Part shown: piece after piece, positions 1 through 64,000 of the stretch
How the letters are laid out: every line of letters starts with the position of its first letter
Numbering within the stretch: position 1 is the stretch's first letter
Assembly (NCBI RefSeq): GCF_000142905.1
Contig: NW_013657607.1
Location: 1-64,000, forward strand
Reading direction: 5' to 3'
From: Thecamonas trahens ATCC 50062
Taxonomy: Eukaryota > Protista > Apusomonadida
DNA: 64,000 nt
Notes under the pieces: model-generated
What the model was told of the DNA's origin: nothing
What the model saw: only the letters and a program-made list of their open reading frames with translations
Database searches by the model: none
Made by a program: the position numbers and the translations under genes

Positions 1-1939
1 TGGCCACAGAAATTGACAAACCACTTGGTTGGTGGTGGCTGTGGGTATGCGTGAGATCGGTGGGGGTGATGGGGTGGCGGGGTGGCGCACTTGGTCGGAA
101 TTCGTTGGTCAGGGTCTGGGGGTGATTATGGTTATTGCACCACACCCGTCCAGCCTCCACACGCTTGCCATCACTCGCCAGCCGTCGCGAGGCCGACCAC
201 CACCATCATCATCACCATACACCTCCCCACACACACATGCGCATGCATCCACATCCACATGCTCGCCATACCCACATCCACATCCCACCAACCCCAGCCA
301 GCCAGCCGTTGATCACAAATGATCACACAACCTCACCACCCACACCCCGCAATCAATCATCATCTACCACACACCACCCATCCCAGTCCCAGCCCAACAC
401 CCACATGCACTGGCCGTCGTCCGCGACCTGCCTGCCATCCACACATTGCCAGATGGCGCTGCCTGCGCCCTCCAGCTGCTGAAGATGAGACCCAGACACA
501 TGCGCCGAGCACAACTATGCCTCGCACATCCGCCACACAACCGTCATCGCTCTCCTGCAACCACCACGCCCGACCATCCATCCCATCAACCCCATCACCT
601 GCTGCTGCTCAACCATCCATGCCCACCCGTAACCGTGCTCTGCAATCCAATCACCCCTCATCGCACATCAACACTCTGTCCTCCTTTATCCCGATCTCCC
701 CCACACCTCCCCACCGCCTCCGCCAGTCCTCCGGATCGTCCTCGATCAAGCGAGGTCAGCCGGCCAGCTCTTCTTTGCTGGGCGTCGTGCTACCTCTACC
801 TGACAGCGACGTACCTTGCCAACCCCACCCATGTCCCTCGCCCGTTGTCCTCATCGCCGCCGCCCGCACACGCACCCTGGCTCACGCCCCGCGGCCGCAA
901 TCTGATCTCTGCCATCGAGGCGTTGCGCATGCCGACTGCCACGCCGCCGTTCATGGGCTGGGCAAACAACAAGCCGACCACGCTCCGTCGACCACAGCCG
1001 CACGGCAGCCTGGACACCACCGCCCTGGCAGTCGATGCAACGTCGTCGTCCTTCCTCAAGAGCGCGCTGCGGTTCCAGCTCGCCATCAAGCTAACAGCGG
1101 AAGCAACAAAGCCCTGTCCTGCTCCGCCCAGACGAATGGGACATCCGGTTGCTCGACGACAGCGAGCACATGCCATCACCCTTCCACACACTCGTCGTCG
1201 CCAGATCGCGCACACTCTCACCACATCCATGCCGCAGTCGGACACCAGCCATCCCCCCTCCCATCGCCACACCCAAGCCGCACATGCCGCGCCAGCTCCC
1301 AGCAAACGAGCACATGGCCCCCACACACACAAGTATGCTGGACATCCTCTCCAGCCCGATCTACCGCCTCACCCTCGCCTCGGCCTCCAATCGCCTCCTC
1401 AGCCACCCGTCCGACGCCCCCAAGGCCAACGCTAAAAAGCCAACCACGAACGATCCCGATCCCATGGGCCTCACCTCCCCCGAGTCGGACGACCGCAGAT
1501 CCCTCGTCGGCGAGCTGGCTGCCATGAACCCCCTCTGTGTACTCAACAAAGCTGATGCCCGCCTTCCATCGCCATCTCAACTTGCATACGACTGGCCGAC
1601 CGCTCCCTCACCCTCCCTCGCCCTAGCTACTCTGAACACAAACCCCCACAGCGACAGCCGCACGGAGGACCATGGCCATCAGCCGGATCCCATCTTCCAT
1701 GACGCAGACAGTACCACCCTTTCACACCACTCTCTGCCGCTATCCGTTGGATGAAGGCTCTAACAATACTAACAATCAAAATGGCAGGCGCAGTCACCGA
1801 GCTGCGACGGCATCGCAGCAGGGGTCGAGACCGCACGATCACGCCAGCATCGTCGCTTCCCCCCCCCTCGCCGACAATCGGTGTCCATCCGTCCGCCGTG
1901 CCTCGCAGAAGACCAACTCTGACGTCGTCGCCATCGGCT

Positions 1940-2429
1940 NNNNNNNNNNNNNNNNNNNNNNNNNNNNNNNNNNNNNNNNNNNNNNNNNNNNNNNNNNNNN
2001 NNNNNNNNNNNNNNNNNNNNNNNNNNNNNNNNNNNNNNNNNNNNNNNNNNNNNNNNNNNNNNNNNNNNNNNNNNNNNNNNNNNNNNNNNNNNNNNNNNNN
2101 NNNNNNNNNNNNNNNNNNNNNNNNNNNNNNNNNNNNNNNNNNNNNNNNNNNNNNNNNNNNNNNNNNNNNNNNNNNNNNNNNNNNNNNNNNNNNNNNNNNN
2201 NNNNNNNNNNNNNNNNNNNNNNNNNNNNNNNNNNNNNNNNNNNNNNNNNNNNNNNNNNNNNNNNNNNNNNNNNNNNNNNNNNNNNNNNNNNNNNNNNNNN
2301 NNNNNNNNNNNNNNNNNNNNNNNNNNNNNNNNNNNNNNNNNNNNNNNNNNNNNNNNNNNNNNNNNNNNNNNNNNNNNNNNNNNNNNNNNNNNNNNNNNNN
2401 NNNNNNNNNNNNNNNNNNNNNNNNNNNNN
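1940..2429. other. Assembly gap (N run)
   Basis: Run of N bases; ORFs that cross it are artefacts. Confidence 0.99.
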
Positions 2430-3945
2430 CTGCCAGGCCGCCACGGATTCCATCGAACGAGTCGTCACGGTCTGCTGATGAGCACTTGCCACTTCTCAGC
2501 GCTGAAGTGCTTGAGCCGCTCGGCGCCGCATCGTCTACCGAGGCCACTGCCGATACGAACATACGCCAGACGCGCTCGGTGTCGTCGAGGCCATACAGCA
2601 GGTAGATGGCACCCAAGATGGCCTCGGCTTGTACATCATAGGATTCCGAAAGCACAATATCACCCATGCCAGTGGCCTTGAGGTACTGTTGACACGCTTC
2701 CCGTGACTCCATGTCCTGCATGGCGCAAGGGTAAGCACCGTGTCGCCGATAAATGCCAGCCGCTTGAACGGTGTGTCGCTCTTGTTCGACGCGATGGCCG
2801 TGGCAATGACCGCGTTCAGCCACTCGTAGCTGGCGGGCATGCCCAAGACAGCCACCGTGTCATGAACCCGCTTGCGGACCCCGTGCACCCGCAAGTGCTT
2901 GCGCCCCATGGCCACCGCTTGGTCGATGGCGGCACCGCAATCTGTCGATGCCGGGAACTGAACCAAGCTTGTCGCATTGCCCTTGACGCAGCTGTTGTCG
3001 TCATTGGCATCGTCGTCCACCGGCACAGCCTCTGGACACTCGCGCCCGAGGACGGCCCAGAACGAGGACACATCACCCCTGTCAACAACCTCGAGAGGAT
3101 ACGTCCAAAGGTGCTTCTTGTTTGACCGGTGCACCAAAACGTGACCGATCGCGCCTTCTCGAGCTCTGCGCGGCCCTTGAAGCAGCGCATCAGCTCACCC
3201 CCGGCGCGAGACGCCTTGCCCGACGACTGGTCCTCCTCGACAAACTTGGCGGGCACGATCCACTCCTCGGCGACAGTGGGCCTGCGATTGTAGGCATACT
3301 CGTGGTAGTGGATGGGGCGGGCTGGGAGACACAGCATACAGCCATTACCATCCGCATCGATGTACACGAGCTCGCTCGGGCTGCCCCGCCCGCGCAGCAT
3401 CCCGAGCCCCTCGACCGAGTACTTGGCTGTGTCCGAGACTGCCACATCCGACGCCGCGTACAGCGCCTGCAGGAGCCGCACTGTTATCTTGTCCTGGCCG
3501 ACCACTACAATCAAGCGCGCCCGATTCAAGTCGACCCCGCGGCGGCTGCTTGTGTAGATGATACAGGACTTGAACTCGTTGTAGCTACTGACCATGACGT
3601 TCTCGCCATCCATGAGCTTCTCCAGCTTGGCCGACACAAGTAGTCCAGGACCATCGCAGGCTCGTCGCCGCGCGCCACCATCGGCAACAGGGCACGACCC
3701 AGTTTGGACGAGGTGCGTGGCGAGTCAAGCCCGATGGCAACCTTGGCACCAGCTGGCAGCGGCATGGGATCGCCACTGGCTTCTGTGGTTGTCCGTGTCT
3801 GCGAAGTACACGTGTTGGCCACGCTCGGATAGTGTGTGAAGGAGACGATGGCCTCGGCAAACTTGATCACATCCTCGTCGGAAGGGCTGCTGGGGATGTG
3901 GGCGTTGTGCCAACTCTCGTCTGCGAACACCTGAAGGACGCCCTC
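2430..3945 (-). pseudogene. Frameshifted gene with a C-terminal RNase III domain and possible upstream SF2 helicase-like motifs
   Basis: ORF 2535..3137 gives FKRLAFIGDTVLTL (RNase III signature ERLEFLGD / Mini-III LAYIGD). The adjacent frame gives ESREACQQYLKATGMGDIV...YDVQAEAILGAIYLLYG (second RNase III motif). Upstream frames give VFADESWH and YTSSRRGVDL (weak DExH motif II and motif V likeness). At least three frame changes (~3635, ~3130, ~2725). Confidence 0.6.
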
Positions 3946-4540
3946 CTACCGAGCCTCGATCGCGTAAAAGCATCCAGCTCTGCTTGCTACGCTAACATGC
4001 CTTGCCCTGCCGCCATGGGTACGGAACGGGGACCGATAAACGGGTTGTCGACTTGGCGGAGATCCGTGTAGAAGCGGTGTGTGTTGTGAGGTAGCCGTTG
4101 TCGTAGTTCTGAATCGTCCGTCGCCGAAAGAATTTGGTGATCACTGCTCCGCTCCCTCCACCTTCCCATTCCATCCAAGCATCGACACACACTCATCGGA
4201 CAGACTGACGGATGATGCAGATATCCATCCTCTTCCATCCCATCACCTGCTTGCTGGTCACGAGCCTGCTGTCCAGCAACTGGCCAGTCGATAAAGCCAT
4301 CCACGCATACTCCTCAGTCGTGGCCACGCCCCATGACGCACTTGCATCGCAGCGCTCGTCACAACTATGCTGGTGGGCAACGTGCGAGACATTGCCGTGA
4401 CCTCCGAGTGGGGTGAGCTCATATCTCAAATTGGCTCGCTCTACGTTGATCGCCACCGTGTGCTGCATGAGCAAGCGGTAGACGCGGAGAGGGAAGCTCG
4501 AGCACACTCTCTGCAACAAGCTCTCGCCATGCTCCCTGTA

Positions 4541-5116
4541 TCACACCATCATGGGTCGTGACAGCAGGATGCACACGTCCGACAACCCATCCATCACCCT
4601 TGCTGCTGTCGAGTAGACGACCTCCTGGCCACGCGGCTCGTGGAGCTCTGATGGGTTGAATTGATCCCAACACGAGGTCGCGGTCTCATTGCCGTACAGC
4701 TCAAGGGTGAGGCCGATTGTGATTCGCCCAGACTCTCGTAATGAATCAAGATGCGCACCTCGAGCGAGGTAGTCTGAGAGGCTGCCGGCAGGTCCCCACT
4801 TTGGAATGCCCACCGCCGCCGCCATAGCACGTGATGCATTGAGTTCCAGTCCAGACCATGGTCCAAACCTTTCGTCCCATCCCAAGTACACCGTACACTC
4901 ACCGGAATGGAGCGCAAGTACCACATCTGGCTGGTGGTCTGTCACTCGTCGCCACAGGTCTGCAGCAGCAGGATGGTCAAGTGGTTGCCTCCCGGCCAAG
5001 TCTTCGCTGCCGATTCGCTCGGCAGCCGGGCGTCGATCAGGTGACGACGTGGCATAGCTGCGATTGAGATCGATGCCGGTGGTGTCGTGTCTGGCGCAGT
5101 TGTCGGGGTCTGCTAC
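4541..5116 (-). pseudogene. Zinc carboxypeptidase (M14) C-terminal fragment
   Basis: One open frame reads GIDLNRSY, then GRQPLDHP, VVLALHSGE and LTLELYG, matching the M14 substrate-binding, Zn-His and catalytic Glu motifs. An in-frame stop lies upstream and no HxxE motif is seen, so it is truncated or the 5' exon was not found. Confidence 0.75.
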
Positions 5117-5401
5117 TCATCGAACTCATGTCGACGGTCGTCTTTGTCTCGTACTAGAGCTACCCCTCGTAGAGTACGTACAAGAGCTGCATTCTGCTCC
5201 TCTTGATTTACAAGCTGTTCTCCGCCATGGGCACCACCGTGGTTGCTCTGATGTTATTCGAACATGCTGCATGCAAGCACGGGTGTGACCGACAAGTTGA
5301 GCGCCCGCCGTATCGACGTGCCAGCTGAGCGGCACGGCCCAAAGCCGCCACCCCACAATGGCTACTCCGCAACCCGGCCATGGCCGCCCCGGCGATCGAT
5401 T

Positions 5402-5466
5402 CCCAAACCCCCAAACCCCCAACCCCAACCCCAAAACCCAAACCCCAAACCCCAACCCTAAAGCCC
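5402..5466 (+). repeat. Degenerate telomere-like C/A tract (CCCCAA, CCCAAA, CCCTAA units)
   Basis: cccaaacccccaaacccccaaccccaaccccaaaacccaaaccccaaaccccaaccctaaa. Confidence 0.55.
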
Positions 5467-5517
5467 GGACCCTCCCCTATTTTTGTGTGCTTTTTGGGGA
5501 GGCGCTCCCCCCCTCTT

Positions 5518-5822
5518 GTCAACCGAGCACCACCTGACCGCCAAAAATGTAGTTATCCTTCCCCATCTCTCCCCCATCCATCCACTGTCAACCGACCGCA
5601 GCCCGTCAACCGAGGACCACCTGACCGGCAAGAGGAGACACCGAGTCCCTGCACTCATCCCATGCCCATACCAGCGTATTTATACCCCTTTCTACCCATA
5701 CCCCCCCCTCCCCCCCTCCATCCCTATCAACACCCTTCTCCTTCTCCTTCCCCGTCCCTCCCTCTCCCCATCCACTGTCAACCGACCGCGGCTCGCCCGT
5801 CAACCGAGCATCGCCTGGCCGA
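5518..5822 (+). repeat. Five dispersed GTCAACCGA motifs within longer duplicated blocks
   Basis: GTCAACCGA at 5518, 5587, 5605, 5777 and 5799. CATCCACTGTCAACCGACCGC occurs twice and GTCAACCGAGnAcCaCCTGaCCG three times. Confidence 0.85.
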
Positions 5823-5840
5823 GGTCTTTGCACTCTCGGA

Positions 5841-8408
5841 CTAGCGGCTTGCCTGGAAGGCGGCGATGGCATTGTCAACGTATTGGAGGATGTTGGCGCG
5901 GTCAGTCTGGAAGGCAGCGATGTTGCCCGTGGCGATGGTGACGTGATCCCTGACGTCGGCAAGCTCGGCCTCGGTGGCAGCGAGCTTGGCCCTGGTGTCG
6001 GCGAGCTCGGCGGCGAGCTCGGCCTCGGTAGCAGCGAGCTTGGCCTTGGTGTCGGCGAGCTCGGCCTCTAGCTTGTCCACGCGCGTGGCGGTTCCAGTCG
6101 AGGGGCCTGCGGCACCTCCGATGTCGCCACCGGCAACGATGGTGTCACGCACGTAAAGGGCCACTGGCTCGGGAACGGCCCCGTTGACGATGAGATTGTA
6201 GACCTCCTTCGCAGCCGCATTGGTGTCGCTACCGGGCTTGTTGAGCACAGTAGACGCAATGGCGAGAGCCGTCTCGGCGTTGGCGCCCAGAGACCACACA
6301 TCGGCGCCGGCAGCAAGCAGCGCCATGGTTGCCTGGATGTTGGAGAGCGAGACGGCAATGTGGAGGGGGCGCAGCCCAAGAGATGGTTCGAGGGCGTTGA
6401 TGTCGGCGCCCGTGTTGATGAGGAACGCGAAGACAGGGATGGGGAACGGGGTCATGTCACTGGCATGGAGGGCGATGAAGAGGGTGAGCGTGGCCTTGTT
6501 GATACCGTTGGCCAGCTCGTCCCCGCCATCAGCATTGGCCCGAAGTGACTCAATCATGAGACCGACAAAGGCTGGCGCATAAGATGCAGGCGAATGCACG
6601 TATGCGTGCTTGTTGTCATCGTCGAGGTCGTAGAGGTCTGCGCCGTAGGCAAGGAGCATGTTGAGAGTGTCGGGAGAGAGAGCGTTGCAGCGGGCCATGA
6701 GATGCACTGGAGAGGGCACATGGGCTCGATGGCAGAAGTGAGTCAGTGCTTGAAGGAGTTCTGGGCTGTTCGCAAGAGTGACAACGCCAACCAGAGCACG
6801 GGCATGCTGCGATGCAAGGAAGCCCGGTTCGGCGATGGCAGTGCGTGCGCGATGCAAGTCGAGAGTAACCTTGGAGCAGTTGCCCAAGTTGAGGGATGTG
6901 AGGTTGGGGCAGCCGCCGGCCACCGCCACCACTGCCGCATCGGTGATGTTGGAGCAGGCGGTCAAGTCGAGGGTTGTGAGGTTGGGGCAGCCGCCGGCCA
7001 CCGCCACCACTGCCGCATCGGTGAGCTTGGTGCAGCTCCGCAAGATGAGGGTTGTGAGGTTGGGGCAGCCGCCGGCCACCGCCACCACTGCCGCATCGGT
7101 GAGCTTGGAGCAGCGCCACAAGTCAAGGGTTGTGAGGTTGGGGCAGCCGCCGGCCACCGCCACCACTGCTGCATCGGTAATGTTGGAGCAGTTGCCCAAG
7201 TCGAGGGTTGTGAGGTTGGGGCAGCCGCCGGCCACCGCCACCACTGCTGCATCGGTGAGCTCGGAGCAGGCGGTCAAGTCGAGGGTTGTGAGGTTGGGGC
7301 AGCCGCCGGCCACCGCCACCACTGCCGCATCGGTGAGCTTGGAGCAGGCGGTCAAGTTGAGGGTTGTGAGGTTGGGGCAGCCGCCGGCCACCGCCACCAC
7401 TGCCGCATCGGTGATGTTGCGACAGCCGCGCAAGTTGAGGGTTGTGAGGTTGGGGCAGCCGCCGGCCACTGCCACCACTGCCGCATCGGTGAGCTTGGTG
7501 CAGTCGCCCAAGATGAGGGATGTGAGGTTGGGGCAGCCGCCGGCCACCGCCACCACTGCCGCATCGGTGATGTTGCGACAGCCGTGCAAGTTGAGGGTTG
7601 TGAGGTTGGGGCAGCCGCCGGCCACCGCCACCACTGCCGCATCGGTGAGCTTGGAGCAGCCGTTCAAGTCGAGGGATGTGAGGTTGGGGCAGCCGCCGGC
7701 CACCGCCACCACTGCCGCATCGGTGATGTTGCGACAGCCGTGCAAGTTGAGGGTTGTGAGGTTGGGGCAGCAGCCGGCCACCGCCACCACTGCCGCATCG
7801 GTGAGCTTGGTGCAGTCGCCCAAGATGAGGGATGTGAGGTTGGGGCAGCCGTCGGCCACCGCCACCACTGCTGCATCGGTGATGTCGTAGCAGTTGTACA
7901 AGTCGAGGGATGTGAGGTTGGGGCAGCCGCCGGCCACCGCCACCACTGCCGCATCGGTGATGTTGCGACAGCCGTGCAAGTTGAGGGTTGTGAGGTTGGG
8001 GCAGCCGCCGGCCACCGCCACCACTGCTGCATCGGTGATGTTGGAGCAGCTGTCCAAGTTGAGGGTTGTGAGCTTGGGGCAGCCGTCGGCCACCGCCACC
8101 ACTGCCGCATCGGTGAGCTTGGTGCAGTGGCCCAAGTCGAGGGATGTGAGGTTGGGGCAGCCGCCGGCCACCGCCACCACTACCGCATCGGTGAGCTTGG
8201 TGCAGCTCCGCAAGATGAGGGATGTGAGGTTGGGGCACATCTCCGCCACCACAGCTGCCATAGCGTCGGTGAAGGACTTGTTGGAGTTGCCACCTTTGCT
8301 CGCCGTCACCTCGCCCACCCCCACCCCATCCCCCAGAGCCCCTCTCACCTCCTCCACTGTCCTCGTATTCGACACGTCCACCGTCCGTCCAGCACCATTC
8401 GCAGCCAT
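5841..8408 (-). CDS. LRR (cysteine-containing, 26-aa) array + ankyrin-like repeats + C-terminal coiled coil, paralog 1
   Basis: 18 repeats of CPNLTxLxLxxCxxxTDAAVVAVAGG, then ankyrin-like GADINALEPSLGLRPLHIAV and heptads LAATEAE. Start placed at ATG 8408 (MAANGAGR) by similarity to the paralog starting at 12853. Confidence 0.9.
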   Translation of the reverse strand: MAANGAGRTVDVSNTRTVEEVRGALGDGVGVGEVTASKGGNSNKSFTDAMAAVVAEMCPNLTSLILRSCTKLTDAVVVAVAGGCPNLTSLDLGHCTKLTDAAVVAVADGCPKLTTLNLDSCSNITDAAVVAVAGGCPNLTTLNLHGCRNITDAAVVAVAGGCPNLTSLDLYNCYDITDAAVVAVADGCPNLTSLILGDCTKLTDAAVVAVAGCCPNLTTLNLHGCRNITDAAVVAVAGGCPNLTSLDLNGCSKLTDAAVVAVAGGCPNLTTLNLHGCRNITDAAVVAVAGGCPNLTSLILGDCTKLTDAAVVAVAGGCPNLTTLNLRGCRNITDAAVVAVAGGCPNLTTLNLTACSKLTDAAVVAVAGGCPNLTTLDLTACSELTDAAVVAVAGGCPNLTTLDLGNCSNITDAAVVAVAGGCPNLTTLDLWRCSKLTDAAVVAVAGGCPNLTTLILRSCTKLTDAAVVAVAGGCPNLTTLDLTACSNITDAAVVAVAGGCPNLTSLNLGNCSKVTLDLHRARTAIAEPGFLASQHARALVGVVTLANSPELLQALTHFCHRAHVPSPVHLMARCNALSPDTLNMLLAYGADLYDLDDDNKHAYVHSPASYAPAFVGLMIESLRANADGGDELANGINKATLTLFIALHASDMTPFPIPVFAFLINTGADINALEPSLGLRPLHIAVSLSNIQATMALLAAGADVWSLGANAETALAIASTVLNKPGSDTNAAAKEVYNLIVNGAVPEPVALYVRDTIVAGGDIGGAAGPSTGTATRVDKLEAELADTKAKLAATEAELAAELADTRAKLAATEAELADVRDHVTIATGNIAAFQTDRANILQYVDNAIAAFQASR
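6862..8238 (-). repeat. 78-bp coding tandem repeat, about 18 units
   Basis: Near-invariant gaggttggggcagccgccggccaccgccaccactgccgcatcggtga recurring every 78 bp, with a short variable segment between copies. Confidence 0.97.
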
Positions 8409-8968
8409 ACTTCCTTCACACTCGTCACACAGAGAGATATACCCCCCGCCCCAACCACCTTCCCCACACCTCCACCCACCCACCCTCCCTGCGGCCAATC
8501 GGCAGAAACCGAAAACCATAACAATTCCACAGAGAGTGTCCGCCAGAATTAACGCCTCCTCCACTACTCAGACCGCCCTACCATCCTCATTACCCACAAA
8601 CCCACACCCTCCCACCCACCCTTTGTCCCCATGCACACACCCACCAACACACCCCTCATCACTCCCTCTCCACCACATTCGCCGCACCTCCCACCCACCC
8701 TCCTCCACCCAGGTCGAACTCCCGGCAGTGTGCCGTCGACCGCCTTCTTTCCTTCTCTGCCCGCACCTCTGCCCCCACATTCCACACATGCACCACCTGA
8801 ATACCACCGCCGCCGCTCCGGAGTCGCCCCGCCCTGGTCACCTCCCCCGCCGGCCTCGCCCTCCACCCCTACCCATGCCTATCACTATCAACCCTCACCA
8901 TACCCCTTCCATCGTCATCCGCCCTCATCCATACCCCTACCATACCCCCCCACCCCCCATCCTGCTGA

Positions 8969-9136
8969 GGCCTGCCGATCAATGGCCATCAACCACCGGC
9001 CGGCCTTCAACCCCCCTACCGCGGGCATGAAACACGCTACACGCGGTCTGCCGCCACGAGAACGCCGCACATGGCACATACACCAGCTGGTCTACCACCT
9101 GCACCGCCCTCGCGCAGCGGTGCCTGCTGTAGGACG
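8969..9136. repeat. Direct repeat copy A (~168 bp)
   Basis: Aligns by eye with 10437-10605, including the identical core ccctaccgcgggcatgaaacacgctacacgcggtctgccgccacgagaacg. Confidence 0.93.
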
Positions 9137-9341
9137 AGGTCTCTTCAATATAGCATGGGTGAGGGTGGGTCAGAGGGACTCGGTCGCCCCTCCGTCCATC
9201 CCACCCCGACAGAAGATTCGATCGGCGGTCAGAGATCACGCACGCGGCGGCCCCCTGGTCACTGGGTTGGTTAGAGGACAACAGAATGGTCGACGCTTGC
9301 TTTGTGTAGTCGCTCGAGGACAACATCGTGCTGGATGAGTG

Positions 9342-10217
9342 CTACACCTCGCGGAAAAGCACCGCCAGTCCATCATGCACCAGAGGCTGCGCCGTGGCCC
9401 ACAAACCAAGCCCCACGAGCGTGACCTCACTCTCACCATAGGGCACGACAGACTTGCACACGAGCGAGAACGAGAGCTCGTCGCCCTTGTCCACGAAGAG
9501 AGGCTCTTCCAACGTCAGCGAGGCCTGCACACCCCGGTCTATGGCCGAAGAAACCGTTGAGATCGTTCCTCCGGCGTTCGAGTCGCGCCCGCGCCACAGG
9601 ATAAAGGTGCAGTTCTCGATGCTACGAGCGCCATCTACACCACCAGCGACGTACATCTCATTGTGAAGGACAAATGGGCGGGTTGCGACGAACGAGATAG
9701 GCTGGCCGGCAAAGGTTCCCGAAGAGACGTCCTCGACGAGCACGATGGGCTCGTCAGGGTAGGAGCCGACAAGCAGGCTCTTCTGCGTCTCCATCCGGTT
9801 CGACCAGCTTCTTTTCTGAGGACTGACGTAGGAAGCCTCTGCGTTGAGCGACAAGGACGGAAGAGCCGCAAAGGGCTGAAGGATCTCCGGTGCGATGCCG
9901 AGCTCATGCGCAGCCAGGAGCACCCGCGCAGCTTCAATGGAGTCAGAGGGCAGCAGGTAAGCAGTACGTTGCCGAAGCAGGTCGAGCACCTGCGCGAAAA
10001 CGTCTGGGTCCATGTCGAGGAACGCAGGCTTGTCGGGCGTGGCTTGGGAGACGAGCTCGGGGAGGCGAGAGCCAGCGGCGTAGCCCTCGATAAACGTCGA
10101 TGAACGCGTGCGGAAGCGACGACCACCCACATCCACCAAGACAGTGTCTGAAGTGGCGGACACGGCATAGGCTACCAGGGCAAGACAGACGAAGCTCGCA
10201 AGTGCAGGTCGGTGCAT
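9342..10217 (-). CDS. KCTD/T1-type BTB/POZ domain protein with N-terminal signal peptide
   Basis: MHRPALASFVCLALVAYAVSA, then VLVDVGGRRFRTRSSTF...FLDMDPDVFAQVLDLLR...LLAAHELGI (BTB_2 pattern); unknown beta-rich C-terminus. Confidence 0.85.
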   Translation of the reverse strand: MHRPALASFVCLALVAYAVSATSDTVLVDVGGRRFRTRSSTFIEGYAAGSRLPELVSQATPDKPAFLDMDPDVFAQVLDLLRQRTAYLLPSDSIEAARVLLAAHELGIAPEILQPFAALPSLSLNAEASYVSPQKRSWSNRMETQKSLLVGSYPDEPIVLVEDVSSGTFAGQPISFVATRPFVLHNEMYVAGGVDGARSIENCTFILWRGRDSNAGGTISTVSSAIDRGVQASLTLEEPLFVDKGDELSFSLVCKSVVPYGESEVTLVGLGLWATAQPLVHDGLAVLFREV

Positions 10218-10436
10218 GGCGACAGGCGAGTCGAGAGTTGCGTGGGCTGTTAGGACTGGGTGTGTTTGTTGGTGGCCACCCCTCTGCCCGACCCGCACCT
10301 CCAAAAAAAATGGAGCGGCATTGGCAATGATCCAACGTACACCAGATGGTCCCTCTCTCCATCCGATCCCCTTCCCTCCATGGCCACCCCACCCTCGCCC
10401 TACCCCATTGGCCAGCCGATCCCTGCCCCCTTGGCC

Positions 10437-10605
10437 GGCCTGCCGCTCGATGGCCATCAACCACCGGCCGACCTTCAACCCTCCCTACCGCGGGCATGAA
10501 ACACGCTACACGCGGTCTGCCGCCACGAGAACGACGCACATGGCATGTATATCAGTTGGTCCTCCATCTGTACCGCCCTCGCGTAGCGGTGGCGGCTGTA
10601 GGACG
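10437..10605. repeat. Direct repeat copy B (~169 bp)
   Basis: Partner of 8969-9136, in the same orientation. Confidence 0.93.
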
Positions 10606-10694
10606 TAGTGTAGCGAGGATGGCAGGGCTTTTACAAGCTGCATGCACTTGGTTCAAGTCTGTAGCCTGTCGTGATTGATCACCGGCGTCGCTGG

Positions 10695-12026
10695 TTACCA
10701 GCGAGTCATGGTAAACGTGGCGTAGAGGCCAAAGTGGTCGGATGGGACCATGGTTGATCCGTCCGATCCGACAAAGGATGTACGTCCGACGAGTTGGGAA
10801 CGGACGGCGCTGGCCATCTCCCACTTCCCACCGTGCCTGTTCGTCGAGTACAGAATGCGATCAAAGCGATGACGAAAGTGGGTTCCACGCTCAAACGAGT
10901 TCCGGTTGAGAGCATTGTCGGATGTCCACGTGTCGCCGCTTCGGACATCCGTCCAGTTGAGCAATCCGGCAAGGCGCTTGATACGGTCCCACTCGTGGTG
11001 GCGCACGTTGAGATCTCCACACACGAATGAAACGTCGACACCGATGTCACCGGTGTGCATGTTGTCCGAGATGCCGTTGGGCCCGTTGGATCCAAAGATG
11101 AAGATCCTCTCGTCGGCATCCCGCTCGACCAGAGTACTGCGGATCTGCCGCATCCGACACGTCGCTCCTTCCTTCATCGACTCGGCATGCAGCGTCGTGA
11201 GCGCCAGCCTCGGCCCGTCTCTTCCGCCGACTGCAACCACCAGCGTCTGCATCGCCCGCTCATGCGAAGATTCGAACGCGGTCACGGCATGGCCAATGAC
11301 ATGGACTTCGGCGACCTTGCGGACGCCCCAGAGAGTAACCGAGTCCAACGCCACATCGTTGCGGACAAACAGATCGTACTGGTCCGCCCACGGCTCTGTG
11401 CAGAGCAAATCGTACGTAGAGCCAAAGTCAGTCAGTCGGATCTCCTGCAGCGCTACAAACATAGGCGCGAGCTCGGCGATCTCCTTCCCCATCTCGTGCA
11501 TGCGCTCAGCCACGCACGGACTCGTCCAGCACACGTTCCAGGTGAGGATCGACATCTTCACGGCACGAGAGATATCGATGTGCTCCTCGACCTCGCCGGA
11601 CCCGATGATGCTGAACACTTGGTTGGGAGTAGGGAGAGGCTCCTGGTTGCTGGGAAGCGCTCGCCCGGATGCGAGGAAACGCTCCTCGGCAATCGTGTGC
11701 CCAACAAGAAGCTTCCAGCGCGACCGCCTAGTCTTAAGCTGCCGCGTTACAACCCGCATGACAACCACAGGGCACACCTCCCACATGCTTATCCTCTTCT
11801 TCTTCTTCTTCCCATCAGCTTCCTCATGAGCTCGCGGAGAGTCCGACTCGGTGGCGTCCGCCTCGCCGTCAGAGCTGTAGCTTGTATGGTCTTCGCCAGA
11901 ACTCGCCGCACACTCCCGGCGTCCGCATCCGGAGCACTTAGAGTTCACAACATACGCTGCAATGTCAGCATTGAGGCGGGCCAAGGTTTTGGCAAACGAT
12001 GGTCGGTACAACTCGTTGGCGGCCAT
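10695..12026 (-). CDS. Endonuclease/exonuclease/phosphatase (EEP) family protein, TDP2-like 5'-tyrosyl-DNA phosphodiesterase
   Basis: ILTWNV, FVALQEI, TTLHAES, CGDLNVR, RFDRILY and PSDHFGLYATF in the correct order; HxES and GDxNxR are TDP2-type. A basic KKKKKR patch lies in the N-terminal part. Start at MAANELYR. Confidence 0.85.
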   Translation of the reverse strand: MAANELYRPSFAKTLARLNADIAAYVVNSKCSGCGRRECAASSGEDHTSYSSDGEADATESDSPRAHEEADGKKKKKRISMWEVCPVVVMRVVTRQLKTRRSRWKLLVGHTIAEERFLASGRALPSNQEPLPTPNQVFSIIGSGEVEEHIDISRAVKMSILTWNVCWTSPCVAERMHEMGKEIAELAPMFVALQEIRLTDFGSTYDLLCTEPWADQYDLFVRNDVALDSVTLWGVRKVAEVHVIGHAVTAFESSHERAMQTLVVAVGGRDGPRLALTTLHAESMKEGATCRMRQIRSTLVERDADERIFIFGSNGPNGISDNMHTGDIGVDVSFVCGDLNVRHHEWDRIKRLAGLLNWTDVRSGDTWTSDNALNRNSFERGTHFRHRFDRILYSTNRHGGKWEMASAVRSQLVGRTSFVGSDGSTMVPSDHFGLYATFTMTRW

Positions 12027-12241
12027 GGTAAGAGGGGTGTGTGTAGCCGTTGCGGGCGACGTGCCGTTCCGGCGAATCTGTGTGTGCGGAGAAAAGCGAG
12101 GGCAGTTGCCTGATGTGAGGGCTGATCCGGTAGGTGGGTGATGGCCCACGACACGGACCTCCCCTTCCATCGGGTGTAGTGGCGGCAACTGATCACAACA
12201 ACAGCGCTACCAGATGATGGAGCACCTTTGCCATCACCAGG

Positions 12242-12568
12242 ATACTTCTGGCCATTGAGTTTGGACCCAAAGAGATCACGCGCTACGACTCAATGATGAG
12301 GTCGGTCGACAGCGGGCTGGCGGAGGCGCTCAAGGACTATGTGGTGCTGCAGGTGCAGCAAGAGACGGGCAGGAGGCCGAACATGGCGCAGTGGACCGTG
12401 GTCAAGCCCGCTGGCCTCCCGCAGCAGACCAACGGCTCCGACTGTGGGGTGTTTGTGCTGGTGTTTGCCGCACTCGTCGCCGCCGATGCCGCGGTCGTCG
12501 TCGGTCAGAGCGACGAGCTGGAACTGAGGCGTGCCATTGTGACAGCTCTGCTCCGCGGTAAACTCTAG
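12242..12568 (+). pseudogene. Ulp1/SENP (peptidase C48) C-terminal fragment
   Basis: ILLAIEFGPKEITRYDSM...PQQTNGSDCGVFV...LRRAIVTALLRGKL. The catalytic Asp region and the Gln/Cys motif are present; the catalytic His-Trp is absent and there is an in-frame stop at 12215. Confidence 0.85.
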
Positions 12569-12741
12569 AGTGTATCACGACTGGGTGAAGCGCGAGGCGG
12601 TGTGGTGGAAGAGGCCTTGTTGTCGATCCTCAGTTGCTTGACCAGCACGAAGAAGCTTGAAACTCTTTGTCTTTTGCCGACCGCGGCAAATGTCACGCGC
12701 CGGGTCAAGGCGGGGCGAGGTGGCGAACGTGGCTGCGGTGG

Positions 12742-12744
<3 letters not shown>

Positions 12745-12813
<69 letters not shown>
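12745..12813. repeat. (CT)n microsatellite
   Basis: Pure TC run about 40 bp upstream of the ATG at 12853. Confidence 0.99.
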
Positions 12814-12815
<2 letters not shown>

Positions 12816-12852
12816 CCAGACAAAACAGGTACTCGTGTCTGTGTGTAGAAGT

Positions 12853-14408
12853 ATGGCTGCTGCTTATGGTGTTGGTCGACGTGTTGAGCTGAGCCGTGTG
12901 AGGACGGTTGAGGAGGTGCGGAGGATGGTCGGCAATGGCGCCGGCGTGGCCGAGCTTGTGGGTCAACGTAACAACAACCTTACCGATGCCATGGTCGAGG
13001 TGGTGGCGGAGAAGTGTCCCAGCGTTGTCTCCATCGACTTGACGGCCTGCTCACAGATCACTGACTTGGCGGTGATCGCCATCGCAAACAGCTGCCCCAA
13101 TCTCGTCTCCCTCAATCTCAGCAAGTGCCGCAATATCACCGATGTTGCTGTCGACGCCATCGCAAACAGCTGCCCCCACCTCACCGACCTCGACCTAACC
13201 TGTTGCTTCAACATCACCGATGCGGCTGTTGTCGCTCTTGCTGCTGCCGGTCCTCACCTCACCGACCTCAAACTAGCATGCTGCCCCATCAACGACGCGG
13301 CTGTGATTGCAGTCGCCGGCAGCTGCGTCAACCTCGCCACCCTCAGCCTCGGGAGGTGCTCCATCACCGACGCGGCGGTTCTTGCCCTTGCTGCAGGCTG
13401 CCCCAACCTCACTGACCTCGACTTGGACAAATGTCCCAAGACGACTCTGGACTTAGACAGCGCACGCGACACCATCAACAAGCCGGGCTTCCTTACATCG
13501 GACTACCTCCCTGCGCTATTCTATGCTGTTGCCCAGGACAACAACCCGTCGGTCCTCGCTGCTCTCGCCAGAATCTGCGAGCGAGCCAGGTGGCCTTCTC
13601 TCATCAGCATGCTGGCTCGCAGCAGTGCCCTCGACAACGACACCCTCAGCACGCTCATCGATGGCGGGGTGGGTCTTTTTGATCTCGACGATGACGGCAA
13701 CCACGTGTACGTCTACTCGCCAGAGTCGTCCGCGGCAGCCATGGCCGGCCCTATGATCGAGTCGCTCAGGGCCGACGGCGACGGCGACGCAGAGCTGGCC
13801 AATGGGATCAACAAGGCCACGCTCGCGCTCTTCGTTGCCCTCCGCGCCGCCGACACCATCCCCTTCACCGTCCCAACCTTTGCTTTCCTCATCAACTCCG
13901 GTGCCGACATCAACGCCGTCGAGCCCGTCCTCGGCTTGCGTCCGCTCCACATCGCTGTCTCGCTCTCCAACATTCTGGCGACTATGGCGCTGCTGGCAGC
14001 GGGGCCGACATGTGGGCTGTGGGCGCCCGTGGCGAGACTGTGATGTCGATTGCCTTGGCTCTACTCAGCAAGGCTGAACGCGATACCAGCGCTGCGAGGG
14101 AGATCTACAGCCTCGTGGTGGGGACAGCGTCCGTCCCCGAGCGGGTCGCGCTCTACGTCCGCGAGTCCATCGCCGGCGGCAATATCGGCGCAGCAGGTGC
14201 GTCGGCTGGATCTGCGTCGCGTGTTGAAGAACTCAAAGTCGAGCTTGCGTCGACCAGGGCCGAGCTTGATGCCGCTAAGGCCGAGATCTCGCTCATGCAG
14301 GACAAGCTCGCCGTGGCCGAGGGCGAGATCAAGGCCTTCCGAGACGACCGTGCACAGATCATTGCCCGGTTCGAGGAGACTGTCGCCGCCTTTCAGGCCA
14401 GCCGTTGA
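12853..14408 (+). CDS. LRR + ankyrin-like + coiled-coil protein, paralog 2 (one frameshift at ~14003)
   Basis: About 6 diverged LRRs, then ELANGINKATLALF and LGLRPLHIAVSLSNI shared with paralog 1. Adding one G to the run at 14001-14004 restores AAGADMWAVGA and joins ORF 14010..14408, which ends AAFQASR like paralog 1. Confidence 0.85.
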
Positions 14409-14929
14409 GTCGTGCGCATCCCGTCTCAGCTCAGCGACGAAGCTCTCCGCGGTCTGCCGTGGACCCATCGCGAAGCCATCGTCAAGGCCAAGCTCGGGTC
14501 AGATGCCGAGTGGTCGAGCACGTTTGGCCAGCTCTCGCGAGACGAGGTCGACGTGCTGGCGCGCGTAGCGCGAGAGATGCTCAAGCCGCAGGCGTCCAAG
14601 CTGTACTCGCGACGGGATCGCGCTGCCTCGCTGCGCGCGGTTGTGCCGTGCTGGCTGGGGACGCAGTGGCAGCTGGGTGCCGCAATGTGAAGTGAAGGTG
14701 TAGCTTTCGTGTGGAGAGTTGGGGTGGAGCTGTTGTGGCCGTGGTGCCTGATCATCACGGATCAGGCTGATCACCAATGTATATGCTGAGCCATCCCCCT
14801 CCGCCACCACAGAGTCACGCTCTTGCTGACTCTACCCCTTCCGGCGCCTTTCCCCCTCCTCAACCCCGAATCCCAACCAAAAGTGTGCCTCAAGTCATGC
14901 CGTTTCTCATGCAAGTGGCTAGCACTCGT

Positions 14930-15125
14930 CCATCGGACTTTTGATTGAGTCGGACCGGGCCATCAACGACGGTGTACCGAGCATCACCATAGCCACACTA
15001 GCTCTCCTTATCACCTTCCGGGCCTTCGCCAACCGTTTGTTCTTGGCCAGCGTTGTCTCGGAGCTGATCACTGCTGGCGCAGAGGTCAACGCAGTTCAAA
15101 CAGCCCATCATTCATGTCGCGTTTT
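14930..15125 (+). pseudogene. Decayed fragment of the ankyrin-like module of the LRR family
   Basis: ITIATLALLITFRA...VVSELITAGAEVNAV matches INKATVALFVTLRA...IVSELITAGADVNAV at 23650-23760; the DNA cattcatgtcgcg is shared. Confidence 0.75.
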
Positions 15126-15253
15126 GTCTCCACAGCACGACGCTCCGTTGGCCAGCATTTTTCCCGCCGGGTCGTGGACTCGCGGTAGCCGCACACTCCA
15201 CTGCACTCTCACCCACGACTGTAGCGAACAAGACGTTGGGCTGCACAGGCGAC

Positions 15254-18200
15254 ATGCGTTGGAACAAGGGTGCATCTCGTGTCTGTGTGCGGGTGTGTGT
15301 GTTGGTGCTGGTGGTGTGCGTGCTGGTGAATGCTGTACTGGGTGGTGGGAGGAGGCACGCGCCGTGGCAAAAGCCTAACGTTCCCCGGTGCCGGGCCGAG
15401 GTTGAGTCAGTGCAGAACACCCTTGTGACGGCTTTGGGCGGTGCAGCGTCTTTGGCTTTGGCTGACATCGATGGAGATGGTGACCTGGACGTGGCGACGG
15501 CACGACCAGCGAACAGTGGGCGGTCCCCCAAGCCAACATTGGTTGGTACGAGAACACCAACGGAGCCGGAAACTTCGGGCCGAGGCAAGTTGTCAGCCCT
15601 GTAGTACGCGACGCGTGGTGTGTGATTGCGGCTGACATCGATGGAGATGGCGATATGGACCTGGCGTCGGCGTTGAGTGGGCCTGGTGCCTACGACGGCA
15701 CGATTGCGTGGTACAAGAACACGGACGGGGCGAGGAGATTTGGGTCGCAGCGAGTGGTGAGCACTGCAGCGTACCGTGCGCGGTCTGTGATTGCGGCTGA
15801 CATAGATGGAGATGGCGATCTGGACTTGGCATCGGCGTCGTCGGGGCGAAACGACAAGATTGCGTGGTATGAGAACACTGACGGGGCCGGAACCTTTGGG
15901 CCACAGCAGGTGGTGAGCACAACAGCGCTCGGTGCGTCGTGCGTGATCGCGGCTGACATGGATGGAGATGGCGATCTGGACCTGGCGTCGGCGTCGGCGG
16001 GCGACAACAAGATTGCGTGGTACGAGAACACCGACGGGGCCGGGAGCTTCGAGCCACAGCAAGTGGTGAGCACTGCAGCGCGCGGTGCGGCGTCTGTGAT
16101 TGCGGCTGACATGGATGGAGATGGAGACCTCGACCTGGCGTCTGCGTCACGCATCGACAACAAGATTGCCTGGTACGAGAACACCGATGGGGCCGGGAGC
16201 TTTGGGCCGCAGCAAGTGGTGAGCACTGCAGCGCGCGGTGCGTCGTCTGTGATTGCGGCTGACATGGATGGAGATGGCGATCTGGACCTGGCATCGGTGT
16301 CGTGGGGCGACGACAAGATTGCGTTGTACGAGAACACTGATGCAGCTGGGAGTTTTGGGCCACAGCAAGTGGTGAGCACGGCAGCGGACGGTGCGCGATT
16401 TGTGATTGCGGCTGACATGGATGGAGATGGCGATCTTGACCTGGTCTCGGCGTCCTCGTCTAAGATTTTCTGGTATGGAAGCGTTACCGCCCCTCGCGTA
16501 TTTGCTGCTCCACAGATAGTAGACCCTCGGCGCTGGTCATCTGTCACTCCTGCCGACATCGACGGAGATGGCCGTCTTGATTTGGTCGCCGCGTCTGCCG
16601 CCAACGGCACCATTGTTTGGTACGACAACACCGACGAGCCGGCCTCCTTTGCTCTTGCCCAGGTGGTGAGCTCGGCCGCGTTTGGCGTTCAGGTCGTCAT
16701 TGTTGCCGACATCGATGCTGATGGAGATCTTGACATTGTGGCCGCCTCAACGTCGGAGAGCACCATCGCTTGGTACCCAAACTCAAACGGTCTCGGCACG
16801 TTTGGCTCCGCGCAAGTGGTCACTACTGCCGCCCTTGGCGTCCGCTGCATCATTGCCGCCGACATCAATGGCGATGGCCGCATCGACTTGGCATACTGCT
16901 CACCCGCCGACAACGTCATCGCGTGGCTCCCTAACACGAACGATGTCGTCATGTTTGGCTCTGTGCAAGTGATTACCGACTCCGCTCCCGATGTCTGCTC
17001 CATCGCCGCCGCCGACATTAACGCCGACGGGCGTATCGACCTGGCATTTGCCTCGCCTTTGGACGGCACTGTTGCCTGGCACGCCAACAACGACAGCCTC
17101 GGTACTTTTCGCCCCAAGCAAGTGATCAGCAGTACCTTGGTAGGAGCTTCCTTGGTGGTCGCCGCCGACATCGACGCCGACAGTCGCGTCGACCTAGTGG
17201 CGGCTTCATCTTCGAGCAATGTCATCGTCTGGTACCGCAATCGCGACGGTCTTGGAGGGTTTGGATCACAGCGTTTGATAAGCAGATTCGCCAATGGTGT
17301 CGTGTCCGTTATTGTTGTGGACGTTGATGGCGACAGCGATCTCGATGTGGTTGCCGCGTTGTCTTCTGATAATTCTGCCAGTTGGTTCGAGAACGCTGGC
17401 CGTGGATCGTTTGCGAGGCCCCGGGTGGTGGCCGCAGGCGTTGAAGACGTCGCTTTAGTCACAGCCGGCGACCTCGATGCTGATGGCGACCTTGATGTTG
17501 TGGTGACGTCGAGTAGTCTTACATGGTGCTCGCAGCTTTCGCGTGATGCCCTTCGCCGCTACCCAGAGCAGCGTGCCGAACTCGGGGGATCCTCTCTATA
17601 CGCTTGTCGCTCGAGTTCGATGACCACCGACTGCATTGCTGCATCTGTTCGGGCCGTTCCGCCGTGTTCGATCGTCACTCTCAACCTTCCGGCAGGTACC
17701 TACATCTGCTCCTCAGGCACAGTCGAGCTGAGAACTGGAGTGCGCCTTGTCTCATCAGGCGATGTTGTCTTTGACTGTAGCGCTGCAGACAATCGGCTTT
17801 TCTCCGTTGGTACGCCGTCCGGTTTCCTCGAGCTATCCAACGCAACCATTGATTTCAGCGGCAAGTCGGCATTGGTAGCTTTTGGTGGGGGCCTGATGGT
17901 TGAGTCTGGCGGGCACGTCCACCTGTCGAACGTCACGCTCTCCAACTGTGCCTCCTCCACGCACGGCGGTGCTATCGGAGTCCGTGGTCTTGGATCGTTG
18001 TTGACAATGACTGGGGCTCGTCTCCTGGGCTCGCAGGCCTCGAGTCGGGGTGGTGCGCTGGCAGTGTTTGGCCATGCTTTTGCAGAAATCGAGGCCACGA
18101 CGTTTATCGACAACAAGGCTCGCGCTGGCGGCGGGCTCTTCGTCGATTCCACCGCCGACGTGACCTGCACGAGCTGTGTTTTTACAGGTAACTCGGCTGT

Positions 18201-21004
18201 TGAGTCAGGTGGTGCTGCTCTTATCCGACCTGAAGCAACAGTCGTCCTCGACGCGAACGTGATGGTCAACAACTCGGCCCATGTCGGTGGCGCTGTTGCC
18301 GTCCTCGGCGAAGATTACGACCGCGACCCCCTCGTCTCGTCCACTGCACATCTCCGCACCAGTACACTCGATCCGCGCACCCTCGCTCCGACTGCTACGT
18401 TTACCAATGCGATCCTGCGAAGCAACCGCGCGTACCGTGGCGGTGCCATCTATGCCTGCGATGCTGTCCTTTCCATCACCGGTGCCAGCACCTTCTGGTC
18501 TGACAACACCGCCTCTGTCTCGGACGGCATTGATGCAACAGCGGCTGATGTATTCCTCTGCCTCCCAGATAGCAGTCTCGGGTTTCCGTTTGATCGGACA
18601 AACGTGTCCGGCATCCCGTGGCTTTCGTTGGACCCGTCTGTACTTACACAGCTCACAATCGCCGCCATCTCGACAGCTCCCGCAGAGCTGGAGCTGGTTT
18701 CGAGTCCCCCGACAACAGTTCCTGTTGGTGAGCAGCTGCGTGGCGGCAGCGCCGCTCTCCGCGATGCTTTTGGCAGTCGAGTCACCTATCTCGATGTAGA
18801 TCTCCGCCTCGAAATTGACCCAACACCCAACCTCGTGGTCACTACCTCTATGGACATACCCTTTTCGGACACCGTAACTGAGTTCAACAGCTCGCCGCTG
18901 ACCATCGTTAACGGAGCCAGCAAGCTCCCAGTTGCGCCTTGGACAATCAGCATTCCAGCGCCTTTGGCAGCATACCAGATCAGCCGTATTTCGGGTAAGG
19001 CAACTCTTGTACCTGCCGACTGCGGCCCAGGAACGTACAGGACCTCCGGTGATATTTGCATCCCCTGCCCGTCCGCTCAGTACTCGACCACCACCAACGC
19101 CGCCAACTGCACCCACTGCCCAACCCGCACGACCTCGCCCAAGGGCACCGCCGATCCGGGAGCCTGCACCTGTGTCCCGGAGTCCTACGCCCTGACCCAT
19201 CCGGTCTCGCCCGCCACTGGCTGCACGCTGTGCCCGACGGGCGCGGTCTGCACGGGCACAACCTCGCTCCCACGGTCCGCTCCTGGCTTTTACTCGTCGT
19301 CGTCGCCGATCGAGTTCATCGCCTGCACCAGGTCGCCCACCGTCGCCGCGCGTCGGTGTCTGGGCGACGACGCCTGTGCACCTGGCCGCGACGGGCGGCT
19401 ATGCTCGCACTGCGCGGCGCGACACTACTCATCGTCCGACGGTGAGTGCAGGGTCTGTCCTGCGGTGACCGGCCCGGGCCCGGTTGTGGTCACCGCCCTC
19501 ATCTCGGTCGGCTTTGCACTGCTGCTCTTCCTCGTTCTCCTCCAGCGGCAGACGTCCTCATCAGGGACGATGCTGATCTCGGCGCAGTCGTACGGGCGCT
19601 GACAGGCGCCGAGCGCTGCCATCTAGTGCGTCAGACGCTGCGATGGGCACGGGTGCTCTGGCACGAGATCGCGTTGGTGGTACTCGAGATCGGCTTGCTC
19701 TTGGCCCTTGTCCTTGTCGGTCTCTGCGAGACGTTCGAAGTCGTGGTCCTCGGCCTTGGTCTCTCGGCCATGATCGCCTACCTTGTGGTCGACCGCATTC
19801 GCACTGCCCGCGCCTCCACTGCCGCCAGTCAACGCAAGCGCGCACTCATGCCCGCAATTGATCTTGATGACGTCTCTGTCGGCGCAACCTACACCCTCTA
19901 CCGCTCATCGTCGTCGTCGACAGACGAAGGGGAAGACGACGGCGTGGGCTTGGGTATGGGGACAGCTGCGGGGATGTCCGCACCCAAGGCCGGGACCGGA
20001 TCCGAGGTGCACCTGCTTGAGGCTGCCATCAAGACTCTGGTCGTCCATCTGCAGACTCTGGCTGCGCTCGTGGGCGTGTACGACCAGGTGGCGTGGTCCA
20101 AGTCGATGGAGGTGGTGGGCGCGCTAGTGTCGCGAACGACACTGCAGGTGACCGGGCTCGAGTGCAACGGCATCGACTTTGCCGGCGAGTATTATCTCTT
20201 TCTAGCGCTGCTACCTATACTCCTGGTGGCATTGGGTGCTGCCACCGTCATTGTCCGGGTCCTGCTTGCGTCGGCCGGGAGCAACAGTGAGGGCGTGGTC
20301 ATGGCAGGCGTGGCTCGGTCTAGGCGCGTTCGGACATTGGCAACGGCAGCGGGCAAGTATGCGCTCATCACGCTCTACTTTTCGTCTTTCCCATCGCTTC
20401 CAAGTCGCTAGCGCTATTTGCCTGTGTGCCCGAGAACGTCTCGCACCCGCGCGCATCGTACCTCGCCTCGGCGCCGTGGATGGCGTGCTGGCGCGGGCGC
20501 CATCTAGAGCTTGTGGTTGTCGCCGGCGTTGTGCTTGCCGCGATTGCGTGCACAGTAGCGTTTGTCGCAACTCGGATGTGGTATGCCATCAACGGCGCGG
20601 GGACCACGTCTGCTTACGCTTTTCTCTACACAGGCTTTACTGCTCAGGCGTGGTGGTTCGAGGGCGTGGTGCTCGGTCGTCGGTTCGGAGTGGCTGTCTT
20701 TGTCTCGATCCTGCCGCGCGGCTCGGTGTTTGTGGGACCGATGCTCCAGTGTGTGCTGTTGGCGTACCTGCTGGCCTTGGTCCTTATTCGGCCGTATCGG
20801 GCGGGGCTGGCGCTTCAACTGGAAATCGGGGCGGCGGTGATGGCACTTGTGTCGCTCATGCTCGTGTCGAGCATGGCTGAGACGGGCGAGACATCGTCAC
20901 TGGCGCTGATGACGCTCATGTTTATTGTCGGCAACGGATGCGTGGTAGTTGTCGGGGTCACCACGCTCCTCGTGCCGGCCATCAAAGCGCTTCGCGCCCT
21001 GTAA
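15254..21004 (+). CDS. Large receptor-like protein: signal peptide, FG-GAP/VCBS repeats, Pmp-like parallel beta-helix, Cys-rich repeats, multi-pass membrane domain (3 frameshifts)
   Basis: MRWNKG...VLVLVVCVLVNAVLG; about 13 ADxDGDGDLDL repeats; GGAI/GGAL/GGAV with FxxN motifs; CxxCP repeats; multiple hydrophobic helices. One added base at ~15527, ~19596 and ~20391 (all C or G runs) joins ORFs 15236, 15622, 19446 and 20426. Confidence 0.85.
15620..16475 (+). repeat. ~153-bp coding tandem repeat (FG-GAP units), about 6 copies
   Basis: gtgattgcggctgacatggatggagatggcgatctggacctggc and caagattgcgtggtacgagaacac recur with high DNA identity. Confidence 0.9.
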
Positions 21005-21036
21005 ATGCTTGCTGAATGCAGACGTATCCTGCACCG

Positions 21037-21158
21037 GCGGAGAAGTGTCCCAGCGCTGCCTCAATCGACTTGACGTCCTGCTCACAGATCACTGACTCGG
21101 CGGTGATTACCATCGCAAAAAGCTGCCCCAATCTCGTCTCCATCTCAGCAAGTGCCGC
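21037..21158 (+). pseudogene. Fragment of the N-terminal LRRs of paralog 2
   Basis: ggcggagaagtgtcccagcg...tgctcacagatcactgact...gctgccccaatctcgtctcc is a close copy of ~13005-13130. Confidence 0.85.
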
Positions 21159-21719
21159 TTCCTCCGGCCCAGCGCTGCTCGTCTGGGATGACCAGCTGGG
21201 CACTACTGTGGACGGGGGGCGTGTCCGTGACGTGCAGCTCGTCAACGCACTCGTGGTCTGGGCTCGTTTGCCGCCGAACAACAGGTTGCAGCATCGCATC
21301 AGCAGTGATGCTGCTCTCGGCGACTTGCACATGCACGCAACTGTCGCTCGTGGTATGCTCTCAGGCGTCCTTGGTATCAAGAGGAATGCCAAGATAGTAC
21401 TGGCCGCACATCCGCGCTCGCTCGGCGACGAGTCCACGTGGAAAGACATCTGAAGAGAGCGCGACAATCTCCACTGTGCGGCCCAGGCGTATGCGGCTCT
21501 TGATGTGGTAGCCATACTCTATCGGCAGAGAGCACGCGTGTATGCGTTTGTGTCCGTGATGCCACACGCCTTCCTCGGGATTGGCGCGGTCCGTGAGGAT
21601 CCAGGGTGCGACTGCTGGCTGAATGGGGACGTTGCCTTGCTTGTCCGCGACGGAGCGGGCGGAAGGGGCGGGCGGTGGCGGATGGTGGCAGGGCTTCCCG
21701 GCAGACGGGGGCAGGGAAG

Positions 21720-22034
21720 GGCACGACGTCACAGTGCCGAGATTGACGTCACAGTGCCGGGAGGACCAATGGAGGGTGACGGGGTGGTCTGACGGGGACG
21801 ATGGATATGTGACCATGGGGGGTGTACAGAGGGTGGTCGGGAGGATGTGTAAGTGGGCAATGAGTATGGTGGGGGTGTCTGAGTGGTGGAGGGAGCAATG
21901 ATAGTCCCGTCGAACACTTTCGGAGTGAATTTTTTTGGATGGCTTTGATTTCTGCCGAATGGCTGTGTGAGTGGGTGGGTGGCGGGGGGTATGGGGAAGG
22001 TGGGAAGGGTATATCTCTCTGTCTGACAGAGTGG
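21720..22034 (+). promoter_or_regulatory. Conserved upstream (promoter / 5' UTR) block of the LRR family
   Basis: Similar to the reverse complement of ~8412-8740 (gtctgagtrgtggagg, tttctgccgaNtggc, tatatctctctgt). Contains a duplicated gacgtcacagtgccg with TGACGTCA at 21744. Confidence 0.6.
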
Positions 22035-22786
22035 NNNNNNNNNNNNNNNNNNNNNNNNNNNNNNNNNNNNNNNNNNNNNNNNNNNNNNNNNNNNNNNNNN
22101 NNNNNNNNNNNNNNNNNNNNNNNNNNNNNNNNNNNNNNNNNNNNNNNNNNNNNNNNNNNNNNNNNNNNNNNNNNNNNNNNNNNNNNNNNNNNNNNNNNNN
22201 NNNNNNNNNNNNNNNNNNNNNNNNNNNNNNNNNNNNNNNNNNNNNNNNNNNNNNNNNNNNNNNNNNNNNNNNNNNNNNNNNNNNNNNNNNNNNNNNNNNN
22301 NNNNNNNNNNNNNNNNNNNNNNNNNNNNNNNNNNNNNNNNNNNNNNNNNNNNNNNNNNNNNNNNNNNNNNNNNNNNNNNNNNNNNNNNNNNNNNNNNNNN
22401 NNNNNNNNNNNNNNNNNNNNNNNNNNNNNNNNNNNNNNNNNNNNNNNNNNNNNNNNNNNNNNNNNNNNNNNNNNNNNNNNNNNNNNNNNNNNNNNNNNNN
22501 NNNNNNNNNNNNNNNNNNNNNNNNNNNNNNNNNNNNNNNNNNNNNNNNNNNNNNNNNNNNNNNNNNNNNNNNNNNNNNNNNNNNNNNNNNNNNNNNNNNN
22601 NNNNNNNNNNNNNNNNNNNNNNNNNNNNNNNNNNNNNNNNNNNNNNNNNNNNNNNNNNNNNNNNNNNNNNNNNNNNNNNNNNNNNNNNNNNNNNNNNNNN
22701 NNNNNNNNNNNNNNNNNNNNNNNNNNNNNNNNNNNNNNNNNNNNNNNNNNNNNNNNNNNNNNNNNNNNNNNNNNNNNNNNNNNNNN
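22035..22786. other. Assembly gap (N run) covering the start of LRR paralog 3
   Basis: N run between the conserved upstream block and the first LRR. Confidence 0.99.
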
Positions 22787-25220
22787 CAACATCGACGCCA
22801 TGGCCATGGTGGTGGTGGAGATGTGCCCCAACCTCACATCCCTCGGCTTGAACGGCTGCTCCAACATCACCGATGCGGCAGTGGTCGCCCTCGCCGGTGG
22901 CTGCCCCAACCTCACAACCCTCAACTTGTACAACTGCTCCAACATCACCGATGCGGCAGTGGTCGCCCTCGCCGGTGGCTGCCCCAACCTCACATTCCTC
23001 GGCTTGGAAAACTGCTCCAACATCACCGATGCGGCAGTGGTCGCCCTCGCCGGTGGCTGCCCCAACCTCACAACCCTCAACTTGTCCTCCTGCTCCAACA
23101 TCACCGATGCGGCAGTGGTGGCGGTGGCCGACGGCTGCCCCAAGCTCACATCCCTCATCTTGCGGAGCTGCACCAAGCTCACCGATGCGGCAGTGGTGGC
23201 GGTGGCCGGTGGCTGCCCCAACCTCACAACCCTCTCCTTGTACAACTGCTCCAACATCACCGATGCGGCAGTGGTCGCCCTCGCCGGTGGCTGCCCCAAC
23301 CTCACAACCCTCAACTTGAACAACTGCTCCAAGGTTACCCTCGACTTGCGTCGCGCGCGCACTACCATCGCCCAACCAGACTTCCCTGCATCGCAGCACG
23401 CCCGTGCTCTGCTCGGCTTTGCTCAAGCCCATGTGCCCCATCCGGTGCATCTCATGGCCCGCTGTAACGCTCTCTCCGTGGACGCGCTCAACACGCTGCT
23501 TGCCAACGGCGCAGACCTCTACGATCTCGATGATGACAACAAGCACGTGTACGTGCACTCGCCCGCATCCTCTGCGCCGGTCTTTGTCGGCCTCATGATC
23601 GAGTCGCTGCGGGCCAACGCAGACGGCGCCACCAAGCTCGCCAACGGCATCAACAAGGCCACCGTCGCCCTCTTTGTCACCCTCCGCGCCTCACCGACCG
23701 TCCCGATCTCAGCCGACATCGTCTCCGAGCTCATCACCGCTGGTGCAGACGTCAACGCTGTTGAACCCACGTTCAATACGCCCGTCATTCATGTCGCGGC
23801 TGCCAACACGGAGCACGGTGCCCTCAAGGCTCTCCTCGAGGCAGTTGCCGCCCTCGACGTCGTCCTCGACCAGTCTGCCGTCGACGGAAACAGCGCCACT
23901 GTGCTCGACACCATTATCGCCGCGAACCAGCTGACAGCTGAGCGTATGGCCGAGTTGGGCGGAGTTGGTCTCGATCCCTTCATGCTGCAGCCGGACAACA
24001 CGCATGTGTACGTAGCTGCTCCCGTGGAGCGATCTGCAGCGTTCTCATCTGCGATGGTCGCCTGGATCCGCGAGCATGGCGATGGCGCCACCGAGCTCGC
24101 CAACGGCATCAACAAGGCCACCGTCGCCCTCTTTGTCGTCCTCCGCGCCTCACCGACCGTCCCGATCTCAGCCGACATCGTCTCCGAGCTCATCACCGCT
24201 GGTGCAGACGTCAACGCTGTTGAACCCACGTTCAATACGCCCGTCATTCATGTCGCGGCTGCCAACACGGAGCACGGTGCCCTCAAGGCTCTCCTCGAGG
24301 CAGTCGCCGCCCTGGATGTCGTCCTCGACCAGTCTGCCGTCGACGGAAACGGCGCCACTGTGCTCGACACCATTATCGCCGCGAACCAGCTGACAGCTGA
24401 GCGTATGGCCGAGTTGGGCGGAGTTGGTCTCGATCCCTTCACGCTGCAGCCGGACAACACGCATGTGTACGTAGCTGCTCCCGTGGAGCGATCTGCAGTG
24501 TTCTCATCTGCGATGGTCGCCTGGATCCGCGAGCATGGCGACGGCGCCACCGAGCTAACCAGCGGCATCAACAAGGCCACCCTCGCCCTCGTCATCGTTC
24601 TTCATGCCGCAGACACAATCCCGTTCTCCATCCCTGTCTTCGCCTTCCTCATCAACTCCGGCGCCGGCATCAATGCCCTCGAACCGTCCCTTGGACTGCG
24701 CCCGCTCCACGTCGCCGTCTCGCTCTCCAACATCCCGGCAACCATGGCGCTACTCGCCGCGGGTGCTGACCTGTGGGCTCTCGGTGCCAACGGCGAGACG
24801 GCATTTTCGATTGCCTCGGCTGTGCTCAACAAGCCTGGCAGCGACACCAACGCGGCTGCAAAAGAAGTCTACAACCTCATCGTTGGTACAAGCTCTATCC
24901 CGGAGCGTGTTGCTGACCACGTCCGTGAGACCATCGCTGCTGGTGGCGACATTGGCGGCGGTGCAGGCGCCTCTGCTGGGACCTCCACTCGCGTGGACAA
25001 ACTCGAGGCCAAGCTCGCCGACACCAAGGCCGAGCTCGCCGACACCAAGGCCGACTTCGCCGACACCAAGGCCGAGCTCGCCGACACCAAGGCCGAGCTC
25101 GCCGACGTCAGGGATCACGTCACCATCGCCACGGGCAACATCGCCGCCCTCCAGGCCGACCGCGCCAACATCCTCCAGCACGTCGACAAGGCCATCGCCA
25201 TCTTCCAAGCACGCCGCTAG
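22787..25220 (+). CDS. LRR + duplicated ankyrin-like module + coiled-coil protein, paralog 3 (5' end in gap)
   Basis: 7 LRRs of the same 26-aa type, two extra 153-aa modules, LGLRPLHVAVSLSNI, LADTKAE heptads, ends IAIFQARR. Confidence 0.9.
23622..24539 (+). repeat. 459-bp in-frame tandem duplication (2 copies)
   Basis: Units start at 23622 and 24081, and the junction motif recurs at 24540; only a few substitutions separate the copies. Confidence 0.95.
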
Positions 25221-26029
25221 TCCTACGGCTCAAATCTCTCCTCGTGGTGTACCGCAGCGCCCACACCGCCGCCGGGACATCGTCTGCGGGCGACGCAATG
25301 CCGCAGTAAAACACGCCCAGCAGCGTGGAGGCTTTGTGATGTGCCGCAGCGTTAGCCGAGCGTGTAGGGAAACTGCGGGAGCCGACGGCAACACGCCCGA
25401 GACAATGATCCGGATCTCGTGAATAAGCCGATGCGGCGACGATTCGGCAAGCACCTCTGGCCGCCTCTGGTAGTCGTTGAGCGAGCGGGTGGCCCACCAT
25501 AACGAGATTGCCTGCACGCGCGCCTGCGCTCCGTGCGGAGCGCTGTGGATGCGGTCTGGGGCAATCGACGCGTACGGCATGACGCCGATGCCTGACGCGA
25601 TGAAAGGCCCGTGCAAGATGGTGACCACGTTGCGCGCGTTGGCATACATCGGCCACCGCCTCCATCACCACCGCCCGCAGCGTCAAAGACGGCCGATGCG
25701 AGCCAGACGGAATGGATGGCGGTGAAGCGGGCGCCGGCGAGTACGGAGGATGAGGCTGACGAGCGGGCCGGGTGCAACGAGATCAACGTTGGCCGCACAT
25801 GGTCGAGGTCACGGAACGGATAAAGATCAAGACCAGCAAGTGCAGCGCAGAGAGCAACAAGAAGGGAAGCAACTCTTGCGCCAGTCTGATCCCCATCCCC
25901 ATCCCCATCGAGCATCCGACATGGACCATCCAAGCCGACGGGACCCTTCAGCGAAGCGCCAACTCACTCTGACTCGCTCGTCCCCTCCTTCCACAGAGGG
26001 AACAGACAGTGTGCGGAAGGTCGTTCAAC

Positions 26030-26230
26030 ATGGATGATACAGTGGCGGTGGACGGATGTACCACCGAGACCGAGATCGATGATGAGCTCGAGTCGGTCAA
26101 TGCCGAGTTGGTGACCGAGGTGGTGCCAGTGGCCACGGACAGACTGCTGATGCAGGTCAGCGATCGATGTGCCCATATCAAAACTATGTACCTGAATGAC
26201 TGCCCGGCCACTACAGACGCGGGCGCTATG
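26030..26230 (+). pseudogene. Truncated N-terminus of an LRR protein related to 26322..27359
   Basis: MDDTVAVDGCTT...DRLLMQVSDRCAHIKTMYLNDCPATTDAG parallels [14 protein letters not shown]...[29 protein letters not shown]. Confidence 0.55.
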
Positions 26231-26321
26231 TCATCACAACTCTTCGCTCTGCTTGCGATCTTCCGCAAGCCGCCAAAGACGCCCTTCAGGCCGCCATTCT
26301 CTGCCCTCCACGTCGTTGATC

Positions 26322-27359
26322 CTACGCGCTGCCTGCAGTGGCCATGCCCGCCGCCATGGCCGTGCAGTGGCCCTCGACTGCTGTCTTCATCGCCGATGAG
26401 ATCTTTGTCGCATCAAGCGAGACTCTCGTCAGCCGAGCAAGATCGAAGAGCGCAGCGGCGCCGGTGTCGGTCACCAGCGTGCAGCCCCACAGATCAAGCA
26501 CCTCTAGCTGGGTGCAGCCGCCGGCGATGGCCTCGATGCCGGCGTCGGTGACGGCGGTGCAGTTGTGGAGGAGGAGCTGTTCGAGCTGCGGAGAGCCAGC
26601 AGCAAGCGCGGCCAGTGCATCGTCGGTGGCCTGCGACCTGCAGTCGGTCAGATCGAGCTCGACAAGGTCGGTCAAGCCGACGAGGCCCGCAATGCCTGCG
26701 GGTGTCAGCCGGGTGCAGCGGTCAAGGCAGAGCCGCGTGAGCCGCGGACAGCCTGCGACAATGGCAAGGAGGCCCACATCGGTAAAGAAAGCGCACCACT
26801 GCAACATCAGCGACGTGAGCTGCGGACAGCCGGCAGCGATGGCAATGAGGCCGTCGTCATAGACCTGAGCGATGCGAGAGAGCGAGAGGACTTTGAGCTG
26901 GGCGCCTGCAGCTGCGATGGCCTCGACGCCCCTGCTAGACACATCCTCGCAGCCTGTAAGGACCAGTCTCTCCAGCTGCCATCCAGCCACCATCATCTCC
27001 ACCGCGTCGTCCTTGATGAGAGTGCAGCAAGTGACGTCGATGTCGACAACAAGCGGACAGCCGGCGATGAGCGCAGCCAGCGTGTCAGCCGAGGGCAAGC
27101 CCGAGTTGCACAGATCAAGCCGCTTGAGCGAGGGGCAGCAGCGAGCGATGGCATAGAGTGATGCATTTGTGAGGGCAGAGCAGTTGGCCAAGATTATGTC
27201 TGTGATGCCCGAGCACATGCTCACCACGTGGATGAGCACTTCATCAACAGCCCCGCCAATCACCACCCGCACCTCCTCCGCGCCCACTTTGGCCACCCAA
27301 TCTCCAGCCTCAGCAGCAGTCATGCACCCCTCCAGCTTGACTGTCCTCACATCGTCCAT
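26322..27359 (-). CDS. FBXL/AMN1-like cysteine-containing LRR protein (no clear F-box)
   Basis: About 10 diverged repeats of CPxLxxLxLxxCxxxTDxGxxAIA. Likely start MDDVRTV at 27359. Confidence 0.85.
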
Positions 27360-27371
27360 CGTCTCGGCCGT

Positions 27372-27510
27372 CGCCTTGCTCGCCTTGCTCGCCTTGCTCG
27401 TCCTGCTCGTCCTGCTCGTCCTGCTCGCCTTGCTCGCCCTGCTCGTCCTGCTCGCCCTGCTCGTCCTGCTCGTCCTGCTCGCCCTGCTCGTCCTGCTCGC
27501 CCTGCTCGTC
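27372..27510. repeat. 9-bp tandem repeat (cctgctcgt / ccttgctcg)
   Basis: About 15 units immediately upstream of the likely ATG. Confidence 0.95.
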
Positions 27511-28433
27511 TGGTCACTCCCTTGCTCTGTCGCCTTGGTCGCTCTGTCGCCTCGGAGCTGTCCTGACTGCAGTTGAGTGTGTCCGTTGAGCACAGGCAAT
27601 GCGCAGTGACCGGTGGTCATACAGGCCATGAGCCAACAATCTCAGGGACATCATCAGGGGGGGGGGGGGGGGGGCATTCAGAGGGGTATCATCTAGGCCT
27701 CGGCTAACAGCATGAGGCAAACATGAAGATCGACGACCATGATGATGAGCGCCACAGCGCCGGCGACAATGAGTGGCGTCTCACACAAGGCCTACAACCT
27801 ACAACATCCATCGCCATGGTCATGGTCACCATCATCGCCACACCCTCCACACACGCACACACGCACACGCACGCACACGCACAATCATATCCCATCAATC
27901 ATTGCAAGCTGCGGGCCAGCAAGTGCGGGAAATCCACCATCCACGACACGATGACGTCCCCCTCAACTACCTGTCAGCGCACCCATTCCGACCACCTCGC
28001 ACTCACCACACCACCACACACCCTCATACCCATACATACTTACACTCATAGCACTTCTTCACGGCAACCGGTCATGCCTACGTCTGCCTGTGTCATACCT
28101 GATACTATCTGGTGCAACAGGTTGCCTGGGTGCCAATTAACAAAATTGTCCGCATCGACCTCCGCGTTGACAAGTCAACGTCCACACTATCCGCCGCACT
28201 TTCTCACCCGCATACTCTTCTCCCTCCTCCTCCCCCCCCCCCCCCCCCACACACACACAGCTATACATACATACAGTCTATCTCTCTATCTCTATATATC
28301 TTCCGCACACATGCACCATGGCCGTCCATCCATCTCCATCCCTACCCCCTCCGCATGAATCTCTCCAGCAAAGTACGTACACATGCTGCCCCTCACTCAT
28401 ATTCTTCGCCAGTGTTGACCATTTCTCGACCCA

Positions 28434-31400
28434 TTGCCTGAACTGGCTCGGCCAGGAGTCCTCTCCCCTTACATACACACCGCTCACAATGACCTCATAC
28501 ACATAGATCTGCTCTCCTCCTCGTCGTCGTCTACCTCTTTGCACGATTCAGCCGTCTCGTCGTTGGTATCTCTGTCGAAAAAATCGGACGACTCGTCATC
28601 GTCGTCATCCATTTCAATCCCGTCGCTTGAACCTGCTCCGCAACCGGCAAGCCTCACGCAAGCTCTCGCCCCGCTGCAGGCTTCGCCACAATCATCAACA
28701 GCGCCATCATCGCTAGGAGGCTCACGAACACTCCCGCCGCCATCGCCAACCACCCATCTCATCAATCAGCTGCAGAGTGATAACATCCCGGCGCCCATGA
28801 ATAGGTCCACCGCCAGGCCGCCGGCTGTCTCCAGTGCGCCCAAGACCTCGTCAGGCTTGCGTCGCGGCCTTGTCGGCCTCGCCCTGCTCATCGTTGACGC
28901 TCCGCCGCAGAAATCTTTCCTCGGAAAGGCTTGGCGCGTTGGCGGGGCCCTCGCGCTCATCGCACTTGACCTGGGCCTCCTGCTCTTTGTCGCGGTCATC
29001 GCACCGCATGACACCCCGCTTGCCGTCCCGCCACTCGTCCGCGGCATCGCCATCGTCATCTTCGCCCTCATCATCATCGCCACCATTGCATGCATCCTTC
29101 GTCTCGCCGTAGGTGCCCCTCCGCCGCACACTACCGCCATCGTCGCCTGCGCGGCTGCTCTTGTCAGGCTCATCTACACCGTCGGCTACCTCCCGCTCGC
29201 CGTCCTCCTCGCCCGCCCGCTCCTCCTCCCGCTGCTGGCCATTCATCTCGCTCTCGGCTTGCTACTTGTGAGCCATACCAATGTTCATGCCATCGATCCG
29301 GTCGGTGGTCCATCGCTCGCCCGCGCCTGGTCTGGCGTTCCAGACCTCATTGTCCGTGGCGCCGCCACCGTCATCGTCGCCACAGCCGCCATCTCGACCC
29401 ACTCTGTCGCCATCAGCATCACTACCGCGCTGGCCGCCTCTGTTGCCGCCGCCTCCGTTGCGTACCTTCGCCCGCATCGCATCCATCTCATCAACCGCCT
29501 CCGATGCGGCAGTCTCCTCGCTCTCGCCTGCTACGCCACCGCCACCGCCGCCCTCGGGCCGAGCCACGGCCTCGTCCACCTCATCCTGGCCATCCTCGCC
29601 CTCATCGCCGGCATGGCGCTCCCATCGCACCCGCCGCTCACCCCGCTGCCCGTCCTTGCCTCGAAGCTCGCTTTCGCTCACTTCTCGTCCTTGACCTCGG
29701 CCCGGCCGTCGTCGACGACCTCCATCTCGAGACGGTGCTGACAGCCAAGCTCTCGCGCGCGCGCTACGCAGTGTACATCAGCCTCCATCGCCGCGCCTAC
29801 GACGAGGCTGCTGAGCTCTTCAACGATCTGGCTCCCGAGCTGACTGATTCGCAAGCTGATGCCGCCCTCGTTGCTCTCGAGCAGCAGTGGCGCCATCGGC
29901 TCGGCACCGTCTCGCTCCACGCCTCGCTCGACCTCCAGCTCGCCCTGGGAGCAGCGCGGAACGGCGTGCCGGCGGTGATCACTCTCCTCACCAAGGACAA
30001 GCACGCACCGGACGCATCGGCCATCCCACGGATGATCTACCACATGCGGGCGCAGCTGCGGGCAGAGGAAGACGTTGTTGTTGCCTCGGCCTGTACCGCC
30101 GCTCTCGCCGCCAGCTGTGCCTCCTCGCGCTGCACCGCCTTCCCACACATCATCCAGCGCCTGCTCTGGTCGCTCTACGGTGGCGAGCGGGCGGCGGCAT
30201 ACGGATCGCACGCCGCAGGCATCGTCTCGGCCTTTCACGCACAAGCCGCTCACCTTGATCTTTCGCCGTCCACTCTCTCTGTCCTCACCGACGTCATCCG
30301 TGGGCCGACCGTCCTCTCGCCGGCGTCATCGCTCCTCGCCGCCGCCCTCACCATCGCTCCGCCGTGGAAGGAATCGGGCGGCTCGGACGATGGTCGCGTC
30401 CTTAGCCGACGCAGCAGCCATCTCAGCATTGTCAATCCTACGGGGCTCATCGAGCACGCCCGCCAGCTCGCTCACGGCGACGATGTGGCCACTCTCGTCG
30501 CCCGCGCCCTCGGCCAGTGGATCGACGCCATGGCGGCCGAGGACAAGCTGCTTGCCATGGTCGTCACCGGCTACGCCCGCATCGACCCAGCCTCGCACGC
30601 CATCCTCCGCCACCTCCTCGCCGCAAAGCCTGATCGCCTCCTCATCCTCACACAGATGGACCGCTCTTCCCGATCCGTCGCCCTCAATCCCTTCATCCGC
30701 CCCTGGGTCGTCAACGGTGCCGGCGGCGTCGTCTTTGATCCGTCCGTCCCGGGCGCCGATCGCCTCGCCAACCTCTACACCGTCCGCCTCTCCACCCGCG
30801 CCCACCAAGCTCGGCGGCTCAAGAGTCTCTATTGCACTCGGTCGGCTCGTTGCCCTCGGTTGTCTCCATCGGCGGCCAGGGATCGGTGGCCTCTGCTACC
30901 AGCGCCATCTCGGCCCGCGAGACAAGCTCGCCGCTGGCGCTGACCAACCTCGCCGGTCTCAGTAGCATCCCGCTCTCGGCCACCGTGAGCAACGATGCTC
31001 TCGTCATCTGTCCGCTATGCACCCATGTTGCCCTCGATCGCGCGTGGAGCGCAGACATGGAGCACTTTGCCTCCTCCATCTCCTCCTCTCTCTCGGCTGT
31101 GGCCGTCGACAGCAATCACCGCATGCGGCCGCACGCCAGCGGCGCAGCCGAGCTGTACGCCTCGGCTCTGGAGGCATCATACCAGCGCAAGCCATCGGAG
31201 CAGCTGAGCAGCATCTTTGTCTTCTCTGATGAAGATGATGAGGACGACAAGGACTCGGTTGTTGTTGTCCGTCACCGCGACGGCTGTCACAGTCACCTCG
31301 ACGGTGATGACCTCCTCGACGGCAAGTTGGAGGCCGCTGCCGCTGCCGCTGCCGCTACCGGCAGCAACTCCGGTCGTATCCAACAACGCGGATATGACGA

Positions 31401-34113
31401 CCAGGACGATGGTGACGAGCTGGGTAAGGCGGTTGGCGAGGACGCTGGCTACGGGTTCCTCCATCTCAGCCACGATCGCCGCAGCGCAGGCGGCCTTCTC
31501 CATCCCACGTCGTCGTCGACAATCCGGCGAGCGGCCCGGCTGAGCAACAGCTCGGACAGCATGGGCACCGGCGATGCGCCGTTGCTGCGACGGACGCTGC
31601 GACTCACCAATGACTCGGGCAGCGTTGCCCCGAGCTTGTCATCGCCACGGATGATCAAACGCCCGTCGCTGCAGCGGCTCCCACCGCGATCACCCACGCA
31701 GCGCACGCCGACTGTGTCGTTTCGCCGCAAGACAGCGACGGCATCAGACGAGGCAATAGCAGGCACATCGCGCGGATCGCGCAGAGCACGGTCGTCCACA
31801 AACATCGCCTCGGTCACGGTTGCCTCGACTCCCACCGTCGTGACCTCGACCATGTCGGCGACAGCCACGGCCACAACCTCGGCCACCGACGATCAACCCG
31901 AGGACGGGCGTGGTGACGAGGACGAGGACGAGGACGAGGACGAGCAAAGGCATGTCATCAAGCGGCTGGCCATCACCGATGCCGACGAGAATGCGGACAC
32001 CCACACGCCGAGCAAGACAGAAGCAGAAGCAGCAGCCACAGACGCCGCCGCAGCCGCAGCCGCAGGCGTCCCCTCGATCTTCACCTCGACGACGGTGTTG
32101 GCGGCGGTGACCGATGCGCGGGCGCAACACAGTCCCAAAGCACACTGCGCGCTGCGGGTCACGGCGTTGGTCCATCAGCGGCTGGCGCGCAGCAAGGCGG
32201 CCGGTGGAACCATGACCTTTGTTCGCATGCTCGCCATCATGGGCACCGAGGCCGAGCTCGAGCTGGTGACGGCGATCCACGCCGCCATCGCCGCCTTCGA
32301 CCTCGAGCCCTTTGCCGTCCCGCTCCTCCGCACCGTGACCACCAGCGAGCTGGTCGACGCCGCCGTCGCCGCAGGCGTCCTCATCGTTCGCCGCAACTCG
32401 CCCCGTGGCCCTCTCCTCCTCGCCTTTGTCCACCCCATCGAGTGGATCTCCGTCCGCGCCACCATCGACACCGCCCACGCGGAGTTTGTCGCCTATCACC
32501 TCGGCCGGGTCATGGCCGCTTCGCCCAACCCGCGCCACGCCGCGCCGAGCGCGTACCTCGGCTACGCGCGACTCGCCTGGGACATCGAGCTTGTTCTCGA
32601 CGCGCTAGCTACCCTCACGACCGAGCCAACAACCCGATCGGTGGCCCATGCCGCAGAGCGGCTGAGATTGCTTGCCCGTGTCCGCGGCTTGGGCGCCACG
32701 CCCATCCTTACCCACGCACTCGTCACCTCCATCACCGAGTCCGAGAGCCCCGGGCGGTACAACGGCGGGACGCCTACGTTTGCCGAAGCCTTCATCTCCC
32801 CGACTCCGAGGTATCGCGCCTCGGATACGGTTGCTGCTTCCGCTCTTGCTGCCTACATCGACGCCATTGTCGACGATGTCCGCATCGGCCGCGCCACCGC
32901 CGCCCTCCTCGCCGAGGCCGTCGAGGCGCTGGAGCTTCTCGCCACCCTCCCAGTGCCTCCGGCCCTGCTGACGACGTACAGGGCCAAGGTGGCCCTCGCC
33001 AATCACAACCTGCATGACGCGCATCACCATCTCGCCGCTGTTGCCGTCATGGCTAGCTCCGATCGGGTCGATGCCGAGTTCCACGCCGCCGCGAGCCGTC
33101 TGCTCCTCGCCCTCGGTAACCCGGGCCGCGCCGTCGCATGGGCCATCGCAAGCCCGACAAGACCTTCAACCGAGCTGCAGTGCTTGGCCGCCGAGGCAGC
33201 GCTGGCTAATGGAGATGCAATGAGCGCAAGCGGACTGGTCAGCTCCATGGCGCCCGATGCGTGGCTCGACCTCGTGCCGCGCCTGCTGCTGATCGACGGC
33301 GACGTGGCGGCGGCCGGCGGCCGACGGAGCAAGGCGCGGGAGCGGTACAAGGCCGTGGAGCTGATGGATGTGACGCCGGCATCATCTGAGGCCGCGCGTG
33401 TCCGGCTCGCCCTTCTCTCCCTCATTGTCAACGATCGCGAGACATACTGGGACGCGCGCGCGGCGCTGATGGGCCACCTCGGTCGGCCCGCCGCGCTTGC
33501 CTGGGCGGCGCTGGTGGAGCTGGTGGCGGAGCTGGCGGACCTGCCGCGGCACCGATCGCCAGCCGAGGTCATATCCAGTGCCCAGCCGCCAATCGCGGCT
33601 GTCATTGCGGGCTTTGGTTCGCCTGCCGCTACCGCTGCTGCTGCCATCTCGCTCCGCAGGCTCGTTGAGGGCATGGTCGACGTGGTGCCGAGCGCTGCAG
33701 GCAGGGCCATTCGCCGCGGTGCGGTGCTGATGGCGGCAGAGTTGGTGGAGCTGGTCGGCCGACAGCACTTGCTCCCGGGCATCGACGTCAATCTCTACGC
33801 CACGCCCGGGCAGATCCCTGCCGCCGCTCCGCTCGACGCGCCTGTGTCGCTCGAGCCGGAGACGCTCTGGTGGGGACTCGACGACGCCCTGCACGTCGTC
33901 GCCCGCATGCACAGCAACCGCGTCCGCCGATGGCCCTCGCGCCGCGCGCTCATAACCTGGCTCGAAGCCTCCATGCTGGAGGAGGAGATCCCCATCGCCA
34001 TTGACTACATGCTCGCCGCAGGTATCCTCCGCCGCTCCCAGTCGGCCGCCGTCGCATCGGCCTGCCCCTGCGTCTCCTCGCGCGCCGAGTTCGCGTGGCT
34101 TCTCACCATCTGA
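28434..34113 (+). CDS. Multi-TM protein with degenerate STAND/AAA-like NTPase region, winged-helix, TPR-like helices and possible C-terminal DEP domain (2 frameshifts)
   Basis: About 8 hydrophobic helices (ORF 28434); LLAMVVTGYARIDPASHAILRHLL (Walker B region-like); LVHQRLAR...MLAIMG...AVAAGVL...AFVHPIE (STAND HD1/winged-helix-like); RRALITWLEASM...IDYMLAAGIL (DEP-like). Frame changes near 29670 and 30825. First ATG at 28797. Confidence 0.55.
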
Positions 34114-34745
34114 ACACTCCGTAGAAGCTCTCTGATTGGACACATAACACGCATACGTCATCAGATCAAGCTGATGATGATGATCGGTGGGGTGGAGAGG
34201 GGCCGAGGGTCTATTTTCCAGCTGTTGCTGCTTGCATGCAACACAAAAAACGCTCAGTGCTTGATCGCTGATTTTTTGTTTGTTTGGCTCGGCGTGGAGC
34301 AAGCAGCTGGCGGCCATGGCGGCGGCAAAGGCAAAGACGGTTGTGTAGCGCCGGGATAAAGCTGCAGAGCAGTGTGCGATGTGGTAATTGTGGTGTCGAG
34401 CACTGAGATCACCTCCTCGATGACGATGACGGGCACCATCATCGCCACCTTGCTGACGACGATCATGGTGTCGTCCGTCGACACGCCAACCATGATGATC
34501 GCCGTTGTGATGCTGGCCCTTCCGTCCATGCCCACTGTCACCGTCACTCCTGCCTCTCCCTTCCTCTTTCGTCTCTCCCGTCTCTCTCCAGTCGATCTCG
34601 TGGCGGCGTCGGCAGCCGACATCATCAGCGTCACTGGCGCGTCGCCCTCCATCCCGGCCGACTGCCCCGTCTCCCACATCGCATGCCAGATCACTGCTGC
34701 AGGGCTCAACGACGACCTGCATACCACCGATCCCGTCGCCCGACA

Positions 34746-35048
34746 CACCAGGCGGAGATCGGCGTCCATGATGGCCATGCCCGTCGGCCCCAGCACGCCC
34801 GTGTGGTCCACCAGGCGGAGATCGGCGTCCATGATGGCCATGCCCGTCGGCCCCAGCACGCCCGTGTGGTCCACCAGGCGGAGATCGGCGCCCATGATGG
34901 CCATGCCCGTCGGCCCCAGCACGCCCGTGTGGTCCACCAGGCGGAGATCGGCGCCCATGATGGCCATGCCCGTCGGCCCAGCACGCCCGTGCGGTCCACC
35001 AGGCGGAGATCGGCGCCCATGATGGCCATGCCCGTCGGCCCCAGCATG
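34746..35048. repeat. 63-bp tandem repeat, about 4.8 copies
   Basis: caccaggcggagatcggcgYccatgatggccatgcccgtcggccccagcacgcccgtgtggtc; the fourth copy lacks one C. Confidence 0.95.
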
Positions 35049-35112
35049 CCCCTCCACATCGGCCAGCCAGTTTCTTTTTTTCTGCCACCCATTTATTCCA
35101 TTGGCTCCCTCA

Positions 35113-35571
35113 ATGGAAGAACAACTGGGACAGCGCCGTTTTGCGCAGACGCAACGCCACCGCACGACCTTTTCCTGTACCTCACGCTCATTAAGGAGGA
35201 GAGAGGAAGAGAGAGCCACATTGATGCCACGCGAACCATCTCCAGCGCATGCAGATGGGGTACATACCGCAGTTGCTGCTGTGGCACAACTGGAGTCGGA
35301 GGTCGTCCTCACCACAGCTCAGCTCCAGGCGTGCGTTTTAACGGTGAGCGAGAGCATCCGCAGCGGAATACTCGGCGTAGACCACATCCTTCGTGCCGTG
35401 CGAGCTATGGACAACGAAGCTCAGATGGCCGTCCCTGACGCGCTTGATGTGTACGACGTGACCGGTATGGTCGACGTCATGGAGCAGCTACAGACCCACG
35501 ACTCGCACGAGATCTACATCGCCTCCAACAGCTTCCTCTCCCGCTGGTTTTCCTTCGATGAGCTCGGGTAG
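35113..35571 (+). CDS. Importin-alpha-like C-terminal atypical ARM fragment (may be the last exon or a remnant)
   Basis: ILGVDHILRA...GMVDVMEQLQTHDSHEIYIASNSFLSRWFS resembles importin-alpha LxxLENIL...GGLDKIExLQxHENxEIYxxAxxIIExYF. Confidence 0.5.
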   Translation: MEEQLGQRRFAQTQRHRTTFSCTSRSLRRREEERATLMPREPSPAHADGVHTAVAAVAQLESEVVLTTAQLQACVLTVSESIRSGILGVDHILRAVRAMDNEAQMAVPDALDVYDVTGMVDVMEQLQTHDSHEIYIASNSFLSRWFSFDELG

Positions 35572-35612
35572 CCGTACTGGCTTCATCTCCATCGATGGAC
35601 GGGCAATGGTTG

Positions 35613-35621
35613 CGACGATGG

Positions 35622-35689
<68 letters not shown>

Positions 35690-35693
35690 ATGG

Positions 35694-35779
<86 letters not shown>

Positions 35780-35950
35780 ATGACCACGATAACGACGATG
35801 ACGACGATGGTGACGATGACGACGATGACGACGATGGTGACGATGACGACGATGACGTCGACCACCATGACGTCGACCACCATGACCACCATGGCCACCA
35901 TGACCACGATGACCACGATGACCACCATGACCATGACCACCATGACCACC
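35613..35950. repeat. (GACGAT)n / (GACCAT)n hexanucleotide repeat
   Basis: Direct inspection. Confidence 0.97.
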
Positions 35951-36073
35951 TATCACAGCCTCATCACCGGTAAAAAGACACGCTCGCTCATCGCTCACGT
36001 CCACCCCGATGACAAGCCTGCACACCTCTCTCTCTCTTCCTCCGGCCCACGCACACGATCGATCACCGGTGCT

Positions 36074-36186
36074 CTCGCCCTCGCTCGCCCTCGCCATCGC
36101 CCTCGCCCTCGCCCTCGCCATCGCCCTCGCCCTCGCCATCGCCCTCGCCATCGCCCTCGCCCTCGCCCTCGCTCCATCGCCATCGC
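36074..36186. repeat. (CTCGCC / ATCGCC)n hexanucleotide repeat
   Basis: Lies just upstream of the ATG at 36199. Confidence 0.95.
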
Positions 36187-36198
36187 TCCATCCCCAGC

Positions 36199-38235
36199 AT
36201 GCTCACGGGCCTGTCACGGGAGATCTTGCAACTCATCGCATACGCGACAAACAGGCTGACAGCTGGCGAGGTACTCTCGCTCGCCCTCACCTGCCGCTAC
36301 CTCTACACGGCGCTCCTCGGCTCGCCCTTTACCCGATCGCTACATCATGCCCTTGGTGGCCTCGAACACTGCATCCGCAGCCAGGCATGGGCCGGTGGCA
36401 GACGGATCATTGCCTCGTCGGCCTCCTCGCCTCTGCCGGCAGACCTCATCCACATGGTCTTTGCCACAGGCGATGAGGAGTGCCACCAGTGGATGGCCCT
36501 CGTCAGAGACATGGCCACCCGCCGCATGGTCTTCCATCCCTCGTGGGGGCTGTCCTCCTCGGGCACGCCCGCCATGCCGTCCTACTCCGTCCGACTCGCC
36601 TTCCTCCGTCGAGTCTTCGGCGCCCGCTTCCTCCCGCTACCGCTCGCTGCCCTCGCTGCTCTCTATGGCCACCAAGCCACGGCGCTTGAGCTCGCCCAAC
36701 CGACCGACAAGCCGCTCTCGCCCTTGGCTCTCCTCGCTGTCGCCGCTTGTGCCGTCAAGGCCAACACCATCGAGCTCATGGCCGCTCTTGCTCCACTGGT
36801 TGACCTGGCCGGACGCTCGGAGCTCCTCCTCCGACTGGCGATCGACCTTGGCCGGCAGGAGATGGTCCGGCTGCTGGTGGATGACGCAAAGGTGAAGCGC
36901 GCTGTCTTGCCCAGCTCGCTGCTTGTCCGCGCCATGCGGTCTCCGCATCCCCACATCGCCATCATGCTCCTCGACCACCCGCTCCTTGATCCGTCGTCTG
37001 ACATGGCTGACTTGCTCACCAAGGCCTGCTCCTTTGGCCGGGCAGATGTGGTCCACCGCCTGCTCGCTCAGCCATCCGCCGTCCTTGATGTGCCCCTCCT
37101 TCACCGTCTTCTCCGCGCTGTCACCGACTCTGCGTCTACCGCCTCCCTCGCCGCTGTTCTCGCTGCCGCCACTGCCGCAGGCATCGCGCCCGACCCGAGC
37201 GACGTCGACAATGTCATCGCCATTGCCATGACCGGGAGGCATACCGACCTTGTTTTGCTCCTTTTGTCCGTCGACGGCGTCGATGGCAACGCGGCGCTAT
37301 GTCGTGCCGCTGCAGCCGGCCTCGACGACGTTGTCCGCTCTCTGCTGGCCGACCCGTCGGTTCATCCTGGCCACGACCAGCAGCGTGCGCTGTGCGCGGC
37401 GGCATCAGGCGGACACGATGCCGTCGTCAAGCTGCTCCTCGCTGATCCGCGGGTCGATCCTGCCAGCAACACCAGCGCCGCCCTCCGCCACGCTGCTTCT
37501 GCCGGCCGCACATCCGTCGTTGCCCTCCTCCTCGCTGCCCCGGGCATCGATCCATTTGCCGACAACTTGCACGCGCTCCGCAGCGCGCGGCTGCATGGTT
37601 ACATGGACGTTGTCGAGCTCCTCCTTGCCCATCCGGCCGCCGATCCAGCGCTCGACGACAACTACCCGATCCGCCTCGCCGCCGCCCTCGGCCGAACAGC
37701 CCGGCTGGGCGAGCTCCTTGCCACACCCGGCGTCGATCCGACCGCCGCCGACAACGAGGCCCTGTGCAAGGCGACCGAGGCCGGTCACGCGTCGGCAGTA
37801 GCGCTCCTGCTCGCCGACGGGCGGGCCGATCCGGCTGCCCGGGACAACCTGCCGCTGCGCAAGGCGGCGGCGCACGGGTACGCCGCCATTGTCGCAAATC
37901 TTCTCGCCTCCGGACGGGTCGATCCCGCCGCCGACGGCAACTACGCCATCCGCATGGCCGCCAGCCGTGGCCATCTCGCCGTCGTCGACCTTCTCCTCGC
38001 CCAGCCAGGCGTCGATCCGACCGCCTTCTCCTCCACCGCCCTCGTCATCGCCGCCATAGCCGGCCACACCGACATCGTCACCGCCATCCTCGCCACGCCC
38101 TTCCGCCCCCTTCACCAGCACGCAGACCTCTGCCGCGCCGCAAACTCTGCCCGCAGCTGTGGCCAGATCGAGATCGCCGCCATCATCGACGCCGCCATCA
38201 CCTCGCTATCCCCGCCCAGCCCCAGCCGACCTTGA
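36199..38235 (+). CDS. Ankyrin-repeat protein with N-terminal F-box-like motif
   Basis: LSREILQLIA...EVLSLALTCRYLY (F-box pattern); many DPxAxDNxALRxAAxxGHxxVVxLLL ankyrin repeats. Confidence 0.85.
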   Translation: MLTGLSREILQLIAYATNRLTAGEVLSLALTCRYLYTALLGSPFTRSLHHALGGLEHCIRSQAWAGGRRIIASSASSPLPADLIHMVFATGDEECHQWMALVRDMATRRMVFHPSWGLSSSGTPAMPSYSVRLAFLRRVFGARFLPLPLAALAALYGHQATALELAQPTDKPLSPLALLAVAACAVKANTIELMAALAPLVDLAGRSELLLRLAIDLGRQEMVRLLVDDAKVKRAVLPSSLLVRAMRSPHPHIAIMLLDHPLLDPSSDMADLLTKACSFGRADVVHRLLAQPSAVLDVPLLHRLLRAVTDSASTASLAAVLAAATAAGIAPDPSDVDNVIAIAMTGRHTDLVLLLLSVDGVDGNAALCRAAAAGLDDVVRSLLADPSVHPGHDQQRALCAAASGGHDAVVKLLLADPRVDPASNTSAALRHAASAGRTSVVALLLAAPGIDPFADNLHALRSARLHGYMDVVELLLAHPAADPALDDNYPIRLAAALGRTARLGELLATPGVDPTAADNEALCKATEAGHASAVALLLADGRADPAARDNLPLRKAAAHGYAAIVANLLASGRVDPAADGNYAIRMAASRGHLAVVDLLLAQPGVDPTAFSSTALVIAAIAGHTDIVTAILATPFRPLHQHADLCRAANSARSCGQIEIAAIIDAAITSLSPPSPSRP

Positions 38236-38482
38236 TGAAACTACCACTCGGCCATGACTGCCACCGTGTGTGTGCAAGGAGTACCGGTGCGGAGAATACC
38301 GGGTGCGGTGGAGAGACGTGCAATTTTTTTTTTGGGCATCGCTCCCGCTCACCATCTTCCGTCCAAAGCGGAAAGCGACGACGCTTTCTTTTTTTTTTTT
38401 TTCGGCGGCGGCGGCAGATAGCGGCGGTGGGAGCGGGAGGTGAGCACTCAACGCACGCCTGTGTGGGACGAGTGCAGTGAGG

Positions 38483-41400
38483 ATGGATGATGAGATTGAA
38501 TTTGGAGAGAGCATGTGCGTGTGCGACTTGATGGGCATCACCGACGTTTGCATGTGTGGTTCTGGCTTGGCTGTCCCTCCTGGAAATGGCGGGAACACTC
38601 GCGCGTCTTTCTCTGTCGCTGACGAGCGAGCGGCGAGTGACCTCTGCCGTTCTTCCGGCCACCTGGCCGGTGGGCAGGGGCATGGTGTGGGGGCGGACGG
38701 GGAGGGTGAGAGGGACGAAAACGGGACCATAGACGGGAAAGAAGCTGTTACATGTGAGGACGCGTTTGCAGACATGCTCGTGGACGCTATCCTCACACAG
38801 CTCCATCCCAACTCTGCCATCCCTCCGCGCGTGCCGCACCAAGTCACGCCTTTCTCGCCTTCCGACAACCATGGCACTCGGCCCGCCAACAACAACAATT
38901 GTTCAGCCAACGATTATGCTCATCCCGCCAACAACAACAATCGTTCAGCCAACGATTATGCTCATCCCACCAACAACAACAATTGTTCAGCCAACGATTA
39001 TGCTCCGCCCGCCAACAACAACAATTGTTCAGCCAACGATCATGCTCATCCCGCCAACAACAACAATCGTTCAGCCAACGATTATGCTCATCCCGCCAAC
39101 AACAACAATTGTTCAGCAAACGATTATGCTCCGCCCGCCAACAACAACAATTGTTCAGCCAACGATTATGCTCATCCCGCCAACAACAACAATCGTTCAG
39201 CCAACGATTATGCTCATCCTGCCAACAACAACAATCGTTCAGCCAACGATTATGCTCCATCGGCGGCGCCCACACCCATCCCTGACCGCAGCTCGGCTCC
39301 GCCGCCAAGCTCGTCACTCGCAGCGACAAGATCGCATCATGGAGAGGATGCTCAGGGGAGCGCCCACGGGCTGCCGACGACGCCACTGCTGGCCTCGTCG
39401 CTGCCGAGCGGCATGACGGTGCTGGCGGACAGATCGGTGACGACCACCGAGTCGCCCGTCCGCCGCTCATCGTCGCTGACATGCTCGACGCTCCGCACCT
39501 CGTCCGAGACCCTCGACGAGATTGAGGACGCAGACCCGACCGACGGCGATGCGTCCGACTCGGAGCTCGACTCGGATCCACTCCACGTCGCCTCGATCTT
39601 CCTCTCGGCCGTCACCAAGCGCTTTGCCGGCGCCTTTCCTGCTGCCGCCGCCGCAGAGCCTGCCGTCGACGCCGCGCCTGCTGCCGCCATCACGTCGATG
39701 GCGACCTCGCTTGCGGGATGGACGTGCGCGGCAAAGGCTGCCAAGTTGGCTGTCGCAGAGCGGACCGCCGCCAACGTTGCTGCCGCCGCTGCAGCCATGC
39801 CCGACGACTTGCCGACCTCGCCCTCGAGTCCGTCGAGCCCGAGCAGCCCCACTCAGCTCGGCTCGCCGCCGCTGGCTGCCTCGTTCGCCATTGCCTCGCT
39901 GGCCCAATCGTCGTCGTCCTCGCTCGCCACCTCTGAGTCGACCGAGCTCCTCGGCGGGTCATCGTCGGACGATGACGCTGACGACGACGACGACGACGAC
40001 GATGACGGCGGCAATGACGGCGACGGCGACGACAAAGGTGACGGCGGATGGGTCGATCTCGGCTCGTCGTCGCTCCTCTGCTCGGTCTCGCCGTACACGG
40101 CAGCGCTCTGCGCCGACGCCCGCTGGATGTGCACCCTGGCGGCGCTCGACGCAGCGGCCAAGCCTCTGGCAGCGTCGGGCATTGCCCACGCCGTCGCTGT
40201 CTGCGGGCCGGCGCGCATCAACGCGCTCTGCCGGGTCCTGGTCGTCACGCCGCAGCCAGAGGCGCTGACCGCAGCTGCAGCTGCGTCGGCGCTCCTTGCT
40301 GCCTTTCCGCGCACCCGCATCGCGAGCCCGGCCACCGCAGCCGCAGCCGCCGCGCCGCACATGTACGCCCTTGTCGCCGGCGACGCCACCATCTTCCATG
40401 AGTACGCGACGCAGCGGCGGCAGCGGGCCGAGCTGCCGCACCCGCTGGCGGGCCTCCCGCAGGCGCGGATCCGCCACGCCGACGCGCTGGCAGCGCTGGC
40501 AGCCCTCGGCGACGCGCCGCCAGACGACCTCGTCGAGGCCATCACCACGGTCGTCGCCGCCCTCGCCGCCTTCTTCAACGTCTCGCCGAGGCTGGTCACC
40601 GGCCAGCGGCGGCGGCCCGGGGCGCCGCCGACAGAGCTCCTCCTCGCCGCGCTTGTTGCCGCCCAGGTGGTCAACAGCTACGTGGCGTCACAGCTTGTCG
40701 CCGCCCTCCACGCCTTGGTCGGCTCATCGGCGCTCGCTGCCGAGGCTGCGCCGGTAGCAGCGCCAACCATCGCCACGCCGCTCGCGCACATGGCGGCGGA
40801 CATGGCGGGCGGGATGGCGCGGTGCGGCGCGGCGGCGGCGCCGCGGGCACTGGACACATCCAACGCGGCGCTCCTGGCGGCGCTTCCCTTTCGTGACGCT
40901 GGGTACCTCGCGGCGGCGGCGTGGCGGGTCAGCCTCGACGGCATCTCCTCGCCAGTCTGCACCTACGGCATGGCCGGGACCCGCGGCCCGCCGCGGCGGT
41001 ACGCCGGGCTCGGCATCGGCATGGGCGCGCCCGTCCGCGGAGCGTGCCACCTCGGCGCCGCCATCCGGGAGATCGACGGCGAGGCATGGCCCGAGTTCCT
41101 CGCCTCGCGCGATGCCTTCTGCGCCCGCTATCCGGCCTACCGCGCCGTCTTCTACTCGGCCACCACCGATGAGGTCCGTATGCTCGCACCCCAGGCCGTG
41201 GGCCAGCTGTTCGGCTCGGCGGTGCTGGCCGGCAACGCCCGCGTCCGCGTCGGCGCCTTTGACTTTCTCCTCGCCGACGCCACCGCCCCGCACGAGGTGG
41301 CCGTCTCCGTCCTGGCGCGGGCGCTCTTCCACGGCGGCGCGAGCGGACGCTCGCCACATCCGGGCGGCGTGCCCGCCGCTGATCTGGTCAAGGTCTTCTA

Positions 41401-43755
41401 CCTCAACAAGATCCACGTCTTCCTCGTCACCCACGCCGTCCACGGCCCGCTCCTCGCCGACGCCCTCCGCGCCGCGCCCCCAACCTCGGCAGCGCCACTC
41501 GCCCTTGATCCGTACTCCTTCTCCCTCCACACTGTCCTCGCCCTCATCACCTCGCCCGAGGACGCCTGCCCGCGCGGCTACGTGGCCGAGCACCTGCCGC
41601 CGCTGCCGGCTGCGGTCATCGCGCCGGGAGACGTCTCGCTCGCCGCCTCGCCGCTCGGCTTGGTCCGCACAGGCCGCGGGCGGGCCTTTGTCGAGCCGAC
41701 CGCCAAGGGCGGCCGCCTCTCGGCCCGGCTTGCCCTCCTGAAGAACGTGCTCTTCTGCATGCGCGCCGGGATGCGGGCCAAGGTCGACAGCGCGCTGGCG
41801 GCGCAGCTGGCGCACGCGCCCGATGGGCGGACCATCGTCGACCTCACGCTGGACGTCCTCCGCGGCATGGAGCTGCGGATGTCCGAGGCGCCGGCGATGC
41901 TCAAGGCCGGCCTTGTCCACCTGCTCGTCGCCCGCATCGACGACGTCGTCGGCACCGTCTGCGCCGACCCGGCCATGACCCACACCGAGCTGCTGGCCAC
42001 CGCCCAGCCGCAGCTCGCCACCATCTATGCCAAAGCCGCCAAGACGCCATGCCCGGTCAAGGCCTTTATCACCGGCATCCTCCGCAAGCAGTGGCGCTGC
42101 GGCCGCCGCCTCAGCCCGGACGAGATCCTCGACGCCCAGATGTGTCTGCCGACGAGCGTGGTGAGTGGCGGGCGGGCGCGGTCGTGGTCGCGGACGCGGT
42201 CGCGGACGCGGTCGTCGTCGGCTGCCGGGCACAAGGGCCTGGGCCTCGGGCGCAAGCGGTCCAAGAGCGGCGCCATTGTCACGGCGCTGAGCGAGGACGG
42301 AGGAACGGCCGGCGAGCAGGGCGATCTCGAGGCGCTCGTTGTCCCGTCGCAGCTGCCGGGCGCCGGCGACGCGCCGCTGTGGTACGACGCGGCGCTGGTG
42401 GGCCTCGTCACCGCTGGCGACGCCGAGGGCTTTGCCAAGCTCCCGCACCGGCTGCTGATGCAGCGGATGCTGTCGGACATGGACTTTGGCGCGTGCGCCG
42501 TCGGCAGCAGCGCGCTCAAGACAATCCTCAAGGCGGCGACGCCGATGACGCTGCGGACGCTTGTCCTCCGCAACGTGGCGGTGCTGACGGACGTCCTCCT
42601 CGAGCCGCTGCTGGCCAAGACGCCGCATCTACAGGAGCTGGACGTGAGCGGCGGGGTGGAGCTGGTGACGGTGGGGCGGGTGGCGGCGCACTGCCGGCTC
42701 TCGCTCGCTGTCCTCCGGCTCGTCGGCTGCGTCCGCATCCCGCTCCCCGAGCTCGACCTCATCGAGGCTACCTGCACCCGCCTCCGGGCCGTCCACCTCG
42801 GCCCGAGCCACTCGAGGGACCTGTACTCGCCGGGCGCTACGTGCGCAGCCCATCCGCGGTGCCTGGTCACGGGCGCGCCGCACATTGTGTGGGCCCATCT
42901 GCCGCCGGGCATGCGTCGGGCGCTCGCCGCCTTTGCCGTCCCGCCGCCCTCGGCCACGCCGCGCGCCCTCTCGGCCTTTGCCTCGCGCATCCGCGTCGAC
43001 CTGGCGTCGGCCGACCTCGCCGACGCCCTCGTCGCCAACATCGCCGTTGTTCTGCCCACCGCCGAGCGCATCTCCGCCCTCTCCATCGCCGACAACCCGC
43101 GCCTCACGGACGCCTCGCTCCTCCCGCTCGCCCGCGCCTTTGCCGCCAACGACTGCATCGTCGAGCTCGACGTCTCGGCCAACCCGGGCCTCTCGCCGCT
43201 GGCCACCATTGAGCTCGATGCCCTCCGCGCCACTCTCCTTGCCGACATCGGCCGCGAGCTGGTCCTCTCCGGCAGCTGCTGGGCCTCTGCCCGCGCCCTC
43301 TGCCCGGCGCAGGTCCCCTCGCCGCTCCCGCCGCGCTCCGTCCTCGCCGGCGAGGTCACAGCCGTCGCCGCCGTCTCGCCCACCGCCGTCATCGTCGGCT
43401 CGGCCGGCGGCAAGCTGGCCGTCATCGACTCGGCCTCGGGCTCGTCGCGGGTCGTTGACATTGTCCTCTCCTCGCCCGTCGTCGCCCTCACCATCGATGC
43501 TCCCCGCGGCAAGGTCCTCGCCGCCACTGCAGCCGGCCGCGTCGCCGTCCTCGCTCTCGCCTCGTGGCGCCTCCTCCGCATCCTCGACATGACCGCCGCC
43601 ACAGATGACGCCGCCGTCACCGATGACGAGGTCTCGACCGAGTGCGTCACGCCGACAACACCGACGACTCCCTCGGTGGCGTGGTCGTCGTCGGCGGCCT
43701 CGTCGCCCGCGCCTTCGCCCAAGCCGCTCACGCCGACGACGCCTTCATCGGCGGC

Positions 43756-43796
<41 letters not shown>

Positions 43797-44578
43797 GGCG
43801 GCCGAGCGCCACCTTTGCCGGCCTCCACACCCTCCCGGTCCCGCCGCCGATCCAGATCGGTCGGAACGGGAGTGAGGTGGAGGGCGAGGGCGGCAGTGTT
43901 GGGTGCGACGAGCTGCTTGATGCGTTACCGGATGACGGGAGGGAGAGCGATGCGGTGGTGGGTGCGGTGGTGCTGCCGCGGAAGCGGGCGGTGGTGGCCA
44001 GCGCAGCGGGCGCAATGACCGAGTTCAAGCTGTCGAGCGGGCGCAAGGTGGCGGCGTTCGAGGCGCTGGCCATGCCCGGTGGGCGGCTGGTGGCGGTGGC
44101 AGTGACCGACGAGTGGGCGGTGGCGGCGGCGGACGCGTGTGGGCGACTGGCGTGGTGGACGCGCGCGGCGCGCGACTGGGTCCGCGTCGCCGAGATCAGC
44201 GTGGGCATGCGGACGGCGACGGTGGCGCTTGCCCGGGCGTGCGGTGAGAAGGTGATGTTGGTCTCGGTCGCCGGCGAGCTGGCGGTGGTTGACACGAGCG
44301 CGCAGCGGGTTGTTGCGCGCCGCTCTGACGTGCGCGGGCAGGCTGGGACCGTCCGCGCGGCGTATCCGCTCGGCGGCGGCCTCGTCGCCGTCGTCGCTGC
44401 GCAGCCGTGGACGGTGACGGTGTGGAACGCGCGGACCGGGCTCTCTGTGGTGACCCACCTCGCAGTCCCGGCGCATCCGCTCGCCCCGGCCGCCGACTGG
44501 CACCACGTCGTCGTCGACCGCCGCAGCGGGGCGGTGGTGGTGGTCGGCGGCGGGGTGGTCCAGGTCATGAGCGTGTAG
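38483..44578 (+). CDS. ~2030-aa protein: disordered N-terminus, unknown central domain, LRRs, C-terminal WD40-like beta-propeller
   Basis: Uninterrupted ORF with typical GC3 codon use. LRR-like PHLQELDVSGG, LSIADNPRLTDASL and IVELDVSAN; WD-like VTAVAA...VIVGSAGGKLAVID and TVTVWN. Confidence 0.75.
38881..39258 (+). repeat. 42-bp coding tandem repeat, 9 copies (PANNNN[C/R]SANDYA[H/P])
   Basis: ccgccaacaacaacaatYgttcagccaacgattatgctc recurring every 42 bp. Confidence 0.97.
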
Positions 44579-44625
44579 GCGGCGGCGAGGGTGTTTAACG
44601 GCACCGCGGGGGAAGCGGGGGCCGA

Positions 44626-45845
44626 CTAGGCGGTAAACGGCTTGCCGTGGATAAAGTTGTGGAGGAGGACCGAGGCGACGGCGGGCTGGTCCATGGGCAC
44701 GAGGTGACCGGCGTCCTCGATGTTGACGAGGGTGAGGCCACCGGCTGCCTTGGCCTGGCCGACCTCCTTGCCGGCGATGGTCCACGGCGCGAGGTGGGCG
44801 GCGTTAAAGGCGTCCTGGCCGGCAAAGCCGATCTCTGCGGTCCAGGCCTCTGCGCCGACGTAGTTGCAGATGAGGTCGTTCTTGCCCGAGTAGACCATGT
44901 ACGGGAGGCCTGCGTCGAGGATGGCCTGGACGTCCGGGCCGGACGACATCATACGGTCGATGAGGAGCGGAATGCCTGCGGTGGTGGAGCAGTCGGTCCA
45001 CTTGTAGCCAGCGGGGACGCCGAGGGCTGCGCGGGTGGCGGGCATGTTGACGTAGTCGGACATAAAGGTGAAGTTGTAGCCGAGCTTGCCGATGGACGGC
45101 TTCTTGATGTCGTACACGTTGATGTGGTGGCCGTCGATCTTGGGCGCGGTCTCGATGATGAGGGCCATGATGGCGGAGCAGGCGTCCTCGGCCTCGATCC
45201 ACTTCTCAATGGACGGGTTGGCGACAGCCGAGTTGTACAGCTCGCGGCAGGCAAAGGTGGCGGCGTCGACGGCGAGCTTCGAGGCACCGTGGATGAGGCC
45301 GTTGGCCGTGGCAAAGGCGCCGTACGTCTCGTACTGGGTGAGCGGGACGGACCACGGGTCGCCGGTGGCGCAGCCGCGGAGGTTGAGGCCGGCCTTGTTG
45401 ACGGTGTTGAGGATGCGGGCGCAGAGCGAGGGCACGTAGCGGCCGGCGTACGACTCGCCGGTGATGTACAGCGGAGCCTTGGCGTACGCCGGGAACTGCT
45501 TGAGCAGGCCTTGCAGAAAGTCGACGAGGTAGAGCGAGATGATCTCCTCGTTGGTCTCCACGTCGGGCGACTCGGGCGAGAAGCCGGTGCCAAACGGCTG
45601 GTCGACCCACACCACGTTGGCCTCGTTGTTCCACGCATCAGCGTTCCGCTCCAGCTGCAGCGTCTGCGCGTTGATCCGCGCCGGGCCGTTCTCGGCAAAG
45701 AACGCCGTGACGGACGAGCATCCCGGCCCGCCCGTGAGCCACAGGACGAGCGGCGCCGTCTCGGGCGCCTTTCGGGCCTCGGCGAGGATGTAGAAGAACT
45801 TGGACTGGAACTCGGGCTCGACCACGACGTAGCCGGCGTAGAGGG
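44626..45845 (-). CDS. Serine carboxypeptidase (peptidase S10); 5' exon not located
   Basis: LYAGYV, WLTGGPGCSS, VDQPFGTGFS, GESYAG (Ser), DLICN (Asp) and AGHLVPMDQP (His); strong codon bias. The frame has no ATG upstream and is preceded by a CAG acceptor-like site at ~45846-45848. Confidence 0.95.
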
Positions 45846-45886
45846 TGTCTGCGAGAGTGTGTTGTGGGAGCGTGGGTGGCGACGGT

Positions 45887-46056
45887 GATCATGACGATGA
45901 CGATGATGATCATGGTCATCATCATCATCATAGTCATCATCATCATCATCATCATAGTCATCATAGTCATCATCATCATCATTGTCATCATCATCATCAT
46001 TGTCATCATCATCATCATGGTCATCATCATCATCATCATCATCATGGTCATCATGG

Positions 46057-46114
<58 letters not shown>

Positions 46115-46130
46115 GTCATCATCATCATGG

Positions 46131-46161
<31 letters not shown>

Positions 46162-46175
46162 GGTCATCACCATCA
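45887..46175. repeat. (ATC)n trinucleotide microsatellite
   Basis: Direct inspection; lies between two divergent genes. Confidence 0.98.
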
Positions 46176-46251
46176 CCCCCATCACCATCCCCCCCCCTCC
46201 CCTCCACCCCCACCCCCTCTCCCACCCACCCCACCTCCCCACTTCCCCACC

Positions 46252-49200
46252 ATGACCCCTCATGGCGGCCATGGCCTCTCCATGGTGTGTGTGGTTGCTG
46301 TACTGGTGATGGTCCTTGCCCTGTCACTCCCCACCAGCCGTGCCTGCGAACGAAGCGCTCCGGCGAGTAAGGCGACACGGAGCTGGAGCCACGCGAGCGG
46401 TAGCGGAGGGAGGGTAATGGAGGCAGCGGTGGCCGAGGCCGGTAAGTCACGTGACTTACTTGTGTTTGGTGCCACTGGCATCGAGTGGTTGGCATGGGCC
46501 GGCAACGGATCGTTTGCGCCGCCTGCCGCCATCGTCCCGCCATCGCCGCCGCCCGCCACGCCCATTGTCGACGCAGAGACGCTCGATGTGGACGGCGACG
46601 GCGACGATGACGTCATCTACGCCACGCAGAGCCATGTCTTCCTCGTCATCAACTCGGCCGGCGGGAGCTCGTGGAGTGCTCCGAGTGTGGTATTTGTCCC
46701 GGTACTCCCCGCGACAGGAAATCTTGTCAAGTTGGCCGTGACAGATGTCGATCATGATGGACGTCATGACCTTGTTATCGCCACCGCCCGTCACCTCTAC
46801 CTCGCGTACAACAACGCGTCAACTGGCTCGTTCTCCCTCTCGCTCGTCGCTGACTCGGGCGACGGCATCATCGCTCTCGACGTCGTCGATTGGGACAGAG
46901 TCGGCGCGCCGGACGCCGTTTTTGCCACAAGCGACCTCGTTGCGGTCGTCACAGACCTCGCTCCCGGCCGCAGCGCCCGCTCGCTGGCAAACGCCACGGT
47001 CGTCGCACCGCCCAATGTCATTAGTAGTGTCATCAACGCCATGGTCGTCGCCGACTTTACCGGTGACGGCATGCTCGACGTCGCCGTCTGTGGCAACACC
47101 CCAACTGCCGGATACATCGTCGTCTTCGCCGCCGCCGCCCCCTCGCCGCAACTATTCAACACGCTCACGCCTCTCGGCACGGACGTTGCCTTTGTGGCCG
47201 CCCACGCCTCGTCGGCCACCTACCTCGACCTGGTCCTCCTCGACGTGCAAGCCAGCACCGTCAAGGTCCTCCGCGGCAAGCCGCCTGTCGACGGCGCGCC
47301 GGCCTTTGAACTCGCCCCGCCCATCGTCTCTGTCGCGTCGTCATCGCCGTCGTCGGTGCTGGTGGCCGATGTTGACGACGATGGCGTGGCCGACGTCATC
47401 GTGACCACAGCCTCTACCGTCGAGTATACCTCGGGCATTGCCCTCCGCGGCTCGTGGAGCACCGGTGTCACCGTCGTCGCCTCCCCCGCTGGCACCTTTC
47501 CGCCCAAGGGCCTCACTCCGGCCAACTACGACAATGACGGGCATCCCGACCTGACCGCCATCGCCGCCCCGGGCGTCTTTGCCGTCTACCGCTCGTACTT
47601 TGTCAGCGGCCAGCTCCTCTTCCACCCGGCGGACGCCGTGTTTACTCCCGGAAGCTCGATGGGGCCCACGGTCTTTGCCACCGCCGACATCAACGCCGAC
47701 GGCCGGTCCGACTTTTTTGTGCCGAGCAACAATGAGGGCGCAGTCCGGGCTGTCACCTCGCTGGTCTCCATCCCGGGCACGAACTTGATCTCCGCCTCGT
47801 ACGCCCTGCCGCTTGTCGACGTCAACGGCATCTCGGTTGTTGTCGGCGACTTTAGCGGCGACGGCATCACCGACATGGTCACCACCATGACGGGCCCCCC
47901 GAGTCCCGCGCCCCGCGACCATCTCGCCGTGGCCCATGGCGTGTCGGGCGACTCCTTTGTCCTCACCTCGACCATCGACGTCGCGGCGCTGCATCCAATC
48001 GCCGCCGTCTTTGCCGACGACGTCACCGCCGACGGCATCACCGACCTCGTCGTCCTCAACAGCGGCTCCTATTTCATCCACCTCATCGAAGGCCTCGGCA
48101 ACGCCACCTTCCGCAGCGTCCTCAAGCCCATGGTCATCGGTACCGCCGTCATCAGCAACGTTGTCGTTGTCGACGTCGACAACGACGGCGCCGCCGACGT
48201 CGTCTACTCCACCGACCGGCTCCACATCTGCTTCTCCCGCAACGGCGGCGCGTACTTTGACATTACGCCCGTCGAGGCAACGACCGGGGTCGCCGCCGCC
48301 GTCGTGGCAGACATCTCCGGCAACGGCCTCGTCGACCTCGTCGCCGCTCTCGCCACCGAGGTCATCACAGCGTACCAGCTCGCGCCGGGCGTCTTCCTCC
48401 CGTCCGTCACCGTCAGCTATGCCTCGACCCACTCCCCGGTCAGCGCCACTCTGCTCGACGTCAGCGGCGACGGGGCGGCCGACCTGGTGTTCAGCAACAC
48501 GGGCAATGCCATCCACGCGCTGGCGTGGCAACCCGGCGGCCTGGCGCCGGCCGCCGGCGTCACACTTGTCGCCGACTGCCTCTCCTTTACCATCACCGAG
48601 TGCTTCATCACGCCACTGACGCGCGTCTCACGCTGCACGCCGACGACCATCCTCCTCCCGCCGGGCAAGTACACCGGCTGCCCGTCGACCCACATCAGCG
48701 TGGAGGCCACGACGGTGACCTACGCACCGGCAGGTACGCCCGGCTCGGTCACCATCGACTGCTCGGCCCACCCCGGCCCGCTCTTTGCCGTCTCGGGCGG
48801 CGGCTCGCTCACGCTCCGTGGCCTGGTCGTCCGCGGCCTGGCCTCGCCGCCCGGCGCAGGCGTCGACGTGTCCGTCCCCGGCGCACCGCTGCTCGCCAGC
48901 GGGAGCGCAAGCGAGCTCGTCCTCGTGGACACCTCCATCGAGGAGACGTACTCGAACACCACCGGTGGCGCAGTGGCCGTCCTGGCCGGCGCCGCCGCCA
49001 CCATCACCGGCTCCAATATCACCTTGGCGTCGGCAAGAGGCTTTGGCGGCGCGGTGTATGTGGCCAGCGGAGCGGAAGCGACCATCACCGCCTCCCGCTT
49101 TGTCGCCTGCTCATCGGGAAGCGACGGCGGGGCGGTCGCCGTCTCGGGCACCCTCACCATGACCGACTCGGCCATCTTCGGCTCGTCGGCAGACAATACT

Positions 49201-51993
49201 GGCGGCGGCATCGGCGTGCCGGTCGAACTCGCATCCATCGGCGCCGTCGTGGCTGTCAACGGCAGCACCATCGCCAACTGCACGGCCGCCAGCGGCGGCG
49301 GCATCGGAGCCATCCTCACCGCTATCACCGTCACCGACTCGACCATCACCGGGTGCTCGGCTGAGGTGGCAGGCGGGGCCATCTTCCAGCGGCTCTCCGG
49401 CAACGAGTTGCCACTGGTCATCACTGGCTCGACGCTCAGCCGCAGCAGCGCCGGGTACAGCGGCGGGTGCGTGATGTCGATGACGACCACGGTCGTGACC
49501 GACTCCGTCTTTGACCGGTGCGTGACCGACGGGAGCGGCGGTGCCATGATGCTCAAGCCTGTGTCAGACGACGCCGTCGTCGACTCGGTCCTGGCCGGCG
49601 TGACCGTGACGGCGGCGTCGGCCGGTGGCGCAGGCGGCGCCATCTTTATCAGCGGGCAGGCATTCGCAAGCGACGCCGGGCCAGCCGTTGCCGCCATGGC
49701 CGCCGGGGTGTGGCGTCCGACGGCGCTGCCGCTGCCGCCGCCGTTGCTGAGCACGGTCCGCATCCGCGATGGGCTGGTCATCGACGGCGCCGAGTCGGCC
49801 ACCATCGGCGGCGGCTTCTTTGTCTGCCAGCTTGACCTCATCGACGAGAGCACGACGGCGCCGCCGGTGGTGACAGGCACGTCGGCGGTGCTGGCCGGCG
49901 GCGTCGGGTTCTTCTGCGACGGCAACGCGCTGCCGTCGGCCGTCGCCGGCGGTGGCGTGCTGGCAAGCGCCCTGGGCACGCTCACCGGCACGCCGTCAGC
50001 AGAGGCGCAGCCGTACGGCTCTGGATGGGCCTCACCGCCGGTGGGCATGGCGTGGGCCGATGTCCCGCCGGCGGCGGTCGGCTCGGCCGTTCCGCTCGGC
50101 CGCGGCGTGGCCGTCCTCGTCGACGCCTTTGGCACGCCGTGCGTCGACTCGCGGGTCGAGCTCGAGCTCGCCCTCGTCGACGACACTGGCCTGCTCCTCC
50201 GCAACGACGCGGTGGTGGCGGCGAGCACGGCCGGGTACGACATGTCGGCGGTGGGGGTGGCGCTCGACGGCGGGGCGCCGTTTGCAGGGCGGACGGCGGC
50301 GGTCGTCCTCATCGGCCACCTCCCGCCGCTGCCCATCCGCCCGCTGCTCCACGCTCCGCCTGCGGTCGACCTCGCCGTCGGCCTCTGCCCGCCCGGCTTT
50401 GGCTCGGCGTCGGCAGCGTCGGCGGTGCTGGTGTGCGAGCCGTGCCGGCCGGGCGAGACCAAGCCCGGGACGTCGACCGAGGCCTGCGCCCTCGTCCCGG
50501 CCTGCCCGGACCACATGCTGCTGGCCGGCGGCTCGAACGGGTCATGCGTGTGCGAGGCTGGCTTCTGGGCGCCACCGGGCAAGCCGGCTGCTGCCGGCTG
50601 CAGCCCGTGCCCGCCCGGCGGCCGCTGCGCCTCGGGCCTGGCCGCCCCGCTCCCGGCCGCCGGCTTCTACCCGCACCCGTCCGCCGTCCACGTCTTTCTC
50701 CGCTGCCGCCGCCCGCGCGCCTGCCCCGGCGGCTCGGCCACCGTCCCGTGCGCGCCCACCGCCTCGGGCTTTCTCTGCAACACCTGCGCGCCCGCCCACT
50801 ACACCGCGCCCGACGGCGAGTGCGCCCGCTGCCCGCCGTGGGCGCCAGCTCTCCCACTGATCGTGGTCGTTGCGCTGCTGGCCGCCGCCGCTGCGACAGG
50901 CGCCGTGGTCGCCAGGCGCGAGGTCCCGGCCACGGCGGTCGGCGCCGTAGTGGTCGGCGTGCAAGCGGTGGCGCTGTTGGCGCGGGCGCGGCTAGCGTGG
51001 CCGACGGGCGCGCAGACGATGCTGACGGCGCTGGCGGCGGCGGGCAACAGCGACCTGATTGGCCTTGCCTGGCAGTGCGTGGTTGGCGGCGCCTCGCCGG
51101 GCTACCTTGTCTCGCTGATGGCGGTCCCGCTGGTGGTAGCGAGCGGGGCTGTGGCGGGCGGCGCAGCAGCCGGGTACGCTGCTGGCACTGGCGCAGCCGC
51201 TGGCGGGCGCCGAGTGGCTGGCGCCGTCGCGCCTGCCCTCCTCATCCCACTCCTCCGCCAGGCGGCCGCCGTCTTTGTCTGTCTCCCACTCGCCGACGGC
51301 AGCCACGTGGTGGCGGACGAGCCCGGCGTGGCGTGCTTCACCGCCGGCTGGACCGCCGCCGCCGTCTTTGCCGCCATCGTCACCGCTCCCGCCCTTGCCT
51401 ACGTCGTCGTCGCCGGTCGGCTGGCAGCCGCGGTGGCGGCTTGCGGAAGCGGGCAGGCAAGCGAGCTGGCACGCCGGCAGGCGGCGGCGTTCCGGCGGGC
51501 GTATGTGGTGCGGGCGGTGGTGGGCGGGCTGACGGCACGGATGGTCCTCGCGATCGGCGTCGCCGCCCTCGCCGTCCACCCGCTGGCCATGCTCAGCGTG
51601 GTGGGCGGAGTGGTCTTTGCCGGCGGGCTCTGTCTCGCCGCAGTGCGCCCGCTCTACGTTCCGCGGCACAACGCAATAGCGCTTCGGGTGGCGCTCGTTG
51701 TGCTTGTGGCGGTTCTGCTGGGAGCAGCGGCGTACGCCGAGCGGGCGTCAAAGGCGTCGGACGGCGTGCTCACGGTCGCCGTCGCCGTGCTTGTGGCTGG
51801 CCTCGTCAGCCTTGCTGGCCACGGGCTGTACCTCGACTTTGTCCGCACCGCGCCACCGCCGGCGACAGAGCGGCAGAAGACGCTCATCGCCCTTGTCTCC
51901 ACCGAGCTCAAGGACGTCGAGGCCGACGCCGATCTGCTCCGCGCCGCCGGCGCCTTTCTCGCTGCCTTTGACGACAAGGGCAGCCGGACGTAG
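46252..51993 (+). CDS. Large receptor-like protein: signal peptide, FG-GAP repeats, Pmp-like beta-helix, Cys-rich repeats, multi-pass membrane domain (intact paralog of 15254..21004)
   Basis: MTPHGG...VVAVLVMVLALSLP; DVDGDGDDDVI, DFTGDGMLDV and DINADGRSDF; GGAV/GGAI/GGGI; CEPCRPG, CSPCPPGGRC and GFLCNTC; 7 or more hydrophobic helices. Confidence 0.9.
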   Translation: MTPHGGHGLSMVCVVAVLVMVLALSLPTSRACERSAPASKATRSWSHASGSGGRVMEAAVAEAGKSRDLLVFGATGIEWLAWAGNGSFAPPAAIVPPSPPPATPIVDAETLDVDGDGDDDVIYATQSHVFLVINSAGGSSWSAPSVVFVPVLPATGNLVKLAVTDVDHDGRHDLVIATARHLYLAYNNASTGSFSLSLVADSGDGIIALDVVDWDRVGAPDAVFATSDLVAVVTDLAPGRSARSLANATVVAPPNVISSVINAMVVADFTGDGMLDVAVCGNTPTAGYIVVFAAAAPSPQLFNTLTPLGTDVAFVAAHASSATYLDLVLLDVQASTVKVLRGKPPVDGAPAFELAPPIVSVASSSPSSVLVADVDDDGVADVIVTTASTVEYTSGIALRGSWSTGVTVVASPAGTFPPKGLTPANYDNDGHPDLTAIAAPGVFAVYRSYFVSGQLLFHPADAVFTPGSSMGPTVFATADINADGRSDFFVPSNNEGAVRAVTSLVSIPGTNLISASYALPLVDVNGISVVVGDFSGDGITDMVTTMTGPPSPAPRDHLAVAHGVSGDSFVLTSTIDVAALHPIAAVFADDVTADGITDLVVLNSGSYFIHLIEGLGNATFRSVLKPMVIGTAVISNVVVVDVDNDGAADVVYSTDRLHICFSRNGGAYFDITPVEATTGVAAAVVADISGNGLVDLVAALATEVITAYQLAPGVFLPSVTVSYASTHSPVSATLLDVSGDGAADLVFSNTGNAIHALAWQPGGLAPAAGVTLVADCLSFTITECFITPLTRVSRCTPTTILLPPGKYTGCPSTHISVEATTVTYAPAGTPGSVTIDCSAHPGPLFAVSGGGSLTLRGLVVRGLASPPGAGVDVSVPGAPLLASGSASELVLVDTSIEETYSNTTGGAVAVLAGAAATITGSNITLASARGFGGAVYVASGAEATITASRFVACSSGSDGGAVAVSGTLTMTDSAIFGSSADNTGGGIGVPVELASIGAVVAVNGSTIANCTAASGGGIGAILTAITVTDSTITGCSAEVAGGAIFQRLSGNELPLVITGSTLSRSSAGYSGGCVMSMTTTVVTDSVFDRCVTDGSGGAMMLKPVSDDAVVDSVLAGVTVTAASAGGAGGAIFISGQAFASDAGPAVAAMAAGVWRPTALPLPPPLLSTVRIRDGLVIDGAESATIGGGFFVCQLDLIDESTTAPPVVTGTSAVLAGGVGFFCDGNALPSAVAGGGVLASALGTLTGTPSAEAQPYGSGWASPPVGMAWADVPPAAVGSAVPLGRGVAVLVDAFGTPCVDSRVELELALVDDTGLLLRNDAVVAASTAGYDMSAVGVALDGGAPFAGRTAAVVLIGHLPPLPIRPLLHAPPAVDLAVGLCPPGFGSASAASAVLVCEPCRPGETKPGTSTEACALVPACPDHMLLAGGSNGSCVCEAGFWAPPGKPAAAGCSPCPPGGRCASGLAAPLPAAGFYPHPSAVHVFLRCRRPRACPGGSATVPCAPTASGFLCNTCAPAHYTAPDGECARCPPWAPALPLIVVVALLAAAAATGAVVARREVPATAVGAVVVGVQAVALLARARLAWPTGAQTMLTALAAAGNSDLIGLAWQCVVGGASPGYLVSLMAVPLVVASGAVAGGAAAGYAAGTGAAAGGRRVAGAVAPALLIPLLRQAAAVFVCLPLADGSHVVADEPGVACFTAGWTAAAVFAAIVTAPALAYVVVAGRLAAAVAACGSGQASELARRQAAAFRRAYVVRAVVGGLTARMVLAIGVAALAVHPLAMLSVVGGVVFAGGLCLAAVRPLYVPRHNAIALRVALVVLVAVLLGAAAYAERASKASDGVLTVAVAVLVAGLVSLAGHGLYLDFVRTAPPPATERQKTLIALVSTELKDVEADADLLRAAGAFLAAFDDKGSRT

Positions 51994-52052
51994 CAAGCCT
52001 ACCGCCCTACGTTGGCTAGTAGTTTATTGGGTAAACGGGGACGAGGCGGGCG

Positions 52053-55000
52053 CTAGATGGCAACCTGCGACGACGGCGACGACGATGCCGAGGAGGAGGA
52101 AGAGGACGACGACGTCGACGATGACAATGAGGAGGAGGAGGTGGAGGAGGAGGTTGAGGTCGAGGTCGAGGTCGAGGCCGAGCCGGCTTGGGGATGCGGC
52201 GGCACGGCGGCGCGGTTGGGCGTGTGCGGGGCAGCGCTGGGATCGGTGCCGACGACCATCGAGGTGCCGAGCAGGTCGGGCGGTATGTGCGGGACCGACG
52301 ACTGAAGATCGAAGATGAAGGCGTTGTCGTCCTGGACTCTCAGGCTGGGCTCGGTGTCGTAGATGGTGGTGGGACTGGAGTACGGCACCGTGAGGGAGGA
52401 AGTACACGAGGCGAGCGCGTCATCAGGGGCGTGCTCGCAGGCGGGCGACGAGAGGACAATGTTGGAGAACTGGGTGGTGGTGTTGTTGCCAGACTCGAGG
52501 CCATTGCTATCGCCGTCGCCACCGCCATCGCCGTTGCCACAACTCGTTGATGTGGCACGGGGACGTGGGCCTACCACCGGCGGTCGGTCAACTACAGCGA
52601 GATCGTCGACGGAGGACATGGAGGCCGAGTTTGAGCCGGCTGCGATCTCCACGGCGATTGTAGGAGCAGTCGTAAGCGGCGAGTCGAGAGATGAGGTAGG
52701 ATGGCCGGCCACAGTGAGGGACGGCTGGGAAGGCGGCGACAGTGCGGCGGGTGCGGCTGCTGCTGATGGCACAGACTCGGGCTCAAGCTCAGGCGCAGAC
52801 TCTGGTGCAGACACAGGTACAGACTCTGGTGCAGACACAGGCACAGACTCTGGTGCAGACACAGGCAAAGACGCTGACTCCGGCTCTGGCTCTGGCTCTG
52901 GCGCAGGCTCTGGTGCAGGCACAGGTGAAGACGCTGGCTCCGGATCTGGAGCAGGCACAAGGCGCAAGATGCGCGGGCGGCCGCGCGGAGTGAAGCCCGA
53001 AGCGTGAAGATGGATAGACTGTTCGGCGGCGGGCGGGCGGCGCGGGGATGCGCGGTGGGCTAGAGAGGCGGCCGACGAGTTGCGCGTGCCGGCGGTGGTC
53101 GAGTCAAGCGAGCCCTTGCGGGTGAGCGACGAGTTGGCTGAGTCGTAGTTTGAGGCCGAGGCGGCGACTCGTGGGGTGACAACCCACGAGATGACGCCCG
53201 ACGAGGCGCCCGATGAGGTTGAAGGAAGCGCGGCGATCTGGGCGATGGCCGAGCGGATTCCGTTGTAGCCATGCGGGATGCGCGAGGCGGAGATGGCACG
53301 AGTCGGGAGATCGGTGGGACCGGCAGCGGGCCGACCGACGATACGGGCGGCGCCGTCAACGGGCTGCGTGCCAGAGGCTGGGCCAGGCCCGGGGCCGTCG
53401 ACCTCGTTCATCTCCTCGTCCGAGTGGTAGTGGACGAGCGAGCGGTTAAAGTCGCCGCAGGCGTGCTTCTTCTTGTGATGGCCAATTGCAGTGGCGGGTT
53501 GCGCGTCTGTGCCGGCCTCGGTTGTCGCGCCCTCGTCGGTGATGTCTGTGGCGGAGATCCAGGTCGACGTCATGCGGGCGGCGATGGTGGCCCAGCGAAG
53601 GGCGGTGACCGAGGACTTGGCGACGACCACAAACATCTCGACGGTGTGCTTCTTGTCGATGGGGTCGAGGATGCGCCCGACTGGGTGGGCGGTGAGGTGG
53701 TCCGGGAGATCAAAGGGGAGGACGGAGCGGAGGGTGGCGGAGATGATGACGTGTCCGCCGCGCGAGCGGTGGGCGATGGCATGTGCGCGGGTCATGCATG
53801 CGCCTGTGTAGACTGGCTGCTTCGAGCCGGCGCGAGAGTGACCTCGGGCTCGCCATGGTGCACGCTCATGCGGATGCGCAGGCCGCGCCAGATCGGGCGG
53901 AGGCGGCCAAACTGCTCGCTGGTGTCGCGGCCCATGACGGTGGCGCACTCGGGGGCGGCGAGAAGGCTCTTGGGCCATACAACGCTAAGTAGCATGTCTT
54001 GGACGATGATGCCGGCACGGATGGCGTGAAGGCCAGCATTGCCGGGAAAGACAAAGACAAAAGCGTCGTCAAAGACCGAGATCGACTCCAGGCCGCCGTG
54101 CTGGGCCATGGTGGCGCGTACGCAGGCCTGGTAGAGCTTGACCGCTTCGCCGGTTGCCTCCGGGTAGAGAGCTCGCAGCCGCCGCAGGCGCGCCACCTCG
54201 ATGACCATGACCACTACAGCCTTGTCCGACGTCGCGGCGGATCCGTTCTCGCCATCGCCCAGAATGGTCGGAATCTTGGGAGACGGCGGCGTGGCGGCGG
54301 CAAGTGGCGCGCTTTCGGCATCCAACTCGCCGCTGGGAGCCACGGCAGCGTTGCGTCGACGGCGGTGCGCGACGGCGGTCTTGGCGCGGCGGCGGCGGCG
54401 GCGGCAAGCGTACCAGGCAAGCCCAAGTCCAGCGATGCAAGCGGCAGCGATCAGCGGGATGGCGATATAGAGAGCCATGTGGGAGGAGGAGGCCCAACTA
54501 GACTCCGAGCCTGTGGGCGTGGGAGCGTCGATGGTGCAGTCCGCTGTGGGCGGATCGTACGAGCCTGATGAGGTACAGAGGACGACAACCTCGCGCGCGC
54601 CATTGGACATTGTGGCGCCGTCGGAGCATCGGACGACAAGTCCTTCTCCGACGGGAGCCACTGCTGTCTCTGTGGCGGGATGCGGCTCGATGGTAGCGTG
54701 TGTGGCGCTAAAGGTACCGCAGGTGACGTAGTACACGATTCGGAGGACCGGCAGGGGGTCTGCGGCCAGCCAAATCCGACGAGCGCCGTCGTCAGTTTGC
54801 GGTGAAGGGGTGTTGTCCGCCATCGGACGCGGCAGCGGGGCGGCGGTGTCGGTGGCATCGGCCCAGGCGATGATCAGGTGGCTGGTGGCAGAGCCGCCGT
54901 CGTCTGACTCCCAAGCAGCAGAGAGGACCGATGACAAAGCCTGGCCGGTGACGAGGAGTGGGGCACCCGGTAGGTTGGGTGTCAGCACAGCATCAGCCAC

Positions 55001-55474
55001 CGAGCCGTCCACGATAGCCGCGAGGGCGCGCGGAGTAGTCCAATAGGGGGCGGAGAATGGACCGGCGCGGGCGGTTCCCGGAGCGGCAACTGCGGCGAGG
55101 CGAAGGATCGACGGAGCACCAGCGCCAGCGGACCTGTTGGCAGCGGCGAAGCTGAGCGAGGAGAGCGGCGAGATCCACGCATTATGCGGAAGCGGCGGAG
55201 TAAAGACGAAGGAGACTCCGCAGATGGAGCCGCCGCCAAGGGCAAATCCTGCTGTGGGCCCTGGGCGGACGATGCCATCGGTTGGCATGCATGCTGTGTA
55301 TGCCGGGCCTGGGACGGCTGCGGCTGCGGTGTGGATCTGGTAGGCGTGGGCGATGGGAAGAGCGAGGATGATGGCGAGGAGGGCGGCGAGGAGAGTGTGG
55401 CGGTAGTCGAACCTACTGTTGTGGCGGCCATATCCGTTCCTGTTCCCACCAGCCGTACCTCGTCCGGGCCGCAT
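52053..55474 (-). CDS. Receptor-type class III nucleotide cyclase-like protein (signal peptide, sushi-like domain, TM, degenerate cyclase, disordered tail); one frameshift at ~53830
   Basis: LLAALLAIILALPIAHA; TM ALYIAIPLIAAACIAGLGLAWY followed by RRRRRR; DDAFVFVF, VWPKSLL and WRGLRIRMSVHHGEP; the next frame gives VYTGACMTRAHAIAHRSRGGHVIIS. Confidence 0.8.
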
Positions 55475-55550
55475 TGGGTCGGGCGCCTGGTGTGGCTGGT
55501 CTCCCTGCCGTCACGCACCCCACTCGTTCGACCTGGTCGGCCCGTCTGGC

Positions 55551-55764
55551 CCGTCCGATGCGTCCGATGCGTCCCATCCGTCCGATGCGTCCCATCCGTC
55601 CGATGCGTCCCATCCGTCCGATGCGTCCCATCCGTCCGATGCGTCCCATCCGTCCGATGCGTCCCATCCGTCCGATGCGTCCCATCCGTCCGATGCGTCC
55701 CATCCGTCCGATGCGTCCCATCCGTCCGATGCGTCCCATCCGTCCGATGCGTCCCATCCGTCCG
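55551..55764. repeat. 18-bp tandem repeat (catccgtccgatgcgtcc), about 11 copies
   Basis: Direct inspection; lies upstream of the cyclase-like gene. Confidence 0.97.
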
Positions 55765-56099
55765 ACTCGGCCTATCCACCCCGTCCACCCCGTCCACCCC
55801 CCCGTCCACCCCGTCCGTCCACATCGCCCGATGCCACGCCTGCGACAGCCGCGACCGCTGCGTCCCCTCCGCCTTGCACGTCCGATGCGGCCAGTGCGCC
55901 CACGGCCTCCGTCCCGCCCCATCTGCCCGTCCGACCCGCCGCCGCCGACTGCCAACACGGCGAGACGCCGCCAGGTCGCCTTCCTGCTCACCGGCTCGGT
56001 CCCGCAGGCGGTGGCCACGCCGGCCGGCGGGCGTACAGGCAGTCTGCATTACCGGCACGGGTGCCATGGCCAGCACCGGTACGGCTGCCATGGCCATGT

Positions 56100-56385
56100 G
56101 TGGGCGTGGGTGGGAGTGGGGGTGGGCATGGGGGTGGGGGTGGGCATGGGCATGGGCATGGGCATGGGTCATGGGCTTCTTCCCCATGGTCGAGTGCTCC
56201 CCCCCCTCCCCCCACTTCGCCATCGCTGCTGTTTGTCCCGCAGTTGCTCGGCCTGTCATCGTCGTTCGTCGTGCGGGCAGCAGCATCATCATCATCATTA
56301 TTATCATCATCATCATCGTCATCATCATCATCAGCAGCAGCATCATCATCAGCATCATCATCATCAGCAGCAGCAGCAGCAGCAA
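56100..56385. repeat. Simple repeats: (GGCATG/GGGGTG)n and (ATC)/(CAG)n
   Basis: Direct inspection. Confidence 0.9.
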
Positions 56386-56621
56386 CAGTGGCTACTGCGA
56401 CATCAACGAAAGTGTATGTCGATGTCTCCGATAGGTGTAGTCGCGATGGGTGCCTCTCGAGCCCTGCGGCAGACCACAGCAACAGCCACAGCAGGTTTGT
56501 CACAGGCGAGTGTTTTCGGTGGCGCCGACGCGACAGGCACGCGTTGGCTCCTCAAAGACGCGCATGGCCAAGCTATCACAGCTATCACGAGTAAAGCACA
56601 GCCTGCAACGCCATCAGCTAG

Positions 56622-59600
56622 CTATGTGCCCATGTCGGCGCTCACGAGAGTCCGGCATAGTACCGCTATGGCAATTGAAACAGGCGATCGTATGGGCGGC
56701 GCGATGAGCTTTGGCTTAGCGGCCTGGGTGAGGGGTGCGTTCGAGGAAGTGCTGCGGACCGTGGCCGAGTGGATGCCTCCATCGCGCTGTGACACGTGGC
56801 GGGCAATGCGGTCGGCAATCGAGGTGGTGCGGTACATGAGCGTCGGAGGCCGGCTAACAGAGTACATCGATGAGGTCTGCGAGAGCGACGACACAGACGA
56901 CGCGTCCGAGCCAAACTGACCTAGGAGCGCTGGCTTCTGCGGTGGCGAGCTCCCGGTGCGCGAGGTTTGAACCAAAGTGTCGAGGGCAACCTCTTCGAGC
57001 ACGTCACCAAGCCGCCCTGTTGACGAAGTTCGGCGCAGGCGCTTGCGCCGCCGGGATCGCTGTGCCGCCCGTGCTCTCTGCGCCGTCGTGATCCTCTGCT
57101 TCGTTCGCTCCAGCACAAGCCGCTGCAGCGACACCTTGCGAGTTTCCGACGTTCCTGAGAAAGACGGCAATGACTCCACACCATGCGACCGGATCACCGA
57201 CGTACTGTATGCATCCGAGAACGAGTCGGATGACTCGGAGCACACACGTGGCTCGCCCCATAGCTGTGTCGTCTTCTTTGTCGCCAGCCACTCGGGCGAT
57301 CCGAGTGACGGCGGTTCGCGGAGGGACGGAGGTGTCTCCAGATCCGCCATCGTCGAGTTCAGTCGCTCTTCGTTGGACTTGGCCGAATCGCAGTGGGACA
57401 GCGACTGGTGGTACCACCCACCAACCTGTGACGACTCAAACATGGTCGACGACGACGACGACGATAACGACAACGACGATGATGACGTTAACAAAGACTG
57501 GCTTGACTTGCCCAGCGGTTCGTGCGTCGATGAGCTGGCACCTGCACCACATCGTGGCTTCTCGCTCGAGGTATACAGGCCATCGGGCCCTGGACACGTG
57601 CGCGAGGCGTGCGAGACGTCGCCTCCGACGTCGTCATCGTGGGTGGTGACAGTGACGGCGACGCCCGACGCCACAAAGGTCGATGGATACTCCTCGGTCT
57701 GAGTTGGGAGCTCGGACGCCGAGCTCCCGTAGTACCGCTCGGATGTGACCGATGAGAGCGAGACGAGCGAGAAGATGTCAAACTTGACATCGTCGGCCTC
57801 GATAAACGAGAACGACGAGATCCATGATGCGATAAGGCCCGGTGGGAGAACCGTCGGCAGCGCCGCGCGCATCTCGCTGGACATAACAATCTGACCGGGC
57901 TCGGCAGCCATGGCGATGGCATCAGCATGGTGCATGCAGTCGCCAATGTAGTGGATGTGATGTGTGTCCTCGTCGATGGTGTGCATCGGCGAGCAGGCGT
58001 GGAGACCAATGCGGACCCGGAGTCCACGCCACACATACTGCAGCAAACCGTACGACGACGAGTTGCGGGAACGGCGGAGCTGCGACGGGCAGACGTCGTG
58101 GGTGAGAATGGGCCGCGGCCAATCGAGCTTGACAAGTGCGTCTTGGATGAGGACCGAGGCCGCGACGACGTCCGAGGCAGCAGAAAGAGGAAAGACAAAG
58201 ACAAACGAGTCACCGTCCGAGTTGGTCTCGTACCCGCCGGCCTGGGCTACAATCTCCCGGATACACGAGTCATGCAGCTGCATGGCAACCTCCATCTCGC
58301 CCGGCAACTCCTCCCAGAGCGCCGGTGAGCCGTCGACGTCGGTGACCATGACTACAACCCGGCCAACAGGTGCATTGGTCATGCGCATCTCCCACATCTC
58401 GGACGAGGTCGGGTCAGTTGCTGTCTTGGCCCGCGACCGGGAGAGGAAGATGACGGTGACGGTGGCAGTGATGAGGCAAGCACAAGCAAAGGTGCTAACA
58501 GCCATGGTGGTGGCCAACGCGCCAGAGATTGTGCTGCTGCTGCGTTGCGGGGCGGCGCTCGGCACACACCCATCGTCGCCGCCGCACACCCCACAGACAT
58601 CAACCACCATGCCCGAGTCCGGCACCATGTCGCATCCCGCACACGATGTCGAGTTCCCCTCGCACACGCCACACTGGTCCTTGGTCGCGCCGTTGGCCCA
58701 GCACCGGCCGCACTCATCGCGGGCTGCGTCGCGACCAAAGCACACTCCGCAAGAGTCACGGTTGCGGTCGCCACCATGGCACACCCCGCAAGTGTCCTTG
58801 GCTGCGCCGCCGCCAAAGCAAATCCCGCACTCGTCGCGAAAGACGCCCGGTGCCAGGCCGGTCGTCCCGCTGACGCACGTCCCGCACTCGTCGAGGAACG
58901 CGCTCCCGCCGCAGATGCCGGCGCAGTCGTAGATCGCATGCGGCTCGCCGGGCGCGGCGCATGACGAGATGCACGAGCCGATGCCCGAGTGTCCGCCGCA
59001 CACCCCGCACCCGTCGTAGATAGCACCACCAAGCGGAGTCGGCACACCGTCACATCCGGCACACCCTGTCCCATCGCCACCGCACACGCCACAAACATCG
59101 CGGCGCGCGCTCGAGTGTGGCACGCCGTCGCATCCAGCACACGCCGAGCCATCACCAAAGCACACGCCGCACGCATCCTTGGCCGCATTGCCGCCAAAGC
59201 ACACGCCACAATCATCGAGTGCGGCGTGGCCGCCAAAGCACACGCCGCACGCGTCGAGGTCGGCGTTGGCAACGCGTCCCGTGCCGGCACCGGCGCACAC
59301 GCCGCACTCGTCACGGCTCGAGTGTGGCGGACACGGCGCCGGCGCACAGGCCTCAGGCGGTTGAGGCACATACTCGCCAGTGGATGTGCAGGTGACAGAG
59401 ATCTGGTCCGGGCCGCTGCCTGGGCCATCGGGCCCATCCAGTGCTTGGCCCGGCTCGCACACCAGGTCGAGGCTATCGCCAGCAGCCGCGAGCGCCGCAC
59501 CCGTCAGCGGATTTTGGGCGATCGCGCCACCAGCCAGTGCCAGCTTTGGGCACACCTCGTAGTAGGCGACCCGCAGGACAGGCAGCGGGTCGAGAGTGAC

Positions 59601-60185
59601 GACGGCATGATCGCCGGGCGCGCAGTCGGCGCGCAGCACGATCACCAGCCCAGCCTGTAGCCCGCCGGGCGCGTTCGTGTCGCCATCGCCCAGCAGATCC
59701 TGCACTGCCGCGCCGGAGAGAGACACGGCGGCGGCGCCGTCAGCCGTCAGCGGCAGCGAGACGTTGTGCGGCGGGCCGGCGGGCGTCCAGAGCCACGGAT
59801 CGGCGGCGGCGGTCCAGGGCGGCAGCGGGGCGGAGGCGGCGGCAGTGACGGAGAGGCCGACGGCGGCCGAGGCGTTGACGGCAGCCAGAGTGAGGGCCGA
59901 GTCCGGGTGGAACCAGCGGTGACCAGTCAATGTCGTGAGTCCGGCCGGGAAGGACACGGCGAGGGCCACAGCCGTGGCGCACAGGTCGGCGGTGTGCGGG
60001 CCAGCGGCGAGCGGCGGGCCGATGGCAGCGGTGGCCGACGGCCCGGCGATGGTGCCAAAGGCGATACGGCGGGTGGCACCGGTGGCAGGGGAGGGGCCGA
60101 GGGCGACGAGGAGGAGCGCTACCGCAAGCGCCATGGCGGGCCATGGTCGTCGGGGACCGCCTCTGTATACGCATGATGAGGGCAT
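56622..60185 (-). CDS. Receptor-type class III adenylate/guanylate cyclase-like protein with extracellular DxCGVCxG Cys-rich repeats
   Basis: Signal MALAVALLLVALG (ATG 60134, alternative ATG 60185); more than 12 D[AE]CGVCxG repeats; TM; APVGRVVVMVTDVDGSPALWE, GGYETNSDGDSFVFVF, GLRVRIGLH and YIGDCMHHADAIAMAAEPGQIVMS. Confidence 0.9.
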   Translation of the reverse strand: MPSSCVYRGGPRRPWPAMALAVALLLVALGPSPATGATRRIAFGTIAGPSATAAIGPPLAAGPHTADLCATAVALAVSFPAGLTTLTGHRWFHPDSALTLAAVNASAAVGLSVTAAASAPLPPWTAAADPWLWTPAGPPHNVSLPLTADGAAAVSLSGAAVQDLLGDGDTNAPGGLQAGLVIVLRADCAPGDHAVVTLDPLPVLRVAYYEVCPKLALAGGAIAQNPLTGAALAAAGDSLDLVCEPGQALDGPDGPGSGPDQISVTCTSTGEYVPQPPEACAPAPCPPHSSRDECGVCAGAGTGRVANADLDACGVCFGGHAALDDCGVCFGGNAAKDACGVCFGDGSACAGCDGVPHSSARRDVCGVCGGDGTGCAGCDGVPTPLGGAIYDGCGVCGGHSGIGSCISSCAAPGEPHAIYDCAGICGGSAFLDECGTCVSGTTGLAPGVFRDECGICFGGGAAKDTCGVCHGGDRNRDSCGVCFGRDAARDECGRCWANGATKDQCGVCEGNSTSCAGCDMVPDSGMVVDVCGVCGGDDGCVPSAAPQRSSSTISGALATTMAVSTFACACLITATVTVIFLSRSRAKTATDPTSSEMWEMRMTNAPVGRVVVMVTDVDGSPALWEELPGEMEVAMQLHDSCIREIVAQAGGYETNSDGDSFVFVFPLSAASDVVAASVLIQDALVKLDWPRPILTHDVCPSQLRRSRNSSSYGLLQYVWRGLRVRIGLHACSPMHTIDEDTHHIHYIGDCMHHADAIAMAAEPGQIVMSSEMRAALPTVLPPGLIASWISSFSFIEADDVKFDIFSLVSLSSVTSERYYGSSASELPTQTEEYPSTFVASGVAVTVTTHDDDVGGDVSHASRTCPGPDGLYTSSEKPRCGAGASSSTHEPLGKSSQSLLTSSSSLSLSSSSSSTMFESSQVGGWYHQSLSHCDSAKSNEERLNSTMADLETPPSLREPPSLGSPEWLATKKTTQLWGEPRVCSESSDSFSDAYSTSVIRSHGVESLPSFSGTSETRKVSLQRLVLERTKQRITTAQRARAAQRSRRRKRLRRTSSTGRLGDVLEEVALDTLVQTSRTGSSPPQKPALLGQFGSDASSVSSLSQTSSMYSVSRPPTLMYRTTSIADRIARHVSQRDGGIHSATVRSTSSNAPLTQAAKPKLIAPPIRSPVSIAIAVLCRTLVSADMGT

Positions 60186-61901
60186 GGCGTCGGGTGCTCC
60201 GTCCCGCCCCGCCTCACTCTCACCCAATGCCGCAGGTGGAACGAGCGGATGAGCAGCGACGGACAGAACAGTTGGCAGGGAAAAAAACGTTTGTTGACAG
60301 ATTGTGACCACGTGGGGGGGGGGGGGGGGGGGGGAGCCAATCACGGCGTGCGAGGCTGTCGACGAGCATGAGCAGGCCACACTGCCGGCCGAGTAGGAGT
60401 GTGTTTTATCCTTTGCGGAGTCGCATCAAGTGGCCGAGTCTGTGGCGAGCTGCTGGTCGTCGTGTGCGGGTGTGTCCGTCTAGAGTCGGTCCGGATCGGC
60501 ACGGGGCTGTCTTTCGCCGCTTCGCGACATCGACGCCATCGAGCGCGACTTGTCGCAGATGCGGACACGCAACGGCGAGCTGTTCCAGCAGCTCCAAGAT
60601 GCGCTCAACAAGATGGACGCAGCGCACGAGCGCGCCCGAGTTGCGCGAGCAACTGGTGGTCACCGGTGATGCGGTGTAGTCTGCACCCATGGCAGCACGT
60701 GCTGGGGCGCAAGGACACGGCGCCTTCTCGACGTGTTGGTGGCTAGTGAGGTAAACACGTCGCGGCAGGAGATCCGCGCGCCGAACTGGAGGCGTCGATC
60801 ATGTCGAGCCTCGCGGTGCTTGGCGATGGCGAGCCTGTGGGTGCTGGCGAGGGGAGTGACGGAGGACGCGTGGGTGAGGCATCGCATCGCGAGCTGTACC
60901 GTAAGCTCGAGCGTATGATGCGCTCGTGGCCGAGCATGATGCGCTGCAGATCAAGCTCCATGCCAAGTCGCACGAGGCAGTGGTGCTGAGCCGAGCAGCG
61001 ACGCACTACACCGACGCCCGATTCGAGCGCTGTCCGCGGTGCGTGTTCGCAGTCGACACCGCTGGCGCGGTGTCGAGTCAGGCCAAGCCGACCGGCCTTG
61101 ACGGCGAGTGTGGGCGTGGCGCTGACCGTTCATCTACGATCGGAGCACTTCCGCACGCCGCATGTGGTCACAGCGCGGCTGGTCGTCCATACAGCCGAAG
61201 TCCGGCGGGTGCATGGCGAGCCCAAGGCAGTGTCGGTGACGTTTCGTCGCGCGTCGGGCTCGCTGCCAAACATTGCAGACGATCCCTGCCTCTAAACGAC
61301 CGGGCCATGATGAAGTTCATGCGGGAGAATTTCGACTACGACGAGTTGTTGACCGAGAGCATCGGCTGGTCGAAGGCCGTCCGATTCAACAGGCAGACTG
61401 CTCTCAAGTTGTGGCGCCCAGCGTTGGAGATGCTGAACACTCTGGCTCGACGCCTCTCTTAGGCTTCTCATAATTAACGCACTGGCCGTGCATGCCAGCC
61501 AGCTGCTGCGTGCCAGTTGGCACGGATATCACGCGTACTTGAGCGATCAGACCACGCAAATGAACGGGCGCAGTGGAGAGTCGGCGGGCTCAGCCTTCAG
61601 AACCTGTGTCAGCGCAGAGGCAAAGCGCTATCCGGACTCCCCGCTCGAGTCAAAGGCGCGGTACATGCGCGAGACAAACTCGACCGCGGCAGCATCACCC
61701 CCACCGCCACCAGCCGCTGGCAGTGCAGTGGCCCGACAAAGCCCTTCGTCGACAGCACCTTGGTGAGGTCAACGCGCGCGCCCTCCTTCGCAATGAGAAC
61801 AACGTTGCAGACATCGTGGAAAAGCGCCCCCTCCAGCCGACCGACGCTGCCGACGCCGGTTGTGCGAGCAGGTAAAAGGTGAGAGCAGGATAGATGAGAC
61901 G

Positions 61902-62066
61902 CAAAAATATTGCAAAAATGAGCCCAAAATGATTAAATATATTCAATATATATATATATATATATATATTGTCATCAATTTAAATATGCATTCATCAATC
62001 AAATAATGATAATTTTTTTGAGACTAGATTTATATCAATATATAGTTGAGATTGTAATTGCAAATC
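61902..62066. other. AT-rich island containing a (TA)n palindrome
   Basis: About 165 bp almost devoid of G/C in a strongly GC-rich window; caatatatat...atatattg at 61944-61971. Confidence 0.9.
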
Positions 62067-62397
62067 GAAGTCTCGGGAGAAAAATTTCTTTCTCCTTTCT
62101 CGAACCTTTCTTGTCATCCTCGCAAGGCCTCTTGCCGCCCTACGCACCCGCTACACTCACCAGCTGCCCACAGCAACGCTAGCCTCTCGCTTCTCACCCT
62201 CCCCATCCTGCTACAGCGCAAGCTAGCCATCGGCCCCACCCACCGCGGCCCGGCGGCTGCCCATCACAGTCAGCAGCCGAAATTCGACCCGCCACCAACC
62301 ATCAGACGCCGTTGAGCAGACCACGTGACCGGCACCCCCTCTCTCCCCCTCTCCCTCACACGCACGACGCACACGCACGACGCACACGCACACGCAC

Positions 62398-64000
62398 ATG
62401 AACTTCCACACGCCGTTTGTCTCGGGCGCAACGCTCCAGGCGCAGCCGCACACACCGTGGCCGGGCAGCGACCGGCTGGCGTACACGGAGCCGGCCGGCG
62501 GCAAGGCGGCCGGCTCGTCGGCGGTGGCGGCGCTGGTCAACGTCACGACGGGCAAGGTGCTGACGCGGGTGTATGAGGCGGCGGCAGGCGCGCTCCGGGC
62601 GGTGCTCGCGGCGCGGGCGGGCGACCGGGCGGCAATCGACCGGTGGACGCGGGCGGCGGCGGCGGAGAACGCGGCGCGCGGGCTGAGCGTGGGCGACGAC
62701 GGGTACCTCTCGGTCCTCGGGGTGGGCGCATGCGGGCGGACGCCGCTCGGCCCGCTGGGCGAGGGCTGGCGGACGGGCGGCGGGGCGCCGGTGGCTCCGC
62801 TCCCGCCGCATCTGCGCGGCTTCCACGTGACGCTCTTCGGCCCGCCGGACTCGGCCAAGCTCGCCGTCAACGCCATGAACGCCGCCGGGCGCAAGCTGCC
62901 GGGCGAGCCGGCGCTGGTGGCCGAGCTCGTCGCCGCCGCGGGCATGGTCCCCAAGTGGGGCGCCGACGACGAAGACTCCAAGACGCCGCTCTTTGGCGAC
63001 CTTGCCGCCGCGGCGCACCACCTCAATGCGTGCTTTGACGGCAGCCTGGAGACGACCGACGCGGCGTCGGGCAAGCACTACGCCATCGCGCCGGCCGAGC
63101 CGGCTGCGGGCGTCTTCCCCTCGCTGCCCATCAAGCGCATCCCGGGGCTGGACCTGCCGTGCCTCGCCGTGACCATTGCTGACGAGGCGGCTGCCGGTGG
63201 CCGTGACACGGTCCCGTTGCACATGCTCGACCTGGTGGCGCACGTGGTGGCCAACGCGCACCGGCCCGAGGCGCTCACCTTTTACGTGCCCAAGCTGGAG
63301 AATGAGGAAGAGGCCGCGTACCTCTCTCTGCTCATCGGCGCGGTGGAGGAGGCCATTGTGGCCCTCGGCGTGGCGCCCGACTACGTTCCGGGCACCATCC
63401 GCGTCATCCTCGTCCTGGAGAACCCGCGGGCGGTCTTCCGCGTCCACGAGATGATGGATGCGCTGTACCCGTACTTTGCCGGCGCCTCGCTCGGCTGGCA
63501 CGACTACCTCGCGTCGACGGCGCGCCTCTTTGCCCACGACCCGCAGTACTCCATCCCGGTCAAGGCCGACCCGGACATTGTCATCAAGCACATCAAGGAG
63601 TCGCACGTCATGCTCGCCGACGTCGTCGGTGCTCGCGGCGGGCTCAAGATCGGCGGCATGTACGGCATTCTCCCGTCGTCGCGCGAGCTGGCCGATCCGT
63701 CCATGCAGGTTACCCTCATCGGCTACGTCCGCGACGTGGTGACCCAGCTCAAGCGCGGGCTCGACGGCTTCTGGGTCGCCCATCCCGACTTTGTCCGCAT
63801 CGGCATCGCCATTGTCCAGGCGTGGCGGAGCGACGCGCTCCCCGCCCTCATCTCGGCCCTCATCCTGGACCCGGCGTCGGCTGCCGAGCTGGAGGCCTTT
63901 GTGGCCGGGCCGGACATCGACGGCCTCGCGGTGGACGACCCCAAGTACCCGCGCGCCCTCCTTGCCGCCGACGTCGGCGTCTCCAACGTTGTGGCCAACT
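62398..64000 (+). CDS. Divergent malate synthase-like protein, 3' truncated by the window end (absent from the ORF track)
   Basis: Manual translation from ATG 62398: HVTLFGPPD, WGADDEDSKTP, PIKRIPGL, FYVPKLENEEEA, GTIRVILVLEN, GASLGWHDYLAS, IGGMYG and GLDGFWVAHPDF. These follow the order of malate synthase motifs ADFEDS, YLPKLE, GTIRATVLIE, GRWDY, GGM and DGTWVAHP. Confidence 0.85.
   Translation, partial: MNFHTPFVSGATLQAQPHTPWPGSDRLAYTEPAGGKAAGSSAVAALVNVTTGKVLTRVYEAAAGALRAVLAARAGDRAAIDRWTRAAAAENAARGLSVGDDGYLSVLGVGACGRTPLGPLGEGWRTGGGAPVAPLPPHLRGFHVTLFGPPDSAKLAVNAMNAAGRKLPGEPALVAELVAAAGMVPKWGADDEDSKTPLFGDLAAAAHHLNACFDGSLETTDAASGKHYAIAPAEPAAGVFPSLPIKRIPGLDLPCLAVTIADEAAAGGRDTVPLHMLDLVAHVVANAHRPEALTFYVPKLENEEEAAYLSLLIGAVEEAIVALGVAPDYVPGTIRVILVLENPRAVFRVHEMMDALYPYFAGASLGWHDYLASTARLFAHDPQYSIPVKADPDIVIKHIKESHVMLADVVGARGGLKIGGMYGILPSSRELADPSMQVTLIGYVRDVVTQLKRGLDGFWVAHPDFVRIGIAIVQAWRSDALPALISALILDPASAAELEAFVAGPDIDGLAVDDPKYPRALLAADVGVSNVVAN

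Follow-up and report, generated by a model that had tools for sequence, protein, structure and literature searches.

Thecamonas trahens carries about 14 paralogous genes that encode leucine-rich repeats (LRRs), ankyrin repeats and a coiled coil, and in one of them a tandem array of 78-bp LRR units combines a nearly constant DNA scaffold with seven hypervariable codons. We consider it probable (roughly 0.7) that this contig-end family diversifies in the germline in the high-internal-conservation (HIC) mode of fungal NLR receptors, and that selection has given its soluble products differing concave binding faces. The reading draws on the architecture of the protein, its fold, the site of variation, a pN far above pS, concerted evolution, exchange between paralogs and location at contig ends. 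Under this reading the protein would be soluble and probably cytosolic, and the array would serve as its ligand-binding domain. The identical scaffold would be the substrate of unequal crossing-over and gene conversion, both inside arrays and from paralog to paralog, which would keep it homogeneous while altering unit number and order, and selection would favour amino acid replacement at the strand residues that face outward and in the turn that follows. The outcome would be a set of paralogs whose concave surfaces differ and whose binding specificities presumably differ as well.

The gene lies within the window, that is, the whole 64,000-bp stretch of DNA that was analysed. Its complete, intron-free coding sequence occupies positions 5841-8408 on the minus strand (stop codon 5841-5843) and encodes 855 amino acids, as defined by the open reading frame list, the translation and Pfam LRR and Ank matches. 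The open frame extends over 5841-8564, the first ATG is at 8408, and the resulting MAANGAG start is common to the paralogs. An exact-product look-up in the protein collection returned no record for the 855-aa product or for P0024. On the whole protein, Pfam matched LRR and Ank families only (LRR_4, 2e-62; LRR_6, 1.9e-51; plus Ank).

Four regions follow one another on the minus strand. A family-specific N-terminal head of 57 residues (8238-8408), with no known domain, is kept among paralogs. It is followed by 17 full cysteine-containing LRR units of 78 bp (26 aa; 6912-8237), and then by a truncated eighteenth unit (6834-6911) that retains the strand half (SLNL-GN-CSKV) and has a C-terminal cap in place of the helix half. 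The cap (CSKVTLDL..RAR) is common to all paralogs. Together with the ankyrin-repeat region it spans 6081-6833 (Pfam Ank_4, Ank and Ank_2), with Pfam Ank matches at residues 657-719 (window 6252-6440). In an exhaustive search, multi-ankyrin proteins were matched in their thousands over query residues ~46-200, and the equivalent 153-aa ankyrin module is present in one to three copies in the paralogs. The C-terminal tail (5844-6080) is a coiled coil of AELADTK-type heptads, built on 21- and 54-bp DNA repeats (Tandem Repeats Finder rows 5957-6068), and its heptad number differs from paralog to paralog. The coiled coil may oligomerise, in which case it would hold together oligomers that display the LRR surfaces.

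The protein has no signal peptide and no membrane span, and its head lacks a hydrophobic signal-like segment, in agreement with the intracellular location proposed in the first-pass annotation, which had been made from the sequence alone. Pfam found no NTPase (NACHT/NB-ARC), kinase, TIR, death-fold or other signalling domain in the 855 residues, nor a Roc or COR domain. Because no signalling domain was found, the label 'receptor' can be applied to this protein only by analogy.

Tandem Repeats Finder reported a single array at 6870-8237 (period 78, 17.5 copies, 88% matches), and the CPxLT motif recurs 18 times at a spacing of exactly 26 residues. The array of 18 tandem units described in the first-pass annotation is thus real, although one unit is truncated and the array, extracted unit by unit, runs from 8237 down to 6834 rather than to 6862. 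The extraction returned exactly the series of residue pairs that had been listed (RS, GH, DS, HG, YN, GD, HG, NG, HG, GD, RG, TA, TA, GN, WR, RS, TA, GN), and the reported recurrence of variants at non-adjacent positions agreed with it exactly. Units 4, 7 and 9 do not differ at any base (78/78), unit 11 departs from them at one (77/78), and the pairs 6/10 and 1/16 match at 76/78; unit order and number are taken from one assembly, in which three units are thus identical. Mean identity was independent of unit offset in any array, so there was no higher-order periodicity. The same program showed that tandem arrays of many kinds are common in the window.

Variation within the units is strongly uneven. 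The hypervariable codons are 6, 8, 10, 11, 13, 14 and 15, and summed nucleotide diversity was 6.9 over their 21 sites vs 1.6 over the other 57. Identical scaffold stretches of ~48 bp flank each variable core. In the helix half, the 17 full units hold six synonymous changes (GCG/GCA, at codon 18 in four units and at codon 22 in two) and four non-synonymous ones, each in a single unit. This bears out the claim that the helix half is almost constant even at synonymous sites. N, Y, S, D and G are abundant at positions 8, 10 and 11. The variable codons are mostly NNC, with the third position staying C while the first and second vary, and Asn is the commonest residue there; for this reason we considered adenine mutagenesis of AAC codons by a diversity-generating retroelement, a system with a reverse transcriptase and a template repeat in which changes arise at template adenines only. 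It was rejected: no reverse transcriptase was found in the flanking ORFs, the adenines of scaffold codons 3, 5, 16, 17 and 19 are invariant, and variation does occur at non-adenine sites, namely the second position of codon 6 (C/T, in sister arrays) and the third position of codon 14 (C/G).

We modelled the LRR domain with AF2 and a 114-row alignment (A1), which gave a pLDDT of 94.9 and a pTM of 0.90. The domain is confidently predicted to be an FBXL-like alpha/beta horseshoe, with the strands on the concave and the helices on the convex side. Each unit is modelled as a 3-residue strand at positions 6-8 and a 10-residue helix at positions 17-26; codons 6 and 8 fall in the inner-face strand, and codons 10-11 directly past it. 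The proposal that the variable positions form the binding face is in accord with this model, which places them at the outward strand residues and the next turn. The best Foldseek match was FBXL2 (6o60_C, TM 0.81), to which the array aligned unit by unit and gapless (E 4e-57), followed by FBXL17 (TM 0.74-0.83). A model from the single sequence (pLDDT 69, all-beta convex side, Foldseek TM ~0.2) was discarded.

The public names of paralogs, 'F-box/LRR-repeat protein 2', would make the protein the substrate receptor of an SCF ubiquitin ligase, and the closest solved or named relatives of its LRR domain are indeed FBXL2, FBXL17, TIR1 and Skp2, with which it shares the 26-residue RI-like unit LxxLxLxxCxxITDxxhxxhaxxCxx. 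Unlike FBXL proteins, it has units that are homogenised rather than individually diverged, and ankyrin repeats and a coiled coil come after the LRRs. An F-box was found neither in the full 855-aa protein (Pfam, E <= 0.01) nor in residues 1-56 of the head, which matched no Pfam family and is conserved within the family and unrelated to F-boxes. A role in an SCF ligase is therefore very improbable.

Replacement changes greatly exceeded synonymous changes at the variable codons. In pairwise comparisons between units, which are not independent lineages within one array and whose gene conversion violates the assumptions of pN/pS, the seven codons had a pN of 0.41 vs a pS of 0.066 in the same codons, whereas the scaffold had a pS of 0.063 and a pN/pS of 0.22. 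The result did not depend on choosing codons from the array itself: codons 6, 8, 10, 11 and 14, picked from other arrays only, gave a pN of 0.413 vs a pS of 0.064, with bootstrap intervals that did not overlap (pN 0.33-0.43, pS 0.04-0.08). Among 300 bootstrap resamplings of the units, there was none in which pN at the variable codons was as low as pS. The pattern of pN > pS was the same in the arrays on contigs C34, C74 and C113. A strong preference for C-ending codons may depress pS somewhat; codon bias is not the source of the low pS, because the scaffold retains a non-preferred ACA codon in 18/18 units and because the sister scaffold flavour has different synonymous codons (GTC GCC CTC, GGT). 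The uneven variation noted in the first-pass annotation thus held, with variable codons changing ~6x faster than synonymous sites.

Recent slippage or unequal crossing-over could by itself produce a young tandem duplication, in which the variable sites would be unconstrained surface residues that drift neutrally. The units are 88% identical on average, three of them fully so, many of the 'mosaic' variants lie one or two point changes apart, and the window holds tandem arrays of other kinds as well. Drift predicts a pN close to pS, however, which is far from the values above, and the same codons vary in the arrays on other contigs and in an unrelated metagenomic array. We regard neutral duplication as quite improbable. 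The best reading of these data is that selection favours amino acid replacement where strand residues point outward and in the turn behind them.

The scaffold has evolved in concert within arrays, and paralogs have exchanged sequence. Scaffold pS was 0.063 within the array vs 0.21-0.34 to other arrays, and the non-repeat tail differed from that of the neighbouring paralog at a pS of 0.455. Helix-half haplotypes are private to individual arrays. The module set of the 18-unit array is almost private too, with a single module shared, with the neighbouring gene. That gene, AMSG_12426, lies 15 kb away on the plus strand (21939-25217, with an N run at 22035-22786) and has seven LRR units, mostly of the VALAGG scaffold flavour, and three ankyrin-like modules, two of which form a 97%-matching tandem pair. 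Its array contains a 109-bp patch (23101-23209, plus strand) composed of two exact pieces of the 18-unit array, one of 50 bp (8116-8067) and one of 58 bp (7051-6994). Judged by its sequence, this mosaic patch is a trace of exchange between paralogs. Combinations below the level of the module are uninformative: the pairings of TA with SKL, SEL or SNI that had been read as mosaics, and D/N at codon 8, each need just one or two point changes, and they were rejected as proof of recombination.

The first-pass annotation had also proposed that the constant scaffold serves as a recombination handle for reassorting specificity modules. In an evolutionary sense this stands, given the array-specific scaffold variants, the 109-bp patch and a unit number that ranges across paralogs from 4 to at least 28, but we saw no programmed or somatic reassortment. 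Programmed or high-frequency reshuffling during clonal growth, with the scaffold as an active handle, would recall lamprey VLRs or Podospora het-E and het-R. It would suit the ~48-bp identical scaffold around each variable core, identical units at non-adjacent positions, the patch copied from one paralog to another and a contig-end site of the kind expected for recombination-prone regions; comparable fungal arrays rearrange at measurable frequency (PMC2873952). Set against this, the gene is a complete ORF rather than a partial germline gene with cassette libraries on its flanks, its surroundings showed no recombinase, deaminase or reverse transcriptase, and a single assembly yielded one coherent array. 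We think somatic reshuffling has little chance of being correct, and we infer that diversification occurs in the germline.

Every family member is found either less than 30 kb from a contig end or on a contig shorter than 12 kb, and most adjoin a 4.4-kb block. In the window this block occupies 1-4369; at least nine other contigs terminate in copies of 93-97% identity, which invariably separate the contig end from a family gene, and the ORFs of the block matched no Pfam family. Telomere repeats are not present at the contig ends, so a subtelomeric location is not established, and placement at contig ends is in any case expected because repeats break assemblies. A (CCCCAAA)n-like tract at 5402-5466 was considered as a telomere and rejected, being unique in the assembly and absent from all contig ends. 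Between this block and AMSG_12426 lies AMSG_11238 (12667-14405, plus strand), an older family member whose ~6 LRRs are heterogeneous and have not been homogenised; it ends in the same ankyrin and coiled-coil tail.

The family comprises at least 107 similar units, spread over 11 contigs (106 units yielded 62 distinct modules), and the order and number of units, or the entire array, might be an artefact in which reads from a dozen paralogous arrays were collapsed or joined into a chimera. Many contigs break off inside a family gene or beside one, several members contain N runs, and repeats of this sort are reported to confound short-read assembly (PMC12222747). Yet all 17 full units share a scaffold flavour (GTG GCG GTG GCC GGC) that is rare outside the array, and this, with the nearly private module set, speaks against a chimera of other loci as a likely origin. 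No stop interrupts the frame across its 855 codons, and the pattern of hypervariability recurs independently in every array. In the family loci that we checked, ORFs run from head through array and cap to tail, with N runs or contig ends breaking several of them, and the other 78-bp arrays within the window belong to full genes. An assembly artefact is accordingly improbable.

Among 5.8 and 1.8 billion proteins, family members were found only in T. trahens, a protist, apart from one metagenome whose contigs were 92-99% identical to family members and represent a close environmental relative. The exact 48-nt scaffold pattern had no match in the metagenome contigs, and a protein-guided scan of the metagenome returned four short contigs, none of which (0/4) carried an array.

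The closest parallel is with fungal NLRs, whose HIC repeats (WD, ANK or TPR) are nearly identical in DNA and have a few positively selected hypervariable codons on the binding face; these cytosolic, multigene families show concerted evolution within and between paralogs and variable repeat number (PMC4986451, PMC2873952). Like the Podospora HET-E, HET-D, HET-R and nwd proteins, the Thecamonas family has homogenised repeats, selected face codons, exchange between paralogs and turnover of repeat number, the last compared in Thecamonas between paralogs of one assembly. The fungal definition sets repeat identity at >=85% over >=100 aa; for units of the 18-unit array, mean pairwise amino acid identity was 79%, a little short of that level, and the sister arrays on C34, C74 and C113 came to 88%, 85% and 86%, respectively. 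Unlike the fungal receptors, the Thecamonas protein belongs to Apusomonadida, lacks NACHT/NB-ARC and an N-terminal effector domain, and is built on a cysteine-containing LRR, a repeat type not reported for fungal NLRs. By analogy with these receptors, the best reading is that the family evolves as fast-diversifying fungal recognition proteins do.

In lamprey VLRs, which are secreted or membrane-bound, libraries of non-coding LRR cassettes that flank the gene are assembled somatically into an incomplete germline gene. The two systems share the LRR concave face as the diversified surface and whole LRR modules as the units of reassortment. The VLR-like shuffling suggested in the first-pass annotation finds no counterpart in the Thecamonas genes, which are complete germline ORFs with soluble products and no sign of somatic assembly. 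TAL effectors, which are bacterial and secreted, consist of near-identical tandem units with specificity in a hypervariable residue pair and inter-repeat recombination; the design logic is the same, and with an unrelated fold (helical, DNA-binding) the likeness is one of resemblance only. In the Ectocarpus LRR-ROCO proteins, candidate immune receptors proposed to form a fast-evolving recognition repertoire, every LRR (24 aa) has a 72-nt phase-0 exon of its own, which is shuffled through introns, and the LRRs are joined to Roc-COR (PMC3341825). Both LRR families occur in protists, vary in the number of units and have solvent-exposed strand residues under positive selection. Shuffling of the ROCO kind, which had also been invoked, does not apply to Thecamonas, in which the 26-aa units are not separate exons and form one uninterrupted frame, with no GTPase.

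Among free-living organisms, apusomonads are the closest relatives of animals plus fungi, and the family bears on how they may distinguish self, prey and parasites. The groove of the LRR domain may bind varied ligands, such as molecules of prey, parasites, viruses or conspecifics. A bolder and rather doubtful possibility is that the family is a contingency repertoire, in which contig-end arrays would rearrange often in clonal growth, as in Podospora het-E and het-R, to yield new cytosolic specificities for non-self or allorecognition; it would then be an NTPase-free LRR counterpart of the fungal HIC receptors in the lineage that is sister to animals and fungi, with a design that may be widespread in other protists (for example, the metagenomic array on locus L059).

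The Thecamonas family bears the full signature of fast-diversifying recognition proteins, namely a homogenised scaffold, a selected face, copy turnover and clustering at contig ends, here built on LRRs and in a protein that lacks a NOD domain. Similar arrays in metagenomic eukaryotes suggest that this design is under-reported. If the family is functional, the HIC strategy would not be peculiar to fungal NLRs and would be a general, probably convergent eukaryotic route to binding repertoires. It would also offer a tractable system for LRR specificity codes, because its units differ at just five to seven defined residues.

The gene lies in an open frame on the minus strand (5841-8564), whose first ATG, at 8408, yields an 855-aa protein with the plan of its family: N-terminal head, leucine-rich repeat (LRR) array, cap, ankyrin module and coiled coil. 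Tandem Repeats Finder returned 6870-8237 as one tandem array (period 78, 17.5 copies, 88% matches), and the protein carries the CPxLT motif 18 times at a spacing of exactly 26 residues. With the register anchored on the Cys of CPNLT, units run from 8237 down to 6834; unit 18 retains its strand half and then passes into a cap common to all paralogs. The pattern described in the first-pass annotation, a constant scaffold with hypervariable surface residues, was real and strong, and the extracted units matched its di-residue series and recurrences exactly. Units 4, 7 and 9 were identical (78/78), unit 11 was one base away from them, and the pairs 6/10 and 1/16 differed by two bases each. No higher-order period was found across the units.

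Variation was concentrated in few codons. Nineteen of the 26 unit positions had no or almost no amino-acid entropy, and at positions 6, 8, 10, 11, 13, 14 and 15 it was 0.9-2.8 bits; summed nucleotide diversity was 6.9 over the 21 sites of these seven codons versus 1.6 over the remaining 57 sites. By the Nei-Gojobori method across all unit pairs, the seven variable codons had a pN of 0.41 and a pS of 0.066, and the scaffold codons a pN of 0.014 and a pS of 0.063, although for units undergoing conversion pairwise pN/pS is no more than a heuristic. As a guard against post-hoc codon choice, variable codons were also defined from the 89 units of other arrays only, which gave codons 6, 8, 10, 11, 14 and 21. 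At codons 6, 8, 10, 11 and 14 of our array, pN was 0.413 (bootstrap range 0.33-0.43) versus a pS of 0.064 (0.04-0.08), and in none of the replicates did pN drop to pS or lower. Synonymous divergence of the variable core equalled that of the scaffold, thus the core is not older; the first and second positions of its codons changed approximately six times faster. Codon bias was ruled out as the cause of the constant scaffold, since a non-preferred ACA codon was retained in 18/18 units and a sister scaffold flavour encodes the same residues with other synonymous codons.

We placed the variable residues on a predicted fold. Pfam matched LRR_4, LRR_6 and related LRR families in the protein, with weak but consistent ankyrin matches at residues 657-719, and FBXL2 (6o60_C) aligned to the array unit by unit without gaps (E 4e-57). 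AlphaFold run on the single sequence gave a poor model, which was discarded; the model used was built from an alignment of FBXL-like relatives with 114 rows (pLDDT 94.9, pTM 0.90), and in each of its units positions 6-8 form a strand and 17-26 a helix. Its Foldseek matches were FBXL2 (TM 0.81), FBXL17, TIR1, COI1 and ribonuclease inhibitor. In LRR solenoids L7 and L9 are directed into the core, and residues 6 and 8 would therefore lie on the concave side; from the DSSP register of the model and canonical LRR geometry, residues 10-11 are predicted at the turn on the concave rim and 13-14 after the structural Cys. Family-wide, positions 8, 10 and 11 were 33% Asn, 18% Tyr, 13% Ser, 10% Asp and 8% Gly, a composition that seems typical of binding surfaces. 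The excess of pN over pS at the variable codons, together with their strand and turn placement in the model, supports the proposal of a diversifying binding face. The protein had no signal-like or membrane-spanning segment. It is not an F-box protein, having no Pfam F-box match, and the public label 'F-box/LRR-repeat protein' on its paralogs reflects LRR similarity only.

Named paralogs in T. trahens ATCC 50062 include AMSG_12426, AMSG_11238 and AMSG_12420. When the non-LRR tail was used as query against 5.8 billion and 1.8 billion proteins, close relatives came from T. trahens only, with the single exception of P0004, a JGI metagenome protein; further matches were generic ankyrin proteins. 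In the 28.7-Mb assembly (131 contigs), the tail identified about 14 genes and three fragments, and the 78-bp unit identified arrays on 11 contigs, from which 107 units were extracted. Head and cap are conserved among paralogs; the LRR array ranges from 4 to at least 28 units, the 153-aa ankyrin module is present in 1-3 copies, and the coiled coil has a variable number of AELADTK-type heptads. In AMSG_12426 (21939-25217) the 459-bp ankyrin-like module is tandemly duplicated at 23622-24590 with 97% identity, and the number of its heptads (25006-25146) differs from that of other paralogs; thus the family varies in three separate repeat regions. N runs, either assembly gaps or withheld stretches, occur at 1940-2429 and 22035-22786 and in the search loci L031, L034, L037 and L039. 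They break up a shared block and several of the family's genes, among them AMSG_12426 in its 5' part, so unit counts of those genes are lower bounds. The C-terminal fragments are G000:C49:304981-305253, C44:14247-14420 and C105:1360-1644; the first two, with in-frame stops and 10-14 kb from contig ends, are probably pseudogenes, and the third has no in-frame stops and lies on a contig of 6 kb.

Arrays have evolved largely in concert. Helix-half DNA haplotypes were mostly private to arrays: one was confined to our array, an ACT variant mostly to contig C34, and a GTG-ATC variant to C74. Scaffold pS was 0.063 inside our array versus 0.21-0.34 to other arrays; sister arrays on different contigs differed by as little as 0.00-0.13. 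The non-repeat tails of our gene and of AMSG_12426, 15 kb away, had a pS of 0.455. Within AMSG_12426, a 109-bp patch (23101-23209) is made up of two segments that match our array exactly, 50 bp of the unit 2/3 junction and 58 bp of unit 16, and is surrounded by units of the other scaffold flavour. Private haplotypes, the pS contrast and this patch bear out the scaffold as a recombination handle in an evolutionary sense, but are silent on programmed shuffling, and the reading of an actively shuffling receptor was not supported. There were 62 distinct seven-residue modules among 106 family units, and our array had only one in common with any other, that of AMSG_12426. Two older members, at 12667-14405 and on contig C39 (P0024), have ordinary heterogeneous LRRs, and homogenised arrays are therefore the derived state within the family.

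All family members lay less than 30 kb from a contig end or on contigs shorter than 12 kb. At least nine other contigs (C74, C61, C102, C87, C96, C70, C34, C113 and C48) carry terminal copies, 93-97% identical, of a multi-copy block at 1-4369 whose ORFs have no Pfam family; the order is always contig end, block, LRR-family gene. In most copies the 5' end of the family gene faces the block; our gene is inverted. FG-GAP repeat receptor genes, with 70-76% mutual identity, adjoin some members on several contig ends (15254-21004; L031, 8.1-10 kb; L039) and appear to have been co-duplicated with them. No telomeric repeat was present at contig ends. A (CCCCAAA)n-like tract at 5402-5466, just downstream of our gene's stop codon, was rejected as a contig terminal repeat, being the only such tract in the assembly. 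A subtelomere-like setting is a reasonable but unproven reading, and repeats also break assemblies; the block could be a subtelomeric element.

Two metagenome scans returned no alleles of the array. Three metagenome loci were 92-99% identical to family members: L054 (JGI metagenome 3300026264, contig Ga0207991_1017377), L055 and L056. L054 matched 12847-14719 at 99.0% and also holds a piece of an FG-GAP gene (14854-15501, 95%) joined in a different order, suggesting that the locus is rearranged in a close relative of T. trahens. ENA metagenome assemblies contained CC-type LRR arrays from GC-rich eukaryotes (P0195/L059, P0184/L060, P0196, P0249 and P0160), with the same ITDAAVVAVASGC scaffold, high internal conservation and an N-terminal head different from the family's. 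In L059 the same codons were variable (pN 0.35 versus a scaffold pS of 0.20).

Several known classes were excluded for this gene: a VLR-type assembled gene, a DGR target, and an exon-shuffled ROCO of the Ectocarpus type, in which every LRR has its own 72-nt exon and Roc-COR is also present (PMC3341825). In behaviour the Thecamonas family comes closest to the repeat domains of high internal conservation in fungal NLRs, whose near-identical WD, ANK or TPR units are under positive selection at a few codons of the binding face, evolve in concert both within a paralog and from one paralog to another, and are unstable in number (PMC4986451, PMC2873952). Unlike those, the Thecamonas repeat is a cysteine-containing LRR, the family has no NTPase or effector domain, and its lineage is different. 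The Thecamonas family is a known evolutionary design, new in repeat type, architecture and lineage, and is relevant to students of the evolution of recognition systems.
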